Below are positions 1 through 64,000 of a stretch of DNA of 64,000 nt, piece by piece. The stretch's first letter is position 1, and every line of letters begins with the position of its first letter. Where the stretch lies: positions 1-64,000 of the forward strand of contig JAYZQJ010000014.1 of NCBI GenBank assembly GCA_036149055.1. Direction: 5' to 3'. This DNA comes from Myxococcota bacterium (GTDB lineage Bacteria; Myxococcota_A; Polyangia; Polyangiales; Sandaracinaceae). Made by a program: the position numbers and the translations under genes. The notes beneath the pieces were generated by a model, which saw only the letters and a program-made list of their open reading frames with translations, made no database searches and was not told the origin of the DNA.

Positions 1-79
1 GGGGCCCACGCCCCCTGGGCCCCCCCCCCCCCCCGCCGGGGGGGCGGGGGGCGGGGCGGGGCCGGGCCCCGCGACCCCC

Positions 80-217
80 GCGACGGGGCGCTGGGGGCCC
101 TGCGGCTGGCGCTGGCGCTTCGCGCGCGGTGGCCGCCCGCTGCCGCGGGATCGAACGACTCGAGTGGCGCGTGCGGTGACCTCGCTGCGCTCGTCGCCTG
201 CCGTCGTCTCGGGTCAG
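80..217 (+). repeat. Dispersed REP-like repeat, copy 1 (copy 2 inverted at 21173-21311)
   Basis: GCGACGGGGCGCTGGGGGCCCTGCGGCT...CCTCGCTGCGCTCGTCGCCTGCCGTCGTCTCGGGTCAG matches the reverse complement of 21173-21311 with a few central differences. Confidence 0.85.
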
Positions 218-283
218 CGTCGTGGAGGCGGGCGGCGGTGCCCCGGCGCCATTGTTTGCCAGCTCTCGAGCTCGTCTGCACGC

Positions 284-325
284 AAGAACGCCGCCGACCG
301 GGACGTCCGGGCGGCGGCGTCTTCG
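284..325 (-). terminator. Putative terminator hairpin downstream of the Kazal lipoprotein gene
   Basis: CGCCGCCG...CGGCGGCG inverted repeat, followed by TTCTT on the minus strand. Confidence 0.45.
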
Positions 326-341
326 GTCCTCGAGTCGTCGC

Positions 342-1715
342 TCAGCGGCCGAGGCAGGCGCGCAGGTCGGCGTCCATCGTCCAGCCGCAGGCGCCGTCGG
401 CCTGGCGCTCGCAGCTCGCGCCGCGGTAGCAGGCGAACTCCTCGCGCCAGATGCACGCGCTGAAGCCCGGGTCGCTCGGTCCGACGCACAGCTCGCCCGA
501 GCAGCCCGCCACCCGGCAGCCCGCGTCGCACTCGCCGTCGCTCGCCACCGACGTGCCCGCCGCGTGCGCGTGGCAGGCGTTCGAGTAGGTGCGTCCGTCG
601 CAGCCGCAGACCGGCGCGTACTCCTCGGTGCAGAAGTCGGGCGTCGGCGCGCAGGTGCCGGTCGCGTCCGCCGCGCCGCAGAGGTCGCCCTCGGCGTAGC
701 GGCAGAACTCGCCCTCGGCGCAGGTGAGCCCGGCCAGGCCGCCGCAGGCGCGCGGCGCCGGACACTCGACGATCTCCCAGCCGCAGGTTCCGTCCTCGGC
801 CCGGACGCAGTCGCCGGGGCCCGACACGGTCACGCCGTCCTCGCAGAGCACGTTCGGCGCGCCGGGGCGCGGGCCGCACTCGGACTCGCTGCAGGGGCCG
901 GTCGGAGCGCAGGCGCCCTCGTAGTCGACCGAGACGCCGGCCGCGTTGGCGCCGCAGCGGTTGCTGTAGGTGCGCCCGTCGCAGCCGCAGACCGGCGCGT
1001 ACTCGCGGGTGCAGATCGTCGGCTGCGCCTCGCAGGTGCCGGGGCGGTCGCTCCGGCCGCAGTCCGCGCCGGGGCCGTAGTCGCAGAACTGACCTTCGCC
1101 GCAGGCGGGGAGGCCGCGGCTGCCGCACGCGCGATCCACCGGCGCCGGCGCGCAGAAGCTCGGGCAGGGGGCGCGCACGCAGTAGATGCGTTCGCAGATG
1201 GCGCCGGTCGGGCACGCGCTGCCGCGACACTCGGGCCGGCACTCGCCGCCCTCGCACGCGAGGCTGATCGTGAAGGCGCCGCCGTCGCCCCAGTACTCGC
1301 GGGCGAGGAGCAGGTAGGTGCCGTCGCTCGGCAGGCGCACGTCGAGGTGCGAGTCGAAGCCGCCGCCCCAGTCGTCGTTGCGGGCCACGCGGCGCGCGCG
1401 CGCCCAGCCGTCGCCGACCTGCGGGCCGTAGAGGTAGAGCACCGGATCGTTGCCGTCGCCGATCAGGTCGACGACCACGCGGGCGTCCGCGGCGCCGGTG
1501 AACGTGTAGCCGCTGAAGCCGCGGGCGGCGTAGGCGCCGCTCACCGAGGCGCCGTACTCGAGGGTGTCCACCACCTCGACGCGGCGGGAGAAGAAGTCGG
1601 CCTTGCCGGTCTCGGTCTCGTCGACGGGGTCGCCGAGATCTTCCTTCGTTTCCGCGGCCACGCACCCGAACAGCCCGAGGGCGCACACGCAAGCCATGAG
1701 AAGTCGCTGTCGCAT
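342..1715 (-). CDS. Secreted Cys-rich lipoprotein: PPC-like domain, two Kazal-type protease-inhibitor domains, C-terminal eight-cysteine-cluster-like domain
   Basis: Lipobox LFGC; myxobacterial GKAD motif; DPVLYLYGP...NDD (PPC-like); CTREYAPVCGCDGRTYSNRC and CTEEYAPVCGCDGRTYSNAC (Kazal); GCSGELC...CGW tail. Confidence 0.85.
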   Translation of the reverse strand: MRQRLLMACVCALGLFGCVAAETKEDLGDPVDETETGKADFFSRRVEVVDTLEYGASVSGAYAARGFSGYTFTGAADARVVVDLIGDGNDPVLYLYGPQVGDGWARARRVARNDDWGGGFDSHLDVRLPSDGTYLLLAREYWGDGGAFTISLACEGGECRPECRGSACPTGAICERIYCVRAPCPSFCAPAPVDRACGSRGLPACGEGQFCDYGPGADCGRSDRPGTCEAQPTICTREYAPVCGCDGRTYSNRCGANAAGVSVDYEGACAPTGPCSESECGPRPGAPNVLCEDGVTVSGPGDCVRAEDGTCGWEIVECPAPRACGGLAGLTCAEGEFCRYAEGDLCGAADATGTCAPTPDFCTEEYAPVCGCDGRTYSNACHAHAAGTSVASDGECDAGCRVAGCSGELCVGPSDPGFSACIWREEFACYRGASCERQADGACGWTMDADLRACLGR

Positions 1716-1871
1716 TCCTGGGTCTCCGTGAGAGTTGCCCCCGCGAGAGCAAACCCCCGGCCAACGTCCGGGAGAGCCGCCCGCCGCGTCGCGTTCTTCC
1801 CAGGGCGTCCGGCGTCCGCCCGGGCTGCATGCGGAGCGGCTACCGCGCTGGCCAGGTGGCCGCTCGAGCGT

Positions 1872-2876
1872 TCACCCGAAGGCGCGGACGACCTGCGCCT
1901 CGAGCGCGTCGCGCTGCGCCCGGATCGACGCGAAGAGCGAGAGATGGGCGCGGGTCCGGGCGCGGTTGTGATCGCGTCGCGACGCGAAGCGCGACTGGTC
2001 CCAGCCGAAGTAGCGGTCCTCGAAGAGGTCGGCGGCGAAGCGGCTCGCCAGCTCCACGCTGATCGTCTCGACGCCGGCGACGATGGACGCGCGCTCCTCC
2101 GCGGTCACGAGGTCGCGCACCGCCGGGGCCCAGCCCTCGAGCGCCGCCTCGAAGATGGCCGGGTCGAAGCGGGCCTCGGGGTCGGCCTCGTTCGTCGCGT
2201 TGCCCCACGAGCGCAGGGCGTCGCCGAGCTCCACCGCCAGGGTGCCGTGCGCCAGCGTGTCGAGGTCGAGCAGGCAGCGCGCGCGATCGCCGTCGAAGCG
2301 GATGTTCGTCGCCTTGAGGTCGCCGTGCACGATGCGGGTGGGCAGCGGCGGGATCTCCGGGAGCGCCTCGGCGACCTCGAGCACCGCGCGGGCGAGCGGC
2401 GCGTCCTCGTGATCGGCGTGCCCCTCGAGCAGCCCCCGGAGCTTCGCGAGGTGCCGCGGCGTGTCGTGCGCGCCGGGCCGGCTGAAGTGGAAGTCGTGCT
2501 CGAAGCCGTCCAGGGCGCGGTGGAAGCGACCGACGAGCGCCGCCGCCTCCCGGGCCTGGGCGGGGGTGAGGGAGGCGTGGGTCTCACCCTCCACGTAGCT
2601 CAGGGCGCGCCAGATCCCGTCCGCCTCGATCCAGGGCTCACCGTCGGTCGTCCGGATCAGCCGCGGCGTCTCGAGGCCCCGCTCGGCGAGCCGCGCGGTG
2701 ATCGCCTCGATGTCGAGGTTCACCGCGCCCCCGAAGACCGGGTGGAGCTCCTGCACGACCACGGGCTCGCCGCGCCGACGGGCGACGAAGGTCCGGTTGA
2801 TCCAGCCCACCGAGATCGGCGTCGGGGCCTCGTCGTCCAGCGCGTAGGCGGCCCGCACGGCGTGGGGGATCGGCAC
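1872..2876 (-). CDS. APH/choline-kinase-like phosphotransferase family protein
   Basis: G-W-INRTF N-lobe loop, HGDLKATN Brenner motif, LLDLD metal-binding motif. Confidence 0.85.
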   Translation of the reverse strand: MPIPHAVRAAYALDDEAPTPISVGWINRTFVARRRGEPVVVQELHPVFGGAVNLDIEAITARLAERGLETPRLIRTTDGEPWIEADGIWRALSYVEGETHASLTPAQAREAAALVGRFHRALDGFEHDFHFSRPGAHDTPRHLAKLRGLLEGHADHEDAPLARAVLEVAEALPEIPPLPTRIVHGDLKATNIRFDGDRARCLLDLDTLAHGTLAVELGDALRSWGNATNEADPEARFDPAIFEAALEGWAPAVRDLVTAEERASIVAGVETISVELASRFAADLFEDRYFGWDQSRFASRRDHNRARTRAHLSLFASIRAQRDALEAQVVRAFG

Positions 2877-2945
2877 GGCGGAACCATAGCGCGGTCGAGC
2901 GGGCGGCGGCCATCTCTGCTACATACCCAGGCGGAGGTTTCGCGG

Positions 2946-4973
2946 GTGACCGAGCGGGGGATCGAGGCAGACGATCGGCCGGCTCCCGAGGAGGAGCCGC
3001 AGGCGCTGATCCAGAGCGCCTTCGACGTCGCGCGCGAGGATCCGGATCGCGCGGAGGAGCGGCTGCGCGAGGCGGCCCGCGCCGCGCCCGAGGATCCCAC
3101 CGTCCGGTGGGCGCTCGCTCGATTCCTCCACGACGCGCGCGGCGACGTCGACGGCGCGGAGAAGGCCTACCAGGCTGCGCTCGCGCTCGACCCGGAGCAC
3201 GCCGCCTCGCTCTCGGACTACGCCCGGCTGCTGCACTACCTGCGGCGCGACGTCGACGGCGCCGAGGCGCTCTACCGTCGCGCGGTCGAGGCGCGCCCCG
3301 ATCGCGCGGACCCGCGCTGCGACCTCGCGTACTTCACCGAGCAGGCGCGCGGCGATCACGACGCGGCCGAGCGGATCTACGAGCAGGCGCTGGCGCTCGA
3401 GCCCGCGCACCCCGACAGCCTCGAGTCCTTCGCGCGCTTCCTTCACCACGTGCGCCGCGACGCGCCCCGGGCCAAGGCCCTGTATCAGCGCGCCATCGAC
3501 GCCTCCCCCGAGCGCGCCGACCTGCGCGCGTGGTACGCGGTCTTCCTCCAGACGCTCGGCGCCGATCCGGACGGCGCGGAGCACGCGTTCGAGCAGGCCA
3601 TCGCGCTCGACCCCGCCGACGGCTTCGCGCTCAGCAACTACGCGCTCCACCTCTTCGGCCGCGGGCGCGATCCGGACCGCGCCGAGCAGCTCTTCACCCG
3701 CGCGCTCGACGCCGAGCCCGACCGATGGAGCACGCACTGGTGGTTCGCCGCGTTCCTCGACGAGGCGCGCGGGGATCGGCAGCGGGCGGCCCGCCACTAT
3801 CGCCGCGCGGTGGAGCTGCAGCCGGCGCACGCCACGCTGCTCCGGCAGTACCAGGCGTTCCTCGAGGGCGGCGCGCGCGAGGTGCGAGAGGTGGGCCGGG
3901 CGCTCCGCTCCACCCGGGTCGACGAGACGAGCGACGCCGGCTACGCGCACGAGCAGGCGCGGCGCTACGAGGAGGCCGAGCGCGCCTATCGCGAGGCGCT
4001 CTCGATCGACGCCGACCACGGGCCGACCCTGAGGCGCTTCGCCGCGCTGCTCGAGAAGACCGGCCAGCTCGACGAGGCGGAGCGCTTCCTGCGACGCGCG
4101 GTCGAGCTGGCCCCCCGCGACGGCTGGGCGCACGGCCTGCTCGCGCGCTTCCTCCACCGCCAGCGGGGCGACGTCTCCGAGGCGGATCGCCACTATCGAC
4201 AGGCCATCGCGGCCGGGCTGCACGACCCCAAGTGGCTCGGCGAGTACGCTCGCTTCCTCGAGGAGCAGGCGAGCGAGCACGGGCGCGCCGAGACCTACTA
4301 CGGGCGCGCCCTCGACGCGGAGGCCACGGCCGAGGTGGCGGTCGACTACGCGCGCTTCCTCGAGCTGCGCCGCGGCGATCACGTGGGCGCGGCGGCCCTC
4401 TTCGAGCGAGCGATCGCGCTCTCCCCCGACGACACCTACCCGCTGCGGCAGTACGCCCGCTTCCTCGAGGACACCCGCGGCGATCTCGACGCGGCCGAGG
4501 CCCAGTACCTGCGCGCCGTGGCCCTCGCGCCGAGCGACGCGATGACGCTCAGCTGGTACGCGCGCTTCCTGGAGCGCCGCCGCAGCGACGATCTCCGCGC
4601 CGCGCAGTTCCACCTCCGCGCCGCCCGCGCCGAGCCGGATCGGGCCGAGCGCTGGGCCGCCGTGGTGCGGTTCCTGCTCGAGCGCGGGCTGGTCGACGAG
4701 GCGTCGCACTCGCTGCGCCGGTGGCTCGAGCGCGCGCACCCGGGCGACGGAGGCGCGCCGCTCTGCGAGGCGTACTTCTACGGCCTGGTCTACCTCCCCG
4801 AGGAGGAGCGCCGCGCGTGCTTCGAGGCCCTCAAGTCGCTCGTCGCCGACGGCAGCGATCCCGGGCGCTGGGATCCGGAGCCACACCTCTCGCGCTTGCG
4901 CGAGTCCGGTCGGCCTGACACGCCTTGGGTCGAGCGCCTCGCGCGCGTCCTCGTCGACCGAATGAGGCTTTGA
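2946..4973 (+). CDS. Tetratricopeptide-repeat protein (many ~35-aa repeats)
   Basis: Recurrent ALALDP...YARFL...RGD.D.AE..Y.RA repeats; GGAGG at ~2933 before GTG 2946. The 5' part of ORF 222..4973 is a shadow frame. Confidence 0.85.
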   Translation: MTERGIEADDRPAPEEEPQALIQSAFDVAREDPDRAEERLREAARAAPEDPTVRWALARFLHDARGDVDGAEKAYQAALALDPEHAASLSDYARLLHYLRRDVDGAEALYRRAVEARPDRADPRCDLAYFTEQARGDHDAAERIYEQALALEPAHPDSLESFARFLHHVRRDAPRAKALYQRAIDASPERADLRAWYAVFLQTLGADPDGAEHAFEQAIALDPADGFALSNYALHLFGRGRDPDRAEQLFTRALDAEPDRWSTHWWFAAFLDEARGDRQRAARHYRRAVELQPAHATLLRQYQAFLEGGAREVREVGRALRSTRVDETSDAGYAHEQARRYEEAERAYREALSIDADHGPTLRRFAALLEKTGQLDEAERFLRRAVELAPRDGWAHGLLARFLHRQRGDVSEADRHYRQAIAAGLHDPKWLGEYARFLEEQASEHGRAETYYGRALDAEATAEVAVDYARFLELRRGDHVGAAALFERAIALSPDDTYPLRQYARFLEDTRGDLDAAEAQYLRAVALAPSDAMTLSWYARFLERRRSDDLRAAQFHLRAARAEPDRAERWAAVVRFLLERGLVDEASHSLRRWLERAHPGDGGAPLCEAYFYGLVYLPEEERRACFEALKSLVADGSDPGRWDPEPHLSRLRESGRPDTPWVERLARVLVDRMRL

Positions 4974-6488
4974 TTGATCGAAGATGCCCGAACCTACGAG
5001 GACGGCCGCGTCCTCGAGTGCGACGTGTGCGTGATCGGCTCCGGCGCCGCCGGGGTCACGGTGGCGAGGCGGCTGATGGCCGAGGGGCAGCGCGTCGTGC
5101 TGCTGGCCGGCGGCGGGCCGGAGCGCGACTCCACCATGCAGGCGCTCTACGCCGCGTCGATGAGCGGCGTCGGCGACTTCCGGCCCGAGAACACGCGGCG
5201 GCGTCAGCACGGCGGGAGCACCATGCACTGGGCGGGCTTCTGCCTGCCGCTGTCGCCGGAGGACTTCGAGCCACGCGACTGGATCCCCTACAGCGGCTGG
5301 CCGATCCGCTACGCCGACCTCGTGCCCTACTACCGGCGCGCGCAGCTCGACGTCGAGCTGGCCGACTTCGTGTACGGCACGCCCGAGCTCGCGGCGCTCC
5401 GGGGCCAGGAGCCGCTCGACGTCGCGGGCGGCGCCATCGAGAGCGTCTCCTATCACTTCAGCCCGCCGTCGCGCTTCGCCACGCTCTACGAGGAGGAGCT
5501 CGCCGCGTCGGGCTCCCCCACGCTGCTGTGGGCGCACCTGACGGAGCTCGTGCTCGAGCCGGGCCTCGACAGCGTGGAGCGCGCGTCCTGCGCGGTGCTC
5601 GGCGGACCCACGTTCCAGGTGGAGGCGGATCGTTTCGTGCTCGCCTGCGGCGGCATCGACAACGCGCGGCTCCTGCTCGCCTCCAACCGACAGATGGAGC
5701 CGGGCATCGGCAACGGCCACGACCTGGTCGGTCGCTTCTTCATGGAGCACCCGCACTTCTACCGGGGCGCGGTGTGGATCGCGCCGAGCGATCTCGACAC
5801 GTCGTTCTACCGGCTGCGCCGGGTGAGCCTGCCCCTGCCCGACGGCGGTGATCGCTCCGTGCAGGTCCAGGGCGCGCTCGCGCTGTCGGCGGCGATCCGC
5901 GAGGCCGAGGGCCTGCCCGGGTTCGCCGCGACCTTCGGGGCGCGCGACTTCGACGGAGTGGACGTCGACCCGCTGGACCCCGAGCGGGCCCTCAGCGTGC
6001 TCGCCCACCACGAGGAGGTCGGCCTGCACGCCCTCGACTGCCGGGTGGAGCAGACGCCCGATCCCGACAGCCGGGTCACGCTGCGCGGCGACACCGACGC
6101 GCTGGGCATCCCCCAGGCCGACCTGCACTGGAAGATCCGGGACGAGGACCTCGCCACGCTCGCGCGGGGGCTGGAGCTCATCGGCACCGAGCTGGGGGCG
6201 CGGCAGCTCGGGCGGCTGTGGCGCTCGGTCGACGCGGACGGTCGCTTCGACTGGGAGCTGGAGAACGGCTCGCATCACATGGGCACCACGCGCATGGCGG
6301 CCCGCCCCGAGGACGGCGTGGTCGACGCGGACTGCCGGGTCTTCGGCGTCGACAACCTCTACGTCGCGGGCAGCTCGGTGTTCACCACCGGAGGCCACGC
6401 CAACCCGACGCTCACCATCGTGGCGCTCGCGCAGCGCCTCGCCGACCACCTGCTCGGCCGGCCGTACGAGCCCGCGGAGGAGCCGTGA
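4974..6488 (+). CDS. GMC family FAD-dependent oxidoreductase
   Basis: DVCVIGSGAAG FAD motif, GGSTMHWAG, VGRFFMEHP, HHMGTTRM, NLYVAGSSVF, NPTLTIVALA. Confidence 0.92.
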   Translation: MIEDARTYEDGRVLECDVCVIGSGAAGVTVARRLMAEGQRVVLLAGGGPERDSTMQALYAASMSGVGDFRPENTRRRQHGGSTMHWAGFCLPLSPEDFEPRDWIPYSGWPIRYADLVPYYRRAQLDVELADFVYGTPELAALRGQEPLDVAGGAIESVSYHFSPPSRFATLYEEELAASGSPTLLWAHLTELVLEPGLDSVERASCAVLGGPTFQVEADRFVLACGGIDNARLLLASNRQMEPGIGNGHDLVGRFFMEHPHFYRGAVWIAPSDLDTSFYRLRRVSLPLPDGGDRSVQVQGALALSAAIREAEGLPGFAATFGARDFDGVDVDPLDPERALSVLAHHEEVGLHALDCRVEQTPDPDSRVTLRGDTDALGIPQADLHWKIRDEDLATLARGLELIGTELGARQLGRLWRSVDADGRFDWELENGSHHMGTTRMAARPEDGVVDADCRVFGVDNLYVAGSSVFTTGGHANPTLTIVALAQRLADHLLGRPYEPAEEP

Positions 6489-6904
6489 AGCGCCGCTCGT
6501 TCCTCCAAGTCGCCGCGGCTCAGCTCGCGGCCGCGCCGCTCGGCCTCGGCGCGCTGAGCGCCTGCACGCCGCCGCCTCCCCTGGAGTGGCGGGACCTCGC
6601 GCTCCGCGCCGCCACGCATTTTCCGATCGACGATCTCGAGTCGGCCCGGATCGTGGGCGCGCGCTTCCTCGACGGGGTGGGGCGTGACGAGGAGCAGCTG
6701 GAGGCGGAGCTCGCGCCGACGCTGGCGCGGCTCGAGGCCGGCGCCCCCATCGAGGACCCCGAGACCTGGCGCGCGGCGATCCGCGCCGACTTCGAGGCGG
6801 GCGAGACCCGCGACACCGGCGGCTGGGTGTTCGCCGCGACCGAGTGTCACCTCGCCGCGCTCGTCGCGCTCTTCGACGTCGGGCCGGCGGACCTCGAGGC
6901 CTGA
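6485..6904 (+). CDS. Small Tat-signal lipoprotein, probable partner subunit of the GMC oxidoreductase
   Basis: GTGA overlap with the GMC stop; KRRSFL twin-arginine motif; LSAC lipobox; IRADFEAG...GWV..TE tail. Confidence 0.75.
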   Translation: MKRRSFLQVAAAQLAAAPLGLGALSACTPPPPLEWRDLALRAATHFPIDDLESARIVGARFLDGVGRDEEQLEAELAPTLARLEAGAPIEDPETWRAAIRADFEAGETRDTGGWVFAATECHLAALVALFDVGPADLEA

Positions 6905-8040
6905 CGCGCGAGGAACAGCCCGCTCAGGATCTTGGGGCTGAAGAACGTGCTCTTCTCCGGCATGACGATCTCCGGATCCTCGAGCCCGGCGTCCGCCACC
7001 GCGATCAGCTCGCTCGGGCTCACCGGGTGCAGCGCGATCGCCAGCTCGTACGCGCCGCCGTCGACCGCCGCCTTCATCTCCTCCAGCGCGGTCTCCGGGT
7101 AGTAGTCGAAGCGCGCCGGGTCCACGATGTGCGCGTGGGTCAGGCCGAGGTGAGGGTAGAGCTCGCGCTCCAGGATCGCGCAGTCGAGGCGCCCCACCAC
7201 GTCCGAGGGCACGTCGCGCGCCTTCATCGTCCAGCAGCCGTCGCGCGCATAGAGGCGAAAGGAGTGCTTGGGCGGTGTGTCGAAGGTGTCCGCCGGCTCG
7301 AGGTCGAGGGCGCCGCGCGCCTCCGCGAACGGGATGACCGGCGCGACCACGCGGTCGTAGGCGAGGATGCGCGCCTCCTCGGTCACGTAGGCCAGCACGT
7401 GGGACAGCCCGCCGCGGAGCGCGGCGTGATAGCGGTGGTGCCCGTCGGCGACGTAGAGCGGGCGCGGCGCGAGCTGCGCGACGAGCGAGCGCCCGAGGTC
7501 GCTCTCCTCCGGGACCCTCCACACGCGGCTCCGGATCGCGTGCAGATCGGTGCCGGGGCCGAGGTCGCTCCGGAAGTCGTAGAGCGGCGCGTGCTCCTTC
7601 GCCCGCTCCAGGGTCTCGCCGATCGAGGCCTGGGTGAGCAGGAAGATCGGCTCGGTCGTGTGCCCGGTCGCCTCCGCGAGCGCGATGCGCCCCTTCACCT
7701 TGTCGTCGAAGGTCTTCTCGTGCCGGATGATCTGCCCCTCGGCGTAGTCGGTGACCTCGGCCGCGACCAGGACGCCGGTGCGGGCGCCGCCCTCCCACGT
7801 CTGCTCGTAGACATGGAAGCACGGCTCGGTGTCGTCGATCAGCGCCCCCCGCGCCCGGAGCCCGGCGAGCGCCTCGCGCGGCGCGTCGCCGAGGATGACG
7901 TGGAAGAGCGAGTCCGGGGTGGCCGCGAGCCGGGCGCGCAGCGGGCTGCCCTCCTTGATCACGTCGTAGGGAGGGCACGTGACCCGCGCCGCCGCGCCTT
8001 CGCCGGGTCGGAGCCCGACCAACCCTCGGATGCTCACCAT
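6847..8040 (-). CDS. DUF1015 family protein
   Basis: PPYDVI, HEKT, LYVADGHHR, MPEKSTFFSPK motifs. Confidence 0.9.
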   Translation of the reverse strand: MVSIRGLVGLRPGEGAAARVTCPPYDVIKEGSPLRARLAATPDSLFHVILGDAPREALAGLRARGALIDDTEPCFHVYEQTWEGGARTGVLVAAEVTDYAEGQIIRHEKTFDDKVKGRIALAEATGHTTEPIFLLTQASIGETLERAKEHAPLYDFRSDLGPGTDLHAIRSRVWRVPEESDLGRSLVAQLAPRPLYVADGHHRYHAALRGGLSHVLAYVTEEARILAYDRVVAPVIPFAEARGALDLEPADTFDTPPKHSFRLYARDGCWTMKARDVPSDVVGRLDCAILERELYPHLGLTHAHIVDPARFDYYPETALEEMKAAVDGGAYELAIALHPVSPSELIAVADAGLEDPEIVMPEKSTFFSPKILSGLFLARQASRSAGPTSKSATSAAR

Positions 8041-8095
8041 GGGATCAAGCTATCAGAGCCTCGCGATCCGCGCGCTTCATGGCAGATTCCGGTGC

Positions 8096-8593
8096 GTGAA
8101 CCCTCCGGGACACCTGGCCGTGGCCTACCTGCTCGGACGCCGACGACCCGGGGCGCGGCTGCCCCGCTTCGCCTGGCTCGCCTGCGGCGCGCTCGTCCCG
8201 GATGCGCTCGACAAGAGCGCCATGCTGCTCGGCTTGACGCCCTACGGTCGCACGGTCGGCCACAGCCTGGTGCTCTGGGCGTCGATGCTGACGGTGTGGA
8301 TGTGGGCCGCTGGCCTGCGGGTCCCCGCGGCCTCGGCGCTCGGGCTCGTCACGGCGGGGGGCGTCTCTCACCTGGCGGCCGACCTCGTCGACGACGTGGT
8401 GGAGGGCGTCGAGCGGACGGGCTTCGTGTTCAGCGCGTGGGCTGGCTGGCCGTGGACGAACCCCGACATGTGGTCCGTCCAGGTAGACCACCTCTGGCCG
8501 TACGCCCGGCACGCGACCACGAGCCTCGAGCTGCTCACGATCGCCATGACCCTCGGTCTCCTGGCGCGTGACCGGGCGCGAGGCGCGGCGTGA
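8096..8593 (+). CDS. Membrane metal-dependent hydrolase (YdjM-like)
   Basis: PPGH, GALVPD.LDK, GRTVGHSL, SHLAAD motifs; hydrophobic segments. Confidence 0.8.
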   Translation: MNPPGHLAVAYLLGRRRPGARLPRFAWLACGALVPDALDKSAMLLGLTPYGRTVGHSLVLWASMLTVWMWAAGLRVPAASALGLVTAGGVSHLAADLVDDVVEGVERTGFVFSAWAGWPWTNPDMWSVQVDHLWPYARHATTSLELLTIAMTLGLLARDRARGAA

Positions 8594-9588
8594 GCGCGCA
8601 GATCGAGGTGCGGGAGCTCCGGAAGCACTTCCGGGTGCACGAGCGGGCGCCGGGCTTCTTCGCGTCGCTGCGCTCCCTGTTCGCTCGGGAGCACAAGACG
8701 GTGAAGGCCGTCGACGGGGTGAGCTTCCAGATCGACGCGGGCGAGCGGGTGGGGTTCCTGGGCCCGAACGGCGCGGGCAAGACCACGACGCTCAAGATGC
8801 TCGCCGGGCTGCTGCACCCGACCGAGGGCGAGGTGCGGGTGGACGGGCACGTGCCTCAGCGGCGCGAGGCCGCCTACCTCGAGAAGATCATGCTGGTGAT
8901 GGGCCAGAAGCAGCAGCTCATCTGGGACCTGCCGCCGGCGGACACCTTCGACCTGAACCGCGCCATCTACGAGGTGCCGAGGGCCCGGTTCGAGGAGACC
9001 GTGCGCGAGCTGACCGAGCTGCTCGAGCTGGGTGACCTCGTGCGCAAGCCGACGCGGGAGCTGAGCCTCGGCGAGCGCATGAAGTGCGAGCTCGTGGCGG
9101 CGCTGGTGCACCGGCCGAAGGTGCTCTTCCTCGACGAGCCGACGATCGGGCTCGACGTGTCCACGCAGGTCGTCGTGCGTGAGTTCATCCGCGCCTACAA
9201 CGAGCGACACGAGGCCACGCTCATCCTCACCAGCCACTACATGGACGACGTGGCCGCGCTCTGTCCGCGCGTGATCGTCATCGACAAGGGCCGGCTCTCC
9301 TACGACGGCCGGCTCGACGCCCTGGTCCAGCAGATCCGCCCCGAGAAGCGGCTGCGCCTGCGGCTGCACGCGGCGGCGGACGAGGCGGAGGTCGCGGCGC
9401 TCGGCCAGGTGATCGAGTCCGAGGAGCGCGAGGTCGTCGTCCAGGTGGCGCAGGAGGAGCTCGCCGCGGCGGTCTCGAGGGCGCTGGAGCGCCTCCCGGT
9501 CACCGACTTCACCGTCACCGCCGCGCCGCTCGAGGAGGTCATGAGCGAGCTGTTCGCGCGGAGCCGCCGGGCGCGGGAGTCCGAGTAG
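8590..9588 (+). CDS. ABC transporter ATP-binding protein
   Basis: GPNGAGKTT, LSLGERM, LFLDEPT, TSH. Confidence 0.95.
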   Translation: MSAQIEVRELRKHFRVHERAPGFFASLRSLFAREHKTVKAVDGVSFQIDAGERVGFLGPNGAGKTTTLKMLAGLLHPTEGEVRVDGHVPQRREAAYLEKIMLVMGQKQQLIWDLPPADTFDLNRAIYEVPRARFEETVRELTELLELGDLVRKPTRELSLGERMKCELVAALVHRPKVLFLDEPTIGLDVSTQVVVREFIRAYNERHEATLILTSHYMDDVAALCPRVIVIDKGRLSYDGRLDALVQQIRPEKRLRLRLHAAADEAEVAALGQVIESEEREVVVQVAQEELAAAVSRALERLPVTDFTVTAAPLEEVMSELFARSRRARESE

Positions 9589-9626
9589 CGTGGCCTCGGC
9601 TCCAGGGATGTGCGATCTTCCGAGCG

Positions 9627-10229
9627 ATGGCGCCGAACCTGGATGTACCCGCCGTCGCGAAGGCCTACGAAGCCCGCGGCCTCGCGAAAGAGACCTTCTA
9701 CCACCACCTCGACGAGCTGCTGCGCGTCCGCTCGCTCGCCGTCCCCGGGCTCGACTGGACCCTGCTCGACCACATGCTGAGCAGCGTGCAGAGCCTCCGG
9801 CTCCGCGAGCACTTCGAGGCGTTCGCCGAGGGCGCCGGCCTCCGGTATCGCGGCCTCATCCCGTTCCTGGAGGCCGCGGTGGCGGCGGGCTTCTTCCCCG
9901 AGACCGCGCTGCGCCGCACCGAGCTGCAGCCCGCCAGCGACGGGACGGGGGACTTCGGGCGGCTCCTGCGAAAGCTCGGCCTGGCGAGCAAGGAGCAGAT
10001 CGCGGACGCGGCCGACATCCAGGCGCGGATCGCGTCGGAGGTGGGCGTGGAGCCCGCCATCGGCTGCGTGCTCCGCTCCACCGCGGGGCTCTCCGTCGTC
10101 GACTTCATCCGCGCCCTGGCGGTGTTCCGCGGCATCGAGGGGGACGACCTCGACCAGCTCGCCGACGACGTCTACGACGCGACGACGCGACGCACCACGA
10201 TGACGATGCGTACGCGCACTCGAGGTTGA
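9627..10229 (+). CDS. Hypothetical protein with a degenerate MshEN/T2SSE_N-like C-terminal motif pair
   Basis: Genome-typical codon usage; FGRLLRKLGLASKEQIADA and IGCVLRSTAGLS..DFIRAL. Confidence 0.65.
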   Translation: MAPNLDVPAVAKAYEARGLAKETFYHHLDELLRVRSLAVPGLDWTLLDHMLSSVQSLRLREHFEAFAEGAGLRYRGLIPFLEAAVAAGFFPETALRRTELQPASDGTGDFGRLLRKLGLASKEQIADAADIQARIASEVGVEPAIGCVLRSTAGLSVVDFIRALAVFRGIEGDDLDQLADDVYDATTRRTTMTMRTRTRG

Positions 10230-10236
10230 CGGCGCC

Positions 10237-11031
10237 ATGCGAGCGCTCCGCGCCCTGCCGACGCTCATGCGCGTGGGCGTGTCGCAGGCGGTGGCGTACC
10301 GCGCGGAGATGCTGGTCTGGGTCCTGACCACGACCATGCCTCTGATCATGCTGCCCCTGTGGCATGCGGTGGCCGAGGAGGCCCCCATCCGCGGCTTCGG
10401 GCAGAGCCGCTTCACCGCCTACTTCCTCGCCGCCTTCGTGGTGCGGCAGGTCGTCGGCGCGTGGGCGAGCTGGACCATCAACTACGAGGTGCGCACCGGG
10501 GCGCTGAGCCAGCGGCTGCTGCGTCCCCTGCATCCGCTCTGGACCTACGCGACCGAGAACCTCGCCTCGATCCCGATGCGCGCCGCCATCGCGCTGCCGG
10601 TCGGGGTCGCCGCCTTCCTCCTCACCGGGGGCGCGCACCTCGTCCGCGGCCCGGCGATGTGGGCGATGATCCCGTTCGCCCTCTTCGGCGCGTGGTGCAT
10701 CACCTTCTTCGCGCACGTCACCATCGGCGCGCTGAGCCTCTGGATGCACCAGAGCATCAAGGTCATGGACGTCTGGAGCGCGGGCTTCTTCGTCTTCAGC
10801 GGCTACCTCGTGCCGGTCGCGCTCTTCCCGGAGTGGCTGCGCGACGTGCCGGCCTACCTGCCCTTCGTCTACCAGCTCGGCTTCCCGGTCGACCTGCTCA
10901 CCGGCGCGCTCACCGAGGGCGAGGCCCTCCGGCAGCTCGGCGTGCAGTGGCTCTGGGTCCTCGGGCTCGCCGGCCTCTCCGCCGTGGTCTGGCGGCGGGG
11001 CCTGCGCCGCTACGGAGCGTTCGGCGGGTGA
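10237..11031 (+). CDS. ABC-2 type permease (DUF990-like)
   Basis: AVAYR start, EVRTGALSQRLLRP, about 6 TM segments, YGAFGG end. Confidence 0.9.
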   Translation: MRALRALPTLMRVGVSQAVAYRAEMLVWVLTTTMPLIMLPLWHAVAEEAPIRGFGQSRFTAYFLAAFVVRQVVGAWASWTINYEVRTGALSQRLLRPLHPLWTYATENLASIPMRAAIALPVGVAAFLLTGGAHLVRGPAMWAMIPFALFGAWCITFFAHVTIGALSLWMHQSIKVMDVWSAGFFVFSGYLVPVALFPEWLRDVPAYLPFVYQLGFPVDLLTGALTEGEALRQLGVQWLWVLGLAGLSAVVWRRGLRRYGAFGG

Positions 11032-11822
11032 GGATCGCGCGCCACGCGCGGCTGCTCGGGACCCAGCTGAAGCTCAGCCTGGTGGTCGCGATGCAGTACC
11101 GGTGGGACTTCATCATCGACGGGGTGATGAGCGTCTTCTGGACCATCACCGCGCTGGTCCCGCTCTACCTCGTGTTCCAGGAGCGCCCGGTGATCGCGGG
11201 CTGGAGGTACGGCGAGGCGCTGGTCGTGGTCGGCTGGTTCACGCTCCTCGACGGCGTGCTCAAGGGCGCGATCAACCCGAGCCTCACCACGGTCATCGAG
11301 CACATCCGGAGCGGGACCCTCGACTTCGTCCTGCTCAAGCCCGCCGACGCGCAGTTCCTGGTGAGCACCGCCCGCTTCGCGCCCTGGCGCAGCCTGAGCC
11401 TCCTCGCCGCGGGCGCGGTGTTCGCGTACGCGTTCGCGCAGATCGGCGCGCCGCCCAGCCCTGGCGCGGTGCTCACGTCGCTGGCGATGCTCGTCGCCGG
11501 CCTCACCGTCCTCTATTCGCTCTGGATCGTGGTGGTGGCGGTCGCGTTCCGGGCGGTGCGCATCGACAACCTTCGCTACCTCTTCGAGGCGATCTTCGAC
11601 GCGGCCCGCTGGCCCGCCTCGGTGTTCAAGGGCGTGGTCTCGTTCCTCTTCACCTTCGTCATCCCCCTCGCCCTGATGACCACCTACCCCGCCGAGGCGC
11701 TCCTCGGTCGCCTCACGCCCGAGCGGTTCGGGGGCGCGCTGCTCGGGGCCGCGCTCTTCGCCGTCCTCGCGCGGGTCGTCTGGCGGCGCTCCATCGCCAA
11801 CTACACCTCCGCGAGCAGCTGA
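11028..11822 (+). CDS. ABC-2 type permease (DUF990-like)
   Basis: AMQYR, IRSGTLDFVLLKP, YTSASS end; GTGA overlap with the upstream stop. Confidence 0.9.
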   Translation: MRIARHARLLGTQLKLSLVVAMQYRWDFIIDGVMSVFWTITALVPLYLVFQERPVIAGWRYGEALVVVGWFTLLDGVLKGAINPSLTTVIEHIRSGTLDFVLLKPADAQFLVSTARFAPWRSLSLLAAGAVFAYAFAQIGAPPSPGAVLTSLAMLVAGLTVLYSLWIVVVAVAFRAVRIDNLRYLFEAIFDAARWPASVFKGVVSFLFTFVIPLALMTTYPAEALLGRLTPERFGGALLGAALFAVLARVVWRRSIANYTSASS

Positions 11823-11836
11823 TATCCTCGCGGGTC

Positions 11837-13897
11837 ATGCGCCCGCTCTGGCCGTGCCTCCTCCTGCTCGCGCTGCCCCTCTCCGCCGAGGCGCAGGAGA
11901 CCCCGACCGTGCGGGTCGAGGTCGTGAGCACCCCGCGCGGCGCCACGGTGGAGGTGCTCGGCCGCGGCGAGGTGGGGCGGACGCCGCTCCGGCGCCTCGA
12001 GCTCCCGGTGGGCGAGCACGACTTCGTGTTCACCCGGCGGGGCTACGCCCGTCAGGTCGTGCACGTGGCCGTCTCGGAGGACGGGCAGACCGTGGGCGCC
12101 GATCTCCAGCGCGCGGGCCGCATCGTGGTGCGCGCCGATCATCTGCCGGCCCGCGGGGCGACGGTGCGGGTGGACGGCATGCGCGCCGGACGGATCCCGG
12201 CGACGATCGAGGTCGCCCCGGGGAGGCGCCTGGTCGAGGTCGACGCGGAGGGCTACCTGACCTTCGGCCGCTGGGTCGACGTCGAGGAGAGCGGCGCCGC
12301 GACCCTGCACGTCCGGCTCGAGGAGCGCCCGCCCGACGTGGGCGCGATCCTCGTGACGAGCGACCTCCCCGAGGCGCGGGTCGAGGTCGACGGGGAGGCG
12401 CGCGGGGTGACGCCGCTCCTGGTCGAGGGCCTGCCGGTGGGCGAGCACGAGGTCGTCGTGCGCGGGGAGGGCGACGCGGCCCGCGACGTGTCGGTCACCG
12501 TCCGGGCCGACGCGCGCGAGGTCGTGCACGCGGAGCTGCTCCCGGCGCCCGAGCCGCCGGGGACGATCTCGGTCGCGACCGAGCCGCCGGGCGCGTCCGT
12601 GCTCGTCGACGGGGAGCCCGCGGGCGAGACGCCGCTGACCCTCGAGGGCGTGGCCCCGGGCCCGCACCGGCTCGAGCTGTCGCTGGATGGCTTCGACGCC
12701 GAGGAGCGCGTCGTGACGGTCACGTCGGGCGAGCGCGCGGAGCTGGCGGTGACCCTCGCGCCTGGGACCCCGCGGCCGGGGCGCATCGTGGTGACGAGCG
12801 ACCGAGAGGACGCCTTCGTCATCGTCGACGGCCTCTCGCGGGGGCGCGCCCCGCTCACCCTCGAGCGGGTGGCGCCGGGAGAGCACACCGTGCGGCTGCA
12901 GGCCACCGACGCCGCGCCCTTCGAGGAGATCTGCGTGATCCGCTTCGGCGAGACGTGCCGCGTCGAGGGCGCGCTCCGCCCGATGCCGGTCGCGGTGGAC
13001 GTCGCCGCGCGCAGCGGCGGGCGGCTCGTGGACGCGACCCTCCTCGTCGACGGGGAGCCGGTCGGGGCGCTCCCGTGGCAGGGCGAGCTCGAGCCCGGGT
13101 CGCACGCGGTGGAGGTGCGGGCCGACGGCTACGCGCCTCACCGCGAGGCGCTCGAGATCGCCGCGGGCGCCGATCCGATCTCGCTATCGGTCGCCTTGAT
13201 ACCGGTCGAGCCGGCGCCCGCCGCCGCCTCGAGCTCCGCTCCGGCGGCCGGGTCGACGTCCGCCGAGGGGACGTCGACCGAGGCGTCGGGGCCGGCCGCG
13301 TTCGTGCCCGAGGACGGCGCCGCGCCGCTCGCGCCCGGGAGGGGCACCTTCACCTTCGGGGTCGGCTGGCCCTTCCTGCTCGGCGTCGCGCTCGACGTCG
13401 GCGTGGCCGAGCCGATCGACCTCGGCTTCGCGGCCCGCACCTTCGGGCGGCTCACGGAGCTCGAGGCCCGCGGCCGGCTCGGCGCCGACGTCGGCGACGT
13501 GGTCTCCCTCGGGCTGCGCCTGGCGCTGATCGCCGGCTTCGGGCCCGACGACGTCAACGCCTTCACCGCGCGCCTCGACGGCCGCTTCTCGCTCCGCCCG
13601 GCCGAGCACGTGCTCGCGACGATCTGGGGCGGCGTGGACCTGTCGACCGACGGCTACCCGTTCACCGAGAACGACGCCGGCGTCCGGCTCCCCGCGTCGG
13701 AGCGTCAGGATCTCGTGCGGGCGCGCATCGGTGCCGCGGTGGGCTGGCGCTTCGCGGAGGGCTGGTCGGTGGGGCTCCGGTTCGAGGGCGCGCTCGCGTC
13801 GACCGGTGGGCGCCGCCGTCTGCTCGGCGACGTGCTCGGGCTGGGCAACGACGACACCGAGGTCTACGGGGCGCTCACCGCGGCGCATCACTGGTGA
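11837..13897 (+). CDS. Secreted multi-PEGA-domain protein with a C-terminal beta-barrel-like region
   Basis: Signal peptide (AEA/Q); repeated S.P.GA.V.VDG...G.TP....L.PG.H units; alternating beta-strands ending in Trp. Confidence 0.85.
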   Translation: MRPLWPCLLLLALPLSAEAQETPTVRVEVVSTPRGATVEVLGRGEVGRTPLRRLELPVGEHDFVFTRRGYARQVVHVAVSEDGQTVGADLQRAGRIVVRADHLPARGATVRVDGMRAGRIPATIEVAPGRRLVEVDAEGYLTFGRWVDVEESGAATLHVRLEERPPDVGAILVTSDLPEARVEVDGEARGVTPLLVEGLPVGEHEVVVRGEGDAARDVSVTVRADAREVVHAELLPAPEPPGTISVATEPPGASVLVDGEPAGETPLTLEGVAPGPHRLELSLDGFDAEERVVTVTSGERAELAVTLAPGTPRPGRIVVTSDREDAFVIVDGLSRGRAPLTLERVAPGEHTVRLQATDAAPFEEICVIRFGETCRVEGALRPMPVAVDVAARSGGRLVDATLLVDGEPVGALPWQGELEPGSHAVEVRADGYAPHREALEIAAGADPISLSVALIPVEPAPAAASSSAPAAGSTSAEGTSTEASGPAAFVPEDGAAPLAPGRGTFTFGVGWPFLLGVALDVGVAEPIDLGFAARTFGRLTELEARGRLGADVGDVVSLGLRLALIAGFGPDDVNAFTARLDGRFSLRPAEHVLATIWGGVDLSTDGYPFTENDAGVRLPASERQDLVRARIGAAVGWRFAEGWSVGLRFEGALASTGGRRRLLGDVLGLGNDDTEVYGALTAAHHW

Positions 13898-14177
13898 CGG
13901 CGCGCCAGCGCTCGAGGGCCGCGTCGAGGGCGCGGCTCGCGGCGCGCACGGCGTCCCGGCGATCGACGTAGGCGCGCTCGTAGGCCTCGACCTGGGCGCC
14001 GGACGCGCCGCGCTCGCGGAGCCGGCGGGCCGCGTCGATCGAGAAGTCCTCGGCCTGCTCGAGCAGCGCGTCGATCGCCCGTCGCAGGTCGTCGCGCGCC
14101 GCGCCGGCCGAGTCCGCTGCCTCCCGCAGCGGGCCGAGCTCGACCGGGACCCAGCGCGGCTCTTCGTCGTCATGCAC
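13875..14177 (-). CDS. Small helical hypothetical protein
   Basis: Fills the gap between the PEGA and kinase genes; natural-looking composition (HDDEEPRWVPVELGPL...). Confidence 0.55.
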   Translation of the reverse strand: MHDDEEPRWVPVELGPLREAADSAGAARDDLRRAIDALLEQAEDFSIDAARRLRERGASGAQVEAYERAYVDRRDAVRAASRALDAALERWRAVTSDAPR

Positions 14178-14204
14178 CGGCCGAGCATGGGGTATGCTCG
14201 CCGC

Positions 14205-15701
<1,497 letters not shown>

Positions 15702-15704
<3 letters not shown>

Positions 15705-15870
15705 TCAGCGCGCGGCGAGAATGACTGCGCACGCCTCGCCGGCGGGACGCCGCGCCCAGCGCGCCAGTCGCTCCTCCGAAATGCTCGAGCATTTCGTCGT
15801 CGGCCCGCCGCGCTGGACGCGACGTCGCGCTCGCCGATCCATCCCGCGCATGTTCGCCGCGCGCTGCTAG
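15702..15870. repeat. 169-bp palindromic MITE/REP-like element A
   Basis: 13-bp terminal IR CAGCGCGCGGCGA / TCGCCGCGCGCTG next to (C)TAG; central hairpin GAAATGCTCGAGCATTTC. Confidence 0.75.
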
Positions 15871-16035
15871 AGCGGCAATCAGTTTGAAACCACCGGCGCT
15901 GCGGGGCGGGACCGCGGCCAGGCGCGCCCGGTCGCTCCTCGACGATGCCCTAGCATCGCCTCGTCTCGCCCGAGCACGCCTGACCGCCCTCGCGCTCCCA
16001 CATCCCTCGGCTCTCCAAACTGATTGCCGCTCTAG
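15867..16035. repeat. 169-bp palindromic MITE/REP-like element B
   Basis: Perfect 20-bp terminal IR CTAGAGCGGCAATCAGTTTG / CAAACTGATTGCCGCTCTAG; central CGATGC-CCTA-GCATCG hairpin. Confidence 0.8.
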
Positions 16036-16036
16036 G

Positions 16037-17578
16037 TCACACGAACTCGACGCCCTGGGCGAGGGGGAGCTCGCCGCCCCAGTTCACGGTGCAGGTCTGG
16101 CGGCGCATGTAGGCCTTCCAGGCGTCCGAGCCGGCCTCGCGGCCGCCGCCGGTCTCCTTCTCGCCGCCGAACGCGCCGCCGATCTCGGCGCCGCTGGTGC
16201 CGATGTTCACGTTGGCGATGCCGCAGTCCGATCCCATCGGGCTCAGGAAGCGCTCGGCGCTCCGCATCGACTCGGTGAAGATCGCGCTCGAGAGGCCCTG
16301 CCGCACGGCGTTGTGGGCCTCCATCGCCTCGTCGAGGTCGGCGACCTCGAAGACGTAGAGGATGGGCGCGAAGGTCTCCTCCCAGGCGATCGGGAAGTCG
16401 GCCTGCTTCGGCGCCTTCACGATCGTCGGCTGCACGAAGTGGCCGTCACCGTCCACGCGCGCGCCGCCGGCGATGACCTCGCCGCCGCTCGCCTTCGCCT
16501 GCTCGAGCGCCTTCTCGAACGCCTGCACCGACGCCTCGCTGCAGAGGGGGCCCATCAGCACGCCGTCCTCGAGCGGGTCGCCGATGCGCACGCTCGCGTA
16601 GGCCGCCTTCAACCGCTCCACCAGGGTGTCGGCCACCGGCGCCTGCACGAAGAGGCGGCGCGTGCTGGTGCAGCGCTGGCCGGCGGTCCCGACCGCGCCG
16701 AAGGTGATCGCGCGGACCGCGAGGTCGAGGTCGGCGTCGGCCATGACGACGATGGCGTTGTTGCCGCCGAGCTCGAGCAGCGGGCGTCCGAGCCGGCCCG
16801 CGACGGTCTTGGCGACCTCCTTGCCGACGGGGATCGAGCCGGTGAACGAGACGAGGGGCAGCCGCTCGTCTTCGGCCATGCGGCGACCCAGCGCGGCGCC
16901 GCCGCTCACGAGGCTCCACACGCCGTCCGCGTCGTGCGCCGCCATCGCGCGGTCGCAGAGGTGCTGCACCGCGATCGAGCAGAGCGGGGTCCGCTCCGAC
17001 GGCTTCCAGAGGACCGGGTCACCGCAGACGGCGGCGATGGCCGCGTTCCAGGCCCACACCGCGACCGGGAAGTTGAAGGCGGTGATGACGCCGACCGGGC
17101 CGAGCGGGTGCCACTGCTCCATCATCCGATGCCGCGGCCGCTCCGACGCGATGGTCAGCCCGTAGAGCTGGCGGCTGAGACCGACCGCGAAGTCGCAGAT
17201 GTCGATCATCTCCTGCACCTCGCCCAGGCCCTCGCTCCGGATCTTGCCCATCTCGAGCGAGACGAGCTCGCCGAGCGGCTCCTTGTACTGCCGGAGCAGC
17301 GCGCCGAGCTCGCGGACCACGTCGCCCCGCGCGGGCGCCGGCCGCATGCGCCACTCCTGGAAGCGCGCCGCCGCCCCGGCCAGCGCGGCCTCGTAGTCGG
17401 CCTCGTCCGCGCCCCGCACCGTCGCCAGCCGCGCGCCGGTGGTCGGGTCGAGGCTCTCGATCGGCTCGCCGCCGCCCTCGCGCCACCCGCCCTGCGCGCG
17501 TACGCCGCCGGCGATCCGGTCGATGCCCATGTCGGAGAGGAGCGCGCTCGCGCGCGCGGCTCGGGGATGCTCGCTCAT
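16037..17578 (-). CDS. amaB: ALDH7/antiquitin-type aldehyde dehydrogenase (L-piperideine-6-carboxylate dehydrogenase-like)
   Basis: ITAFNFP, LELGGNNA, GTAGQRCT, AEIGGAFGGEKETGGGRE signatures. Confidence 0.88.
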   Translation of the reverse strand: MSEHPRAARASALLSDMGIDRIAGGVRAQGGWREGGGEPIESLDPTTGARLATVRGADEADYEAALAGAAARFQEWRMRPAPARGDVVRELGALLRQYKEPLGELVSLEMGKIRSEGLGEVQEMIDICDFAVGLSRQLYGLTIASERPRHRMMEQWHPLGPVGVITAFNFPVAVWAWNAAIAAVCGDPVLWKPSERTPLCSIAVQHLCDRAMAAHDADGVWSLVSGGAALGRRMAEDERLPLVSFTGSIPVGKEVAKTVAGRLGRPLLELGGNNAIVVMADADLDLAVRAITFGAVGTAGQRCTSTRRLFVQAPVADTLVERLKAAYASVRIGDPLEDGVLMGPLCSEASVQAFEKALEQAKASGGEVIAGGARVDGDGHFVQPTIVKAPKQADFPIAWEETFAPILYVFEVADLDEAMEAHNAVRQGLSSAIFTESMRSAERFLSPMGSDCGIANVNIGTSGAEIGGAFGGEKETGGGREAGSDAWKAYMRRQTCTVNWGGELPLAQGVEFV

Positions 17579-17633
17579 GCGGGGGACCTACCACCTCGCC
17601 GCCCGACCGCCAACGCTGATAGGCTTGGCCCAG

Positions 17634-19157
17634 GTGTTCGACGTCGGTGATGCCATCGGTGACTACCGAATCCTCTCGCGGTTGAGCGAGGGGGGCATGG
17701 CCACCCTCTTCCTCGGCGAGCGCAAGGACGGCGCCGGCGGGCCGCCCGTCGCGATCAAGGTCATCCACGAGCACCTCAGCGCCGACTGGCAGTTCGTCCG
17801 CATGTTCGTGGACGAGGCGCTCATCTCGGTCCGCATCCGGCACCCCAACGTGATCCGGGTCGACGAGCTCGGGGAGCAGGACGGCACCTACTTCCTGGCG
17901 ATGGAGTACGTGCACGGCTGCTCGCTCGCCGAGCTGCTGCGGGCGATGGGGCGCCAGGGCCGGCGCATGCGCCCGGAGATCGCGGTCTGGATCGCGCAGC
18001 AAGTCGCGGCGGGATTGCACGCCGCCCACGAGATGAAGGGCCACGACGGGCAGCTGCTCGGCGTGGTGCACCGCGACGTCAGCCCGCAGAACGTGCTGCT
18101 GTCGATCGACGGCCAGGTGAAGCTCCTCGACTTCGGGATCGCGAAGGCGCGAGGGCGGGCGGAGCGGACCCAGGCCGGTGTGATCAAGGGCAAGATTCGT
18201 TACATGTCGCCGGAGCAGGCGACCGGCGGCGAGCCGGACCGCCGCATCGACATCTACGCGCTCGGGGTCGTCCTCTGGGAGATGCTCGTGATGCGCCGCT
18301 TCATCGAGGCGAAGAACGAGGTCGACGTGCTGCGCGCGGTGCGAAAGCCCGAGGCGGTGCCGCCGAGCTTTCGCGCCGAGGGCATCGAGCCGCGGATCGA
18401 CGACGCCGTGCTCGCGGCCCTCGCGCCGGATCCGAGCCGCCGCCCCCCGACCGCCGAGGCGCTCCAGCGGCTGCTCGAGGGCGCGGTGCCCCCCGGCGTG
18501 GTCGGCCCGCAGCACGTCGCGGAGCTCCTCCGGGTGTTCGCGGGGGAGTACCTCCAGAAGGCGGCCCAGGCGCTCCCCGCCGATCTCGCCGGGCCGGTGG
18601 TCGAGCAGATCCGCGCCGCCACGCCGCTCCCCGGCGAGCGGGCCGACGCCTCCATCGGCGATCCCGAGGAGCGCACCCGGACGCTGACCACGCAGGTGCC
18701 CGCGATCGAGCTCGAGGACGTCACGCCGGACACCCACCGCGAGCCGCCCATGCCCACGCTCGCGGGCGAGGAGGTCGGGCTCGAGGAGGTCGACGACCCG
18801 CGCGAGATGGCGCCGACCGCCTTCGATCTCCCGCGCTACGGGGCGGTCGACGACGAGCGCACGGTCGAGGCGAGCGGGCACGAGCTCGCCAGCTTCCTCG
18901 AGCGCATCCGCGAGGACGCCGCGGCCTCGGGGGAGGGCTGGGCGATGCGCCCGACCGAGGAGGCTCCGGCCGCGTCGCCCACGGCGCAGATGCCCGCGAC
19001 CCCCGCGCCCGCGCCTCGGACGGGCACCGCGCCGCTCCCGGTGCAGCCGGAGCCCACGCCGGCGTCCACCTGGCTCACGCGCATCCTGCTGATCACGCTC
19101 GTGGCGTTCGCGCTCGGCGCCGGCTTCGCCGTGCTCTACGTCGAGCTCGCGCCCTGA
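17634..19157 (+). CDS. Hanks-type Ser/Thr protein kinase with C-terminal TM anchor
   Basis: EGGMA, VAIK, HRDVSPQN, DFGIAK, KGKIRYMSPEQ. Confidence 0.93.
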   Translation: MFDVGDAIGDYRILSRLSEGGMATLFLGERKDGAGGPPVAIKVIHEHLSADWQFVRMFVDEALISVRIRHPNVIRVDELGEQDGTYFLAMEYVHGCSLAELLRAMGRQGRRMRPEIAVWIAQQVAAGLHAAHEMKGHDGQLLGVVHRDVSPQNVLLSIDGQVKLLDFGIAKARGRAERTQAGVIKGKIRYMSPEQATGGEPDRRIDIYALGVVLWEMLVMRRFIEAKNEVDVLRAVRKPEAVPPSFRAEGIEPRIDDAVLAALAPDPSRRPPTAEALQRLLEGAVPPGVVGPQHVAELLRVFAGEYLQKAAQALPADLAGPVVEQIRAATPLPGERADASIGDPEERTRTLTTQVPAIELEDVTPDTHREPPMPTLAGEEVGLEEVDDPREMAPTAFDLPRYGAVDDERTVEASGHELASFLERIREDAAASGEGWAMRPTEEAPAASPTAQMPATPAPAPRTGTAPLPVQPEPTPASTWLTRILLITLVAFALGAGFAVLYVELAP

Positions 19158-19636
19158 GCGCGCTGCAGGTGCCACTCGGTCAGCACCAGCGTCAGCTTGT
19201 GGATCTCGACCGGCTTGCGCATCAACCGGTCGCCGCCGTAGCGCCGCATCTCGTCGTCCGAGTAGCCCTCGTCGCGCTCGGTCACGAGCACGATGGGGAC
19301 GTCGAGCGCGGGGAGGTTGCGCGCGAACGGAGGCACCGCCTGCGAGGGCACGCGGCCGCGGAGGATGCGGGTGAGCAGGATGCCGTCGAGCACCGAGCCG
19401 GGCATGTCGACGTCGAGGAGCACCGCCACCAGGTCCCGGTGGTGCTCGCGGATGAGGTCGCAGGCGTCGCGGTCCTTCTGCGCGCGCAGCAGGTTGTAGG
19501 CGCGACGCAGCCGCTCGACGCTCGAGCGGAAGCTCTGGTCGTCGACGTCCACGTAGAGCACGTCGGCGCGGCCGTCCGCCTCGGTCGAGGGGGGCGGCGT
19601 CCATCCGGGCGCGGGGGGGCGATTGGGCTCCGTCAT
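19136..19636 (-). CDS. Single-domain response regulator (receiver)
   Basis: VLYVDVDD acidic pocket, LLDVDMP phosphoacceptor, PIVLVT, KP; TGATG coupling to the upstream gene. Confidence 0.8.
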   Translation of the reverse strand: MTEPNRPPAPGWTPPPSTEADGRADVLYVDVDDQSFRSSVERLRRAYNLLRAQKDRDACDLIREHHRDLVAVLLDVDMPGSVLDGILLTRILRGRVPSQAVPPFARNLPALDVPIVLVTERDEGYSDDEMRRYGGDRLMRKPVEIHKLTLVLTEWHLQRAQGASST

Positions 19637-20919
19637 CACTTCACCGGCTTGATGCGCCGCACGAGCACGTCGCTGCTGTCGCGCTTGGCGCGCATCTCCG
19701 CGACGGCGTCGGCCCGCGCCAGGAGCGCGTCGCGATCGCCGCCGCCGAGCTTGGCGAGGGAGCGGAGGAGCTGCTCCGCCTCGTCGAGACGCCCCGCCTC
19801 CACCAGCCGCTCGGCCTGCGCGGCGGCGCCCGGCATCTCGGAGGTGGGCGCCATGTCGACGCCCGCGGGCGCGTCGAGCGTGGTCACCGGCGCGACCGAC
19901 TCGAGCCCGTCGAGGGTCGCGTCCTCGTCGAACGACTCGTCCTCCCAGCCGTCGCTCTCGGGCAGCTGGAGCTGGGTCGTGTCGTCCCCCCAGCTCTGGG
20001 TCGCGACCGGCATGCCGGCCAGGGCGCGCTCGAGGGCCTCGACCTCGTGGAGCATGCGCGTCGCGTCGCCCTCCTCGGCTCGTCCCTCGAGCTTCCGGTA
20101 GATGGCGCAGGCGGCGGAGAGGTTGCCCATGCGCAGCTGCATCGCGGCCGCCGGCAGCCCGTACATCGGGATCGTGAGCGAGTGGTGGGTCTCCGCGCCG
20201 GAGTGCAGCTCGACCTCCTCGAGGATGGCCTCGAGGGCCTCGCGCGCGCGGCGGGCGTCCTCGTCGCCGGGGCGCTCGTCCGAGAAGGCGCGGGCCGCCT
20301 CGAGCGCCTGCGCGATGTTCCGGCGCCCCATGGGCTCGCGCAGCGCCGCCGAGAGCGCGCTCGGCGCGGTGGAGGGCAGCTCGCGGTAGCTCTCGGCCAC
20401 CGCCGCGTTGTCGAGCAGCATCCAGCGGAGCAGCTCGAGCCGCCGCGACGCCCACGCCGGCATCCCCTCGGCGCCCTGCCGCTCCCGCTCCTCGGCGAGG
20501 GTCAGCGCCACCGAGGCGCCCCCCGAGAGCAGCTGGCGGTGCATCTCCACGAAGGTGGGCTCGGCGTCGACCGGCACCGGCGCGAGCAGCTCGCCGAGCA
20601 GGTTCGCCCACTCGCGCCCGGTGTCGAGGCTGCCCATCGGGGTGCCGCCCAGGAGCGCCAGCGCCTCGACCAGCGCCCCGGTGCGGATCCAGCGATCCAC
20701 CAGCGCCAGGTCCAGCTCCACCGTCGTTCCGGGGCCGTCGGCCGGCTCGCCGCTCTCGATCGCCGTCAGCAGCGCCGCGCACGCCCGCTGGCTGGGGTCG
20801 CGCGTGACCGCACCGCGCAGCATCGCGATGGCCTCTCGAACCGCCCCCCGCGCGCAGAGAGCCCTGGCGACCAGCTCGACCTCGCGCTCGGCGGACGCTT
20901 CCTCGCTGGGGACGCCCAC
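19636..20919 (-). CDS. Hypothetical TPR-like helical protein
   Basis: AERLVEAGRLDEAEQLLR-type helices; acidic linker; GTG start inferred. Confidence 0.7.
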   Translation of the reverse strand: MGVPSEEASAEREVELVARALCARGAVREAIAMLRGAVTRDPSQRACAALLTAIESGEPADGPGTTVELDLALVDRWIRTGALVEALALLGGTPMGSLDTGREWANLLGELLAPVPVDAEPTFVEMHRQLLSGGASVALTLAEERERQGAEGMPAWASRRLELLRWMLLDNAAVAESYRELPSTAPSALSAALREPMGRRNIAQALEAARAFSDERPGDEDARRAREALEAILEEVELHSGAETHHSLTIPMYGLPAAAMQLRMGNLSAACAIYRKLEGRAEEGDATRMLHEVEALERALAGMPVATQSWGDDTTQLQLPESDGWEDESFDEDATLDGLESVAPVTTLDAPAGVDMAPTSEMPGAAAQAERLVEAGRLDEAEQLLRSLAKLGGGDRDALLARADAVAEMRAKRDSSDVLVRRIKPVK

Positions 20920-21172
20920 GATCCGAGAGAATACACGCCCTCGGCTCGGATTGCGCGCCGATCGCGACGCGGTCGAGGCATGAAAGGAGCGTCGGGGAGG
21001 TGTCGTATCGTGCGATCGCGCCGACCGTCGATCGGTGGCGGGCCACGGGCTCCCGGACGATCGCGCTCGCCCTACGCTCCGCGTGCTGTGGTCAGCGGTT
21101 ACCCCGAGGGCGACGCGGGGAGGGAGCCCGAGCCGGCTTGGCCGGCCGGGCGGGAGCCCGCTACCGCAACGA

Positions 21173-21311
21173 CTGACCCGAGACGACGGCAGGCGACGAG
21201 CGCAGCGAGGACGCCGCACGCGCCATCCCCCCGGGTTCGAGCCCGCGGCAGGGGGCGGCCAGCGCGCGCCCCGCGCGAGCGCGAGCCGCAGGGCCCCCAG
21301 CGCCCCGTCGC
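21173..21311 (-). repeat. Dispersed REP-like repeat, copy 2, within a larger hairpin cluster extending to 21470
   Basis: Inverted near-copy of 80-217; adjacent hairpins CGGGGCCG/CGGCCCCG and ACCCGTGTC/GACACGGGT. Confidence 0.85.
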
Positions 21312-21470
21312 TGGGGTCGGGGCCGAGCGGAGCGACGGCCCCGGAGTGGGTTGGGGGGGCCCCGCGGAGCCGGCTGACCCGTGTCTACGGAGGGTGCGGC
21401 AGCACCCGGAGTGGACACGGGTCTGACGGCGCAGCGGGGGGGAGGGGTCGGACCCGACCCCGCCCAAAAA

Positions 21471-21956
21471 TCACAGCCCGAGCATCTCCTCGATCTCGGT
21501 CTGCACGCGCTGCTCCTTGCAGCGTCGGGCGACGGCGAGCTCGGTGACGAGGAGGCTCTTGGCCTTGTCGAGGAGGCCGCGCTCGCCGAAGGAGAGGTCC
21601 TTGTCGGTCTTGATGAGCGAGAGGTCGCGGAGGACCTTGGCGACCTCGTAGAGGGAGCCGCTGTTGAGCATCTCGGTGTACTCGCGGTAGCGCCGGTTCC
21701 AGGGCTGCGAGGTGACCGCGATCTTCTTCTCCTCGAGGACCTCGAGGACCTTCTTCGCTTCCTTGCGGCTGATGACCTTGCGGAGGCCCAGGCGGTCGGC
21801 GGCGTCGGTGGCGACCATCACCTTCATGCCGCTGTCGACGATCTTCAGGATGTAGAAGTCCTTCTTCTGACCGGCGATCTCGCGCGCCTCGATGGCCGTG
21901 ACCTCCCCGACGCCGTGATGGGGATGGACCGACTTGTCGCCGACCTTGAAGTTCAT
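21471..21956 (-). CDS. cdnL: CarD/CdnL family RNAP-binding transcription factor (short form without AT-hooks)
   Basis: FKVGDKSVHPHHGVG, GLR.VIS, WNRRYRE, LSFGER; 161 aa. Confidence 0.9.
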   Translation of the reverse strand: MNFKVGDKSVHPHHGVGEVTAIEAREIAGQKKDFYILKIVDSGMKVMVATDAADRLGLRKVISRKEAKKVLEVLEEKKIAVTSQPWNRRYREYTEMLNSGSLYEVAKVLRDLSLIKTDKDLSFGERGLLDKAKSLLVTELAVARRCKEQRVQTEIEEMLGL

Positions 21957-22007
21957 GGCTCCGTGGACCTCCAGCGCCCGTCGGCTGACAGACGACCGAG
22001 CCCCCGG

Positions 22008-22036
22008 ATCATAGCAACGACAGGGGACCCGGTCAA
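22008..22036 (-). promoter_or_regulatory. Primary-sigma promoter of cdnL
   Basis: TTGACC-N17-TATGAT on the minus strand. Confidence 0.75.
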
Positions 22037-22161
22037 CGCATCAGCAGGCTGAGTTTCCGTGTGATTTCAGTGACTTGAGCGAAATCCGGGCGACCGGACG
22101 ATTCCGCCGACGGCGAAAACGCGGCTGCGCCTCCCGGCGCAGGACAACCGGAGAGCCGCGC

Positions 22162-23214
22162 TCATTCCGCGCCGTCGTCGCCCGGAGGCGGGCGCGGCGT
22201 GATCGAGAGCAGCTCCCGCATCTCCGCCACGAACAGGGTCCGGAGGCCCGCGGCGAGGATCTCCGAGGCCACGGTGGCGCGGAGCGAGACCCGCGTGTCC
22301 TCGGTCTCGATGCGCAGGGTCGGCAGCGCGTCCCTCGCCCCGAGCGCCGCGCCGAGGTCGGACTCGGCGATGGAGGCGGCGAGCGCCTGGAAGTTCTCCT
22401 CGGCGCCCGGCGGGAACTCGCCGCGCAGCTCCATGCCGAGACGCAGCGCGCCGTCGTCCGGGCGCGCCTCCACCGCGAGCGCGGTCTGACGGGCGAGGAG
22501 CAGACCGACCCCGGTGTCGCGAGGCAAGCCGAGGGGCCGCGGCGCGAGGGCGACCAGCGGCGCCTCCGCGCGCTCCGCGCGGAGCGCCGTGACCTCGGTG
22601 CCCGCCAGCGCGTGCTCGCGGGTGTCTTCGGCGGAGGTGGCGGCGGCGAGGATCCCGGCGGCGCGCTGGGGCGGCCCGTCGATCCAGATCACCGTGTCCG
22701 CCGCCGGCGCCGCGAGGTCCACGCGGCCGCTGCCGAGGAAGCCCACGCGACGCACCAGCGGCTCGTCCACCGAGGCCTCGAGCGGCGCCATGCGCTCGCC
22801 CGCCTCGCGCACCGCGAAGGGCGCGTCCAGCGGCCCGCGGCCGATCACGACGTGCCCGTCGGGGCAGACCGCGATCACCAACTCCTCGAGCCGGCGAGGA
22901 TCCACCCCGGTCCGCATCGAGAAGGCGTCGAGCTGGGCCTCGTCGAAGACGGCGAGCAGCACGCGCCGGGTCGACGGGTCGGCCCAGAGCTCGGCCGGGC
23001 GGGCGAGGACCACCAGGGTCGCGTCGGCGGGGGCGAGGGTGGCCAGGTCCCCCACCGACGAGGGCTCGGGCGCCTCGGCGGCCTCCACCGGCGGCGGCGG
23101 CGCTCCGCCACACGCGCAGAGGCAGCCGGCCCCGAGGACGAGGCCCAGCCACCCCGCAGCCGACGTCGGGCCGGATGGCGCCTCCGAAGTGAGCAGTGGA
23201 GCGGTCCGGCGCAC
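22162..23214 (-). CDS. Hypothetical lipoprotein
   Basis: Hydrophobic stretch followed by LCAC-GG lipobox; exact start uncertain. Confidence 0.7.
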   Translation of the reverse strand: MRRTAPLLTSEAPSGPTSAAGWLGLVLGAGCLCACGGAPPPPVEAAEAPEPSSVGDLATLAPADATLVVLARPAELWADPSTRRVLLAVFDEAQLDAFSMRTGVDPRRLEELVIAVCPDGHVVIGRGPLDAPFAVREAGERMAPLEASVDEPLVRRVGFLGSGRVDLAAPAADTVIWIDGPPQRAAGILAAATSAEDTREHALAGTEVTALRAERAEAPLVALAPRPLGLPRDTGVGLLLARQTALAVEARPDDGALRLGMELRGEFPPGAEENFQALAASIAESDLGAALGARDALPTLRIETEDTRVSLRATVASEILAAGLRTLFVAEMRELLSITPRPPPGDDGAE

Positions 23215-23247
23215 CGGACCCGGGATAGCACGCCGCCCCGAGACGGG

Positions 23248-24381
23248 TCAGGCGCTCGCGCGGCTGCTGCGCTTCTTCGACTTGCCGTTGGCGCTCTTGG
23301 CGTCCGAGCCGTCGTCGCCCGCGTCGTCACCCGCGTCCGCCTCGGCCTCGGCCTCCGGCGGCTTGGCGTCCTCGGGGAGCAGGCCGTTCTTCACGCGGAT
23401 CTTGTGCTCGAGCCCGTCCATGATGGCCGGGTTCTCCTCGAGGAAGGTCCGGCTGTTCTCGCGGCCCTGGCCGAGGCGCTCGTTGTCCGCGCTGTACCAG
23501 GCGCCCGACTTCTCCACGACGCCGGCGTCGACGCCGAGGTCCAGGATCTCGCCGCTCTTGCTGACGCCCTGGCCGAAGAGGATGTCGAACTCGCACATGC
23601 GGAAGGGCGGCGCGAGCTTGTTCTTCACCACCTTCACGCGGGTGCGGTTGCCGATGGCGCCGTCGCCCTGCTTGATGGTGCCGATGCGGCGGATGTCGAG
23701 CCGGACCGAGGAGTAGAACTTGAGCGCGTTGCCGCCGGTCGTGGTCTCCGGCGAGCCGAACATCACACCGATCTTCATGCGGATCTGGTTGATGAAGAAG
23801 AGCGTCGCGTTGGACTTGTGGACGGTCGCCGTGAGCTTCCGGAGCGCCTGGCTCATGAGGCGCGCCTGGAGGCCGACGTGGCTGTCGCCCATCTCGCCTT
23901 CGATCTCGGCCTTGGGCACGAGGGCCGCCACCGAGTCGATGACGATGAGGTCGACCGCCCCGGAGCGCACGAGGGTGTCGGCGATCTCGAGGGCCTGCTC
24001 GCCGTGGTCCGGCTGGGCCACGAGGAGCTCCTCGGTGTTGACCCCGAGCTTGCGCGCGTAGCCGACGTCGAGCGCGTGCTCGGCGTCGATGAAGGCCGCG
24101 ACGCCGCCCGCCCGCTGCGCCTCGGCGATGGCGTGGAGGGTCATGGTCGTCTTGCCGCTCGACTCCGGGCCGTAGACCTCGATGATCCGGCCGCGCGGGT
24201 AGCCGCCCACGCCGAGCGCCAGGTCCAGCGACAGCGAGCCGCTCGAGATGACGGGCACCGCCGGCGCCTGCTCCTGGTCACCGAGGCGCATGATCGCGCC
24301 CTTGCCGTAGGTCTTCTCGATCGAGCCGATGGCCAGATGGAGGGCCTTGTCCTTGTTCGGGTCGCGCTCGGTTTTCGCCAT
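23248..24381 (-). CDS. recA: Recombinase RecA
   Basis: [47 protein letters not shown] before ATG 24381. Confidence 0.99.
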
Positions 24382-24435
24382 GGGTGCTCTCCTATCGTCC
24401 GCCGCGTGGCGCTTCAACGCCCGGGCCGCCGGAAC

Positions 24436-24451
24436 CTGTCGATCCGTTCAG
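24436..24451. promoter_or_regulatory. Putative LexA (SOS) box upstream of recA
   Basis: CTGTCGATCCGTTCAG = CTG-N10-CAG with the GTTCAG half-site of the M. xanthus LexA motif, 55 bp upstream of the recA ATG. Confidence 0.6.
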
Positions 24452-24574
24452 TATCAGAAAGTGTGGGGTGCGGCAACGCTGGAGGACGATTCCGCCGCGC
24501 TGCCCACGCCGACCGAGACGGAGCGCGCCCCGCGCGACTGACGGAACCGGTGAGAAAAAGATCGAGCCGAGGAT

Positions 24575-25039
24575 CTACTCGGCGATCTGCTTCCGATCGA
24601 GCCGCCGCTGCACGCCGGACGACTCGCCGCGGAGACGGGCCCGGAGCTCGGCGTTCTCGGCCCGCAGCTCGGCGATCTCCCCCTGCTGCGCGACCACGGC
24701 GGCCACGTCCTCGAGCACGATCCCCGAGCAGCCGGCGAGCCCGGCGAACGGGTACCGGATCCGCGCCGACACGCGCACCTGGCCGCCCCAGGGCAGGGGC
24801 TCGGTCCAGGTCAGCGCCTTCGCGATGCCGCTGCGGGCGGAGCGGAGCCACCGCGCGATCGCCTCCCGCTTGCGACCGCTCGCGCGCGCCAGGAGCGCCA
24901 CTCCGTCGTCGCCGCGGGCGTGGAGGAGGAACGCGGCGGTCGAGTTCACGTGGGTGCGTCCGTCCTCGTGGAGGAGGACGAGCCCGAGGCCGACGTCGTC
25001 GAAGGCCTCGCCGAGGGTGACGAGATCGGAGCTGCTCAC
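24575..25039 (-). CDS. Hypothetical protein (PAS-like N-terminus plus short coiled coil)
   Basis: AFDDVGLGLVLL..DGR..VN..A..LL and GIVLED are PAS-like; EIAELRAENAELRARL. Confidence 0.6.
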   Translation of the reverse strand: MSSSDLVTLGEAFDDVGLGLVLLHEDGRTHVNSTAAFLLHARGDDGVALLARASGRKREAIARWLRSARSGIAKALTWTEPLPWGGQVRVSARIRYPFAGLAGCSGIVLEDVAAVVAQQGEIAELRAENAELRARLRGESSGVQRRLDRKQIAE

Positions 25040-25095
25040 GGGGGATCAACATGACGGGCCCCCGAGGGGCCTTCATTGACCGAAGGCGCTCGATC

Positions 25096-26118
25096 TCATG
25101 CAGATCGCGACGCGACCCGCCGGAACCGCCCGGGCGTCAGCCCCGTCCAGCGCTTGAACGCGCGGTGGAAGGCCGAGACCTCGGAGTAGCCGAGGAGATA
25201 GGCGGCGCCCGAGATGCTGACGCCGCCCGTGCGGAGCAGCTGCTCGGCGACCTCGCGGCGGGTGTCGTCGAGCAGCTCCTGGAAGGAGGTGTCGCGCTCG
25301 GCGAGCCGGCGCTGGAGCGCGCGGGCGGAGATCCCGAGCCGGCCCGCGACCGCCTCGAGCGAGACGTCGCCGGAGGGGAGCGCGCGGCCGACCTCCCGGC
25401 GCACCTCGAGCTCGAGCCCCACGTCGAGGCCCGGGTCGCGCGCCCGGTCGGCCAGCTCGCGCTGCAGGAAGCGCTCGAGGGTGCTCGCGAGCTCGGGGTC
25501 GGCCTCGCTCATCGGGAGCGCGAGCTGCTCGGGCGCGAAGTCGATGGCGTCGCGCCGAGCGCCGAGCGTCACCTCCACCCCGAACGCGCGGTCGAGGAGC
25601 CGCCGATCCCGGCTCGAGGGCTGCCGGAGCGAGACCCCGCGCGGCGCGAGGGGCACGCCGGTGGCGCTGCGGGCCATCTCGAGCGTGCCGAGCATCGCGA
25701 AGTGGGTGATCACCCGGCGATGGGGATCGTCCTCGTGCGGCGAGTCGTAGACCAGGCGCACCCCGCCGTCCTCGTCGGGCTCGAGCGCGAACATCTCCCG
25801 CCCGTGGAGCAGCGCGCTGAACCGCGCGAGCACCGACAGTCCGTCGCGCAGGGACGGCGCGCTCCGGACCGCGAACTCGAGCCCCCGGAAGCGCCCTCGT
25901 TGCAGAGAGCGCGCCGCGAGGAGCCCGAAGTCCTCCCCCGCCGCCCGGATCGCGGCGTGCCAGAGCGCCTCCTCGCGGTCGGTGGGGATCAGGTCGTCGA
26001 GGTCGTCCGCCTCGAGGCCGGCCTCGGCGCAGATCGCGTCGGCGTCGAGCCCGAGCTCCTGCAGCGCGTCGCGGATCGCGTGCGCGATGGTCGCCGAGAC
26101 GCCCTCTTCGTCGTCCAC
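25096..26118 (-). CDS. AraC family transcriptional regulator
   Basis: SARALQRRL, FQELLDDTRR, LGYSEVSAFHRAFKRWTGLTP. Confidence 0.93.
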   Translation of the reverse strand: MDDEEGVSATIAHAIRDALQELGLDADAICAEAGLEADDLDDLIPTDREEALWHAAIRAAGEDFGLLAARSLQRGRFRGLEFAVRSAPSLRDGLSVLARFSALLHGREMFALEPDEDGGVRLVYDSPHEDDPHRRVITHFAMLGTLEMARSATGVPLAPRGVSLRQPSSRDRRLLDRAFGVEVTLGARRDAIDFAPEQLALPMSEADPELASTLERFLQRELADRARDPGLDVGLELEVRREVGRALPSGDVSLEAVAGRLGISARALQRRLAERDTSFQELLDDTRREVAEQLLRTGGVSISGAAYLLGYSEVSAFHRAFKRWTGLTPGRFRRVASRSA

Positions 26119-26161
26119 GACTCAGGGATATCACGGCCCGCGGCGACCGGCGCGTCCCCGT

Positions 26162-27400
26162 TCAGGACGCCTTGGCCGCGCGCACCAGCTCGCGCAGCGC
26201 GAGGTAGGCGGAGAGCCGGCGGATCCGCCAGCGGTCGCCGCCGAGGGCGTGCACCTGGGTCACCGTCTCTCGGCCGCGCCGGGCGACGCCGATGAACACC
26301 GTGCCCACCGGCTTGCTCTCGGTGCCGCCGCCGGGGCCGGCGATGCCGGTGATCGAGACCGCGAGATCGGAGTCGGCCAGCCGGCGCGCGCCGTCCGCCA
26401 TCGCCGCGGCGACCTCGCTGCTGACCGCGCCGTGACCCCGCAGGACCTCGCCGCTCACCCCGAGCACCTCGGTCTTGGCGGCGTTGGAGTAGGTCACGGC
26501 GCTCAGGAGCATGTACTCGGAGCTGCCGGGCACGTCGGTGATGAGCGAGCCCACGATGCCCCCGGTGCAGCTCTCGGCGAGCGCGATCGTGAGCCCGCGG
26601 TCGCGCAGCACGTGGCCGACGTACGCCGGGTAGCGCTCCTCGCCGCTGCCGAAGACCGCGTCGCCGAGCCGTCGCCGGACCTCCTCCTCGGCCTCCCGCG
26701 CGACCGCCTGGGCGGCGGACTCGCTCTCGGCGCGCGCGAGGAGCTTCACCTCGATCTCCGGGAAGCTCGCGCGATAGCCGAGCGTGAGCCCCTCGAAGCG
26801 CGCCTCGACACCCTCGAGCAGCTCGCCCACCTTCGACTCCGGCAACCCGAAGGTGCGGAGGTGGACCTGGTGGGTGTCCCGCTCGACCCCTCGCGAGACC
26901 GCGGGCTGCACGTGGTCGGCGAAGAGGCGCTTCATCTCGTGCGGCACCCCGGGCAGGAACCAGGCGCGGCAGCCGCCGATCGTGACCGCGAAGCCCGGCG
27001 CGGTGCCGACCGGGTTCTCGAGCGGGTCGGCGCCCTCCGGCAGATCGGCCTGCTTGGCGTTCGACGGGCTCATCTCGCGGCCGACGGCGGCGAAGCGGCG
27101 CTCGATCATGCGGAGCGAGGGCTCGTGCCGGACCCGCGCCACGCCGGCGACCCGCGCGACCGCCTCGGCGGTGAGGTCGTCGGTGGTCGGGCCGAGGCCG
27201 CCGGTCGCGACGATCCAGCGGTGCTCGGCGGCGAGCCGCTTCAGCGCCGCGCCGATGCGATCGAGATCGTCGGGCACCGAGACGTGCTCGCAGACCTCGC
27301 AGCCGAGCGCGGTGAGCTGCTCGGAGAGCCAGCTCGCGTTCGAGTTCGTGAGCTCGCCGCGCGTGAGCTCGGTGCCGATGGAGAGGACGGCGGCGGTCAT
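26162..27400 (-). CDS. cinA: Competence/damage-inducible protein CinA (MoCF domain plus PncC NMN deamidase)
   Basis: SIGTEL, GGLGPTTDDLT, LPGVP.EM, AESCTGG, ITGIAGPGGG. Confidence 0.95.
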   Translation of the reverse strand: MTAAVLSIGTELTRGELTNSNASWLSEQLTALGCEVCEHVSVPDDLDRIGAALKRLAAEHRWIVATGGLGPTTDDLTAEAVARVAGVARVRHEPSLRMIERRFAAVGREMSPSNAKQADLPEGADPLENPVGTAPGFAVTIGGCRAWFLPGVPHEMKRLFADHVQPAVSRGVERDTHQVHLRTFGLPESKVGELLEGVEARFEGLTLGYRASFPEIEVKLLARAESESAAQAVAREAEEEVRRRLGDAVFGSGEERYPAYVGHVLRDRGLTIALAESCTGGIVGSLITDVPGSSEYMLLSAVTYSNAAKTEVLGVSGEVLRGHGAVSSEVAAAMADGARRLADSDLAVSITGIAGPGGGTESKPVGTVFIGVARRGRETVTQVHALGGDRWRIRRLSAYLALRELVRAAKAS

Positions 27401-27426
27401 CGGGACCTCGGAGAAAAGGGTCGGTC

Positions 27427-27456
27427 AGGCTAGGGCCTCGCCGGCGACGCCGTCAA
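27427..27456 (-). promoter_or_regulatory. Putative primary-sigma promoter of cinA
   Basis: TTGACG-N18-TAGCCT on the minus strand. Confidence 0.5.
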
Positions 27457-27564
27457 GCGCGGATGGATCGTCCCCTACTCTCACCCGTCCCCCCATGATA
27501 GGACCGCTCGGGGTTTCGGGGGGCGCGCCGCGACCTACGTAGCCCCTCGCGTGAAAGGACCGGC

Positions 27565-28965
27565 ATGACGAAGATCCAGACGATGACCTCGTGCCTGGGC
27601 GCCCTCGCCCTCGCCACCGGGCTCGTGGCGCTCGCCGCGGCTCAGGACGGCGAAGAAGGCGCCGCCGAAGGGGAGCGCACGCCGCTCTCGAGCCTGCCCA
27701 TCCAGCGGGCCCAGCTCGACAACGGGCTGCGCGTGGTGATGAGCCCCGACCGCACCGTGCCGACGGTGGCGATCAGCGTCTACTACGACGTCGGCTCGCG
27801 GAACGAGGAGCGCGGCCGCTCCGGCTTCGCCCACCTCTTCGAGCACATGATGTTCCAGGGCTCCGAGAACGTGGCCAAGGGCGAGCACTTCTCGCTCATC
27901 ATGAACCGCGGCGGCTCGCTCAACGGCACCACCAGCCACGACCGCACCAACTACTTCGAGACCCTCCCCAGCAACGAGCTGGCGCTCGGGCTCTGGCTCG
28001 AGGCGGACCGCATGCGCTCGCTCGCGGTGACCGAAGAGAACTTCGAGAACCAGCGGCAGGTCGTCATGGAGGAGTGGCGGCAGAGCTACCGCAACCAGCC
28101 CTACTCGATGAGCTTCCTGCGCATCAACGAGCTGGCCTACGGCGACTACTGGCCGTACGCGCACTCGACCATCGGCGACATCGCCGACCTCGAGAACGCG
28201 CCGCTGTCGGCCGTGCAGCAGTTCTTCGACACCTACTACAAGCCCAACAACGCGGTCCTCAGCATCGCCGGCGACTTCGACCCGGAGGAGGCGATGACCC
28301 TGGTCCGCCGCTACTTCGGCGAGATCCCCTCGGGCGAGCTGCCCGAGTACGCGCCCGGCGAGCTGGCGCCGCAGACGTCCGAGCGCGTCGACACCATCCT
28401 CGACCCGCTGGCGCCCCGCCCGGCGTTCCACCTCGCGTGGCACATCCCGCCGACCCGCGAGGCCGATCACTACGCGCTCGAGATGATGGGCCTGATCCTC
28501 GGCGACGGCGAGTCCTCGCGGCTCTACCAGGAGCTCGTGAAGGAGCGAGAGCTCGCGCAGGAGGTGTTCATCGGCACCGACGACCGCCGCGGCCCCGACC
28601 TGTTCAGCGCCTGGGTGATCCTCAGCGAGGGGCACACCGGCGAGGAGGCCCGCGAGGTCATCTACGGCCAGCTCGACAGCGTGGCGCGCCGCGGCGTGAC
28701 CGAGCGCGAGCTGGAGAAGGCCCGCAACCGGATCCGCGCGACGTTCGTGTTCGGGCTGCAGTCGAACCTGCAGAAGAGCCAGCGCCTCGCCGAGTACGAG
28801 CTCTACCACGGCAACGCGGAGCACATCCGCGAGGAGATGGGGCGCTACATGGCGGTGACCCGCGAGGACATCCAGCGCGTCGCCGGGCAGTACTTCGCGG
28901 AGACCAACCGCACGGTGCTCGACGTCGTGCCCCAGCCCCCGCAGCAGGAAGGAGGCGAGCAGTGA
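27565..28965 (+). CDS. M16B family zinc peptidase, catalytic subunit (secreted)
   Basis: Signal peptide; LDNGL, GFAHLFEHMMF (HxxEH), NGTT..DRTNY. Confidence 0.93.
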   Translation: MTKIQTMTSCLGALALATGLVALAAAQDGEEGAAEGERTPLSSLPIQRAQLDNGLRVVMSPDRTVPTVAISVYYDVGSRNEERGRSGFAHLFEHMMFQGSENVAKGEHFSLIMNRGGSLNGTTSHDRTNYFETLPSNELALGLWLEADRMRSLAVTEENFENQRQVVMEEWRQSYRNQPYSMSFLRINELAYGDYWPYAHSTIGDIADLENAPLSAVQQFFDTYYKPNNAVLSIAGDFDPEEAMTLVRRYFGEIPSGELPEYAPGELAPQTSERVDTILDPLAPRPAFHLAWHIPPTREADHYALEMMGLILGDGESSRLYQELVKERELAQEVFIGTDDRRGPDLFSAWVILSEGHTGEEAREVIYGQLDSVARRGVTERELEKARNRIRATFVFGLQSNLQKSQRLAEYELYHGNAEHIREEMGRYMAVTREDIQRVAGQYFAETNRTVLDVVPQPPQQEGGEQ

Positions 28966-30470
28966 AGCGCGCCCTGATCGGCCTGACGGCCCTGAGCATG
29001 CTCGCGTGCGGCCCCTCGGCCACGCCCGACCCGGGTGACGAGACGACGGGCGACGAGACCACGGTGGAGGTCGTGCGCACCGAGCCGGCGCGCCAGCCCC
29101 CGCCCGAGAGCGGCCCGCCGCGCGACGTGGAGTTCCCCGACGTCGCCCGGGCGGACGCCGCCGGCCTCGATGTCAACACGGTGCGCTTCGGACACCTCCC
29201 GCTCGTCTACCTCCGGCTCGTGATCCAGAGCGGCAGCGCGCAGGATCCGGACGAGCTGCCCGGGCTGGCGAACCTCGTCGCCCAGATGCTCAAGGAGGGC
29301 ACGCGGCGCCGCTCGAGCGCCGAGCTCGCGGAGGCCGTCGAGTTCCTCGGCGCCAACCTCTACGTGGGCGCCGACGAGGAGAACGTCTACGTGATGGTGC
29401 GGGCGCTCTCCGAGCACCTCGACGAGGCCATGGACCTGCTCGCGGAGGTCGCGCGCAACCCGCGGTTCAGCGACACCGAGCTGCGCCGACTGAAGCAGCG
29501 CGAGCGCGATCGCCTCGCCCTCTCGTCGCAGCAGCCGCGCTACCTGGCGCGCCGCGAGCTCTACCGCGAGCTCTACGGCAACCACCCCTACGCGCACGTG
29601 GACACCACCGAGGCGGCGCTCGAGCGCATCTCTCGTCGTGACCTCCAGAGCTGGCACCGGACGCACTTCGTGCCGAACAACGCCTTCCTCGTGGCGGTGG
29701 GCGACGTGGAGCCGGCGGCCGTGCAGTCGGCGGCGGAGCGGGCCTTCCGCGGGTGGCGGCGTCGCGACGTCCCGGAGACGACCTACCCGGCGCCCCCCGA
29801 GCGCGCCCGGCGCGAGGTGCTCGTGGTCGACCGCCCGCAGTCGGTGCAGTCGGTCATCTACGTCGGCAACCTCGCCCTCGAGCGCCGGAACCCGGACTTC
29901 GTCCGGCTCCAGGTCGCCAACCAGGTGCTCGGCGGCTCGGCCGCGTCGCGCCTCTTCATGGACCTGCGCGAGCAGCGCAGCCTCACCTACGGCGCCTACA
30001 GCCAGGTCGGCGAGCGGGCCCAGGTCGCCCCCTTCGTGGCCTTCGCCGCGGTGCGCAACGAGGTGACCCAGGAGGCGATGGCCGGGTTCGTGGAGCACCT
30101 CGACCGGATCGTCGCCGAGCAGCCGCCGCAGGACGAGGTCGGGGACGCGCAGAGCTACCTCAGCGACTCCTTCCCGCTCCAGATCGAGACCGCGGGCCGC
30201 GTGGCCTCGATGGTGGAGGAGCTGCGCATCTACGACCTGCCGGACGACTACTGGGACGGCTACCGGAGCGCGATCCGCGAGGTGACCGCCGAGCAGGCGC
30301 ACGCGGCGGCCGAGCAGTACATCCACCCCGACCGGGCGATCATCGTCGCCGTCGGCAAGGCGGCCGACATCGTCGAGCCCCTCCGCCGCTACGGACCGGT
30401 GCGGGTGATCGACACCGAGGGCAACGAGGTCGAGACCTTCCCGGCGGCAGAGCTCCCGGCGGCAGAGTAG
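28962..30470 (+). CDS. M16B family peptidase, non-catalytic subunit (lipoprotein)
   Basis: MLAC lipobox; no HxxEH; SRLFMDLREQRSLTY R/Y motif; GTGA overlap. Confidence 0.9.
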   Translation: MKRALIGLTALSMLACGPSATPDPGDETTGDETTVEVVRTEPARQPPPESGPPRDVEFPDVARADAAGLDVNTVRFGHLPLVYLRLVIQSGSAQDPDELPGLANLVAQMLKEGTRRRSSAELAEAVEFLGANLYVGADEENVYVMVRALSEHLDEAMDLLAEVARNPRFSDTELRRLKQRERDRLALSSQQPRYLARRELYRELYGNHPYAHVDTTEAALERISRRDLQSWHRTHFVPNNAFLVAVGDVEPAAVQSAAERAFRGWRRRDVPETTYPAPPERARREVLVVDRPQSVQSVIYVGNLALERRNPDFVRLQVANQVLGGSAASRLFMDLREQRSLTYGAYSQVGERAQVAPFVAFAAVRNEVTQEAMAGFVEHLDRIVAEQPPQDEVGDAQSYLSDSFPLQIETAGRVASMVEELRIYDLPDDYWDGYRSAIREVTAEQAHAAAEQYIHPDRAIIVAVGKAADIVEPLRRYGPVRVIDTEGNEVETFPAAELPAAE

Positions 30471-30488
30471 GCGGCGACCGGGAATGCG

Positions 30489-30530
30489 CGGCCCGGGTCC
30501 CTCCGTCGGAGGGGTCCGGGCCGTTCTTTC
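30489..30530 (+). terminator. Intrinsic terminator after the M16 pair
   Basis: CGGCCCGG..CCCTCC-GTC-GGAGGG..CCGGGCCG followed by TTCTTTC. Confidence 0.65.
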
Positions 30531-30607
30531 GTGAAGGGTCGGGCGCCCGGGGGCCACAGATCGTATGGTGCAGCCGCCCCGACCGGGGCTAGGAGCAGCA
30601 GAGAACC

Positions 30608-32440
<1,833 letters not shown>

Positions 32441-32454
32441 GCTCGACGGCCGCC

Positions 32455-33177
32455 ATGCTGCACGGCGCCACCGTCGCCGTCGTGGTGCCCGCCCACGACG
32501 AAGCCCGCCTCATCGCGCGCACCCTCGCGTCGATCCCCGCCTGGGTGGATCGTGTGGTGGTGGTCGACGACGCGTCGAGCGACGACACGAAGGGCCGGGC
32601 CGAGGGCTGCGGCGATCCGCGGGTCACCGTGGTCCGCCACGCGGTCAACCGGGGCGTCGGCGCCGCGATCGTGACCGGCTACCGGGAGGCGTTCGAGGCC
32701 GGCGCCGACGTGGCCGCGGTGATGGCCGGCGACGCTCAGATGGATCCGGCGGATCTCCGGGCGGTGGTCGAGCCGGTGGCGCGCGGCGAGGCCGACTACG
32801 TGAAGGGCAACCGGCTCGCGCATCCGGACGCGCGCCGCGCGATGCCGCTCTTCCGGCTGGTCGGCAACCACGCGCTGAGCGCCCTGACCCGGCTCGCCAC
32901 CGGGCTCGACGTGCACGACTCGCAGTGCGGCTACACCGCGATGCATCGCCGGGTCGCCGAGCGGGTGCGGCTGCAGCGGCTCTGGCCCCGCTACGGCTAC
33001 CCGAACGATCTGCTCTCGCGGCTGGCGGTGGCGCGGCTGCGGGTGCGCGACGTGCCGGTGCGGCCGGTCTACGCGGACGAGGAGAGCGGCATCCGCACCC
33101 ACGATCTGCTCGTGAGCTTCCCGCTCGTGATCGGCCTCGGCTTCGCCCGGCGCCTGGCCGCGCCCACGAGGCCGTGA
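32455..33177 (+). CDS. Glycosyltransferase family 2 (DPM synthase-like)
   Basis: VVVPAHDE, VVDDASSD, NRGVG, AGDAQ, DSQCGY. Confidence 0.9.
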   Translation: MLHGATVAVVVPAHDEARLIARTLASIPAWVDRVVVVDDASSDDTKGRAEGCGDPRVTVVRHAVNRGVGAAIVTGYREAFEAGADVAAVMAGDAQMDPADLRAVVEPVARGEADYVKGNRLAHPDARRAMPLFRLVGNHALSALTRLATGLDVHDSQCGYTAMHRRVAERVRLQRLWPRYGYPNDLLSRLAVARLRVRDVPVRPVYADEESGIRTHDLLVSFPLVIGLGFARRLAAPTRP

Positions 33178-33195
33178 CCCCGAAGCTGGTGCCGC

Positions 33196-34371
33196 GTGCA
33201 GATCGGGATGCTGACCACGAGCTATCCGCGCTTCGACGGGGACGTCGCGGGGGTGTTCGTGCGCGGCATGGCGCGCGCGCTGGCCGCGCGGGGGCACGGC
33301 GTCGAGGTCCTGGCGCCCCGGCCGCTCGAGGGAGACGCGCCGCCGTCCGACCCGGGCGTGCGGCTGGGCTGGGTCGACTACGGCGCCGGCCTGCGCACGT
33401 TCTACGGGGCCGGCGTGCCCGACAACGTGCGCGACCCGCGCGCCTGGCCGGGGCTGGTGACCTTCCCGCGGGCGCTGCTCGCGGAGGCGCGGGACCGGGT
33501 CAGCGGGTGGGACGCGGTGGTGAGCCACTGGGCGCTGCCCTCGGCGCTGATCGCCGGCGCCATCCGTGGAGAGCGCCCCCACGTGGCCGTGCTGCACTCG
33601 GCGGACGTGCACCTGATGGCGCGGCTGCCGCTCTCGTCCCGGGTCGCCGGGCGCGTGGGGCGGAGCGCGGACGAGCTCTGGTTCGCGTCGAACGCGCTGC
33701 GCAAGCGCTTCCTCCACCTCCTGCCCGCGGTGCCCCGCGCGCGCCTCGCGAGCCGGGCCCACGCGAGCGCGATGGGCGTGGAGCTCGAGGCGCCGAGCGC
33801 CAGCCGGCGGGCGCTCCGCGAGCGGCTGCGCTTCGATCGTTTCACGATCGCGTCGGTGGGCCGGCTCGTGCCGATCAAGGGGCTGGATCACGCGATCGAC
33901 GCCGTCGGCGGGGACGCCGGCCTGGAGCTCGTGCTCGCGGGAGACGGCCCGGCGCGAGAGGCGCTGGCGCGGCGGGCCGCTCGGCGTCGCGCGCGGATCC
34001 GCTTCCTCGGCGTGCGGGTCGGGGTCGACAAGGCGGACCTGCTCGCGGCGGCCGACGCGTTCATCGCGCCGTCGGTCGAGCTCTCGAGCGGCCGCACCGA
34101 GGGCACGCCGACGGCCGCGCTCGAGGCCGCCCTCGCCGGCTTGCCCCTCGTCGCCAGCGCGACCGGCGGCCTCGCGGAGCTCTTCGACGCGGAGAGCGCG
34201 TGGCTGGTCCCCCCGGGCGACGTCGGCGCGCTCCGGCGCGCCCTGCGCGAGTGCGCCCTCGATCCGGCGGCGCGCGCGGAGAAGTCGGCCGCGGCCCGCG
34301 AGATCGCCGAGGCGTTCACCTGGGACGTGCTCGCGCCTCGCATCGAAGATCTGCTGGAGCGGAACCGATGA
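33196..34371 (+). CDS. Glycosyltransferase family 4
   Basis: TTSYPR, HW.LP, VGRLVPIKG, EG.P...LEA (EX7E). Confidence 0.9.
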   Translation: MQIGMLTTSYPRFDGDVAGVFVRGMARALAARGHGVEVLAPRPLEGDAPPSDPGVRLGWVDYGAGLRTFYGAGVPDNVRDPRAWPGLVTFPRALLAEARDRVSGWDAVVSHWALPSALIAGAIRGERPHVAVLHSADVHLMARLPLSSRVAGRVGRSADELWFASNALRKRFLHLLPAVPRARLASRAHASAMGVELEAPSASRRALRERLRFDRFTIASVGRLVPIKGLDHAIDAVGGDAGLELVLAGDGPAREALARRAARRRARIRFLGVRVGVDKADLLAAADAFIAPSVELSSGRTEGTPTAALEAALAGLPLVASATGGLAELFDAESAWLVPPGDVGALRRALRECALDPAARAEKSAAAREIAEAFTWDVLAPRIEDLLERNR

Positions 34372-35063
34372 AGGGCCTCGACGCGCTCTACGCGGCCTTC
34401 TCCCGCTTCCCTTGCCCCACGCGGCTGACCGGCTGCCCGTGCTGCGTCGACGACGCCTGCTCGCGGAGGCTGACCCGGACGCCGCTCCGGGCGCTCGAGC
34501 CCGAGGCGCTCGGCCGGTACGCGTTCAAGGCGATGAGCACCTGGGGGACGGAGCGGGACTACGCGTACTTCGCGCCCCGGATCCTGGAGCTGTCCCGCGA
34601 CGGACACGACGCCTTCCCCGGCCTCGGAGTGGACGTGGTGGTCCGCAAGCTGCGCGAGGCCGGCCTCGAGACCTGGCCGGCCGACGTGCGCGACGCGGTC
34701 GACGCGTTCTTCGCCGCCTGGGCCGACGAGGTCGCCGGGAGCTGGCGCGCCCTCGAGCTGCTGGAGGGCGCGTCGCCGCAGATCTCCGACCCGGGGGCGT
34801 TCGTGAAGCGCTGGGCGGCGGCCGCGGGCCCGGTCGCGGTGGCCGACGCGATGCTGAGGCGCTGGGTCGGGCAGGGAGACTTCTTCGACCGCGACGCGCC
34901 GCTGGGCTGGCGCGGGACGGACGTTGCCGGCCGCGCCCTGGTCGCCCTCTTCCGGGACCCGGCGACGCACGCCTCGCTGGAGGGCGCGCTGGCGGCGACC
35001 TCGTCGGGGGAGGACGCCGAGGTGCTCGCGGCGGCGCTGGAGGCGCTGGAGCCGTTTCGGTAA
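34368..35063 (+). CDS. Hypothetical protein with an N-terminal CPCC motif
   Basis: ATGA overlap; LYAAF...GCPCC...AMSTWG...DY.YF.PRILEL. Confidence 0.75.
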   Translation: MKGLDALYAAFSRFPCPTRLTGCPCCVDDACSRRLTRTPLRALEPEALGRYAFKAMSTWGTERDYAYFAPRILELSRDGHDAFPGLGVDVVVRKLREAGLETWPADVRDAVDAFFAAWADEVAGSWRALELLEGASPQISDPGAFVKRWAAAAGPVAVADAMLRRWVGQGDFFDRDAPLGWRGTDVAGRALVALFRDPATHASLEGALAATSSGEDAEVLAAALEALEPFR

Positions 35064-35116
35064 GCCCGACCTTCGGGCACGGGCAGGGGCACGGGGAGCA
35101 GGCCGCTGCGGCCTGC

Positions 35117-35833
35117 TCAGGGCTGGATGCGGCGGGTGCCGGCGGGGGGGCGCCAGCGGAAGGCGCTCTCGGGCACGTCGCGGTTGAGCTGCTGCTCGAG
35201 GAAGTCGAAGCGGTTCACGTTGTTCGACGAGTCCACGATCATGATCCGGTGCACGACGCCGCGGCGCGACGCGTCGTCGTCGACGAAGAGCAGGATGCGC
35301 GAGTAGTGGGGCGTCGGGCGGCGGCTCCGCAGCTCGAGGACCTGGCCCTCGGAGTAGCCGAGGCGCGAGGCGTCGAGGAGACGGAAGCGGAAGTTCTCGT
35401 CGAGGCGGCCGGTGCCGGTGAGGAAGCTGAGCGCCGCGGGGAGCTGCGCGTCGCTGATCGGCTGCTGGTAGTACTGCCCGCGCTGCTGCCCCGGATCCGG
35501 CGGCTCGAAGACGGTGAGCTGCTGCCCGTCGCTGACCACGATCTTCCCGTTGGGCTCCTCGTAGTCGAAGCGCATCATGCCCGGCTTGCGGAAGCGCACC
35601 CGGCCGCGGCTCACGTCCGTCCGGTCGTAGACCCGGTTGCGGTACCGCTGCACGAAGCGAGCGCTCATCGTGCGGGTCTGGTCGTAGAAGGTCTGAACCC
35701 ACGACGCGACCTCGGCCGCGCTGGGGCGAGACTGCGCCTCGGCCGGCTCGCTGGCGCCGGCGCCGAGGAAGGCGAGGCCGCCCGCGAGGGTGAGCGCGGC
35801 CGCCCGGAGCATCGTTCGAGGGGACTTCATCAT
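35117..35833 (-). CDS. lolA: Outer-membrane lipoprotein carrier LolA family protein
   Basis: Signal peptide; ARFVQ, G.V.FRKPG.MRFDY, IVVSDG, F.W.PP.G; start uncertain (35830-35869). Confidence 0.85.
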   Translation of the reverse strand: MMKSPRTMLRAAALTLAGGLAFLGAGASEPAEAQSRPSAAEVASWVQTFYDQTRTMSARFVQRYRNRVYDRTDVSRGRVRFRKPGMMRFDYEEPNGKIVVSDGQQLTVFEPPDPGQQRGQYYQQPISDAQLPAALSFLTGTGRLDENFRFRLLDASRLGYSEGQVLELRSRRPTPHYSRILLFVDDDASRRGVVHRIMIVDSSNNVNRFDFLEQQLNRDVPESAFRWRPPAGTRRIQP

Positions 35834-36128
35834 CGTTCTCCGCATGGACTGACCGGCCTTGTCCTTCATTCAGCCGAGGCCCGCAAGTGGGCCGCGCAAC
35901 ACCCGCCGACGCGGCGCTGTTCCCGCCGGGGGCCAGCGCTCCGTCCTGCCCCATCCCGCGTCCGTGACCCCCGTGGGGCGATGTTGATCAGCCGTCACGT
36001 CCCGGCTACGATGAGGCCGTCTCGGGTCATCGGGCTCGGGTCTTCGGCTTAGGCTTTCCTTGACACTCAGTTTCTGTTCACCGTGCCTCTCGAGAGGAGA
36101 GGGGCAGCGGTCATTGGACGGAGGTTCC

Positions 36129-36329
36129 ATGAGCAGGTCTCAGCGCCGAATCGAAAGCAACAAGAACATCTCCCGGCTGGAAAAGCGCCACAAGCAGCTG
36201 AAAGCTGAGGTCGCGGAGTATGAATCGAGGCTGGGGCTCAACCCTGAGGAACAGGTCAGACTACAGAGGCTGAAGAAGGAGAAGCTAGCGACGAAGGACG
36301 AGCTGAGTCGGATCTCGTCCGTACCGTAG
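36129..36329 (+). CDS. Small coiled-coil protein, YdcH/DUF465-like
   Basis: LEKRHKQL...RLKKEKLATKDEL signature; GGAGG RBS; TTGACA at 36060. Confidence 0.8.
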   Translation: MSRSQRRIESNKNISRLEKRHKQLKAEVAEYESRLGLNPEEQVRLQRLKKEKLATKDELSRISSVP

Positions 36330-36347
36330 CCCTCCCATGACGCGATG

Positions 36348-36380
36348 ACGGCAGAGGTTCTCCTCTGCCGTTTTTCTTTT
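36348..36380 (+). terminator. Intrinsic terminator
   Basis: ACGGCAGAGG-TTCT-CCTCTGCCGT followed by TTTTCTTTT. Confidence 0.85.
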
Positions 36381-36398
36381 CTCCCGTTCGTCCGCGCC

Positions 36399-36851
36399 TC
36401 AGGCGTCCGGAGCGGCTTCGTCCGTGGAGGGCTCCTCCGCGGGCGCCTCGCCCCCGGCCGTCTCCTCCTCGACCGCTCCCGCCTCGGGCGGGCGGTGGCT
36501 CATGCCGCGCGGCGTGAGCTCCACCAGGGTCCGGTCCATGATCTGGCGCCACTCCGGCCGCAGCCCCGCGCCCTGATCGCCGGCGACCTCGCGCGCCACC
36601 GCCAGGTAGTGCAGCGCGTCGAGGCGATGCCCGAGGCGATACTCGGTCATGCCGCGCAGGTAGTAGTACCGAGCGCGCATCTCGAGGTCCATCGTGGGCG
36701 CGTCGTCCTCGAGGTCACGAAGCCAGATCAGCGTGTCCTCGTAGCGCGCCTGCTCGTAGGTGGCCTCGGCGCGCTGCATGTCGTCGCTGATCGCCGCGCA
36801 GCCGGTCGCGCCGATCGCGAGCGCCAGCACCGCCCAGTTGAACCGCTTCAT
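36399..36851 (-). CDS. Hypothetical TPR-like lipoprotein
   Basis: MKRFNWAVLALAIGATGC lipobox; YYYLRGMTEYRLG. Confidence 0.8.
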   Translation of the reverse strand: MKRFNWAVLALAIGATGCAAISDDMQRAEATYEQARYEDTLIWLRDLEDDAPTMDLEMRARYYYLRGMTEYRLGHRLDALHYLAVAREVAGDQGAGLRPEWRQIMDRTLVELTPRGMSHRPPEAGAVEEETAGGEAPAEEPSTDEAAPDA

Positions 36852-37010
36852 GCGGCCGAGCGTATCAGAGCCCCGCCGCCGCCGGAATGTAAGGCGACCG
36901 TGGGGCGTCTCCCCCATGGCGGTCGCGCGAGCGCGAGGTTACCCTGATCGGGAAGTCGCGCTTCACTCGATGCCTTCAGGCGGAAGAGGCGCGGCCGTTC
37001 GGATCGAGCA

Positions 37011-37048
37011 GAAAAAGGAACGCCCGGCGAGCTGCAACTCGCCGGGCG
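37011..37048 (-). terminator. Intrinsic terminator of the candidate sRNA
   Basis: 11-bp stem CGCCCGGCGAG/CTCGCCGGGCG followed by TTCCTTTTTC on the minus strand. Confidence 0.85.
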
Positions 37049-37352
37049 AAAGACCCGGTCACCCGGGAAGATTCTGCGAAGTCAGGCTGTCGAGAAAAAA
37101 GTAAGCAACCAAGCCGGAAGCAAGTAGATAAGGAAGCTCGTCAGCTGGCCGCGGCTCCCTCGACGAATCGAGGTTGCGATCGAAGCGGACAGCCCAAGAA
37201 AGAAAGCGAAGCTGGAATGGAGCCCGACGGGGTCAAACGGCCGGTCTCCGAAGCTTCGGCTCGAAAGCCGAGAAGCTGTTAAGCGAAGAAGCTCTGGTTG
37301 GCAAGCAAAGGGCAGTAGGAAGCGGTCGGGGTTCGCCTCGGCCGCTTTCTGC
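37011..37352 (-). ncRNA. Candidate sigma-54-dependent sRNA (~340 nt) with repeated GCUU motifs
   Basis: Bounded by a -24/-12 promoter and a terminator; 5' hairpin; U/C-rich; 14 GCUU motifs; no credible ORF. Confidence 0.65.
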
Positions 37353-37362
37353 GTTCGTATGA

Positions 37363-37379
37363 AGCAATCGCGGTGCCAG
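37363..37379 (-). promoter_or_regulatory. Sigma-54 (-24/-12) promoter
   Basis: CTGGCACCGCGATTGCT = TGGCAC-N5-TTGC consensus. Confidence 0.85.
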
Positions 37380-37472
37380 CGAGGCCTCTGAAGGGGCCTC
37401 GGCGAAAAACCCAATGATTCTCAGATCGGCGCCCCGAGCCCATCCCGAACCGGCCGCGTCACCGCCTGCGCA

Positions 37473-37492
37473 CCATGACATCGGTGTCATGG
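37473..37492. promoter_or_regulatory. Candidate enhancer-binding-protein site
   Basis: CCATGACA-TCGG-TGTCATGG inverted repeat 120-140 bp upstream of the predicted TSS. Confidence 0.45.
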
Positions 37493-37565
37493 GGGGCCGA
37501 ACGCGAACGGGGCCCGGCGACGGATCGCCGAGCCCCGTGGGCTGAAGTCGGGTCAGACGACCGGG

Positions 37566-39419
37566 TTACCGGGCTTTACGCGCCACCACCGCGGCGAGCC
37601 CCAGGGCCCCGAGCGCGTTGAGCAGCAGCCACGGGCCGATCATCGCCTCGGGCAGGAGCGCGAAGCGGAGGGTCGGCCAGAGCGCCTCGACCGCCATGAA
37701 CGCCGCGCTGCCGATCCCGAGCCCGACGAGCAGCGGGCGGAGGCGCTTCACGTGGTAGCCGAGGGCCACCGCGCCGAGCGTCGGCAGCGCGCTGACGAGG
37801 AGCAGCGCGCCCCACGCGCCCAGCGGAGAGGCGGCCGCGCCCAGCGCGCCGAGCGAGAGGAGCCCGCCCAGCCCGCCGAGGCCGGCGAGCGCCCAGGGGA
37901 GCGCGCCGAGCCCGCCGGCGCCGACCACCGCGAACGCCGCCGTCCCGGCCGGGGCGACGCCGAGCGCCTGCTTGCGGCGCAGGCCGAGCAGCACGAGCAG
38001 CGAGAGCCCGAGCGCCGCGGCGCCGCGGGCCAGGCCGCCCTCCTGCGTCGCCTTCGACAGCGCCGCCGGCGCCTGCACCAGGCCGGAGCCATACCGGTGG
38101 GCGTCGCCGAGGTCGTCGGCGCTCTGCTTCAGGATGCGCTCGACCGAGTCGGGATCGGTCACGCCGTTGGCGTAGAGGAGCGCGGCCACGCCGGCGACGT
38201 GCGGGGCGGCCATCGAGGTGCCCTGCCAGGCGAGGTAGTCGAAGCGCGCGGTGTCGCCGCGGACCATCGTGTTCTGCAGCACGCCGTCCGGCATGCCGTC
38301 GCCGTTCTGGTCGACCCGGAGGTCACCGCCCGGCGCGACCACGTCGAGCCCGGTGCCGTAGCAGGAGTAGAAGGTGAGCTCGCGGTCGTAGCGGACCGCG
38401 CCCACCGCGACGACGTGGTTGGCGCGCGCCGGGTACTCGACCCGGCTGCGGCTCGAGTTGCCGGCCGCCGCGACCACCAGCACGCCCTTGCCGTGCGCGT
38501 AGTCGATGGCGCGCTGCACGGCGCGCGACGGCATGCCCCCGCCGAGCGACATGTTGATGACGTGGGCCCCGTGGTCGGCGGCGTAGCGGATGGCGGCCGC
38601 GATGCCGCCCCAGCCGCCGGTGCCGTTCCGGTCGAGCACCTTCAGCGGCATGATGGTCGCCTCGGGCGCGACGCCGGCGACGCCGACGCCGTTGTGGGTG
38701 CTCTGGGCCACCGTGCCGGCGACGTGGGTGCCGTGCCCGTGCTCGTCGTCGGGGTGCGCGTCGCCGTCGACGAAGTCGTAGCCTTCGGCGAAGCGGGTCT
38801 GGCCGAGGTCGGGCGCGAGGTGGAAGCCCCCCTCCTCGCGGTGGGCGACGCCGGTGTCGATCACCGCGACCACGACGCCGGCGCCTCGCGACATCGTCCA
38901 CGCCCGAGGCATGCCGATCTGGTCGAGGTGCCACTGGTGCGGGTAGTAGGGGTCGTTCGGCACGAAGCGGTCGGGATCGTCGGAGGGCGCCGGGGCCTGC
39001 CCGGTCGGGCGGACGTAGGCGGCGGCGTCCGGGAGCGACCAGCGGCGCTCGACCTCGACCACCTCGACGTCGGGGTCGTCCGAGAGCGCTCGGATCACGT
39101 CGTCGATCTCGCTGAGCGGCGGCTCGATCCGGAAGAGGTTGGCCTCGTCGCTCAGCTCGTCGCCGAGCGCGGCCTCGCCGGCCGGCCAGCGGAAAGGCGC
39201 AATCGCGCGCACGATCCGGGCGGCGGCGTCCGCGTGGTCCGCGTCGCTGGCGCCGTCGTCGAGGTCGACGAGCACCGCGCCGGTCGGCGGATCCACCGGC
39301 CCGGAGAGCGGGGCGGCCGAGGTGACGAGGCCGTCACCGGTCCGCGCGGTCACGGAGAAGATCACCATGACGAGGAAGGCCGCACCGAAGAGGCCGAGGA
39401 TCCACAGATGTCGCTTCAA
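37566..39419 (-). CDS. Subtilisin-like S8 serine peptidase with C-terminal transmembrane helices
   Basis: VAVIDTG, HGTHVAG, AAAGN, GTSMAAPHV; TTG start with GGGGAG RBS. Confidence 0.93.
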   Translation of the reverse strand: MKRHLWILGLFGAAFLVMVIFSVTARTGDGLVTSAAPLSGPVDPPTGAVLVDLDDGASDADHADAAARIVRAIAPFRWPAGEAALGDELSDEANLFRIEPPLSEIDDVIRALSDDPDVEVVEVERRWSLPDAAAYVRPTGQAPAPSDDPDRFVPNDPYYPHQWHLDQIGMPRAWTMSRGAGVVVAVIDTGVAHREEGGFHLAPDLGQTRFAEGYDFVDGDAHPDDEHGHGTHVAGTVAQSTHNGVGVAGVAPEATIMPLKVLDRNGTGGWGGIAAAIRYAADHGAHVINMSLGGGMPSRAVQRAIDYAHGKGVLVVAAAGNSSRSRVEYPARANHVVAVGAVRYDRELTFYSCYGTGLDVVAPGGDLRVDQNGDGMPDGVLQNTMVRGDTARFDYLAWQGTSMAAPHVAGVAALLYANGVTDPDSVERILKQSADDLGDAHRYGSGLVQAPAALSKATQEGGLARGAAALGLSLLVLLGLRRKQALGVAPAGTAAFAVVGAGGLGALPWALAGLGGLGGLLSLGALGAAASPLGAWGALLLVSALPTLGAVALGYHVKRLRPLLVGLGIGSAAFMAVEALWPTLRFALLPEAMIGPWLLLNALGALGLAAVVARKAR

Positions 39420-39516
39420 AGGTCGCTCCCCTGCTCAGGGTGGTCGGACGGACGGATCCCGCCCCACCTTGGGGTCTACGCTTCAATGTAGGGCGCGATT
39501 CCCCGGACGACCAATG

Positions 39517-40632
39517 TCAGGCGCGACGGGGGAGCATCGCCCAGACCTGACAGAAGCCCGCCGCGGCGACCGCGCAGAACAGCGGGAGCGCGAGGGTCGC
39601 GATCCAGCGGGCGTCGGTCAGGGCGAGATCCGAGAGCGTCCGACCCGGGAACGCGGCCACCGCCATCGCGCCCGCGCTGTGCAACGCGAGCCAGACGAGG
39701 AGCGCGAAGCCCGCGATCCAGGCGCCGCCGTGCCCGGTGGGATCGAGGAACGAGAGCGCGGCGCTCACGAGCACGACCACCAGGACGAGGCGGCTGATCG
39801 GGCCGACCCAGGACTGCCAGGCGAGCGTCTCGACCACGAAGCCGTCGACGCCGCCGGAGAAGAGGAGCCAGCTGGTCGCCGCCGCGAGGCTGAGCCCGAC
39901 GAGGATCCGCGCGAAGCGGCTCTTGCGGTGGGCGGCCCGGTAGAAGAGCGACGAGGCGCCGAGCACCGCGCAGGCCACGAGGAGCGGGGTCGCGGCGCCG
40001 TCCGACTGGGCGCTCAGCCAGGCGACCCAGCCCGCGCCGGCGCCGCCGACCAGGGCCAGGGTGGCCCCGCGCACCCGCGCCTCGACCGGGGCGAGGCCCA
40101 CCGCGGCGCAGAGGAAGAAGAGCGCCGCGAGCCCGAGCGCGCTGCCGGCGAGGCCGCCCATGGCGATGACCCCGACCAGCCCGCCGACGCCGACCGCGAC
40201 CGCGCCCCAGCGGTTGGTGCGCTCGAGGGGCGCCTTGGGCCACCAGTCCTGCCGGAGCAGCTCCGACGCGAGGTAGCGCGGGCGCTGGACGGTCTCTTCG
40301 TCGTCGCGCCGCTTCTTGCCCGAGGCGACGGGAGCCTGGGTGAGCTGGGTGCCCGAGACGTCGGGCGCCTGGACCCGGCGACGCTTCGCGGTGGACGGAG
40401 AGCGCGGGAACTCCACGACCTCGCCGCCCTCCCCCGGCAGCCCCGCCGGGCGGAGCATGCGCTCCGAGGACTCGTCGGAGGCGTCGTCGGCCCAGGTCCC
40501 CGCGGGCACGATCGAGTTGCCCGTGACCTCCTCCGTCGGGAAGTCGAGCACGCGTGCGCCCTCCGACTCCTCCGAGGGAGGCTCCGGGACGTCGGGCTGT
40601 GGTTGCTTGTGTGGGAAGCTGCCGTCGCTCAT
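39517..40632 (-). CDS. Hypothetical integral membrane protein with a disordered N-terminus
   Basis: Acidic/Pro-rich N-terminus, then about 8 hydrophobic segments. Confidence 0.75.
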   Translation of the reverse strand: MSDGSFPHKQPQPDVPEPPSEESEGARVLDFPTEEVTGNSIVPAGTWADDASDESSERMLRPAGLPGEGGEVVEFPRSPSTAKRRRVQAPDVSGTQLTQAPVASGKKRRDDEETVQRPRYLASELLRQDWWPKAPLERTNRWGAVAVGVGGLVGVIAMGGLAGSALGLAALFFLCAAVGLAPVEARVRGATLALVGGAGAGWVAWLSAQSDGAATPLLVACAVLGASSLFYRAAHRKSRFARILVGLSLAAATSWLLFSGGVDGFVVETLAWQSWVGPISRLVLVVVLVSAALSFLDPTGHGGAWIAGFALLVWLALHSAGAMAVAAFPGRTLSDLALTDARWIATLALPLFCAVAAAGFCQVWAMLPRRA

Positions 40633-40776
40633 GCGACCCGCTCCAGGCCAGAACCTTCGGGCCCATCATACCTCCGTCGCCCTCGAAGCGCTCCCCGAAT
40701 GGCCGGTGGTGTAGGTAGATGTAGGCATCGCCATCGGAGCGTGTACCGAGCGGCCGCGCCGCGTACCATCGCCGGG

Positions 40777-42102
40777 ATGAAGACGCTCGCGGACCTCCGG
40801 GCCCACGCCGACGCCGCGCTCCTCGCCGGCAAGCACCTCGAGGCCCTGCACGGCTACGCGGTGCTGCTGACGCTCGAGCCCATCAACCTCGACGCCCGGC
40901 TGCGGCTGGCCGACTCCCTGCTCGCGCTCGGGGAGATCCAGCGCGCGGCGGTGGTCTACACCGCGGTGGCCCGACACTGCGCCCACGGCGGCCACCCGCT
41001 GCGGGCTCTGGTGGCGCTCAAGGTGCTGACCACGCTCGAGCCGCTGCTCGAGTCCCTGCTGGCGAGCCTGAGCGAGCTCTACTCCCGCGACTCGGAGCGG
41101 CTCGGCCGCGGCATCCGGCTGGTGCCGGGGGATCCGGAGCGCGCCCTCCCGGACGGCTTCACCCTCGGCGAGATCCCGCCGCAGGATCAGCTGGTCGCCC
41201 ACTGCGAGAAGCTCGGCGCGGACCTCACCAAGACCGGGCAGGTCTACCCCGAGAACCTGCCGCCGATCCCCCTCTTCTCGGAGCTGCCTTCGGGCGCGTT
41301 CGCCCGGGTGCTCGCGGCGATGAAGCTGCGGCGCACCCGCCCGGGCGAGACGATCGTGGCCGAGGGTCAGCCCGGCCACAGCTTCTACGTGCTGGCGCGC
41401 GGCGAGGTGGCGGTCACCAAGCACCTCGCGCAGGGCGGGGAGCGGCGGCTCGCGACCCTGCAGGACGGCGCCATCTTCGGCGAGATGGCGATGGTGAGCG
41501 CCTCCCCCCGGACGGCGACGGTCACCGCGGTGAGCGACTGCGACCTGCTGGAGTTCGACCGCGAGGCCTTGGCCGCGGTGAGCCAGGACGTGGGCACGGT
41601 GGCGGTGGCCCTCGACAAGTTCACCCGCGAGCGGCTCCTGAACAACCTGCTCGCGACCGCGCCGCTGTTCGCGCCGCTCGACCGCCGGCAGCGCTTCGAT
41701 CTCATCCGCCGCTTCACCGCGCACGACGTGGCGGCCGGCGTGAACGTCATCGAGGAGGGGGCGACCGGCCGCGGCCTCTTCATGCTGCTCAACGGCGAGG
41801 TCGACGTCTCCAAGCGCGACGGCGCCTCGAAGGTGCTGCTGGCGAGCCTCGGGCCCGGGGACGTGTTCGGCGAGATCTCGCTGGTGCACGACGAGCCGGC
41901 GAGCGCGACCGTCACCGCGGCCAAGCAGAGCACGGTGCTGTTCCTCGCCAAGGAGATCTTCCAACGGCTCGAGGAGGCGGTGCCCGAGATCGGCGACTAC
42001 GTCCGCAACCTCGGCGAGGAGCGCATGATGGACACCCGCCTCCTCCTCGACAGCCCCTACGACGACGAGGGCACCACCGAGGACGACCTCATCCTGATCT
42101 GA
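40777..42102 (+). CDS. TPR-like N-terminus plus tandem cyclic-nucleotide-binding domains
   Basis: IPLFSEL, EGQPGHSFYVLARG, FGEMAMVSASPRTAT; second domain FGEISL..DEPASAT. Confidence 0.88.
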   Translation: MKTLADLRAHADAALLAGKHLEALHGYAVLLTLEPINLDARLRLADSLLALGEIQRAAVVYTAVARHCAHGGHPLRALVALKVLTTLEPLLESLLASLSELYSRDSERLGRGIRLVPGDPERALPDGFTLGEIPPQDQLVAHCEKLGADLTKTGQVYPENLPPIPLFSELPSGAFARVLAAMKLRRTRPGETIVAEGQPGHSFYVLARGEVAVTKHLAQGGERRLATLQDGAIFGEMAMVSASPRTATVTAVSDCDLLEFDREALAAVSQDVGTVAVALDKFTRERLLNNLLATAPLFAPLDRRQRFDLIRRFTAHDVAAGVNVIEEGATGRGLFMLLNGEVDVSKRDGASKVLLASLGPGDVFGEISLVHDEPASATVTAAKQSTVLFLAKEIFQRLEEAVPEIGDYVRNLGEERMMDTRLLLDSPYDDEGTTEDDLILI

Positions 42103-42134
42103 CTTTCCTGACCTCCGGGGCGTCCGGTGCGAGG

Positions 42135-43082
42135 ATGAGCTCCATGGTCCGCGCGCTCCTGGTCCTCGCGCTCCTCTGCCCGTGCGCGGCGCACGCCCAG
42201 CGCTGCGAGCCCGATCCGGCGCTGACCCGGGCGGCGGCGGAGCTGTCGCTCGACGGCGCCCTCCCCGACGCGCGTGGGGTGCTCGCGGTAGCCCGGGCCG
42301 CCGGAGCGGACGCCCCCATCGTGGACGCGGCGGTGGTCCCCGAGGCCCGCCGAGACGCGTTCCTCGCCCGCGCCGCCTCCCGCTTCGGGGGTCGGACCGC
42401 GTGCGGCGAGGCCCGCCGCGACGGGCGGGTCTGGATCCTCGCCGGGCCCCGGGACGGTCACCTCGCGCTCGAGGCCGACGGCCGGGTCCGGGTCTCGCTG
42501 GCGCCCGGCCTGTCCTCTCCGCGGCTGCACGTGCTCGCCGCCGACGGTGAGCTCTGGCAGCGCGAGGCGCGCACCGACGCGCCGATGGAGCTGCCGACCG
42601 ACCTCGCGCCTCCGCTGACGGTGCAGCTCGTCGCCGAGGACGCCGAGGGGCCCCGCCCGGTGGCCGAGCGGGTCGTCGGGGAGGCGCCGGACGCGGCCCT
42701 GGTGCGCTCGGACGAGCCGATCGCCTCACGCGTCGCCGGGCTCCGCGGCCGCAGCGGAGCGAGCGCGCTGAGGGCCAACCGCCTGCTCATGCGGGTCGCG
42801 ACCGCGCACGCCGCCCGCGTCTGCGGCGCGCCGCGGGCCCGCCACGTGACCGAGGGAGAGGACCCCGAGCAGCGCCTGGCGCGCGCCGGGATCCGAGCCC
42901 GGCACGTGGGCGAGGCGATCGCCCGCGCCGAGGACCGCGACCACGCGTGGGTCGCGCTCCGCTCGAGCCCGGCCCACCGGGCGGCGCTGACCGACCGCCG
43001 CTTCACCGACGTCGGGGTCGGCGAGGCGGACGGCGGCCGCTGCGTGGTGGTCCTGCTCGCGGCCTGGCCCCGGAGCTTCTGA
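42135..43082 (+). CDS. Secreted protein with a C-terminal CAP/SCP domain
   Basis: Signal peptide; VGE.IA, SSPAHRAAL...FTDVGVG. Confidence 0.8.
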   Translation: MSSMVRALLVLALLCPCAAHAQRCEPDPALTRAAAELSLDGALPDARGVLAVARAAGADAPIVDAAVVPEARRDAFLARAASRFGGRTACGEARRDGRVWILAGPRDGHLALEADGRVRVSLAPGLSSPRLHVLAADGELWQREARTDAPMELPTDLAPPLTVQLVAEDAEGPRPVAERVVGEAPDAALVRSDEPIASRVAGLRGRSGASALRANRLLMRVATAHAARVCGAPRARHVTEGEDPEQRLARAGIRARHVGEAIARAEDRDHAWVALRSSPAHRAALTDRRFTDVGVGEADGGRCVVVLLAAWPRSF

Positions 43083-43101
43083 GTCGGGGCCCGGGCTGCG
43101 A

Positions 43102-46323
<3,222 letters not shown>

Positions 46324-46449
46324 GGGATCTCGGGGCGCGCTCGAGGGGGCTCGGCGCAGCCGGGCAGGCGAGCGTAAGGCGGGGGCGGGGGTGGCGCAAT
46401 CGGCCGCAGCCGGAGCGTCAGTCTTGCGCGAACGCGCCGGAGAGGCACC

Positions 46450-47904
46450 TCATTCGAGCAAGTGCGCGCGGGCGACGATGAGCGCCGCCGCGCCGACGAA
46501 CGCCAGCAGCACCGTGACCACGATCAGGAGCGCCGACAAGAGGGTGCGCCGACGGTGCCGCGCGCTCGACAGCTCGGGGTCCCCGGTCTCGTCCATGACC
46601 CGCTGCGCCTCGAGGGCCGCGTCGATCCCGCGGCGCATGAAGACGATCACCGCGACGATCAGCCCCAGGGCCATCGCGAGCAGCGCGGCCAGGCGCAGGG
46701 TGCGCTGTCTGCCCTCCACCCGGGCCAGGTCCGCGTCCATCCCGCTGGTGGGCGCCGGGAGCGGGTGCACGCCGACCTCCAGCGAGGCCGCGGCCCAGGC
46801 GAGGCGGAGCGCGTCCGGGCCCTCGGGCGCGCGCCGGTCCCCGCCGGCCGCGTCGATGGCGGCGAGGGCCTCGTCGAGCGACCCGACCGCCACGTAGCGA
46901 ATCGCCGCACGCTCGGAGGAGAAGGGATCGGTCCGGACCTGCAGCCGCCAGAGCCCGTCGTCCAGCGCGTAGGGCAGCGGGAAGGCGCCCTCCTCGATCG
47001 GCCGGCCGGCGGTGTGGGTCCAGATCCCGTCGCGGTAGGCGTCCACGAACAGGCCGGGGCGGTCGCCGAGGGTCTGCACCGTGAGCTCGGGCCGGGGCGC
47101 GAGGCGCGCGTCGAGCGCGAGCGCCGGCGTGGCCAGCGCGACCGGGAGCTGCACCTCCCGGGTCGCGACCAGGGCGTCGCCCCGGTACGCCTCGAGCACC
47201 ACGTGCGCCTCCGGCCCGTGCACCCGCGCCGCCAGCGAGACCAGCCCGGCGGTCTCGAGCTCCGGCCCCGGCTCGACGGTGGCCGACTGGCTGAGCGCGA
47301 AGCGGACCCTTGCCGCCGGCTCGCCGACGTGCACGAGGATCTCGCAGCGCGCCTCCGGCACGCACGCGCCCCCGACCACCCGCACCTCGAGGGGCCAGGG
47401 CGGCGCGGCGTCGCCGGCCGGGGTGATCGGGCCGGGCGCGAGCAGCTGCAGATCTCCGGCGAGCCGCCCCAGCACGGACGCGGGCGCGGGCCGCGGGGTG
47501 ACCCGCACCGCCCGGGTGGCGGAGGCGACCGCCTCGCCGTCGACGAAGCCCACCGCCACCAGCGCGAGCGCGCCCGACGCGTCGGCGGGCACGTCGAGGG
47601 TGCCGGCGGCGCCCCCGCCGGGCGCGGGCTCCAGGGTGGCCTCGGCGATCGCCTCGCCGCCCTGGACGAGGCGGACCTGCGCCGGCGCGGCGTAGAGGTG
47701 CGGGCCGTCGAGCGCCTCGAGGTCGCCCACGAGGAGGGTCTGCACCGGCAGGGCGGCGCCGGCCGCCACCTCCCGCGGCGCGCGGACCTGGAGCTCGTGG
47801 TCGATCGACATGCGCTCGCCGAAGAACACCGCGAGCACCACCGCGAGCACCGCGAGCGGGACGGCGAGCCGGATCCCCCACTCGAGCGCGCGCTGGCCGG
47901 ACAC
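46450..47904 (-). CDS. Hypothetical membrane-anchored protein
   Basis: One N-terminal and two C-terminal TM segments flanking a beta-rich domain. Confidence 0.75.
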   Translation of the reverse strand: MSGQRALEWGIRLAVPLAVLAVVLAVFFGERMSIDHELQVRAPREVAAGAALPVQTLLVGDLEALDGPHLYAAPAQVRLVQGGEAIAEATLEPAPGGGAAGTLDVPADASGALALVAVGFVDGEAVASATRAVRVTPRPAPASVLGRLAGDLQLLAPGPITPAGDAAPPWPLEVRVVGGACVPEARCEILVHVGEPAARVRFALSQSATVEPGPELETAGLVSLAARVHGPEAHVVLEAYRGDALVATREVQLPVALATPALALDARLAPRPELTVQTLGDRPGLFVDAYRDGIWTHTAGRPIEEGAFPLPYALDDGLWRLQVRTDPFSSERAAIRYVAVGSLDEALAAIDAAGGDRRAPEGPDALRLAWAAASLEVGVHPLPAPTSGMDADLARVEGRQRTLRLAALLAMALGLIVAVIVFMRRGIDAALEAQRVMDETGDPELSSARHRRRTLLSALLIVVTVLLAFVGAAALIVARAHLLE

Positions 47905-47925
47905 CGGGCCGAGGGTACAGGGGAA

Positions 47926-50841
47926 TCAGCGACGGTGGGACACCAGGCGCTCGGCGAGGTCGCGGAGGAAGGCGCCGTCGGTGCAGCGCCGGTCCTCGAA
48001 CGCCCGGTAGCACTCCGCCTCGAGCGCGAGGGCGACGCCGCCCTCCTCCCAGCTGAGGCTGCGCACCCCTTCGTTCACCGTCTCGCGCGCCGGGCGCCCA
48101 CGCACCTCGAGCGTGGGGCGCGCGGGGGTGACGTCCGCCGGCAACGCGGCGTGCACCGTCGGGGTCGCGTGGAGCGAGAGCGTGAGCTCGCCGTCCCGGG
48201 CGCTGAGCGCGTAGAAGCCGGGGCCGCTCGTCAGCACGACGTCGCGCATGTGCTCGGCGGGGAAGAGCAGCACCTCGTCGGTGGGCGCCGCCTCGAGCGC
48301 GCGTCGCGACGGCTCGGGCAGCCGCGCCAGCTCGGCCGCGGGGGACGGCCCAGTAGCCGGCGCAGTTGCCGGCGCAGTTGCCTGCGCAGTCACCGGCTCG
48401 GAGCCCAGGGCCGCTCCCGAGGGCGCGACCGCCTCGGAGCCAGCCACGGGATCGCTCCCGCAGCCCGCGAGCGCGAGGGCGCACCCCGCGGCGAGACAGC
48501 CGGCCGCGACGCCACGCCGACGCCGGCGGGTCAGCCAGAGCGGGAGGCCCAGCGCCAGGAGCAGCCAGCCGATCGGGACCGCGCCCCCGCCGCCGGCCGA
48601 GCGGCAGCCGCAGCCGCCTTCGAGCGTGTCCGGGCGGGTGGGATCGCCGCCGTCCGGCGAGGCCCCGACCCCTCCGTCCGGTCGCGCGGTCGGCGGATCC
48701 ACCGGCCCGGGCCCGGCCGCGTCGAGCGCCTCACACGCGGCCGCCACGCCGGCCGGCCGGAGGGCGCCCCCGAGCGCGAGCAGCTCGCGGGGCGGGGACT
48801 CGGCGATCAGCGCCGCCACCGGATCGGCGAGGCGACCTCGGGGCGTCAGGAGCAGGGGCTCACCGAGGCCCGCGGCGGGCGCCGCGTCGGCGAAGTGGTC
48901 GGGGGCCGTCAGCAGCCAGCGGGGCACGATCTCTCCTCTCTCTCCGGCGAGGCGCACGATCTCGCGCGCGACCGCCGCGCTGGTCTCGAAGCGATCCTCG
49001 CCCGCGAGGCGGATCACGGTCGCGGCGCCGAGCGCCTCGCGGACCGCCTCGGGCACCACGCCCTCGCCGCCGATCAGGTAGGCGCGCGCCGGGGCCCGGG
49101 CCTCGAGGTGGGCGCGGGTCGCGGCGTCGAGCCCGGCGTCGCCCGCGTAGAGGAGCGGCGCGCCGAGGCGAGCCGCGAGGGCCGCGCCGGAGATGGTGTC
49201 GACCAGGGACGTCCCGCTGGCCACCACCACCGCGTCGACCGGGGCGAACACCTCGGCGGCCGCCACCGCCGTCTCGAAGCGGCTCTCGCCCGCGATCCGC
49301 TCGACCGTGAGGCCGAGCGCGCCGAGCTCCGTGACCTGCGCCTCGGGCACGCGGGACGGGCCGCCGACCACCCAGGCGTGCCGCAGCCCGGTCCAGCGCT
49401 CGAGCGCGGCGCGGGTCGCGTCGGGCAGGGCGTCCGCGGTCGTGTAGAGGATTGGCCGCGCGTCCCACCCGGCGAGCGCGCCGGCCACCAGAGCGTCGGC
49501 GCCGTCCGCGAGCGCGCCCTCGCCGTTGACGATCACCACGCCCTCGGTCGAGCCCTCGGCGCGCACCAGCTCGCCGATCGCGGCCGCGGTCGCGTAGCGG
49601 TCCGCGCCCTCCACCCGGGTGACGCGGGACGGATCGCAGCGACACTCGAGCGACACGGCGGGGTCGGCGTCGTCGCAGTCGAGCGCGCGCGAGTAGCCGT
49701 CCTCGTCGTCGTCGAGCCAGTCGCAGGCGCCGGGCGCGTCGCAGCGCGCGGGATCGACGGTCACGCGGACCTGCAGCTGATCGTCGGGCGGCCCGCCCTG
49801 GGACGGATCCCCGAACCAGGCGACGCCCTCACGTACGAGGTTGAAGTGCTGCGGGTAGTCGCCGCCCGCGTCGGGGGCCCGCACGGTGAACGAGAAGCGC
49901 CCGGTCTCGCCCGGCCGGACGACGGCGTCGACGGTGGCGGCGCGGTGCGGGGAGATCCAGTCGGGCCCGGCGAGCGGGCTCGCGCCGTCGCGCGGCTCGG
50001 TGGTCCCGAGGAAGACCTCGCCCGGCCGCCAGACCTCGCCGCCGGTGTTCCGCATCGCGATGTAGCCCGCGACCTCCTCCCGCGGCGCCAGCACGAAGGG
50101 CTCGCGCGCGAACGGGAAGCTCTGCTCGGCGAACGCGGCGCTCCACGCCGGCGGGCCCACCAGGTCCTCGTAGGAGCGGACGAGCGACATGTAGGTCGGC
50201 ACGTAGACCGACCCGAGCCCGCTGACGTTCTGCCGGATGTTGAAGTGGAGGTGGATGGTGGTGCTCGAGCTGCCGAAGTTGTCGCTGATGCGACCGAGGC
50301 GCTGACCGCGGCTCACGCGCTGGCCCCTGGAGACCGCGACCGAGCGCATGTGCAGGTAGTCGTAGCGGGTCCCGTCGTCGGCGGTGACGTAGACCGAGTA
50401 GCTGCCGATGTTGGTGACCGTGCCGGCCGCGGCGGAGACCGCCCAGTAGTGGTTGTCGCGGCAGGTCGCCGGCCGGATGTCCTGACCCTGATGGCCGCGC
50501 CCGCTCGGGCAGAGCGGCATGTCCCAGCTGCGCTCCTCGCAGTAGTTGTCGTGCCAGGGGTAGGCGTAGTTGGCCCCGGTGCACTGCCCGCCGCCCGGGC
50601 CCATGTAGCCGCCGTGGCCGTAGATCTGGGAGTTGGCGTAGGCGGGGCCGCTCTCGAACGGGAAGCGCATGCCGGGGGCGTACACCCGGGAGTCGACGCG
50701 CCCGGCGCCGGAGCGGAGCGAGCCGCCGCCCCGGCGCTCGAGGTCGCCGGGCGGCGTGTAGCTGAACTGGGCCGACACCGGTGCCGCGAGCAGCGGGGCG
50801 GCGGCGAGCAGCAGGGCGGCCGTGAACGGCAGGGCGCGCAT
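47926..50841 (-). CDS. Surface protein: M23-like peptidase, Ig-like domain, CW_binding_2 repeats, internal MYXO-CTERM, fused C-terminal lipoprotein-like domain
   Basis: Signal peptide; HQGQD and HLH; DEDGY..DCDD; three R..G..R(Y/F).T repeats; GGCGC-TM-RRRRR followed by LALAGC. Confidence 0.85.
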   Translation of the reverse strand: MRALPFTAALLLAAAPLLAAPVSAQFSYTPPGDLERRGGGSLRSGAGRVDSRVYAPGMRFPFESGPAYANSQIYGHGGYMGPGGGQCTGANYAYPWHDNYCEERSWDMPLCPSGRGHQGQDIRPATCRDNHYWAVSAAAGTVTNIGSYSVYVTADDGTRYDYLHMRSVAVSRGQRVSRGQRLGRISDNFGSSSTTIHLHFNIRQNVSGLGSVYVPTYMSLVRSYEDLVGPPAWSAAFAEQSFPFAREPFVLAPREEVAGYIAMRNTGGEVWRPGEVFLGTTEPRDGASPLAGPDWISPHRAATVDAVVRPGETGRFSFTVRAPDAGGDYPQHFNLVREGVAWFGDPSQGGPPDDQLQVRVTVDPARCDAPGACDWLDDDEDGYSRALDCDDADPAVSLECRCDPSRVTRVEGADRYATAAAIGELVRAEGSTEGVVIVNGEGALADGADALVAGALAGWDARPILYTTADALPDATRAALERWTGLRHAWVVGGPSRVPEAQVTELGALGLTVERIAGESRFETAVAAAEVFAPVDAVVVASGTSLVDTISGAALAARLGAPLLYAGDAGLDAATRAHLEARAPARAYLIGGEGVVPEAVREALGAATVIRLAGEDRFETSAAVAREIVRLAGERGEIVPRWLLTAPDHFADAAPAAGLGEPLLLTPRGRLADPVAALIAESPPRELLALGGALRPAGVAAACEALDAAGPGPVDPPTARPDGGVGASPDGGDPTRPDTLEGGCGCRSAGGGGAVPIGWLLLALGLPLWLTRRRRRGVAAGCLAAGCALALAGCGSDPVAGSEAVAPSGAALGSEPVTAQATAPATAPATGPSPAAELARLPEPSRRALEAAPTDEVLLFPAEHMRDVVLTSGPGFYALSARDGELTLSLHATPTVHAALPADVTPARPTLEVRGRPARETVNEGVRSLSWEEGGVALALEAECYRAFEDRRCTDGAFLRDLAERLVSHRR

Positions 50842-51031
50842 GACGCGGAGCGTCCGCAACGACGATGCCAGCCCCGCTCGCGGGGTCGCTGGGCGCCGGT
50901 GCGGACCCCAGATCGCGGCGCGATGCGACGAGACGGCGCGATCGGGCGAAGGAGGGTGTCCAGGAGCTGATCGCCACCCGGACAGGAAGGATGGCATGGT
51001 ATGACGCGTACTCGATCGCGTGCGGGCCACC

Positions 51032-51703
51032 ATGGGCGCCTACTGGCTCTACTACCTCGGCATCTTCGCCGCCTACTGGCTCGTCGATCACCCGGCGGTC
51101 CTGGTGGGCCTGGGCGTGATGATCCTGCTCCGGCGCTGGATCCCCGATCCGTGGGTCCTGCTCCGTACGTTCGGGCGCATCCGCAAGCTGAAGGAGCAGA
51201 TCGCGGCCAACCCGGCGAACGTCACCGCCCGGCGCGACCTGGCTCGCATCTACCTCGAGCGGCTCCGCCCGCGGGCGGCGCTCCGGCTCGTCGATCAGGC
51301 GCGGGAGCGCGACCGGGACAGCGCGGAGCTGCTCTTCCTCCGGGGCCTGGCCCTGCACCGGGTGGGCGAGCACGAGGAGGCGCTCGGCCCGCTGGTCGAG
51401 GCTGTGGAGGTCGACCCGCGGGTCGGCTTCGGCGAGGCCTTCAAGGTGGCCGGCGACGCGCTCAGCGCCCTGTCCCGCCACGAGCAGGCGATCGACGCCT
51501 ACGACCGCTTCCTCGAGAAGAACAGCTCGTCGATCGAGGGTCACGTGAAGGTCGCGCTCGCGCACCAGCGGGTGGGCGAGGAGCGCGAGGCCAAGGAGGC
51601 CATCCGCGAGGCGCTCGGCACCTGGTCGGCGATCCCCGGCTACGCCAAGCGCCGTCAGCTCGGCTGGATGGCGCGGGCCCTGTACTACCGCGTGATGCTC
51701 TGA
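51032..51703 (+). CDS. Membrane-anchored TPR protein
   Basis: Two N-terminal hydrophobic helices, then TPR-like helices. Confidence 0.8.
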   Translation: MGAYWLYYLGIFAAYWLVDHPAVLVGLGVMILLRRWIPDPWVLLRTFGRIRKLKEQIAANPANVTARRDLARIYLERLRPRAALRLVDQARERDRDSAELLFLRGLALHRVGEHEEALGPLVEAVEVDPRVGFGEAFKVAGDALSALSRHEQAIDAYDRFLEKNSSSIEGHVKVALAHQRVGEEREAKEAIREALGTWSAIPGYAKRRQLGWMARALYYRVML

Positions 51704-51721
51704 AGCGGCTATCGTCGCCGC

Positions 51722-53041
51722 GTGGACGTGGTGGTGGTGGGGGCCGGCGTGGCCGGGCTGCGGGCGGCGCGGATCCTCGCGGACGAGGGGCGCGAGGTCG
51801 TGGTGCTCGAGGCGCGGGATCGCGTCGGCGGGCGGCTCCTCAGCCGGGACGTCGGGCGGGCCCGCTTCGACGTCGGCGGCCAGTGGATCGGGCCGAGCCA
51901 GCGGCGGGCCCAGGCGCTCACCGCCGAGCTCGGGCTGGCCACGTTCGACACCTTCACCGAGGGCGATCGCCTCACGGTGGTGCGCGGTCGGGTGCGCCGC
52001 TACCGGGGCACGATCCCCAAGCTCGACCCGTTCGCGCTGCTCTCCCTGCACCGCGCCATGGGGCGCATGGAGGCGATGCGCGCCCGGATCGCGCTCGACC
52101 GGCCGACCGAGCCGGAGGCGACGACGCTCGACGCCTGGCAGCGGCGGCACGTGCCCAGCGGGATCGCGCGGGACCTGGTGGAGGCGGCGATGCGGGTCGT
52201 CTTCGGGGTCGAGGCCCGGGAGCTGTCCCTCGCGAGCTTCCTGACCTACGCGCAGAGCGCCGGCGGGGTGCTGCCGCTGATCGAGTCCGAGGAGGGCAAC
52301 CAGGAGACGCGGTTCCGGGACGGCGCGCAGCGCCTCGCCTTCGGGATGGCCGAGCGGCTGGGCGACGCCGTGCGGCTCGGCTGCCCCGCGCGGCGCGTGG
52401 CGCAGGACGACGACGGGGTGACGGTGACCCACGACGGCGGCGAGGTCCGGGCCCGGCGCGCGGTGATCGCCGTGCCTCCCGCGCTCGCGCGCCGCCTGGT
52501 GTTCACGCCGCCGCTGCCGCCCGCCCGGCGCCGCCTCGTCGACCGCACGCCGACCGGCGCGACCACCAAGCACCTCGTGCTCTACGACCGGCCCTTCTGG
52601 CGCGACGCGGGCCTCTCCGGAGAGGCGGTCTTCGACGCGGGCCCGATCAGCGTCACGATGGACAACACGTCGTTCGACGGCGCGCAGCCGGCGCTGGTGG
52701 CCTTCAGCGTGGCCCAGCCGGCCCGCGCGCTCTCCGCGCTGCCCGCGGTCGAGCGGCGACGCCGCGTGCTCGAGCGCCTCGTCCACGCCTTCGGTCCCGA
52801 CGCGGGCGCGCCGACCGCGCACGTGGAGAAGGAGTGGGCCCGCGAGCGCTGGAGCCGCGGCTGCCCGGTCGGCCTCTCGCAGCCGGGGCTCCTCCGCGAG
52901 CACGGCGACGCCCTCCGCGCGCCGAGCGGGCGGCTGCACTGGGCGGGGACCGAGACCGCGCGGGAGCACCAGGGCTTCATCGAGGGGGCCCTCGAGAGCG
53001 CCGAGCGGGTGGCCGAAGAGATCCGGCTCGCGAAGAGCTGA
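51722..53041 (+). CDS. Flavin monoamine oxidase family protein
   Basis: VVVVGAGVAGL, LEARDRVGGR, DVGGQW, HWAGTET, GFIEGALES. Confidence 0.93.
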   Translation: MDVVVVGAGVAGLRAARILADEGREVVVLEARDRVGGRLLSRDVGRARFDVGGQWIGPSQRRAQALTAELGLATFDTFTEGDRLTVVRGRVRRYRGTIPKLDPFALLSLHRAMGRMEAMRARIALDRPTEPEATTLDAWQRRHVPSGIARDLVEAAMRVVFGVEARELSLASFLTYAQSAGGVLPLIESEEGNQETRFRDGAQRLAFGMAERLGDAVRLGCPARRVAQDDDGVTVTHDGGEVRARRAVIAVPPALARRLVFTPPLPPARRRLVDRTPTGATTKHLVLYDRPFWRDAGLSGEAVFDAGPISVTMDNTSFDGAQPALVAFSVAQPARALSALPAVERRRRVLERLVHAFGPDAGAPTAHVEKEWARERWSRGCPVGLSQPGLLREHGDALRAPSGRLHWAGTETAREHQGFIEGALESAERVAEEIRLAKS

Positions 53042-53100
53042 CCCATACGGCGGCCGATTCGGCGCTGGCGTCGGGCGGGCGGGTTCGGTATCGCGATCCG

Positions 53101-53921
53101 ATGCGCCGTATCCCTTTGCTCGCCTTGCTCCTCGTCGCCTGCGACGCGCCGCCGCCCGCCGTGGAGGACGCGGCGATCACCTTCGAGGCGCCCGACGCCG
53201 GGCCGGTCGAGGACGCCTCCACTCCGCCCGAGCCGGCGGTGGGCGACGCGTGCGACGCCGACGACGTCTGCCCGGGCGCCGCGCCCGTCTGCCTCGGCGG
53301 CGAGGGGTGGCGTGACGGCTACTGCACCGAGTACTGCGAGGAGGGCGCGGACACCTGCCCCGAGGGCTCGCGCTGCACGCCCATCGACCACCGCACGCGG
53401 GTCTGCCTACGGAGTGCGACACCCGCGTCGAGAAGGACTGCCGCCCCGGCTACGGCTGCGCCGAAGGGGGCCCGGACGCCTCGGTCTGCGAGCCCGGCTG
53501 CGACGTCGACGCCGACTGCCCGGACGGGCTCCGCTGCGACCCGGCCGACGGGATCCGCGGCGAGGGGCAGTGCTACGACCCCGAGGCGGCGCTGGGCGAT
53601 CCCTGCGTGGACCCCGAGGACTGCACCGCGGACGGCTGGTGCATGCGCGAGCGCGACCGCGGCTGGCCGGGCGGCTTCTGCACCCTCTTCCGGTGCAACG
53701 AGGTCGACGACGCCGGCTGCCCGGGCGACGCCCACTGCGTCTTCCACTTCTACCGCGACCCGATCTGCGTCGACGGCTGCGAGGTCGACGCGGACTGCCG
53801 CCCCGGCTACGCGTGCCTCCCGGACGAGACCTACCCCGACCGGATGATCTGCACCCCGCGCTGCGACGCCTCCTCCTGCACGGAGCTCACCTGCTCGCCG
53901 GACACCGGCCGCTGCGAGTGA
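53101..53921 (+). pseudogene. Cys-rich lipoprotein with a 1-nt frameshift at ~53409 (pseudogene or assembly error)
   Basis: MRRIPLLALLLVAC...CPEGSRC...RVCL continues in another frame as ECDTRVEKDCRPGYGC...DTGRCE. Confidence 0.75.
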
Positions 53922-53923
53922 CG

Positions 53924-53962
53924 GAAAACGAAAGCGCCGGCTCCCCGAAGGGAACCGGCGCT
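53924..53962 (-). terminator. Intrinsic terminator after hppA (possibly bidirectional)
   Basis: AGCGCCGG.TCCC-CGAA-GGGA.CCGGCGCT followed by TTCGTTTTC on the minus strand. Confidence 0.75.
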
Positions 53963-53986
53963 CTCGGCTCGAAGCCTGGAGAGGCT

Positions 53987-56128
<2,142 letters not shown>

Positions 56129-56285
56129 CTCGAGATTCCTCTGTGCCGCGCCCCCCCAGCGAGAGCGCGTTTGACTCTTTGAGCCCTGTTTTCCCGGGCC
56201 ATGGGGAGCCCCGAGGGCACACCCCGCCCGTCCGGGCGGCCGGGTTCTAGCGGATCCGAGGGCTCTTGCAACGCGAAATCGGGGC

Positions 56286-57212
56286 CTATCCGCGGGCCTC
56301 CGCGATGGCGGCGCGGGCGGCCTCGAAGTCGTCCGGGCCCTGGACACTGACGCAGGGCACGTCCTTGGCGATCCGCTTGATCATGCCCTTGAGCGCAGAC
56401 CCGGCGCCGATCTCGACGAAGAGGCCGACCCCGTCCTTCACCATGCGCTCGACCGACTCGGTCCAGCGCACCGGGCGGGCCACCTGGCGCCGCAGGGCGT
56501 CGCGGGCCTCGTCGGCGGTGCTCACCGGGGCCGCGTCGACGTTCACGTACACCGGGAGGGCCGGATCGACGAAGGCGATCTCGGCCAGGTGCGGCGCGAG
56601 CGCCTCTTCGGCCGGCTTCATCATCGAGCAGTGGAAGGGCGCGCTGACCGGGAGCGGCATCGCGCGGCCCTTGAGCGCCTTGACCTTCTCGCCGGCCGCG
56701 GCGACCGCGTCGACCTGCCCCGCGATGACCACCTGCCCGGGCGAGTTGTAGTTGACCGGCTCGACGATGCCGTCGGTCTCTTCGCAGATCTGGCGGACCT
56801 GATCGTCCTCGAGCTTGAGGATGGCGGCCATCGCGCCCTCCCCCACCGGCACCGCGTCCTGCATGAACTGGCCACGCTTGCGCACGAGGCGGACCGCGTC
56901 CTCGAAGCGGAGCGAGCCGGCGCACACGTGGGCGCTGTACTCCCCGAGGCTGTGGCCGGCGGCCACGTCCGGCGTCTCGCCGAGCGCCCGGAGCAGCGCC
57001 ACCGAGTTGGTGAGGATGGCCGGCTGGGTGTTGGCGGTGAGCTTGAGGTCCTCCTCGGGGCCCTCGAAGCAGAGCCGGCTGAGCGACTCCTCGAGCGCGC
57101 GGTCGGCGGCCTCGAAGACCACCCGCGCCACCTCGGAGGCCTCGACCGCCTCCTTGCCCATCCCGACCTTCTGCGACCCCTGACCGGGGAACACGAACGC
57201 GACCTTCGACAT
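56286..57212 (-). CDS. fabD: Malonyl-CoA:ACP transacylase
   Basis: [24 protein letters not shown]. Confidence 0.96.
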
Positions 57213-57222
57213 GGGCGGCGTA

Positions 57223-57831
57223 TTAGCCGCGGAAGGAATGCTCGTGCAACCGCTCCAGCACGAAGTAGTTCGTCGGGATGCGCAGGCCGAGGATGTTCAG
57301 GTACGCCTTGCCGAGCAGGAGGGTCGGGTCGTCGGGGTAGACCTGGACCAGGTAGTCGCGCAGCGGCGGGCCGAAGAGCCCGTTGCCGCCCAGCGAGTAG
57401 TCGAGCAGCAGGGCGTTCGGGTACTTGTCGTCGGCGCTGCCCTCGACCGGCCGGTGGACCCGGTAGAACCCGAAGCGCTTCGGGTTCTCCCTGGACGGCT
57501 CGAGCTGGTGCGGGGCGTCGTCGGCGTCGTTCTTCGCCGGGATGTTGTAGCCCTGGATGAAGGGCTCCGGGCCCTTCGCGCTCCGCGGCGGGCCCTCGTA
57601 GAAGCCCTTCACGAACTTCCGGATGCCGATCAGCCGGTAGATCGGCGGCGTGTTGCCGCCCCGGAACTCCCAGCCGGCGAGCTCCTCGAGCTTCGGCGCG
57701 ACGCCGCTCCGCATGATCAGCTCGCGCTGACCGTTGGACATGTCGCGCAGGATCCCCAGCCAGTCGTAGCGTTCTCCGGCGGGGGTGAGCGCGGCCTTCG
57801 GCCGCTCGGCGAGGGCGGTGGAGGAGCTCAT
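57223..57831 (-). CDS. Hypothetical protein
   Basis: GWEFRG.N, KFVKGF, LRDYLV, LLLGKAY; co-oriented in an operon. Confidence 0.8.
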   Translation of the reverse strand: MSSSTALAERPKAALTPAGERYDWLGILRDMSNGQRELIMRSGVAPKLEELAGWEFRGGNTPPIYRLIGIRKFVKGFYEGPPRSAKGPEPFIQGYNIPAKNDADDAPHQLEPSRENPKRFGFYRVHRPVEGSADDKYPNALLLDYSLGGNGLFGPPLRDYLVQVYPDDPTLLLGKAYLNILGLRIPTNYFVLERLHEHSFRG

Positions 57832-57874
57832 CGGGCAAGAGGTTGAACCAGTTCGCCCGAGCTGTCCACCGGCA

Positions 57875-58315
57875 CTAACTCGCGTGCTTCTCGATCAGGC
57901 CGCCGAGGCGCGGGACGGCCGCCTCGACGTGGCCCTTCGCGGCGCCGCGGAGCTTCGAGTAGGTCTTCTTCACCAGCTTGTTCTGGCTGCGCTCGGCCTT
58001 GCCGTCGGTGATGGCGAGCAGGCCCTCGGCCACGCGGCCCTTGTTGGCGATGAAGTGCGGACCGATCGGCTTCTCCGCCGCCTTCGCCTCCTGGTAGACG
58101 GGGTCGACCGCGTCGGCGAACTCGGGGAGGAGGTCGTTCACGACCTTCTTCACGAAGCCGGGCTTCACGCCCTGCACGGCCTTGTACCCCGCCTTGAGGG
58201 CCATGCCGCTGAGGCCGCTCTTGTCGGCCACCTCGGCGTCGATGATCTGGATGCAGTCGTCGACGACCTGCGACTTCTTCTCCGGGCTGTTCAGCACTTC
58301 GGCGAGCTTCGTCAT
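57875..58315 (-). CDS. Conserved helical hypothetical protein (DUF6918-like)
   Basis: EVADKSGLSG.ALK.GY, LLP.F, LL.ITD.KA, Y.KLR..A..HV.AA.P. Confidence 0.8.
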   Translation of the reverse strand: MTKLAEVLNSPEKKSQVVDDCIQIIDAEVADKSGLSGMALKAGYKAVQGVKPGFVKKVVNDLLPEFADAVDPVYQEAKAAEKPIGPHFIANKGRVAEGLLAITDGKAERSQNKLVKKTYSKLRGAAKGHVEAAVPRLGGLIEKHAS

Positions 58316-58359
58316 GGAGCCGTCTTTAGCCACGAACGCCGGCCTGTCGAGCCGGGAGC

Positions 58360-59886
<1,527 letters not shown>

Positions 59887-59909
59887 CGCTCGCGGATGCT
59901 ATTCGACCT

Positions 59910-62384
59910 TCACTCGATGAGCGAGCAACGAACTTCCTCGAAGACGGCCGCGTTGTTTCCTTCTCGACACTCGCCGGTCTCGCCCTCGTCGTCCGGCACC
60001 ACCCAGAGCGTGATCCCGGGCTCCTCGGTGGTCGGCGTGGCCCACACGCAGGTCACCCGCTCGCAGTCCCCGGGGTCGAGCACGCTGCGGGTCCGGGCCT
60101 GACAGAGGCGGGCGCCGCCCACCGACGGATCGCCCTCGTAGAAGCCGACCGAGAGCCCGTCGCCCACCGGCTCGGTGCCGCGGTTGCAGACGAGCGCCTC
60201 GAGGGTGGCGGTGCCGTCCGCGGCGCAGGAGATCGGGGCGTCGCCGCGGCTGGTGAGATCGGGGGCCGCGTCCGGGCGCCCCTCGCCCTGCACGTTCTGG
60301 CGGAAGTTGTTGAGCGAGGGGTCGCGCCAGTTGTCGCTCACCGCCGAGAGCGCCGGGACCGTGCCGTCCTCGTTCACGTTGGTCACGTGGTAGGCGTGCT
60401 GGTTCCAGATCCGGCGCGAGCCGACCCAGCGATCGGCGCGATCGGCGTAGACCCGGATGCCGAGCGTGCCGCGCGGCCGCGACGCCCGGCAGGTGTTGCC
60501 GCTCCCGGGCGTGCCGGCGGGGGGCGCCTCGCAGACGAAGGCCGCGCGCGCGCAGCCCGCGCCGCTGCAGCACTCGTCGTCGATCGTGCAGCGGCAGAAG
60601 CCGGCGTCGCAGGTCCCGCTCAGGCAGTCGGCGTTCTCGGCGCAGCGCAGCCCGGTGAAGAGCGGGTCGGTGTTGCGCGCCCCGAGGCCGAAGCCCGAGC
60701 AGTCCCGGCCGCTGTCGGCCGAGCCGCAGTTGAAGTTGTCCCCGATGACGATCTCGGCGTTGAAGTCGCCGTCGACGTCGGCGATGACCGGGTTCTCGTA
60801 CCAGGTGCAGCTCGAGCGGCTCTGGCTGAAGATGACGTCGCCGCTCCGGCCGTCGTAGACGCGCACGAAGCACTCGTCGCCGTAGACCACCTCGGCCCGG
60901 CCGTCGCCCTCGAAGTCGAACACGCTCGAGCCGGTCACGTTGCTCGACGCGTCCTGCGAGCGCTGCGACCAGAGCACCCCGGTGGTGGAGCCGCTCGGGC
61001 ACTCGCCGATGGGGGTCCCGAGGCAGTCGAGGTCGAAGACCGCGTAGGCGTTGGCGCCGGCGCTCGCGACCTCGGGCCGGCCGTCCCCGTCGAAGTCGGC
61101 CACGGTGGGCGGGCCGCCGGTGCCGCCGCCCGGGATGTCGACCGGGCCGAAGACGATCGTGCCGTCGAGGGTCTGGACGCGGACCTGCCCGGTGCTGACC
61201 ACCGCCACCTCCGGGGTCTCGGCCGGCCAGGCCGCCCCGCCGGGGAAGTCGCCGAAGTCCGCGAGGGCCACGTGCCCCGCCGGGGTGCCGCCGGTGGCGT
61301 AGGCCTCGGCGTCCCACTGACGGGTGGCGCCGTTCCACTGCCAGACGCCCTGGCCGGCCACGAACTCGGCCACGCCGTCCGCGTCGACGTCCTCGACCAC
61401 CGCGAAGATGCCCGCCGAGTACGGCAGCAGGCCCAGGGTCACGCCGTCGATCAGCCGGCCCTGCGCGTCGAGCACGATCCCGCCGCGGAGGACCTCGGGC
61501 ACCCCGTCGTCGTCGAGGTCGTAGAGCGAGGGGCCCGACCACCCGGAGCCGGTCGGCTCGTAGGGGGTGCTGCCGTCGGCCAGCGTCGAGCGCCAGAGCA
61601 CCGTCCAGGCGCCCGCGGTCTCGTCGTAGGTGAAGGCCACGAGCCCGCCGTTCGCCTTGTTGGCCACGATCTCGGGCCGGCCGTCGCCGTCGAGATCGCC
61701 CACCGCGGGCGGGGAGCTGTGGCTGACCAGCTGGAGCGAGCCGAGCTCCGCCTGCTGGGCGCAGGTCGCGCCGTCGAGGATCCGGATCACGCCCTCGGGG
61801 CGCTCGCTGCCGCCGTCGCCGCCGTCGTCGAAGACGGCCACGATCGAGGGCCGCGGCGGGTCTCCGGCGGCGCGCCCGACGCGGAAGTCGACCACCATCG
61901 GGGTGGTGAGCACGTGCACGTTCGCCGGGAAGGCGTCGCCGGCCGGGGCCTCGAAGAACTCGCACTGCACGGTCGGCGCGAAGGTGCCGGCCACGATCAG
62001 GCGGCTGCACTCGGGGTCGGAGCCCATGTCGTCCCAGGGCACGCACCGGCCGAGGGTCTCGTCGCAGAAGCTGTCGCCGAGGCACTCGTCGTCGCTCGCG
62101 CACGGGGCGCCTCCGGGCACGCAGGCGTCGTCCCGGCAGACCTCGCCGGCCGCGCAGCAGGCGTCGGCGCAGGGCACGTCGCAGGCCGGCGCTCCGTCGG
62201 GCAGCGGGGCCCGGGCGTCGTCGGGCGCGGCCGCGTCCGGGGCCGGCTCGCAGCGCCCGTCGACGCAGCGCTCGCCGGCCGCGCAGTCGGCGGCGGAGGC
62301 GCAGGTGTCGGGGGTCGGGCCGCTGCAGTCGCAGCCGGCGACGAAGAGGAGGGCCCCGAGGTACAGCGATGAGACCAAGCGCAT
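59910..62384 (-). CDS. Cys-rich lipoprotein with an FG-GAP/VCBS beta-propeller and a CARDB-like C-terminus
   Basis: VAGC lipobox; DLDGDGRPEIV, DFDGDGRPE, DFEGDGRAE, DVDGDFNAE; WNQHAYHVTN; VCNRG...EC.E.NN. Confidence 0.9.
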   Translation of the reverse strand: MRLVSSLYLGALLFVAGCDCSGPTPDTCASAADCAAGERCVDGRCEPAPDAAAPDDARAPLPDGAPACDVPCADACCAAGEVCRDDACVPGGAPCASDDECLGDSFCDETLGRCVPWDDMGSDPECSRLIVAGTFAPTVQCEFFEAPAGDAFPANVHVLTTPMVVDFRVGRAAGDPPRPSIVAVFDDGGDGGSERPEGVIRILDGATCAQQAELGSLQLVSHSSPPAVGDLDGDGRPEIVANKANGGLVAFTYDETAGAWTVLWRSTLADGSTPYEPTGSGWSGPSLYDLDDDGVPEVLRGGIVLDAQGRLIDGVTLGLLPYSAGIFAVVEDVDADGVAEFVAGQGVWQWNGATRQWDAEAYATGGTPAGHVALADFGDFPGGAAWPAETPEVAVVSTGQVRVQTLDGTIVFGPVDIPGGGTGGPPTVADFDGDGRPEVASAGANAYAVFDLDCLGTPIGECPSGSTTGVLWSQRSQDASSNVTGSSVFDFEGDGRAEVVYGDECFVRVYDGRSGDVIFSQSRSSCTWYENPVIADVDGDFNAEIVIGDNFNCGSADSGRDCSGFGLGARNTDPLFTGLRCAENADCLSGTCDAGFCRCTIDDECCSGAGCARAAFVCEAPPAGTPGSGNTCRASRPRGTLGIRVYADRADRWVGSRRIWNQHAYHVTNVNEDGTVPALSAVSDNWRDPSLNNFRQNVQGEGRPDAAPDLTSRGDAPISCAADGTATLEALVCNRGTEPVGDGLSVGFYEGDPSVGGARLCQARTRSVLDPGDCERVTCVWATPTTEEPGITLWVVPDDEGETGECREGNNAAVFEEVRCSLIE

Positions 62385-62440
62385 GGCGCCATTCTATCGG
62401 GTTCTTCCTTCGGGGCGCATGCCCGATGTACTCTGCGCGC

Positions 62441-63685
62441 GTGGCGGAGCCGACCGACCTCGTGGTCATCGGGCCCGACGGCAGCGTACGCGTCGCGGGT
62501 CGAGGGGCGGAGCGGCGGCTCCGGGATCGACCGGGGCGCTACCGCCTCGTGGTCGACGCGCCCGGCCTGCTCATCCTGAAGGGCGAGGAGGGCGCGAGCT
62601 CCCGCGGCGCGCGGGTCGCGATGGCCGGCGAGCTGCTCAGCCGCAACTCCGCGCTCGAGGTGCTCAACCTGGTGGCGAGCGCCAACTGGCGCGGCGAGCT
62701 CCACATCTTCTCCGAGGACGCCCACCGCACGCTGGCCATCGACCAGGGCGCCCTGAAGTACGCCCACAGCGATCACCCGGACGATCGGCTCGGCCAGGTC
62801 CTCTACCGCAACGGCACCCTCAGCCGCGTGCAGCTCGACGAGCTGCTCCGCGAGGTCGGCCCGGAGAAGCGGCTGGGGCAGCTCCTCATCGACCGGGAGC
62901 TGATCAGCCAGGAGAAGCTCTTCTCCGAGCTGCAGAAGCAGGTGGAGCAGATCTTCTTCTCGGCGCTGATCGCGCGCTCGGGTCACTACGTCTTCGCGGT
63001 GCTCGACGAGGGCACCGAGCCGCCGCACCACACGGTGCACCTGCCGGTCCAGGCGCTCCTGATGGAGGGGGTGCAGCGCATCGACGAGATGGCGCTCTTC
63101 CGGGAGCGCATCCCGCACGACGACGTCTGCCCGGTCGTGCAGCCCAAGGCCACGTCGATGACGCTCGACGAGAACGCGCAGCTGGTGCTGACCTACGCCG
63201 ACGGCGCCCGCACCATCGAGGACATCGCCCGCGAGACGGGGCTCGGTCAGTTCATGACCATCAAGAGCCTCTACGGGATGCTGCAGCAGGGGGGCGTGGT
63301 CCTCAGGCCGCGCAAGACCGTCGACGCCGACGGGGTCAAGCGGCTGGTGCGCGCCTTCAACGACGTCCTGCGCGACATCTTCATGGCGGTGGCGACCTAC
63401 GGCGGCATCGACCAGACGCGATCGACCCTCGAGGCCTGGATCGCGGGCTCCGGCTACGGCCCGATCTTCGGCGAGCAGGTGGAGGAGGACGGATCGATCT
63501 CGGTGCTGCGCACCGTGCACGCGATGAACGCCGTCGACGTGGAGAACCCGATGGAGGCGCTCCACCAGGCGCTGCACGAGCTGGCCGCCTTCGCGCTCTT
63601 CGCCGCGACCACCACGCTGCCCCGCGACCAGGAGCTGGCCCTCTCGCGCGACGTGAACACGCGGCTCAAGCGCATCCGGATCTGA
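62441..63685 (+). CDS. DUF4388 (PatA_N-like) protein with tandem MshEN motifs
   Basis: MAGEL...EVLNLV...RGEL; RLGQVL...RLGQLL; LLMEGVQRIDE. Confidence 0.85.
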   Translation: MAEPTDLVVIGPDGSVRVAGRGAERRLRDRPGRYRLVVDAPGLLILKGEEGASSRGARVAMAGELLSRNSALEVLNLVASANWRGELHIFSEDAHRTLAIDQGALKYAHSDHPDDRLGQVLYRNGTLSRVQLDELLREVGPEKRLGQLLIDRELISQEKLFSELQKQVEQIFFSALIARSGHYVFAVLDEGTEPPHHTVHLPVQALLMEGVQRIDEMALFRERIPHDDVCPVVQPKATSMTLDENAQLVLTYADGARTIEDIARETGLGQFMTIKSLYGMLQQGGVVLRPRKTVDADGVKRLVRAFNDVLRDIFMAVATYGGIDQTRSTLEAWIAGSGYGPIFGEQVEEDGSISVLRTVHAMNAVDVENPMEALHQALHELAAFALFAATTTLPRDQELALSRDVNTRLKRIRI

Positions 63686-63688
63686 CCC

Positions 63689-64000
63689 TTGAAGACCGTG
63701 CTCAGCTGGAGCAGCGGCAAGGACTCCGCCTGGGCCCTGCACACGCTGCGCGCCGATCCGTCGGTGGAGGTCGTCGGCCTGCTGACGACGGTGAACGCCG
63801 AGGCCCAGCGGGTGGCGATGCACGGGGTGCGGCGCGCGCTCCTCCAGCGGCAGGCCGAGGCGGTGGGGCTGCCGCTCGACGTGGTGGAGCTGCCCTGGCC
63901 CTGCTCGAACGAGGACTACGAGGCGCGCATGCGCGGCGCGATCGAGCGCGCGAAGGCCCTCGGCGCGGAGGCCTTCGCCTTCGGGGATCTCTTCCTCGAG
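63689..64000 (+). CDS. PP-loop adenine nucleotide alpha-hydrolase (diphthamide synthase/MJ0570-like), truncated by the window end
   Basis: LSWSSGKDS, MHGVR, QAEAVGLPL, FGDLFLE; not in the ORF track because it has no stop in the window. Confidence 0.88.
   Translation, partial: MKTVLSWSSGKDSAWALHTLRADPSVEVVGLLTTVNAEAQRVAMHGVRRALLQRQAEAVGLPLDVVELPWPCSNEDYEARMRGAIERAKALGAEAFAFGDLFLE

Follow-up and report, generated by a model that had tools for sequence, protein, structure and literature searches.

Titration of a protein by an RNA that carries many copies of a short motif is an established pattern for the CsrB/Rsm RNAs and for CrcZ. CsrB/CsrC and RsmX/Y/Z are stand-alone RNAs with many copies of one short motif, poor sequence conservation, variable length, paralogues and one upstream activator, and CrcZ/CrcY of Pseudomonas are RNAs of 350-400 nt with a sigma-54 promoter, an enhancer and repeated unstructured motifs. 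Two other kinds of repeat are comparable, namely the pyrimidine-rich motifs repeated within one sRNA in the Cuckoo/alpha-r14 RNAs, and the (G/U)AG-N2 repeats bound by TRAP, in which trinucleotide units lie about 5 nt apart. CsrB and CsrC are named as protein-sequestering RNAs in the available part of 10.1101/2025.09.11.675593. For myxobacteria, the available part of PMC5568312 presents Pxr of M. xanthus as an sRNA of 108 nt with three stem-loops, located behind nla19; its promoter is predicted to be of the sigma-54 type, and its host has no Hfq. No description of the GCUU-repeat RNA was found in the open-access literature searched; PMC5568312, 10.1101/2025.09.11.675593, PMC11841059, PMC8035640, PMC11697453, PMC8538405 and PMC7910581 were used for comparison.

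The RNA considered here lies in the window, the whole stretch of 64,000 nucleotides that was analysed, from a Sandaracinaceae genome (G000). Its elements and neighbours are:

37011 to 37352, minus strand: predicted non-coding RNA of about 340 nt, with ends and strand predicted
37364 to 37378, minus strand: sigma-54 (-24/-12) promoter TGGCAC-N5-TTGC, a sequence match, accompanied by the enhancer at 27 of the 30 syntenic loci read
37318 to 37349, minus strand: 5' hairpin of predicted pairs, with two-sided changes in the family
37200 to 37212, minus strand: core GCUUCGCUU(U/C)CUU, in DNA GCTTCGCTT(T/C)CTT, the one long stretch of the RNA body without variation, identical in all 8 aligned family genomes
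37011 to 37048, minus strand: intrinsic terminator-like hairpin (stem 37048-37021) with a U-rich tail, TTCCTTTTTC
37475 to 37490, minus strand: palindrome ATGACA-N4-TGTCAT (GACA-N4-TGTC at 37488-37477), a predicted site for a sigma-54 enhancer-binding protein
37407 to 37419, minus strand: AATCATT box between enhancer and promoter, with 4 invariant columns in 8 family genomes and an inferred function
36399 to 36851, minus strand: TPR-like lipoprotein gene, downstream, the synteny anchor, outside the RNA
36135 to 36329, plus strand: DUF465 gene, convergent, part of the conserved neighbourhood
35117 to 35869, minus strand: lolA-like gene, downstream neighbour
37566 to 39419, minus strand: S8 peptidase gene, upstream neighbour; the upstream gene differs among relatives

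The promoter proposed in the first-pass annotation was confirmed at 37378-37364 on the minus strand, and the predicted +1 therefore falls at about 37352. The predicted RNA is 61% pyrimidine and 14% A, and contains 14 GCUU, 25 CUU and no ATG; the 14 GCTT start between 37323 and 37106, eight of them as GCTTC and two as GCTTCCT, as had been counted, and the terminator with a U tract is also present. The gap had been described as A/T-richer than its surroundings and ORF-free. The first part holds (57-60% GC, against 70-83% in the flanking genes and 73% in the genome), but mechanical ORFs overlap the gap. Another hairpin is found at about 37535-37505, between the S8 peptidase gene and the enhancer. 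The DUF465 gene has its own terminator (region 36030-36372 of the window), and separate RNA contigs cover it in several runs.

A search with Rfam 15 gave nothing at or above the gathering threshold, in agreement with the earlier impression that no known family is involved. At E<=10, nine weak matches below threshold were obtained in 36000-38500, the best (31 bits against 45) on the terminator, and 16 loci searched at threshold gave 0 matches. The 6S RNA model (RF00013) does not match the window locus; elsewhere in the same genome, a partial sub-threshold 6S match (C139:8236-8315), intergenic and near a terminator, may be a divergent 6S RNA. The Pxr model (RF01812) matches M. xanthus only, in 1 of 5 genomes, and not G000. 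The window RNA differs from Pxr in locus, length and composition, its neighbours being the S8 peptidase and lipoprotein genes and not nla19. Compared with CsrB/Rsm, the motif is CUU/GCUU and not GGA (two GGA in the window RNA; 6.7/kb GGA against 31/kb GCTT in the family), the motifs lie outside hairpin loops, the promoter is of the sigma-54 type, and the sole CsrA of the genome is fused to FliW. The sigma-54 promoter and enhancer expected of CrcZ/CrcY are matched by sequence; however, the window RNA is A-poor and not A-rich, AANAANAA occurs 0 times in the window copy and once in 42 family copies, no Hfq was found in G000, and the candidate activator is of the FHA-GAF type and not a CbrB-type response regulator. 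Neither comparison is joined by an Rfam match. The repeats differ from TRAP-binding RNA in their triplet and in belonging to a trans-encoded unit. The GCUU-repeat RNA is distinct from CsrB, CrcZ and Pxr, and very probably represents a real, undescribed sigma-54 ncRNA family.

Since blastn of the RNA in 60 relatives gave a long match in only one, the congener G001, the lipoprotein gene was used as an anchor. A further match, in G017, covered the terminator only, although its locus proved syntenic, and the remaining matches were due to chance. The anchor is present in 49 of 61 genomes, and the best 30 loci of these 49 were read. The palindrome GACA-N4-TGTC, the sigma-54 promoter and a pyrimidine-rich, GCTT-rich stretch occur together in 27 of the 30, including one unpublished genome (L028, G023); of the other three loci, two are truncated where their contig begins, and the third lacks a consensus promoter but has the motifs and the palindrome. 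A second sample of 16 loci added five RNA loci, and in the other 11, ten of them in family f18, no RNA precedes the lipoprotein gene. A strong hairpin with a T-rich tail is present in 45 of 46 syntenic loci, with four ends placed by hand and two dropped as uncertain; removing these two, one locus without a terminator call and one near-duplicate left 42 copies. These are 136-714 nt long (median 352), contain 11% A, and have little sequence in common. Two small genomes (L076, L077) have the RNA followed directly by an ORF that is LolA-like, as judged by eye. Within the window's family, 6 of the 11 predicted pairs of the 5' hairpin are changed on both sides in 8 genomes, and the 13-nt core is kept in 8 of 8 genomes; in distant families the hairpin is not alignable and the 13-mer is not kept.

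The window copy by itself contains 14 GCTT against 5.8 in 5000 dinucleotide shuffles (p=0.0004), a value that becomes borderline (p~0.05) if any 4-mer may win; the enrichment is firm because of the family. Among 1357 sigma-54-like sites in the genome, the window site has 14 GCTT in the next 300 nt and the runner-up has 6. Other GCTT clusters in G000 that might represent paralogues are coding or simple repeats, and the promoter was found in none of them. In the 42 copies, which were selected by synteny and promoter and not by motif, GCTT totals 397 against 167 expected and TTCGCTT 101 against 9; kin among them are not independent, and z-scores are overstated. All 42 contain CTT[ACG]?GCTT, and 41 contain CTT[ACG]GCTT. 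CUU, GCUU and CUUCG all lie far above dinucleotide shuffles, indicating that the enrichment is word-specific. Between CUU and GCUU, any of the four bases can stand at N in CUU-N-GCUU (C 87, G 23, T 9, A 1), which is unlike a fixed seed, and CTT-to-CTT spacing peaks at 5, then at 4 and 3 nt. The motif is better written as CUU(C/G/A/-)GCUU, a CUU unit every 3-5 nt, than as GCUU alone. GCTT is also strand-specific, with 31/kb in the body, 1.7/kb on the opposite strand and 2.7/kb upstream. Each copy contains 2-20 GCUU, and motif-bearing units are tandemly duplicated in several copies. The whole-RNA folding z is -2.85. The motifs are not placed in the loops of hairpins: MFE-ensemble folding leaves their UU mostly unpaired (0.71-0.77) but pairs most of their GC (0.17-0.31).

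The enhancer palindrome had been missed at first pass and is invariant across copies. GACA and TGTC were required by the selection, whereas A at position 7 and G/A at position 6, each in 42 of 42 copies, were not. Enhancer-promoter distances cluster near 55, 66, 77, 88, 99, 111 and 122 bp, in steps of about 11 bp or about one helical turn (19 distinct values, Rayleigh p 0.0002-0.003 for periods of 10.9-11.5). Such phasing is typical of a site that has to lie on the side of the helix facing the polymerase. The AATCATT box resembles an IHF site. Enhancer, 50-130 nt and promoter follow one another in 157 of 251 genomes of the order, compared with 4 matches for the backwards control. The pattern does not always mark an RNA, because G000 has two more, both before lipoprotein-like ORFs. 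One, on contig C9 (+83747), precedes a 473-aa lipoprotein-like gene. The other, on C182, has palindrome and sigma-54 promoter at 68927-69031, followed by two lipoprotein-like genes, and begins 30 bp past the end of a gene for an FHA-GAF-AAA-HTH sigma-54 activator (+67073-68897). This adjacency recurs in G000, G003, G290 and G046 (loci including L417, L415 and L065), and it makes the activator the best candidate; this protein is predicted to bind GACA-N4-TGTC. One clear orthologue (63-69% identity) is present in 5 of 5 further genomes, including two of 2.7-2.9 Mb and two Myxococcaceae, and its named relatives are from Sandaracinaceae and Polyangiales. No correspondence to a named M. xanthus gene such as Nla18 or MXAN_4899 was found.

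PilR was considered as activator and rejected, the pilA promoter of G000 being without the palindrome. As given in the available parts of the sources, the sites of P. aeruginosa PilR (TGT-N11-ACA; PMC8035640), NmpR (PMC11841059) and Nla28 (PMC7910581) differ from the palindrome. As a separate observation, pilA-like genes of Delftia, Variovorax and one Burkholderiaceae genome (L197, L201, L099, L136, L161) have TGACAAAAATGTCA some 95-130 bp ahead of their sigma-54 promoter, a candidate PilR site of Comamonadaceae. Since the palindrome also stands before pilA-like genes of Betaproteobacteria, other activators read similar sites.

The promoter and motif pattern was found in 46 of 71 genomes of f18, a Polyangiaceae-like family, where the backwards control also gave many single matches. 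Twenty strong-looking f18 loci were chosen by eye, which makes motif counts there circular; the enhancer is present at <=1 mismatch in 12 of these 20 and absent in 8. Several f18 genomes have two such RNAs each, at unrelated loci, and one RNA type adjoins tRNA-Arg(ACG). Family f28, from another order, shows the promoter with CTTGGCTT motifs in 6 of 34 genomes, as judged from their first 80 nt. A strict class-wide pattern matched 8 of 201, missed even G000, and is no measure of range, and a pattern scan of named genomes covered half of the collection with many chance matches. In other Myxococcota (L096, L123, L181, L210; L107, L114, L121, L066, L068), units with enhancer, sigma-54 promoter, ACUU/GCUU motifs and terminator occur away from the lipoprotein gene, and are probably distant members or a sister family.

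A looser pattern matched less than its control in four Myxococcaceae genomes, and none of its matches resembled the GCUU RNA. Myxococcus and Pyxidicoccus (L173, L128, L118, L206, L410, L414) have the GACA-N4-TGTC enhancer, in two copies, and a sigma-54 promoter before a different ORF-free unit. It consists of a 5' hairpin and 2-4 tandem repeats of about 70 nt with two hairpins each, is without an Rfam match, and is flanked on one side by an NAD-dependent epimerase-like gene and on the other by a lipoprotein gene in convergent orientation. In G496, this repeat unit is the only exact match of the enhancer and promoter pattern.

The stretch is present in six RNA runs of four studies, and the RNA is covered in 6 of the 7 RNA runs compared; the runs were found by means of the window stretch itself, and contigs give no strand, ends or level. 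Three studies contain short separate contigs of about the extent of the RNA (36961-37337, 37078-37338 and 37017-37324). Two of these end at 37337/37338, which is 14-15 nt downstream of the predicted +1, whereas a DNA run extends past this point; this is a weak hint of a discrete transcript. Contigs of three runs, X13 and X17 among them, extend into the neighbours. The RNA is uncovered in X22, from the same sample as X17/X18, and X21, X23 and X24 contain next to none of its words. Taken together, the DNA elements are conserved across the order Polyangiales with a repeated motif and no conserved reading frame, and conservation in relatives supports the separate sigma-54-driven non-coding RNA predicted at first pass. 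The locus very probably represents a real, conserved sigma-54 family, that is, a transcribed ncRNA gene.

The GCUU-repeat RNA probably acts as a CsrB/CrcZ-like protein decoy with a new motif, a reading that we place at a probability of about 0.6. The motif is kept while the sequence is not, many copies of a short motif standing on a non-conserved backbone. A variable motif number on a free backbone, tandem growth and paralogues are by analogy the pattern of protein-titrating RNAs. First, the conserved FHA-GAF-AAA-HTH activator would bind GACA-N4-TGTC and fire the promoter, which would place the RNA under Ser/Thr-phosphorylation and GAF signalling. Second, the loosely structured body would offer a CUU every 3-5 nt to a single-strand-binding, probably oligomeric protein, with decoy capacity set by copy number and not by sequence. 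Third, in what is the weakest step, the protein, when not bound to the decoy, would recognise this motif within the opening codons of mRNAs that encode lipoproteins and other exported proteins, and induction of the RNA would alter their translation or handling.

Regarding the protein, Hfq (TIGR02383) was not found in G000, which is 96% complete, and only one CsrA domain was found, fused to FliW among flagellar genes. The fusion is a single 199-aa protein in the flagellar cluster (C132; L218:1057-1656). Candidates in G000 are one CspD-like cold-shock protein and four to five RRM proteins (five RRM hits). Among five small or distant genomes, CSD occurs in 5 and RRM in 4; the search for RRM_1 drew a blank in G038, although this genome bears the RNA. 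As a clue to autoregulation, the leaders of the RRM and CSD genes in G000 were inspected and are not GCUU-rich. For RbpB of Bacteroides, the available parts of the literature give no matching motif.

If the RNA is a decoy, target mRNAs should carry its motif in the sense orientation; if it acts by pairing, they should carry the complement. Within codons 1-15 of 752 predicted exported-protein genes of G000, with expectations from amino acids and N-terminal codon use, GCTT occurs 182 times against 99 expected and CTT-N0-2-CTT 58 times against 12, while the complement AAGC occurs 59 times against 61. In a Myxococcaceae control of 100 exported genes, the values are 22 against 21 for GCTT and 3 against 2.8 for CTT-N0-2-CTT. 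Of all orderings of its seven letters, TTCGCTT comes out on top (11 against 1.0), and inspection by eye suggests export for about 39 of the 43 genes in which the strongest motif lies close to the start. For the broader class with a hydrophobic N-terminus, the strong motif is seen in 31 of 1556 genes (2.0%) in G000, in 4 of 234 (1.7%) in the control, and in 0 of 79 in two RNA-bearing f18 genomes. TTT, ATT and TCT-TCT are also enriched in the exported-gene codons of G000. With codon counts fixed, the enrichment of the RNA's top 5-mers is no higher in N-termini (1.25) than in gene bodies (1.27), and that of the 6-mers is 1.59 and 1.34; much of the word order is ordinary codon-pair bias. The codon test comprises one control genome, G000 and 34 genes of two f18 genomes, with starts and signal peptides called by a rough script, and exported-protein mRNAs as the target class are a lead and not a result. 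Two side observations concern the same genes. Exported-protein genes of G000 often look leaderless; a rough rule places a TANNNT box 5-8 nt before the ATG in 539 of 5249 genes. Their signal-peptide codons also end in U about twice as often as the codons of other N-termini do.

The first-pass annotation had offered protein titration and pairing with AAGC/AGGAAG-containing regions side by side. Titration is favoured by the comparative evidence, with several candidate partners, and no support was obtained for this form of pairing. As a base-pairing sRNA, the RNA would use its GCUUCGCUUYCUU core against purine-rich AAG/AGGAAG initiation regions or a purine-rich sRNA, which we consider rather unlikely. 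The 13-nt core behind the hairpin, invariant in the window's family, could be a seed, and CUUCCUU-type words are potential partners of Shine-Dalgarno regions. For Pxr and MXnc1 of M. xanthus, pairing with such regions without Hfq is reported in the available part of 10.1101/2025.09.11.675593. However, a 22-nt core against 1500 sampled start regions gave 167 sites below -18 kcal/mol, compared with 179-463 for 12 shuffles (a thermodynamic estimate in one genome), and AAGCGAAGC is rare in start regions (4 sites), where the sense word is enriched. Moreover, the central base of the motif is variable, and distant families are without the 13-mer. The Cuckoo/alpha-r14 RNAs have CCUCCUCCC in hairpin loops; the window copy contains no CCTCC and shows no pairing advantage.

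Rho and ribosomal protein bS1 prefer pyrimidine-rich RNA. The RNA body of the family, 61-70% pyrimidine, A-poor and weakly structured, could serve as a decoy for general C/U-liking machinery (Rho, bS1 or an RNase) and not for a dedicated regulator, but the enrichment of the particular words CUU, GCUU and CUUCG exceeds what a general C/U preference needs, and this explanation is improbable. A long 5' leader or attenuator, from which transcription would continue into the lipoprotein gene in response to some signal, would account for the shared orientation, the fixed synteny in most families and the RNA contigs that span RNA and neighbours (X13, X17). Against this, a strong terminator stands 40-330 nt before the gene, the RNA precedes other genes or a tRNA-Arg in f8, f17 and f18, the lipoprotein gene lacks it in most loci of the second sample, and a contig across two genes does not prove one transcript; a leader is likewise quite improbable. 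That the locus is a small-peptide mRNA or neutral low-complexity spacer is scarcely credible: mechanical ORFs (110 aa and 85 aa on the minus strand, 114 aa on the plus strand) cross the gap and some copies contain simple tandem repeats, but both minus-strand ORFs have flat codon-position GC (GC3 0.65 and 0.59, against 0.94-0.97 in real genes) and are interrupted by stops and frameshifts in G001, ATG is absent from 12 of the 42 copies, the window copy among these, and no reading frame is conserved. Neutral DNA, for its part, would not be expected to show a conserved promoter, a phased enhancer, a covarying hairpin and a terminator.

Titration of a protein by the GCUU-repeat RNA invites a wider view, which is tentative and in our judgement possible but doubtful. 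Polyangia would possess a third global protein-decoy system beside Csr/Rsm and Hfq-Crc/CrcZ, in which a protein reads CUU repeats where mRNAs of lipoproteins and secreted proteins encode the signal peptide, and a sigma-54 RNA family, fired by the FHA-GAF activator, titrates this protein to retune the surface and secreted proteome. In Myxococcaceae, the same ancient switch would drive the unrelated tandem-repeat RNA, the output having been swapped. The enhancer also marks this apparently undescribed repeat RNA in M. xanthus. Myxobacteria are without Hfq, and the open-access literature surveyed yielded one well-studied sRNA from them, Pxr, which is restricted to a different lineage; the group of predatory myxobacteria that has the GCUU-repeat RNA includes large producers of secondary metabolites. 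That an order-wide RNA family is preserved solely through its motif and promoter suggests that a conserved RNA-binding protein has gone unrecognised, for which the RNA provides a bait already in hand, and the family also supplies a candidate activator together with its DNA site.
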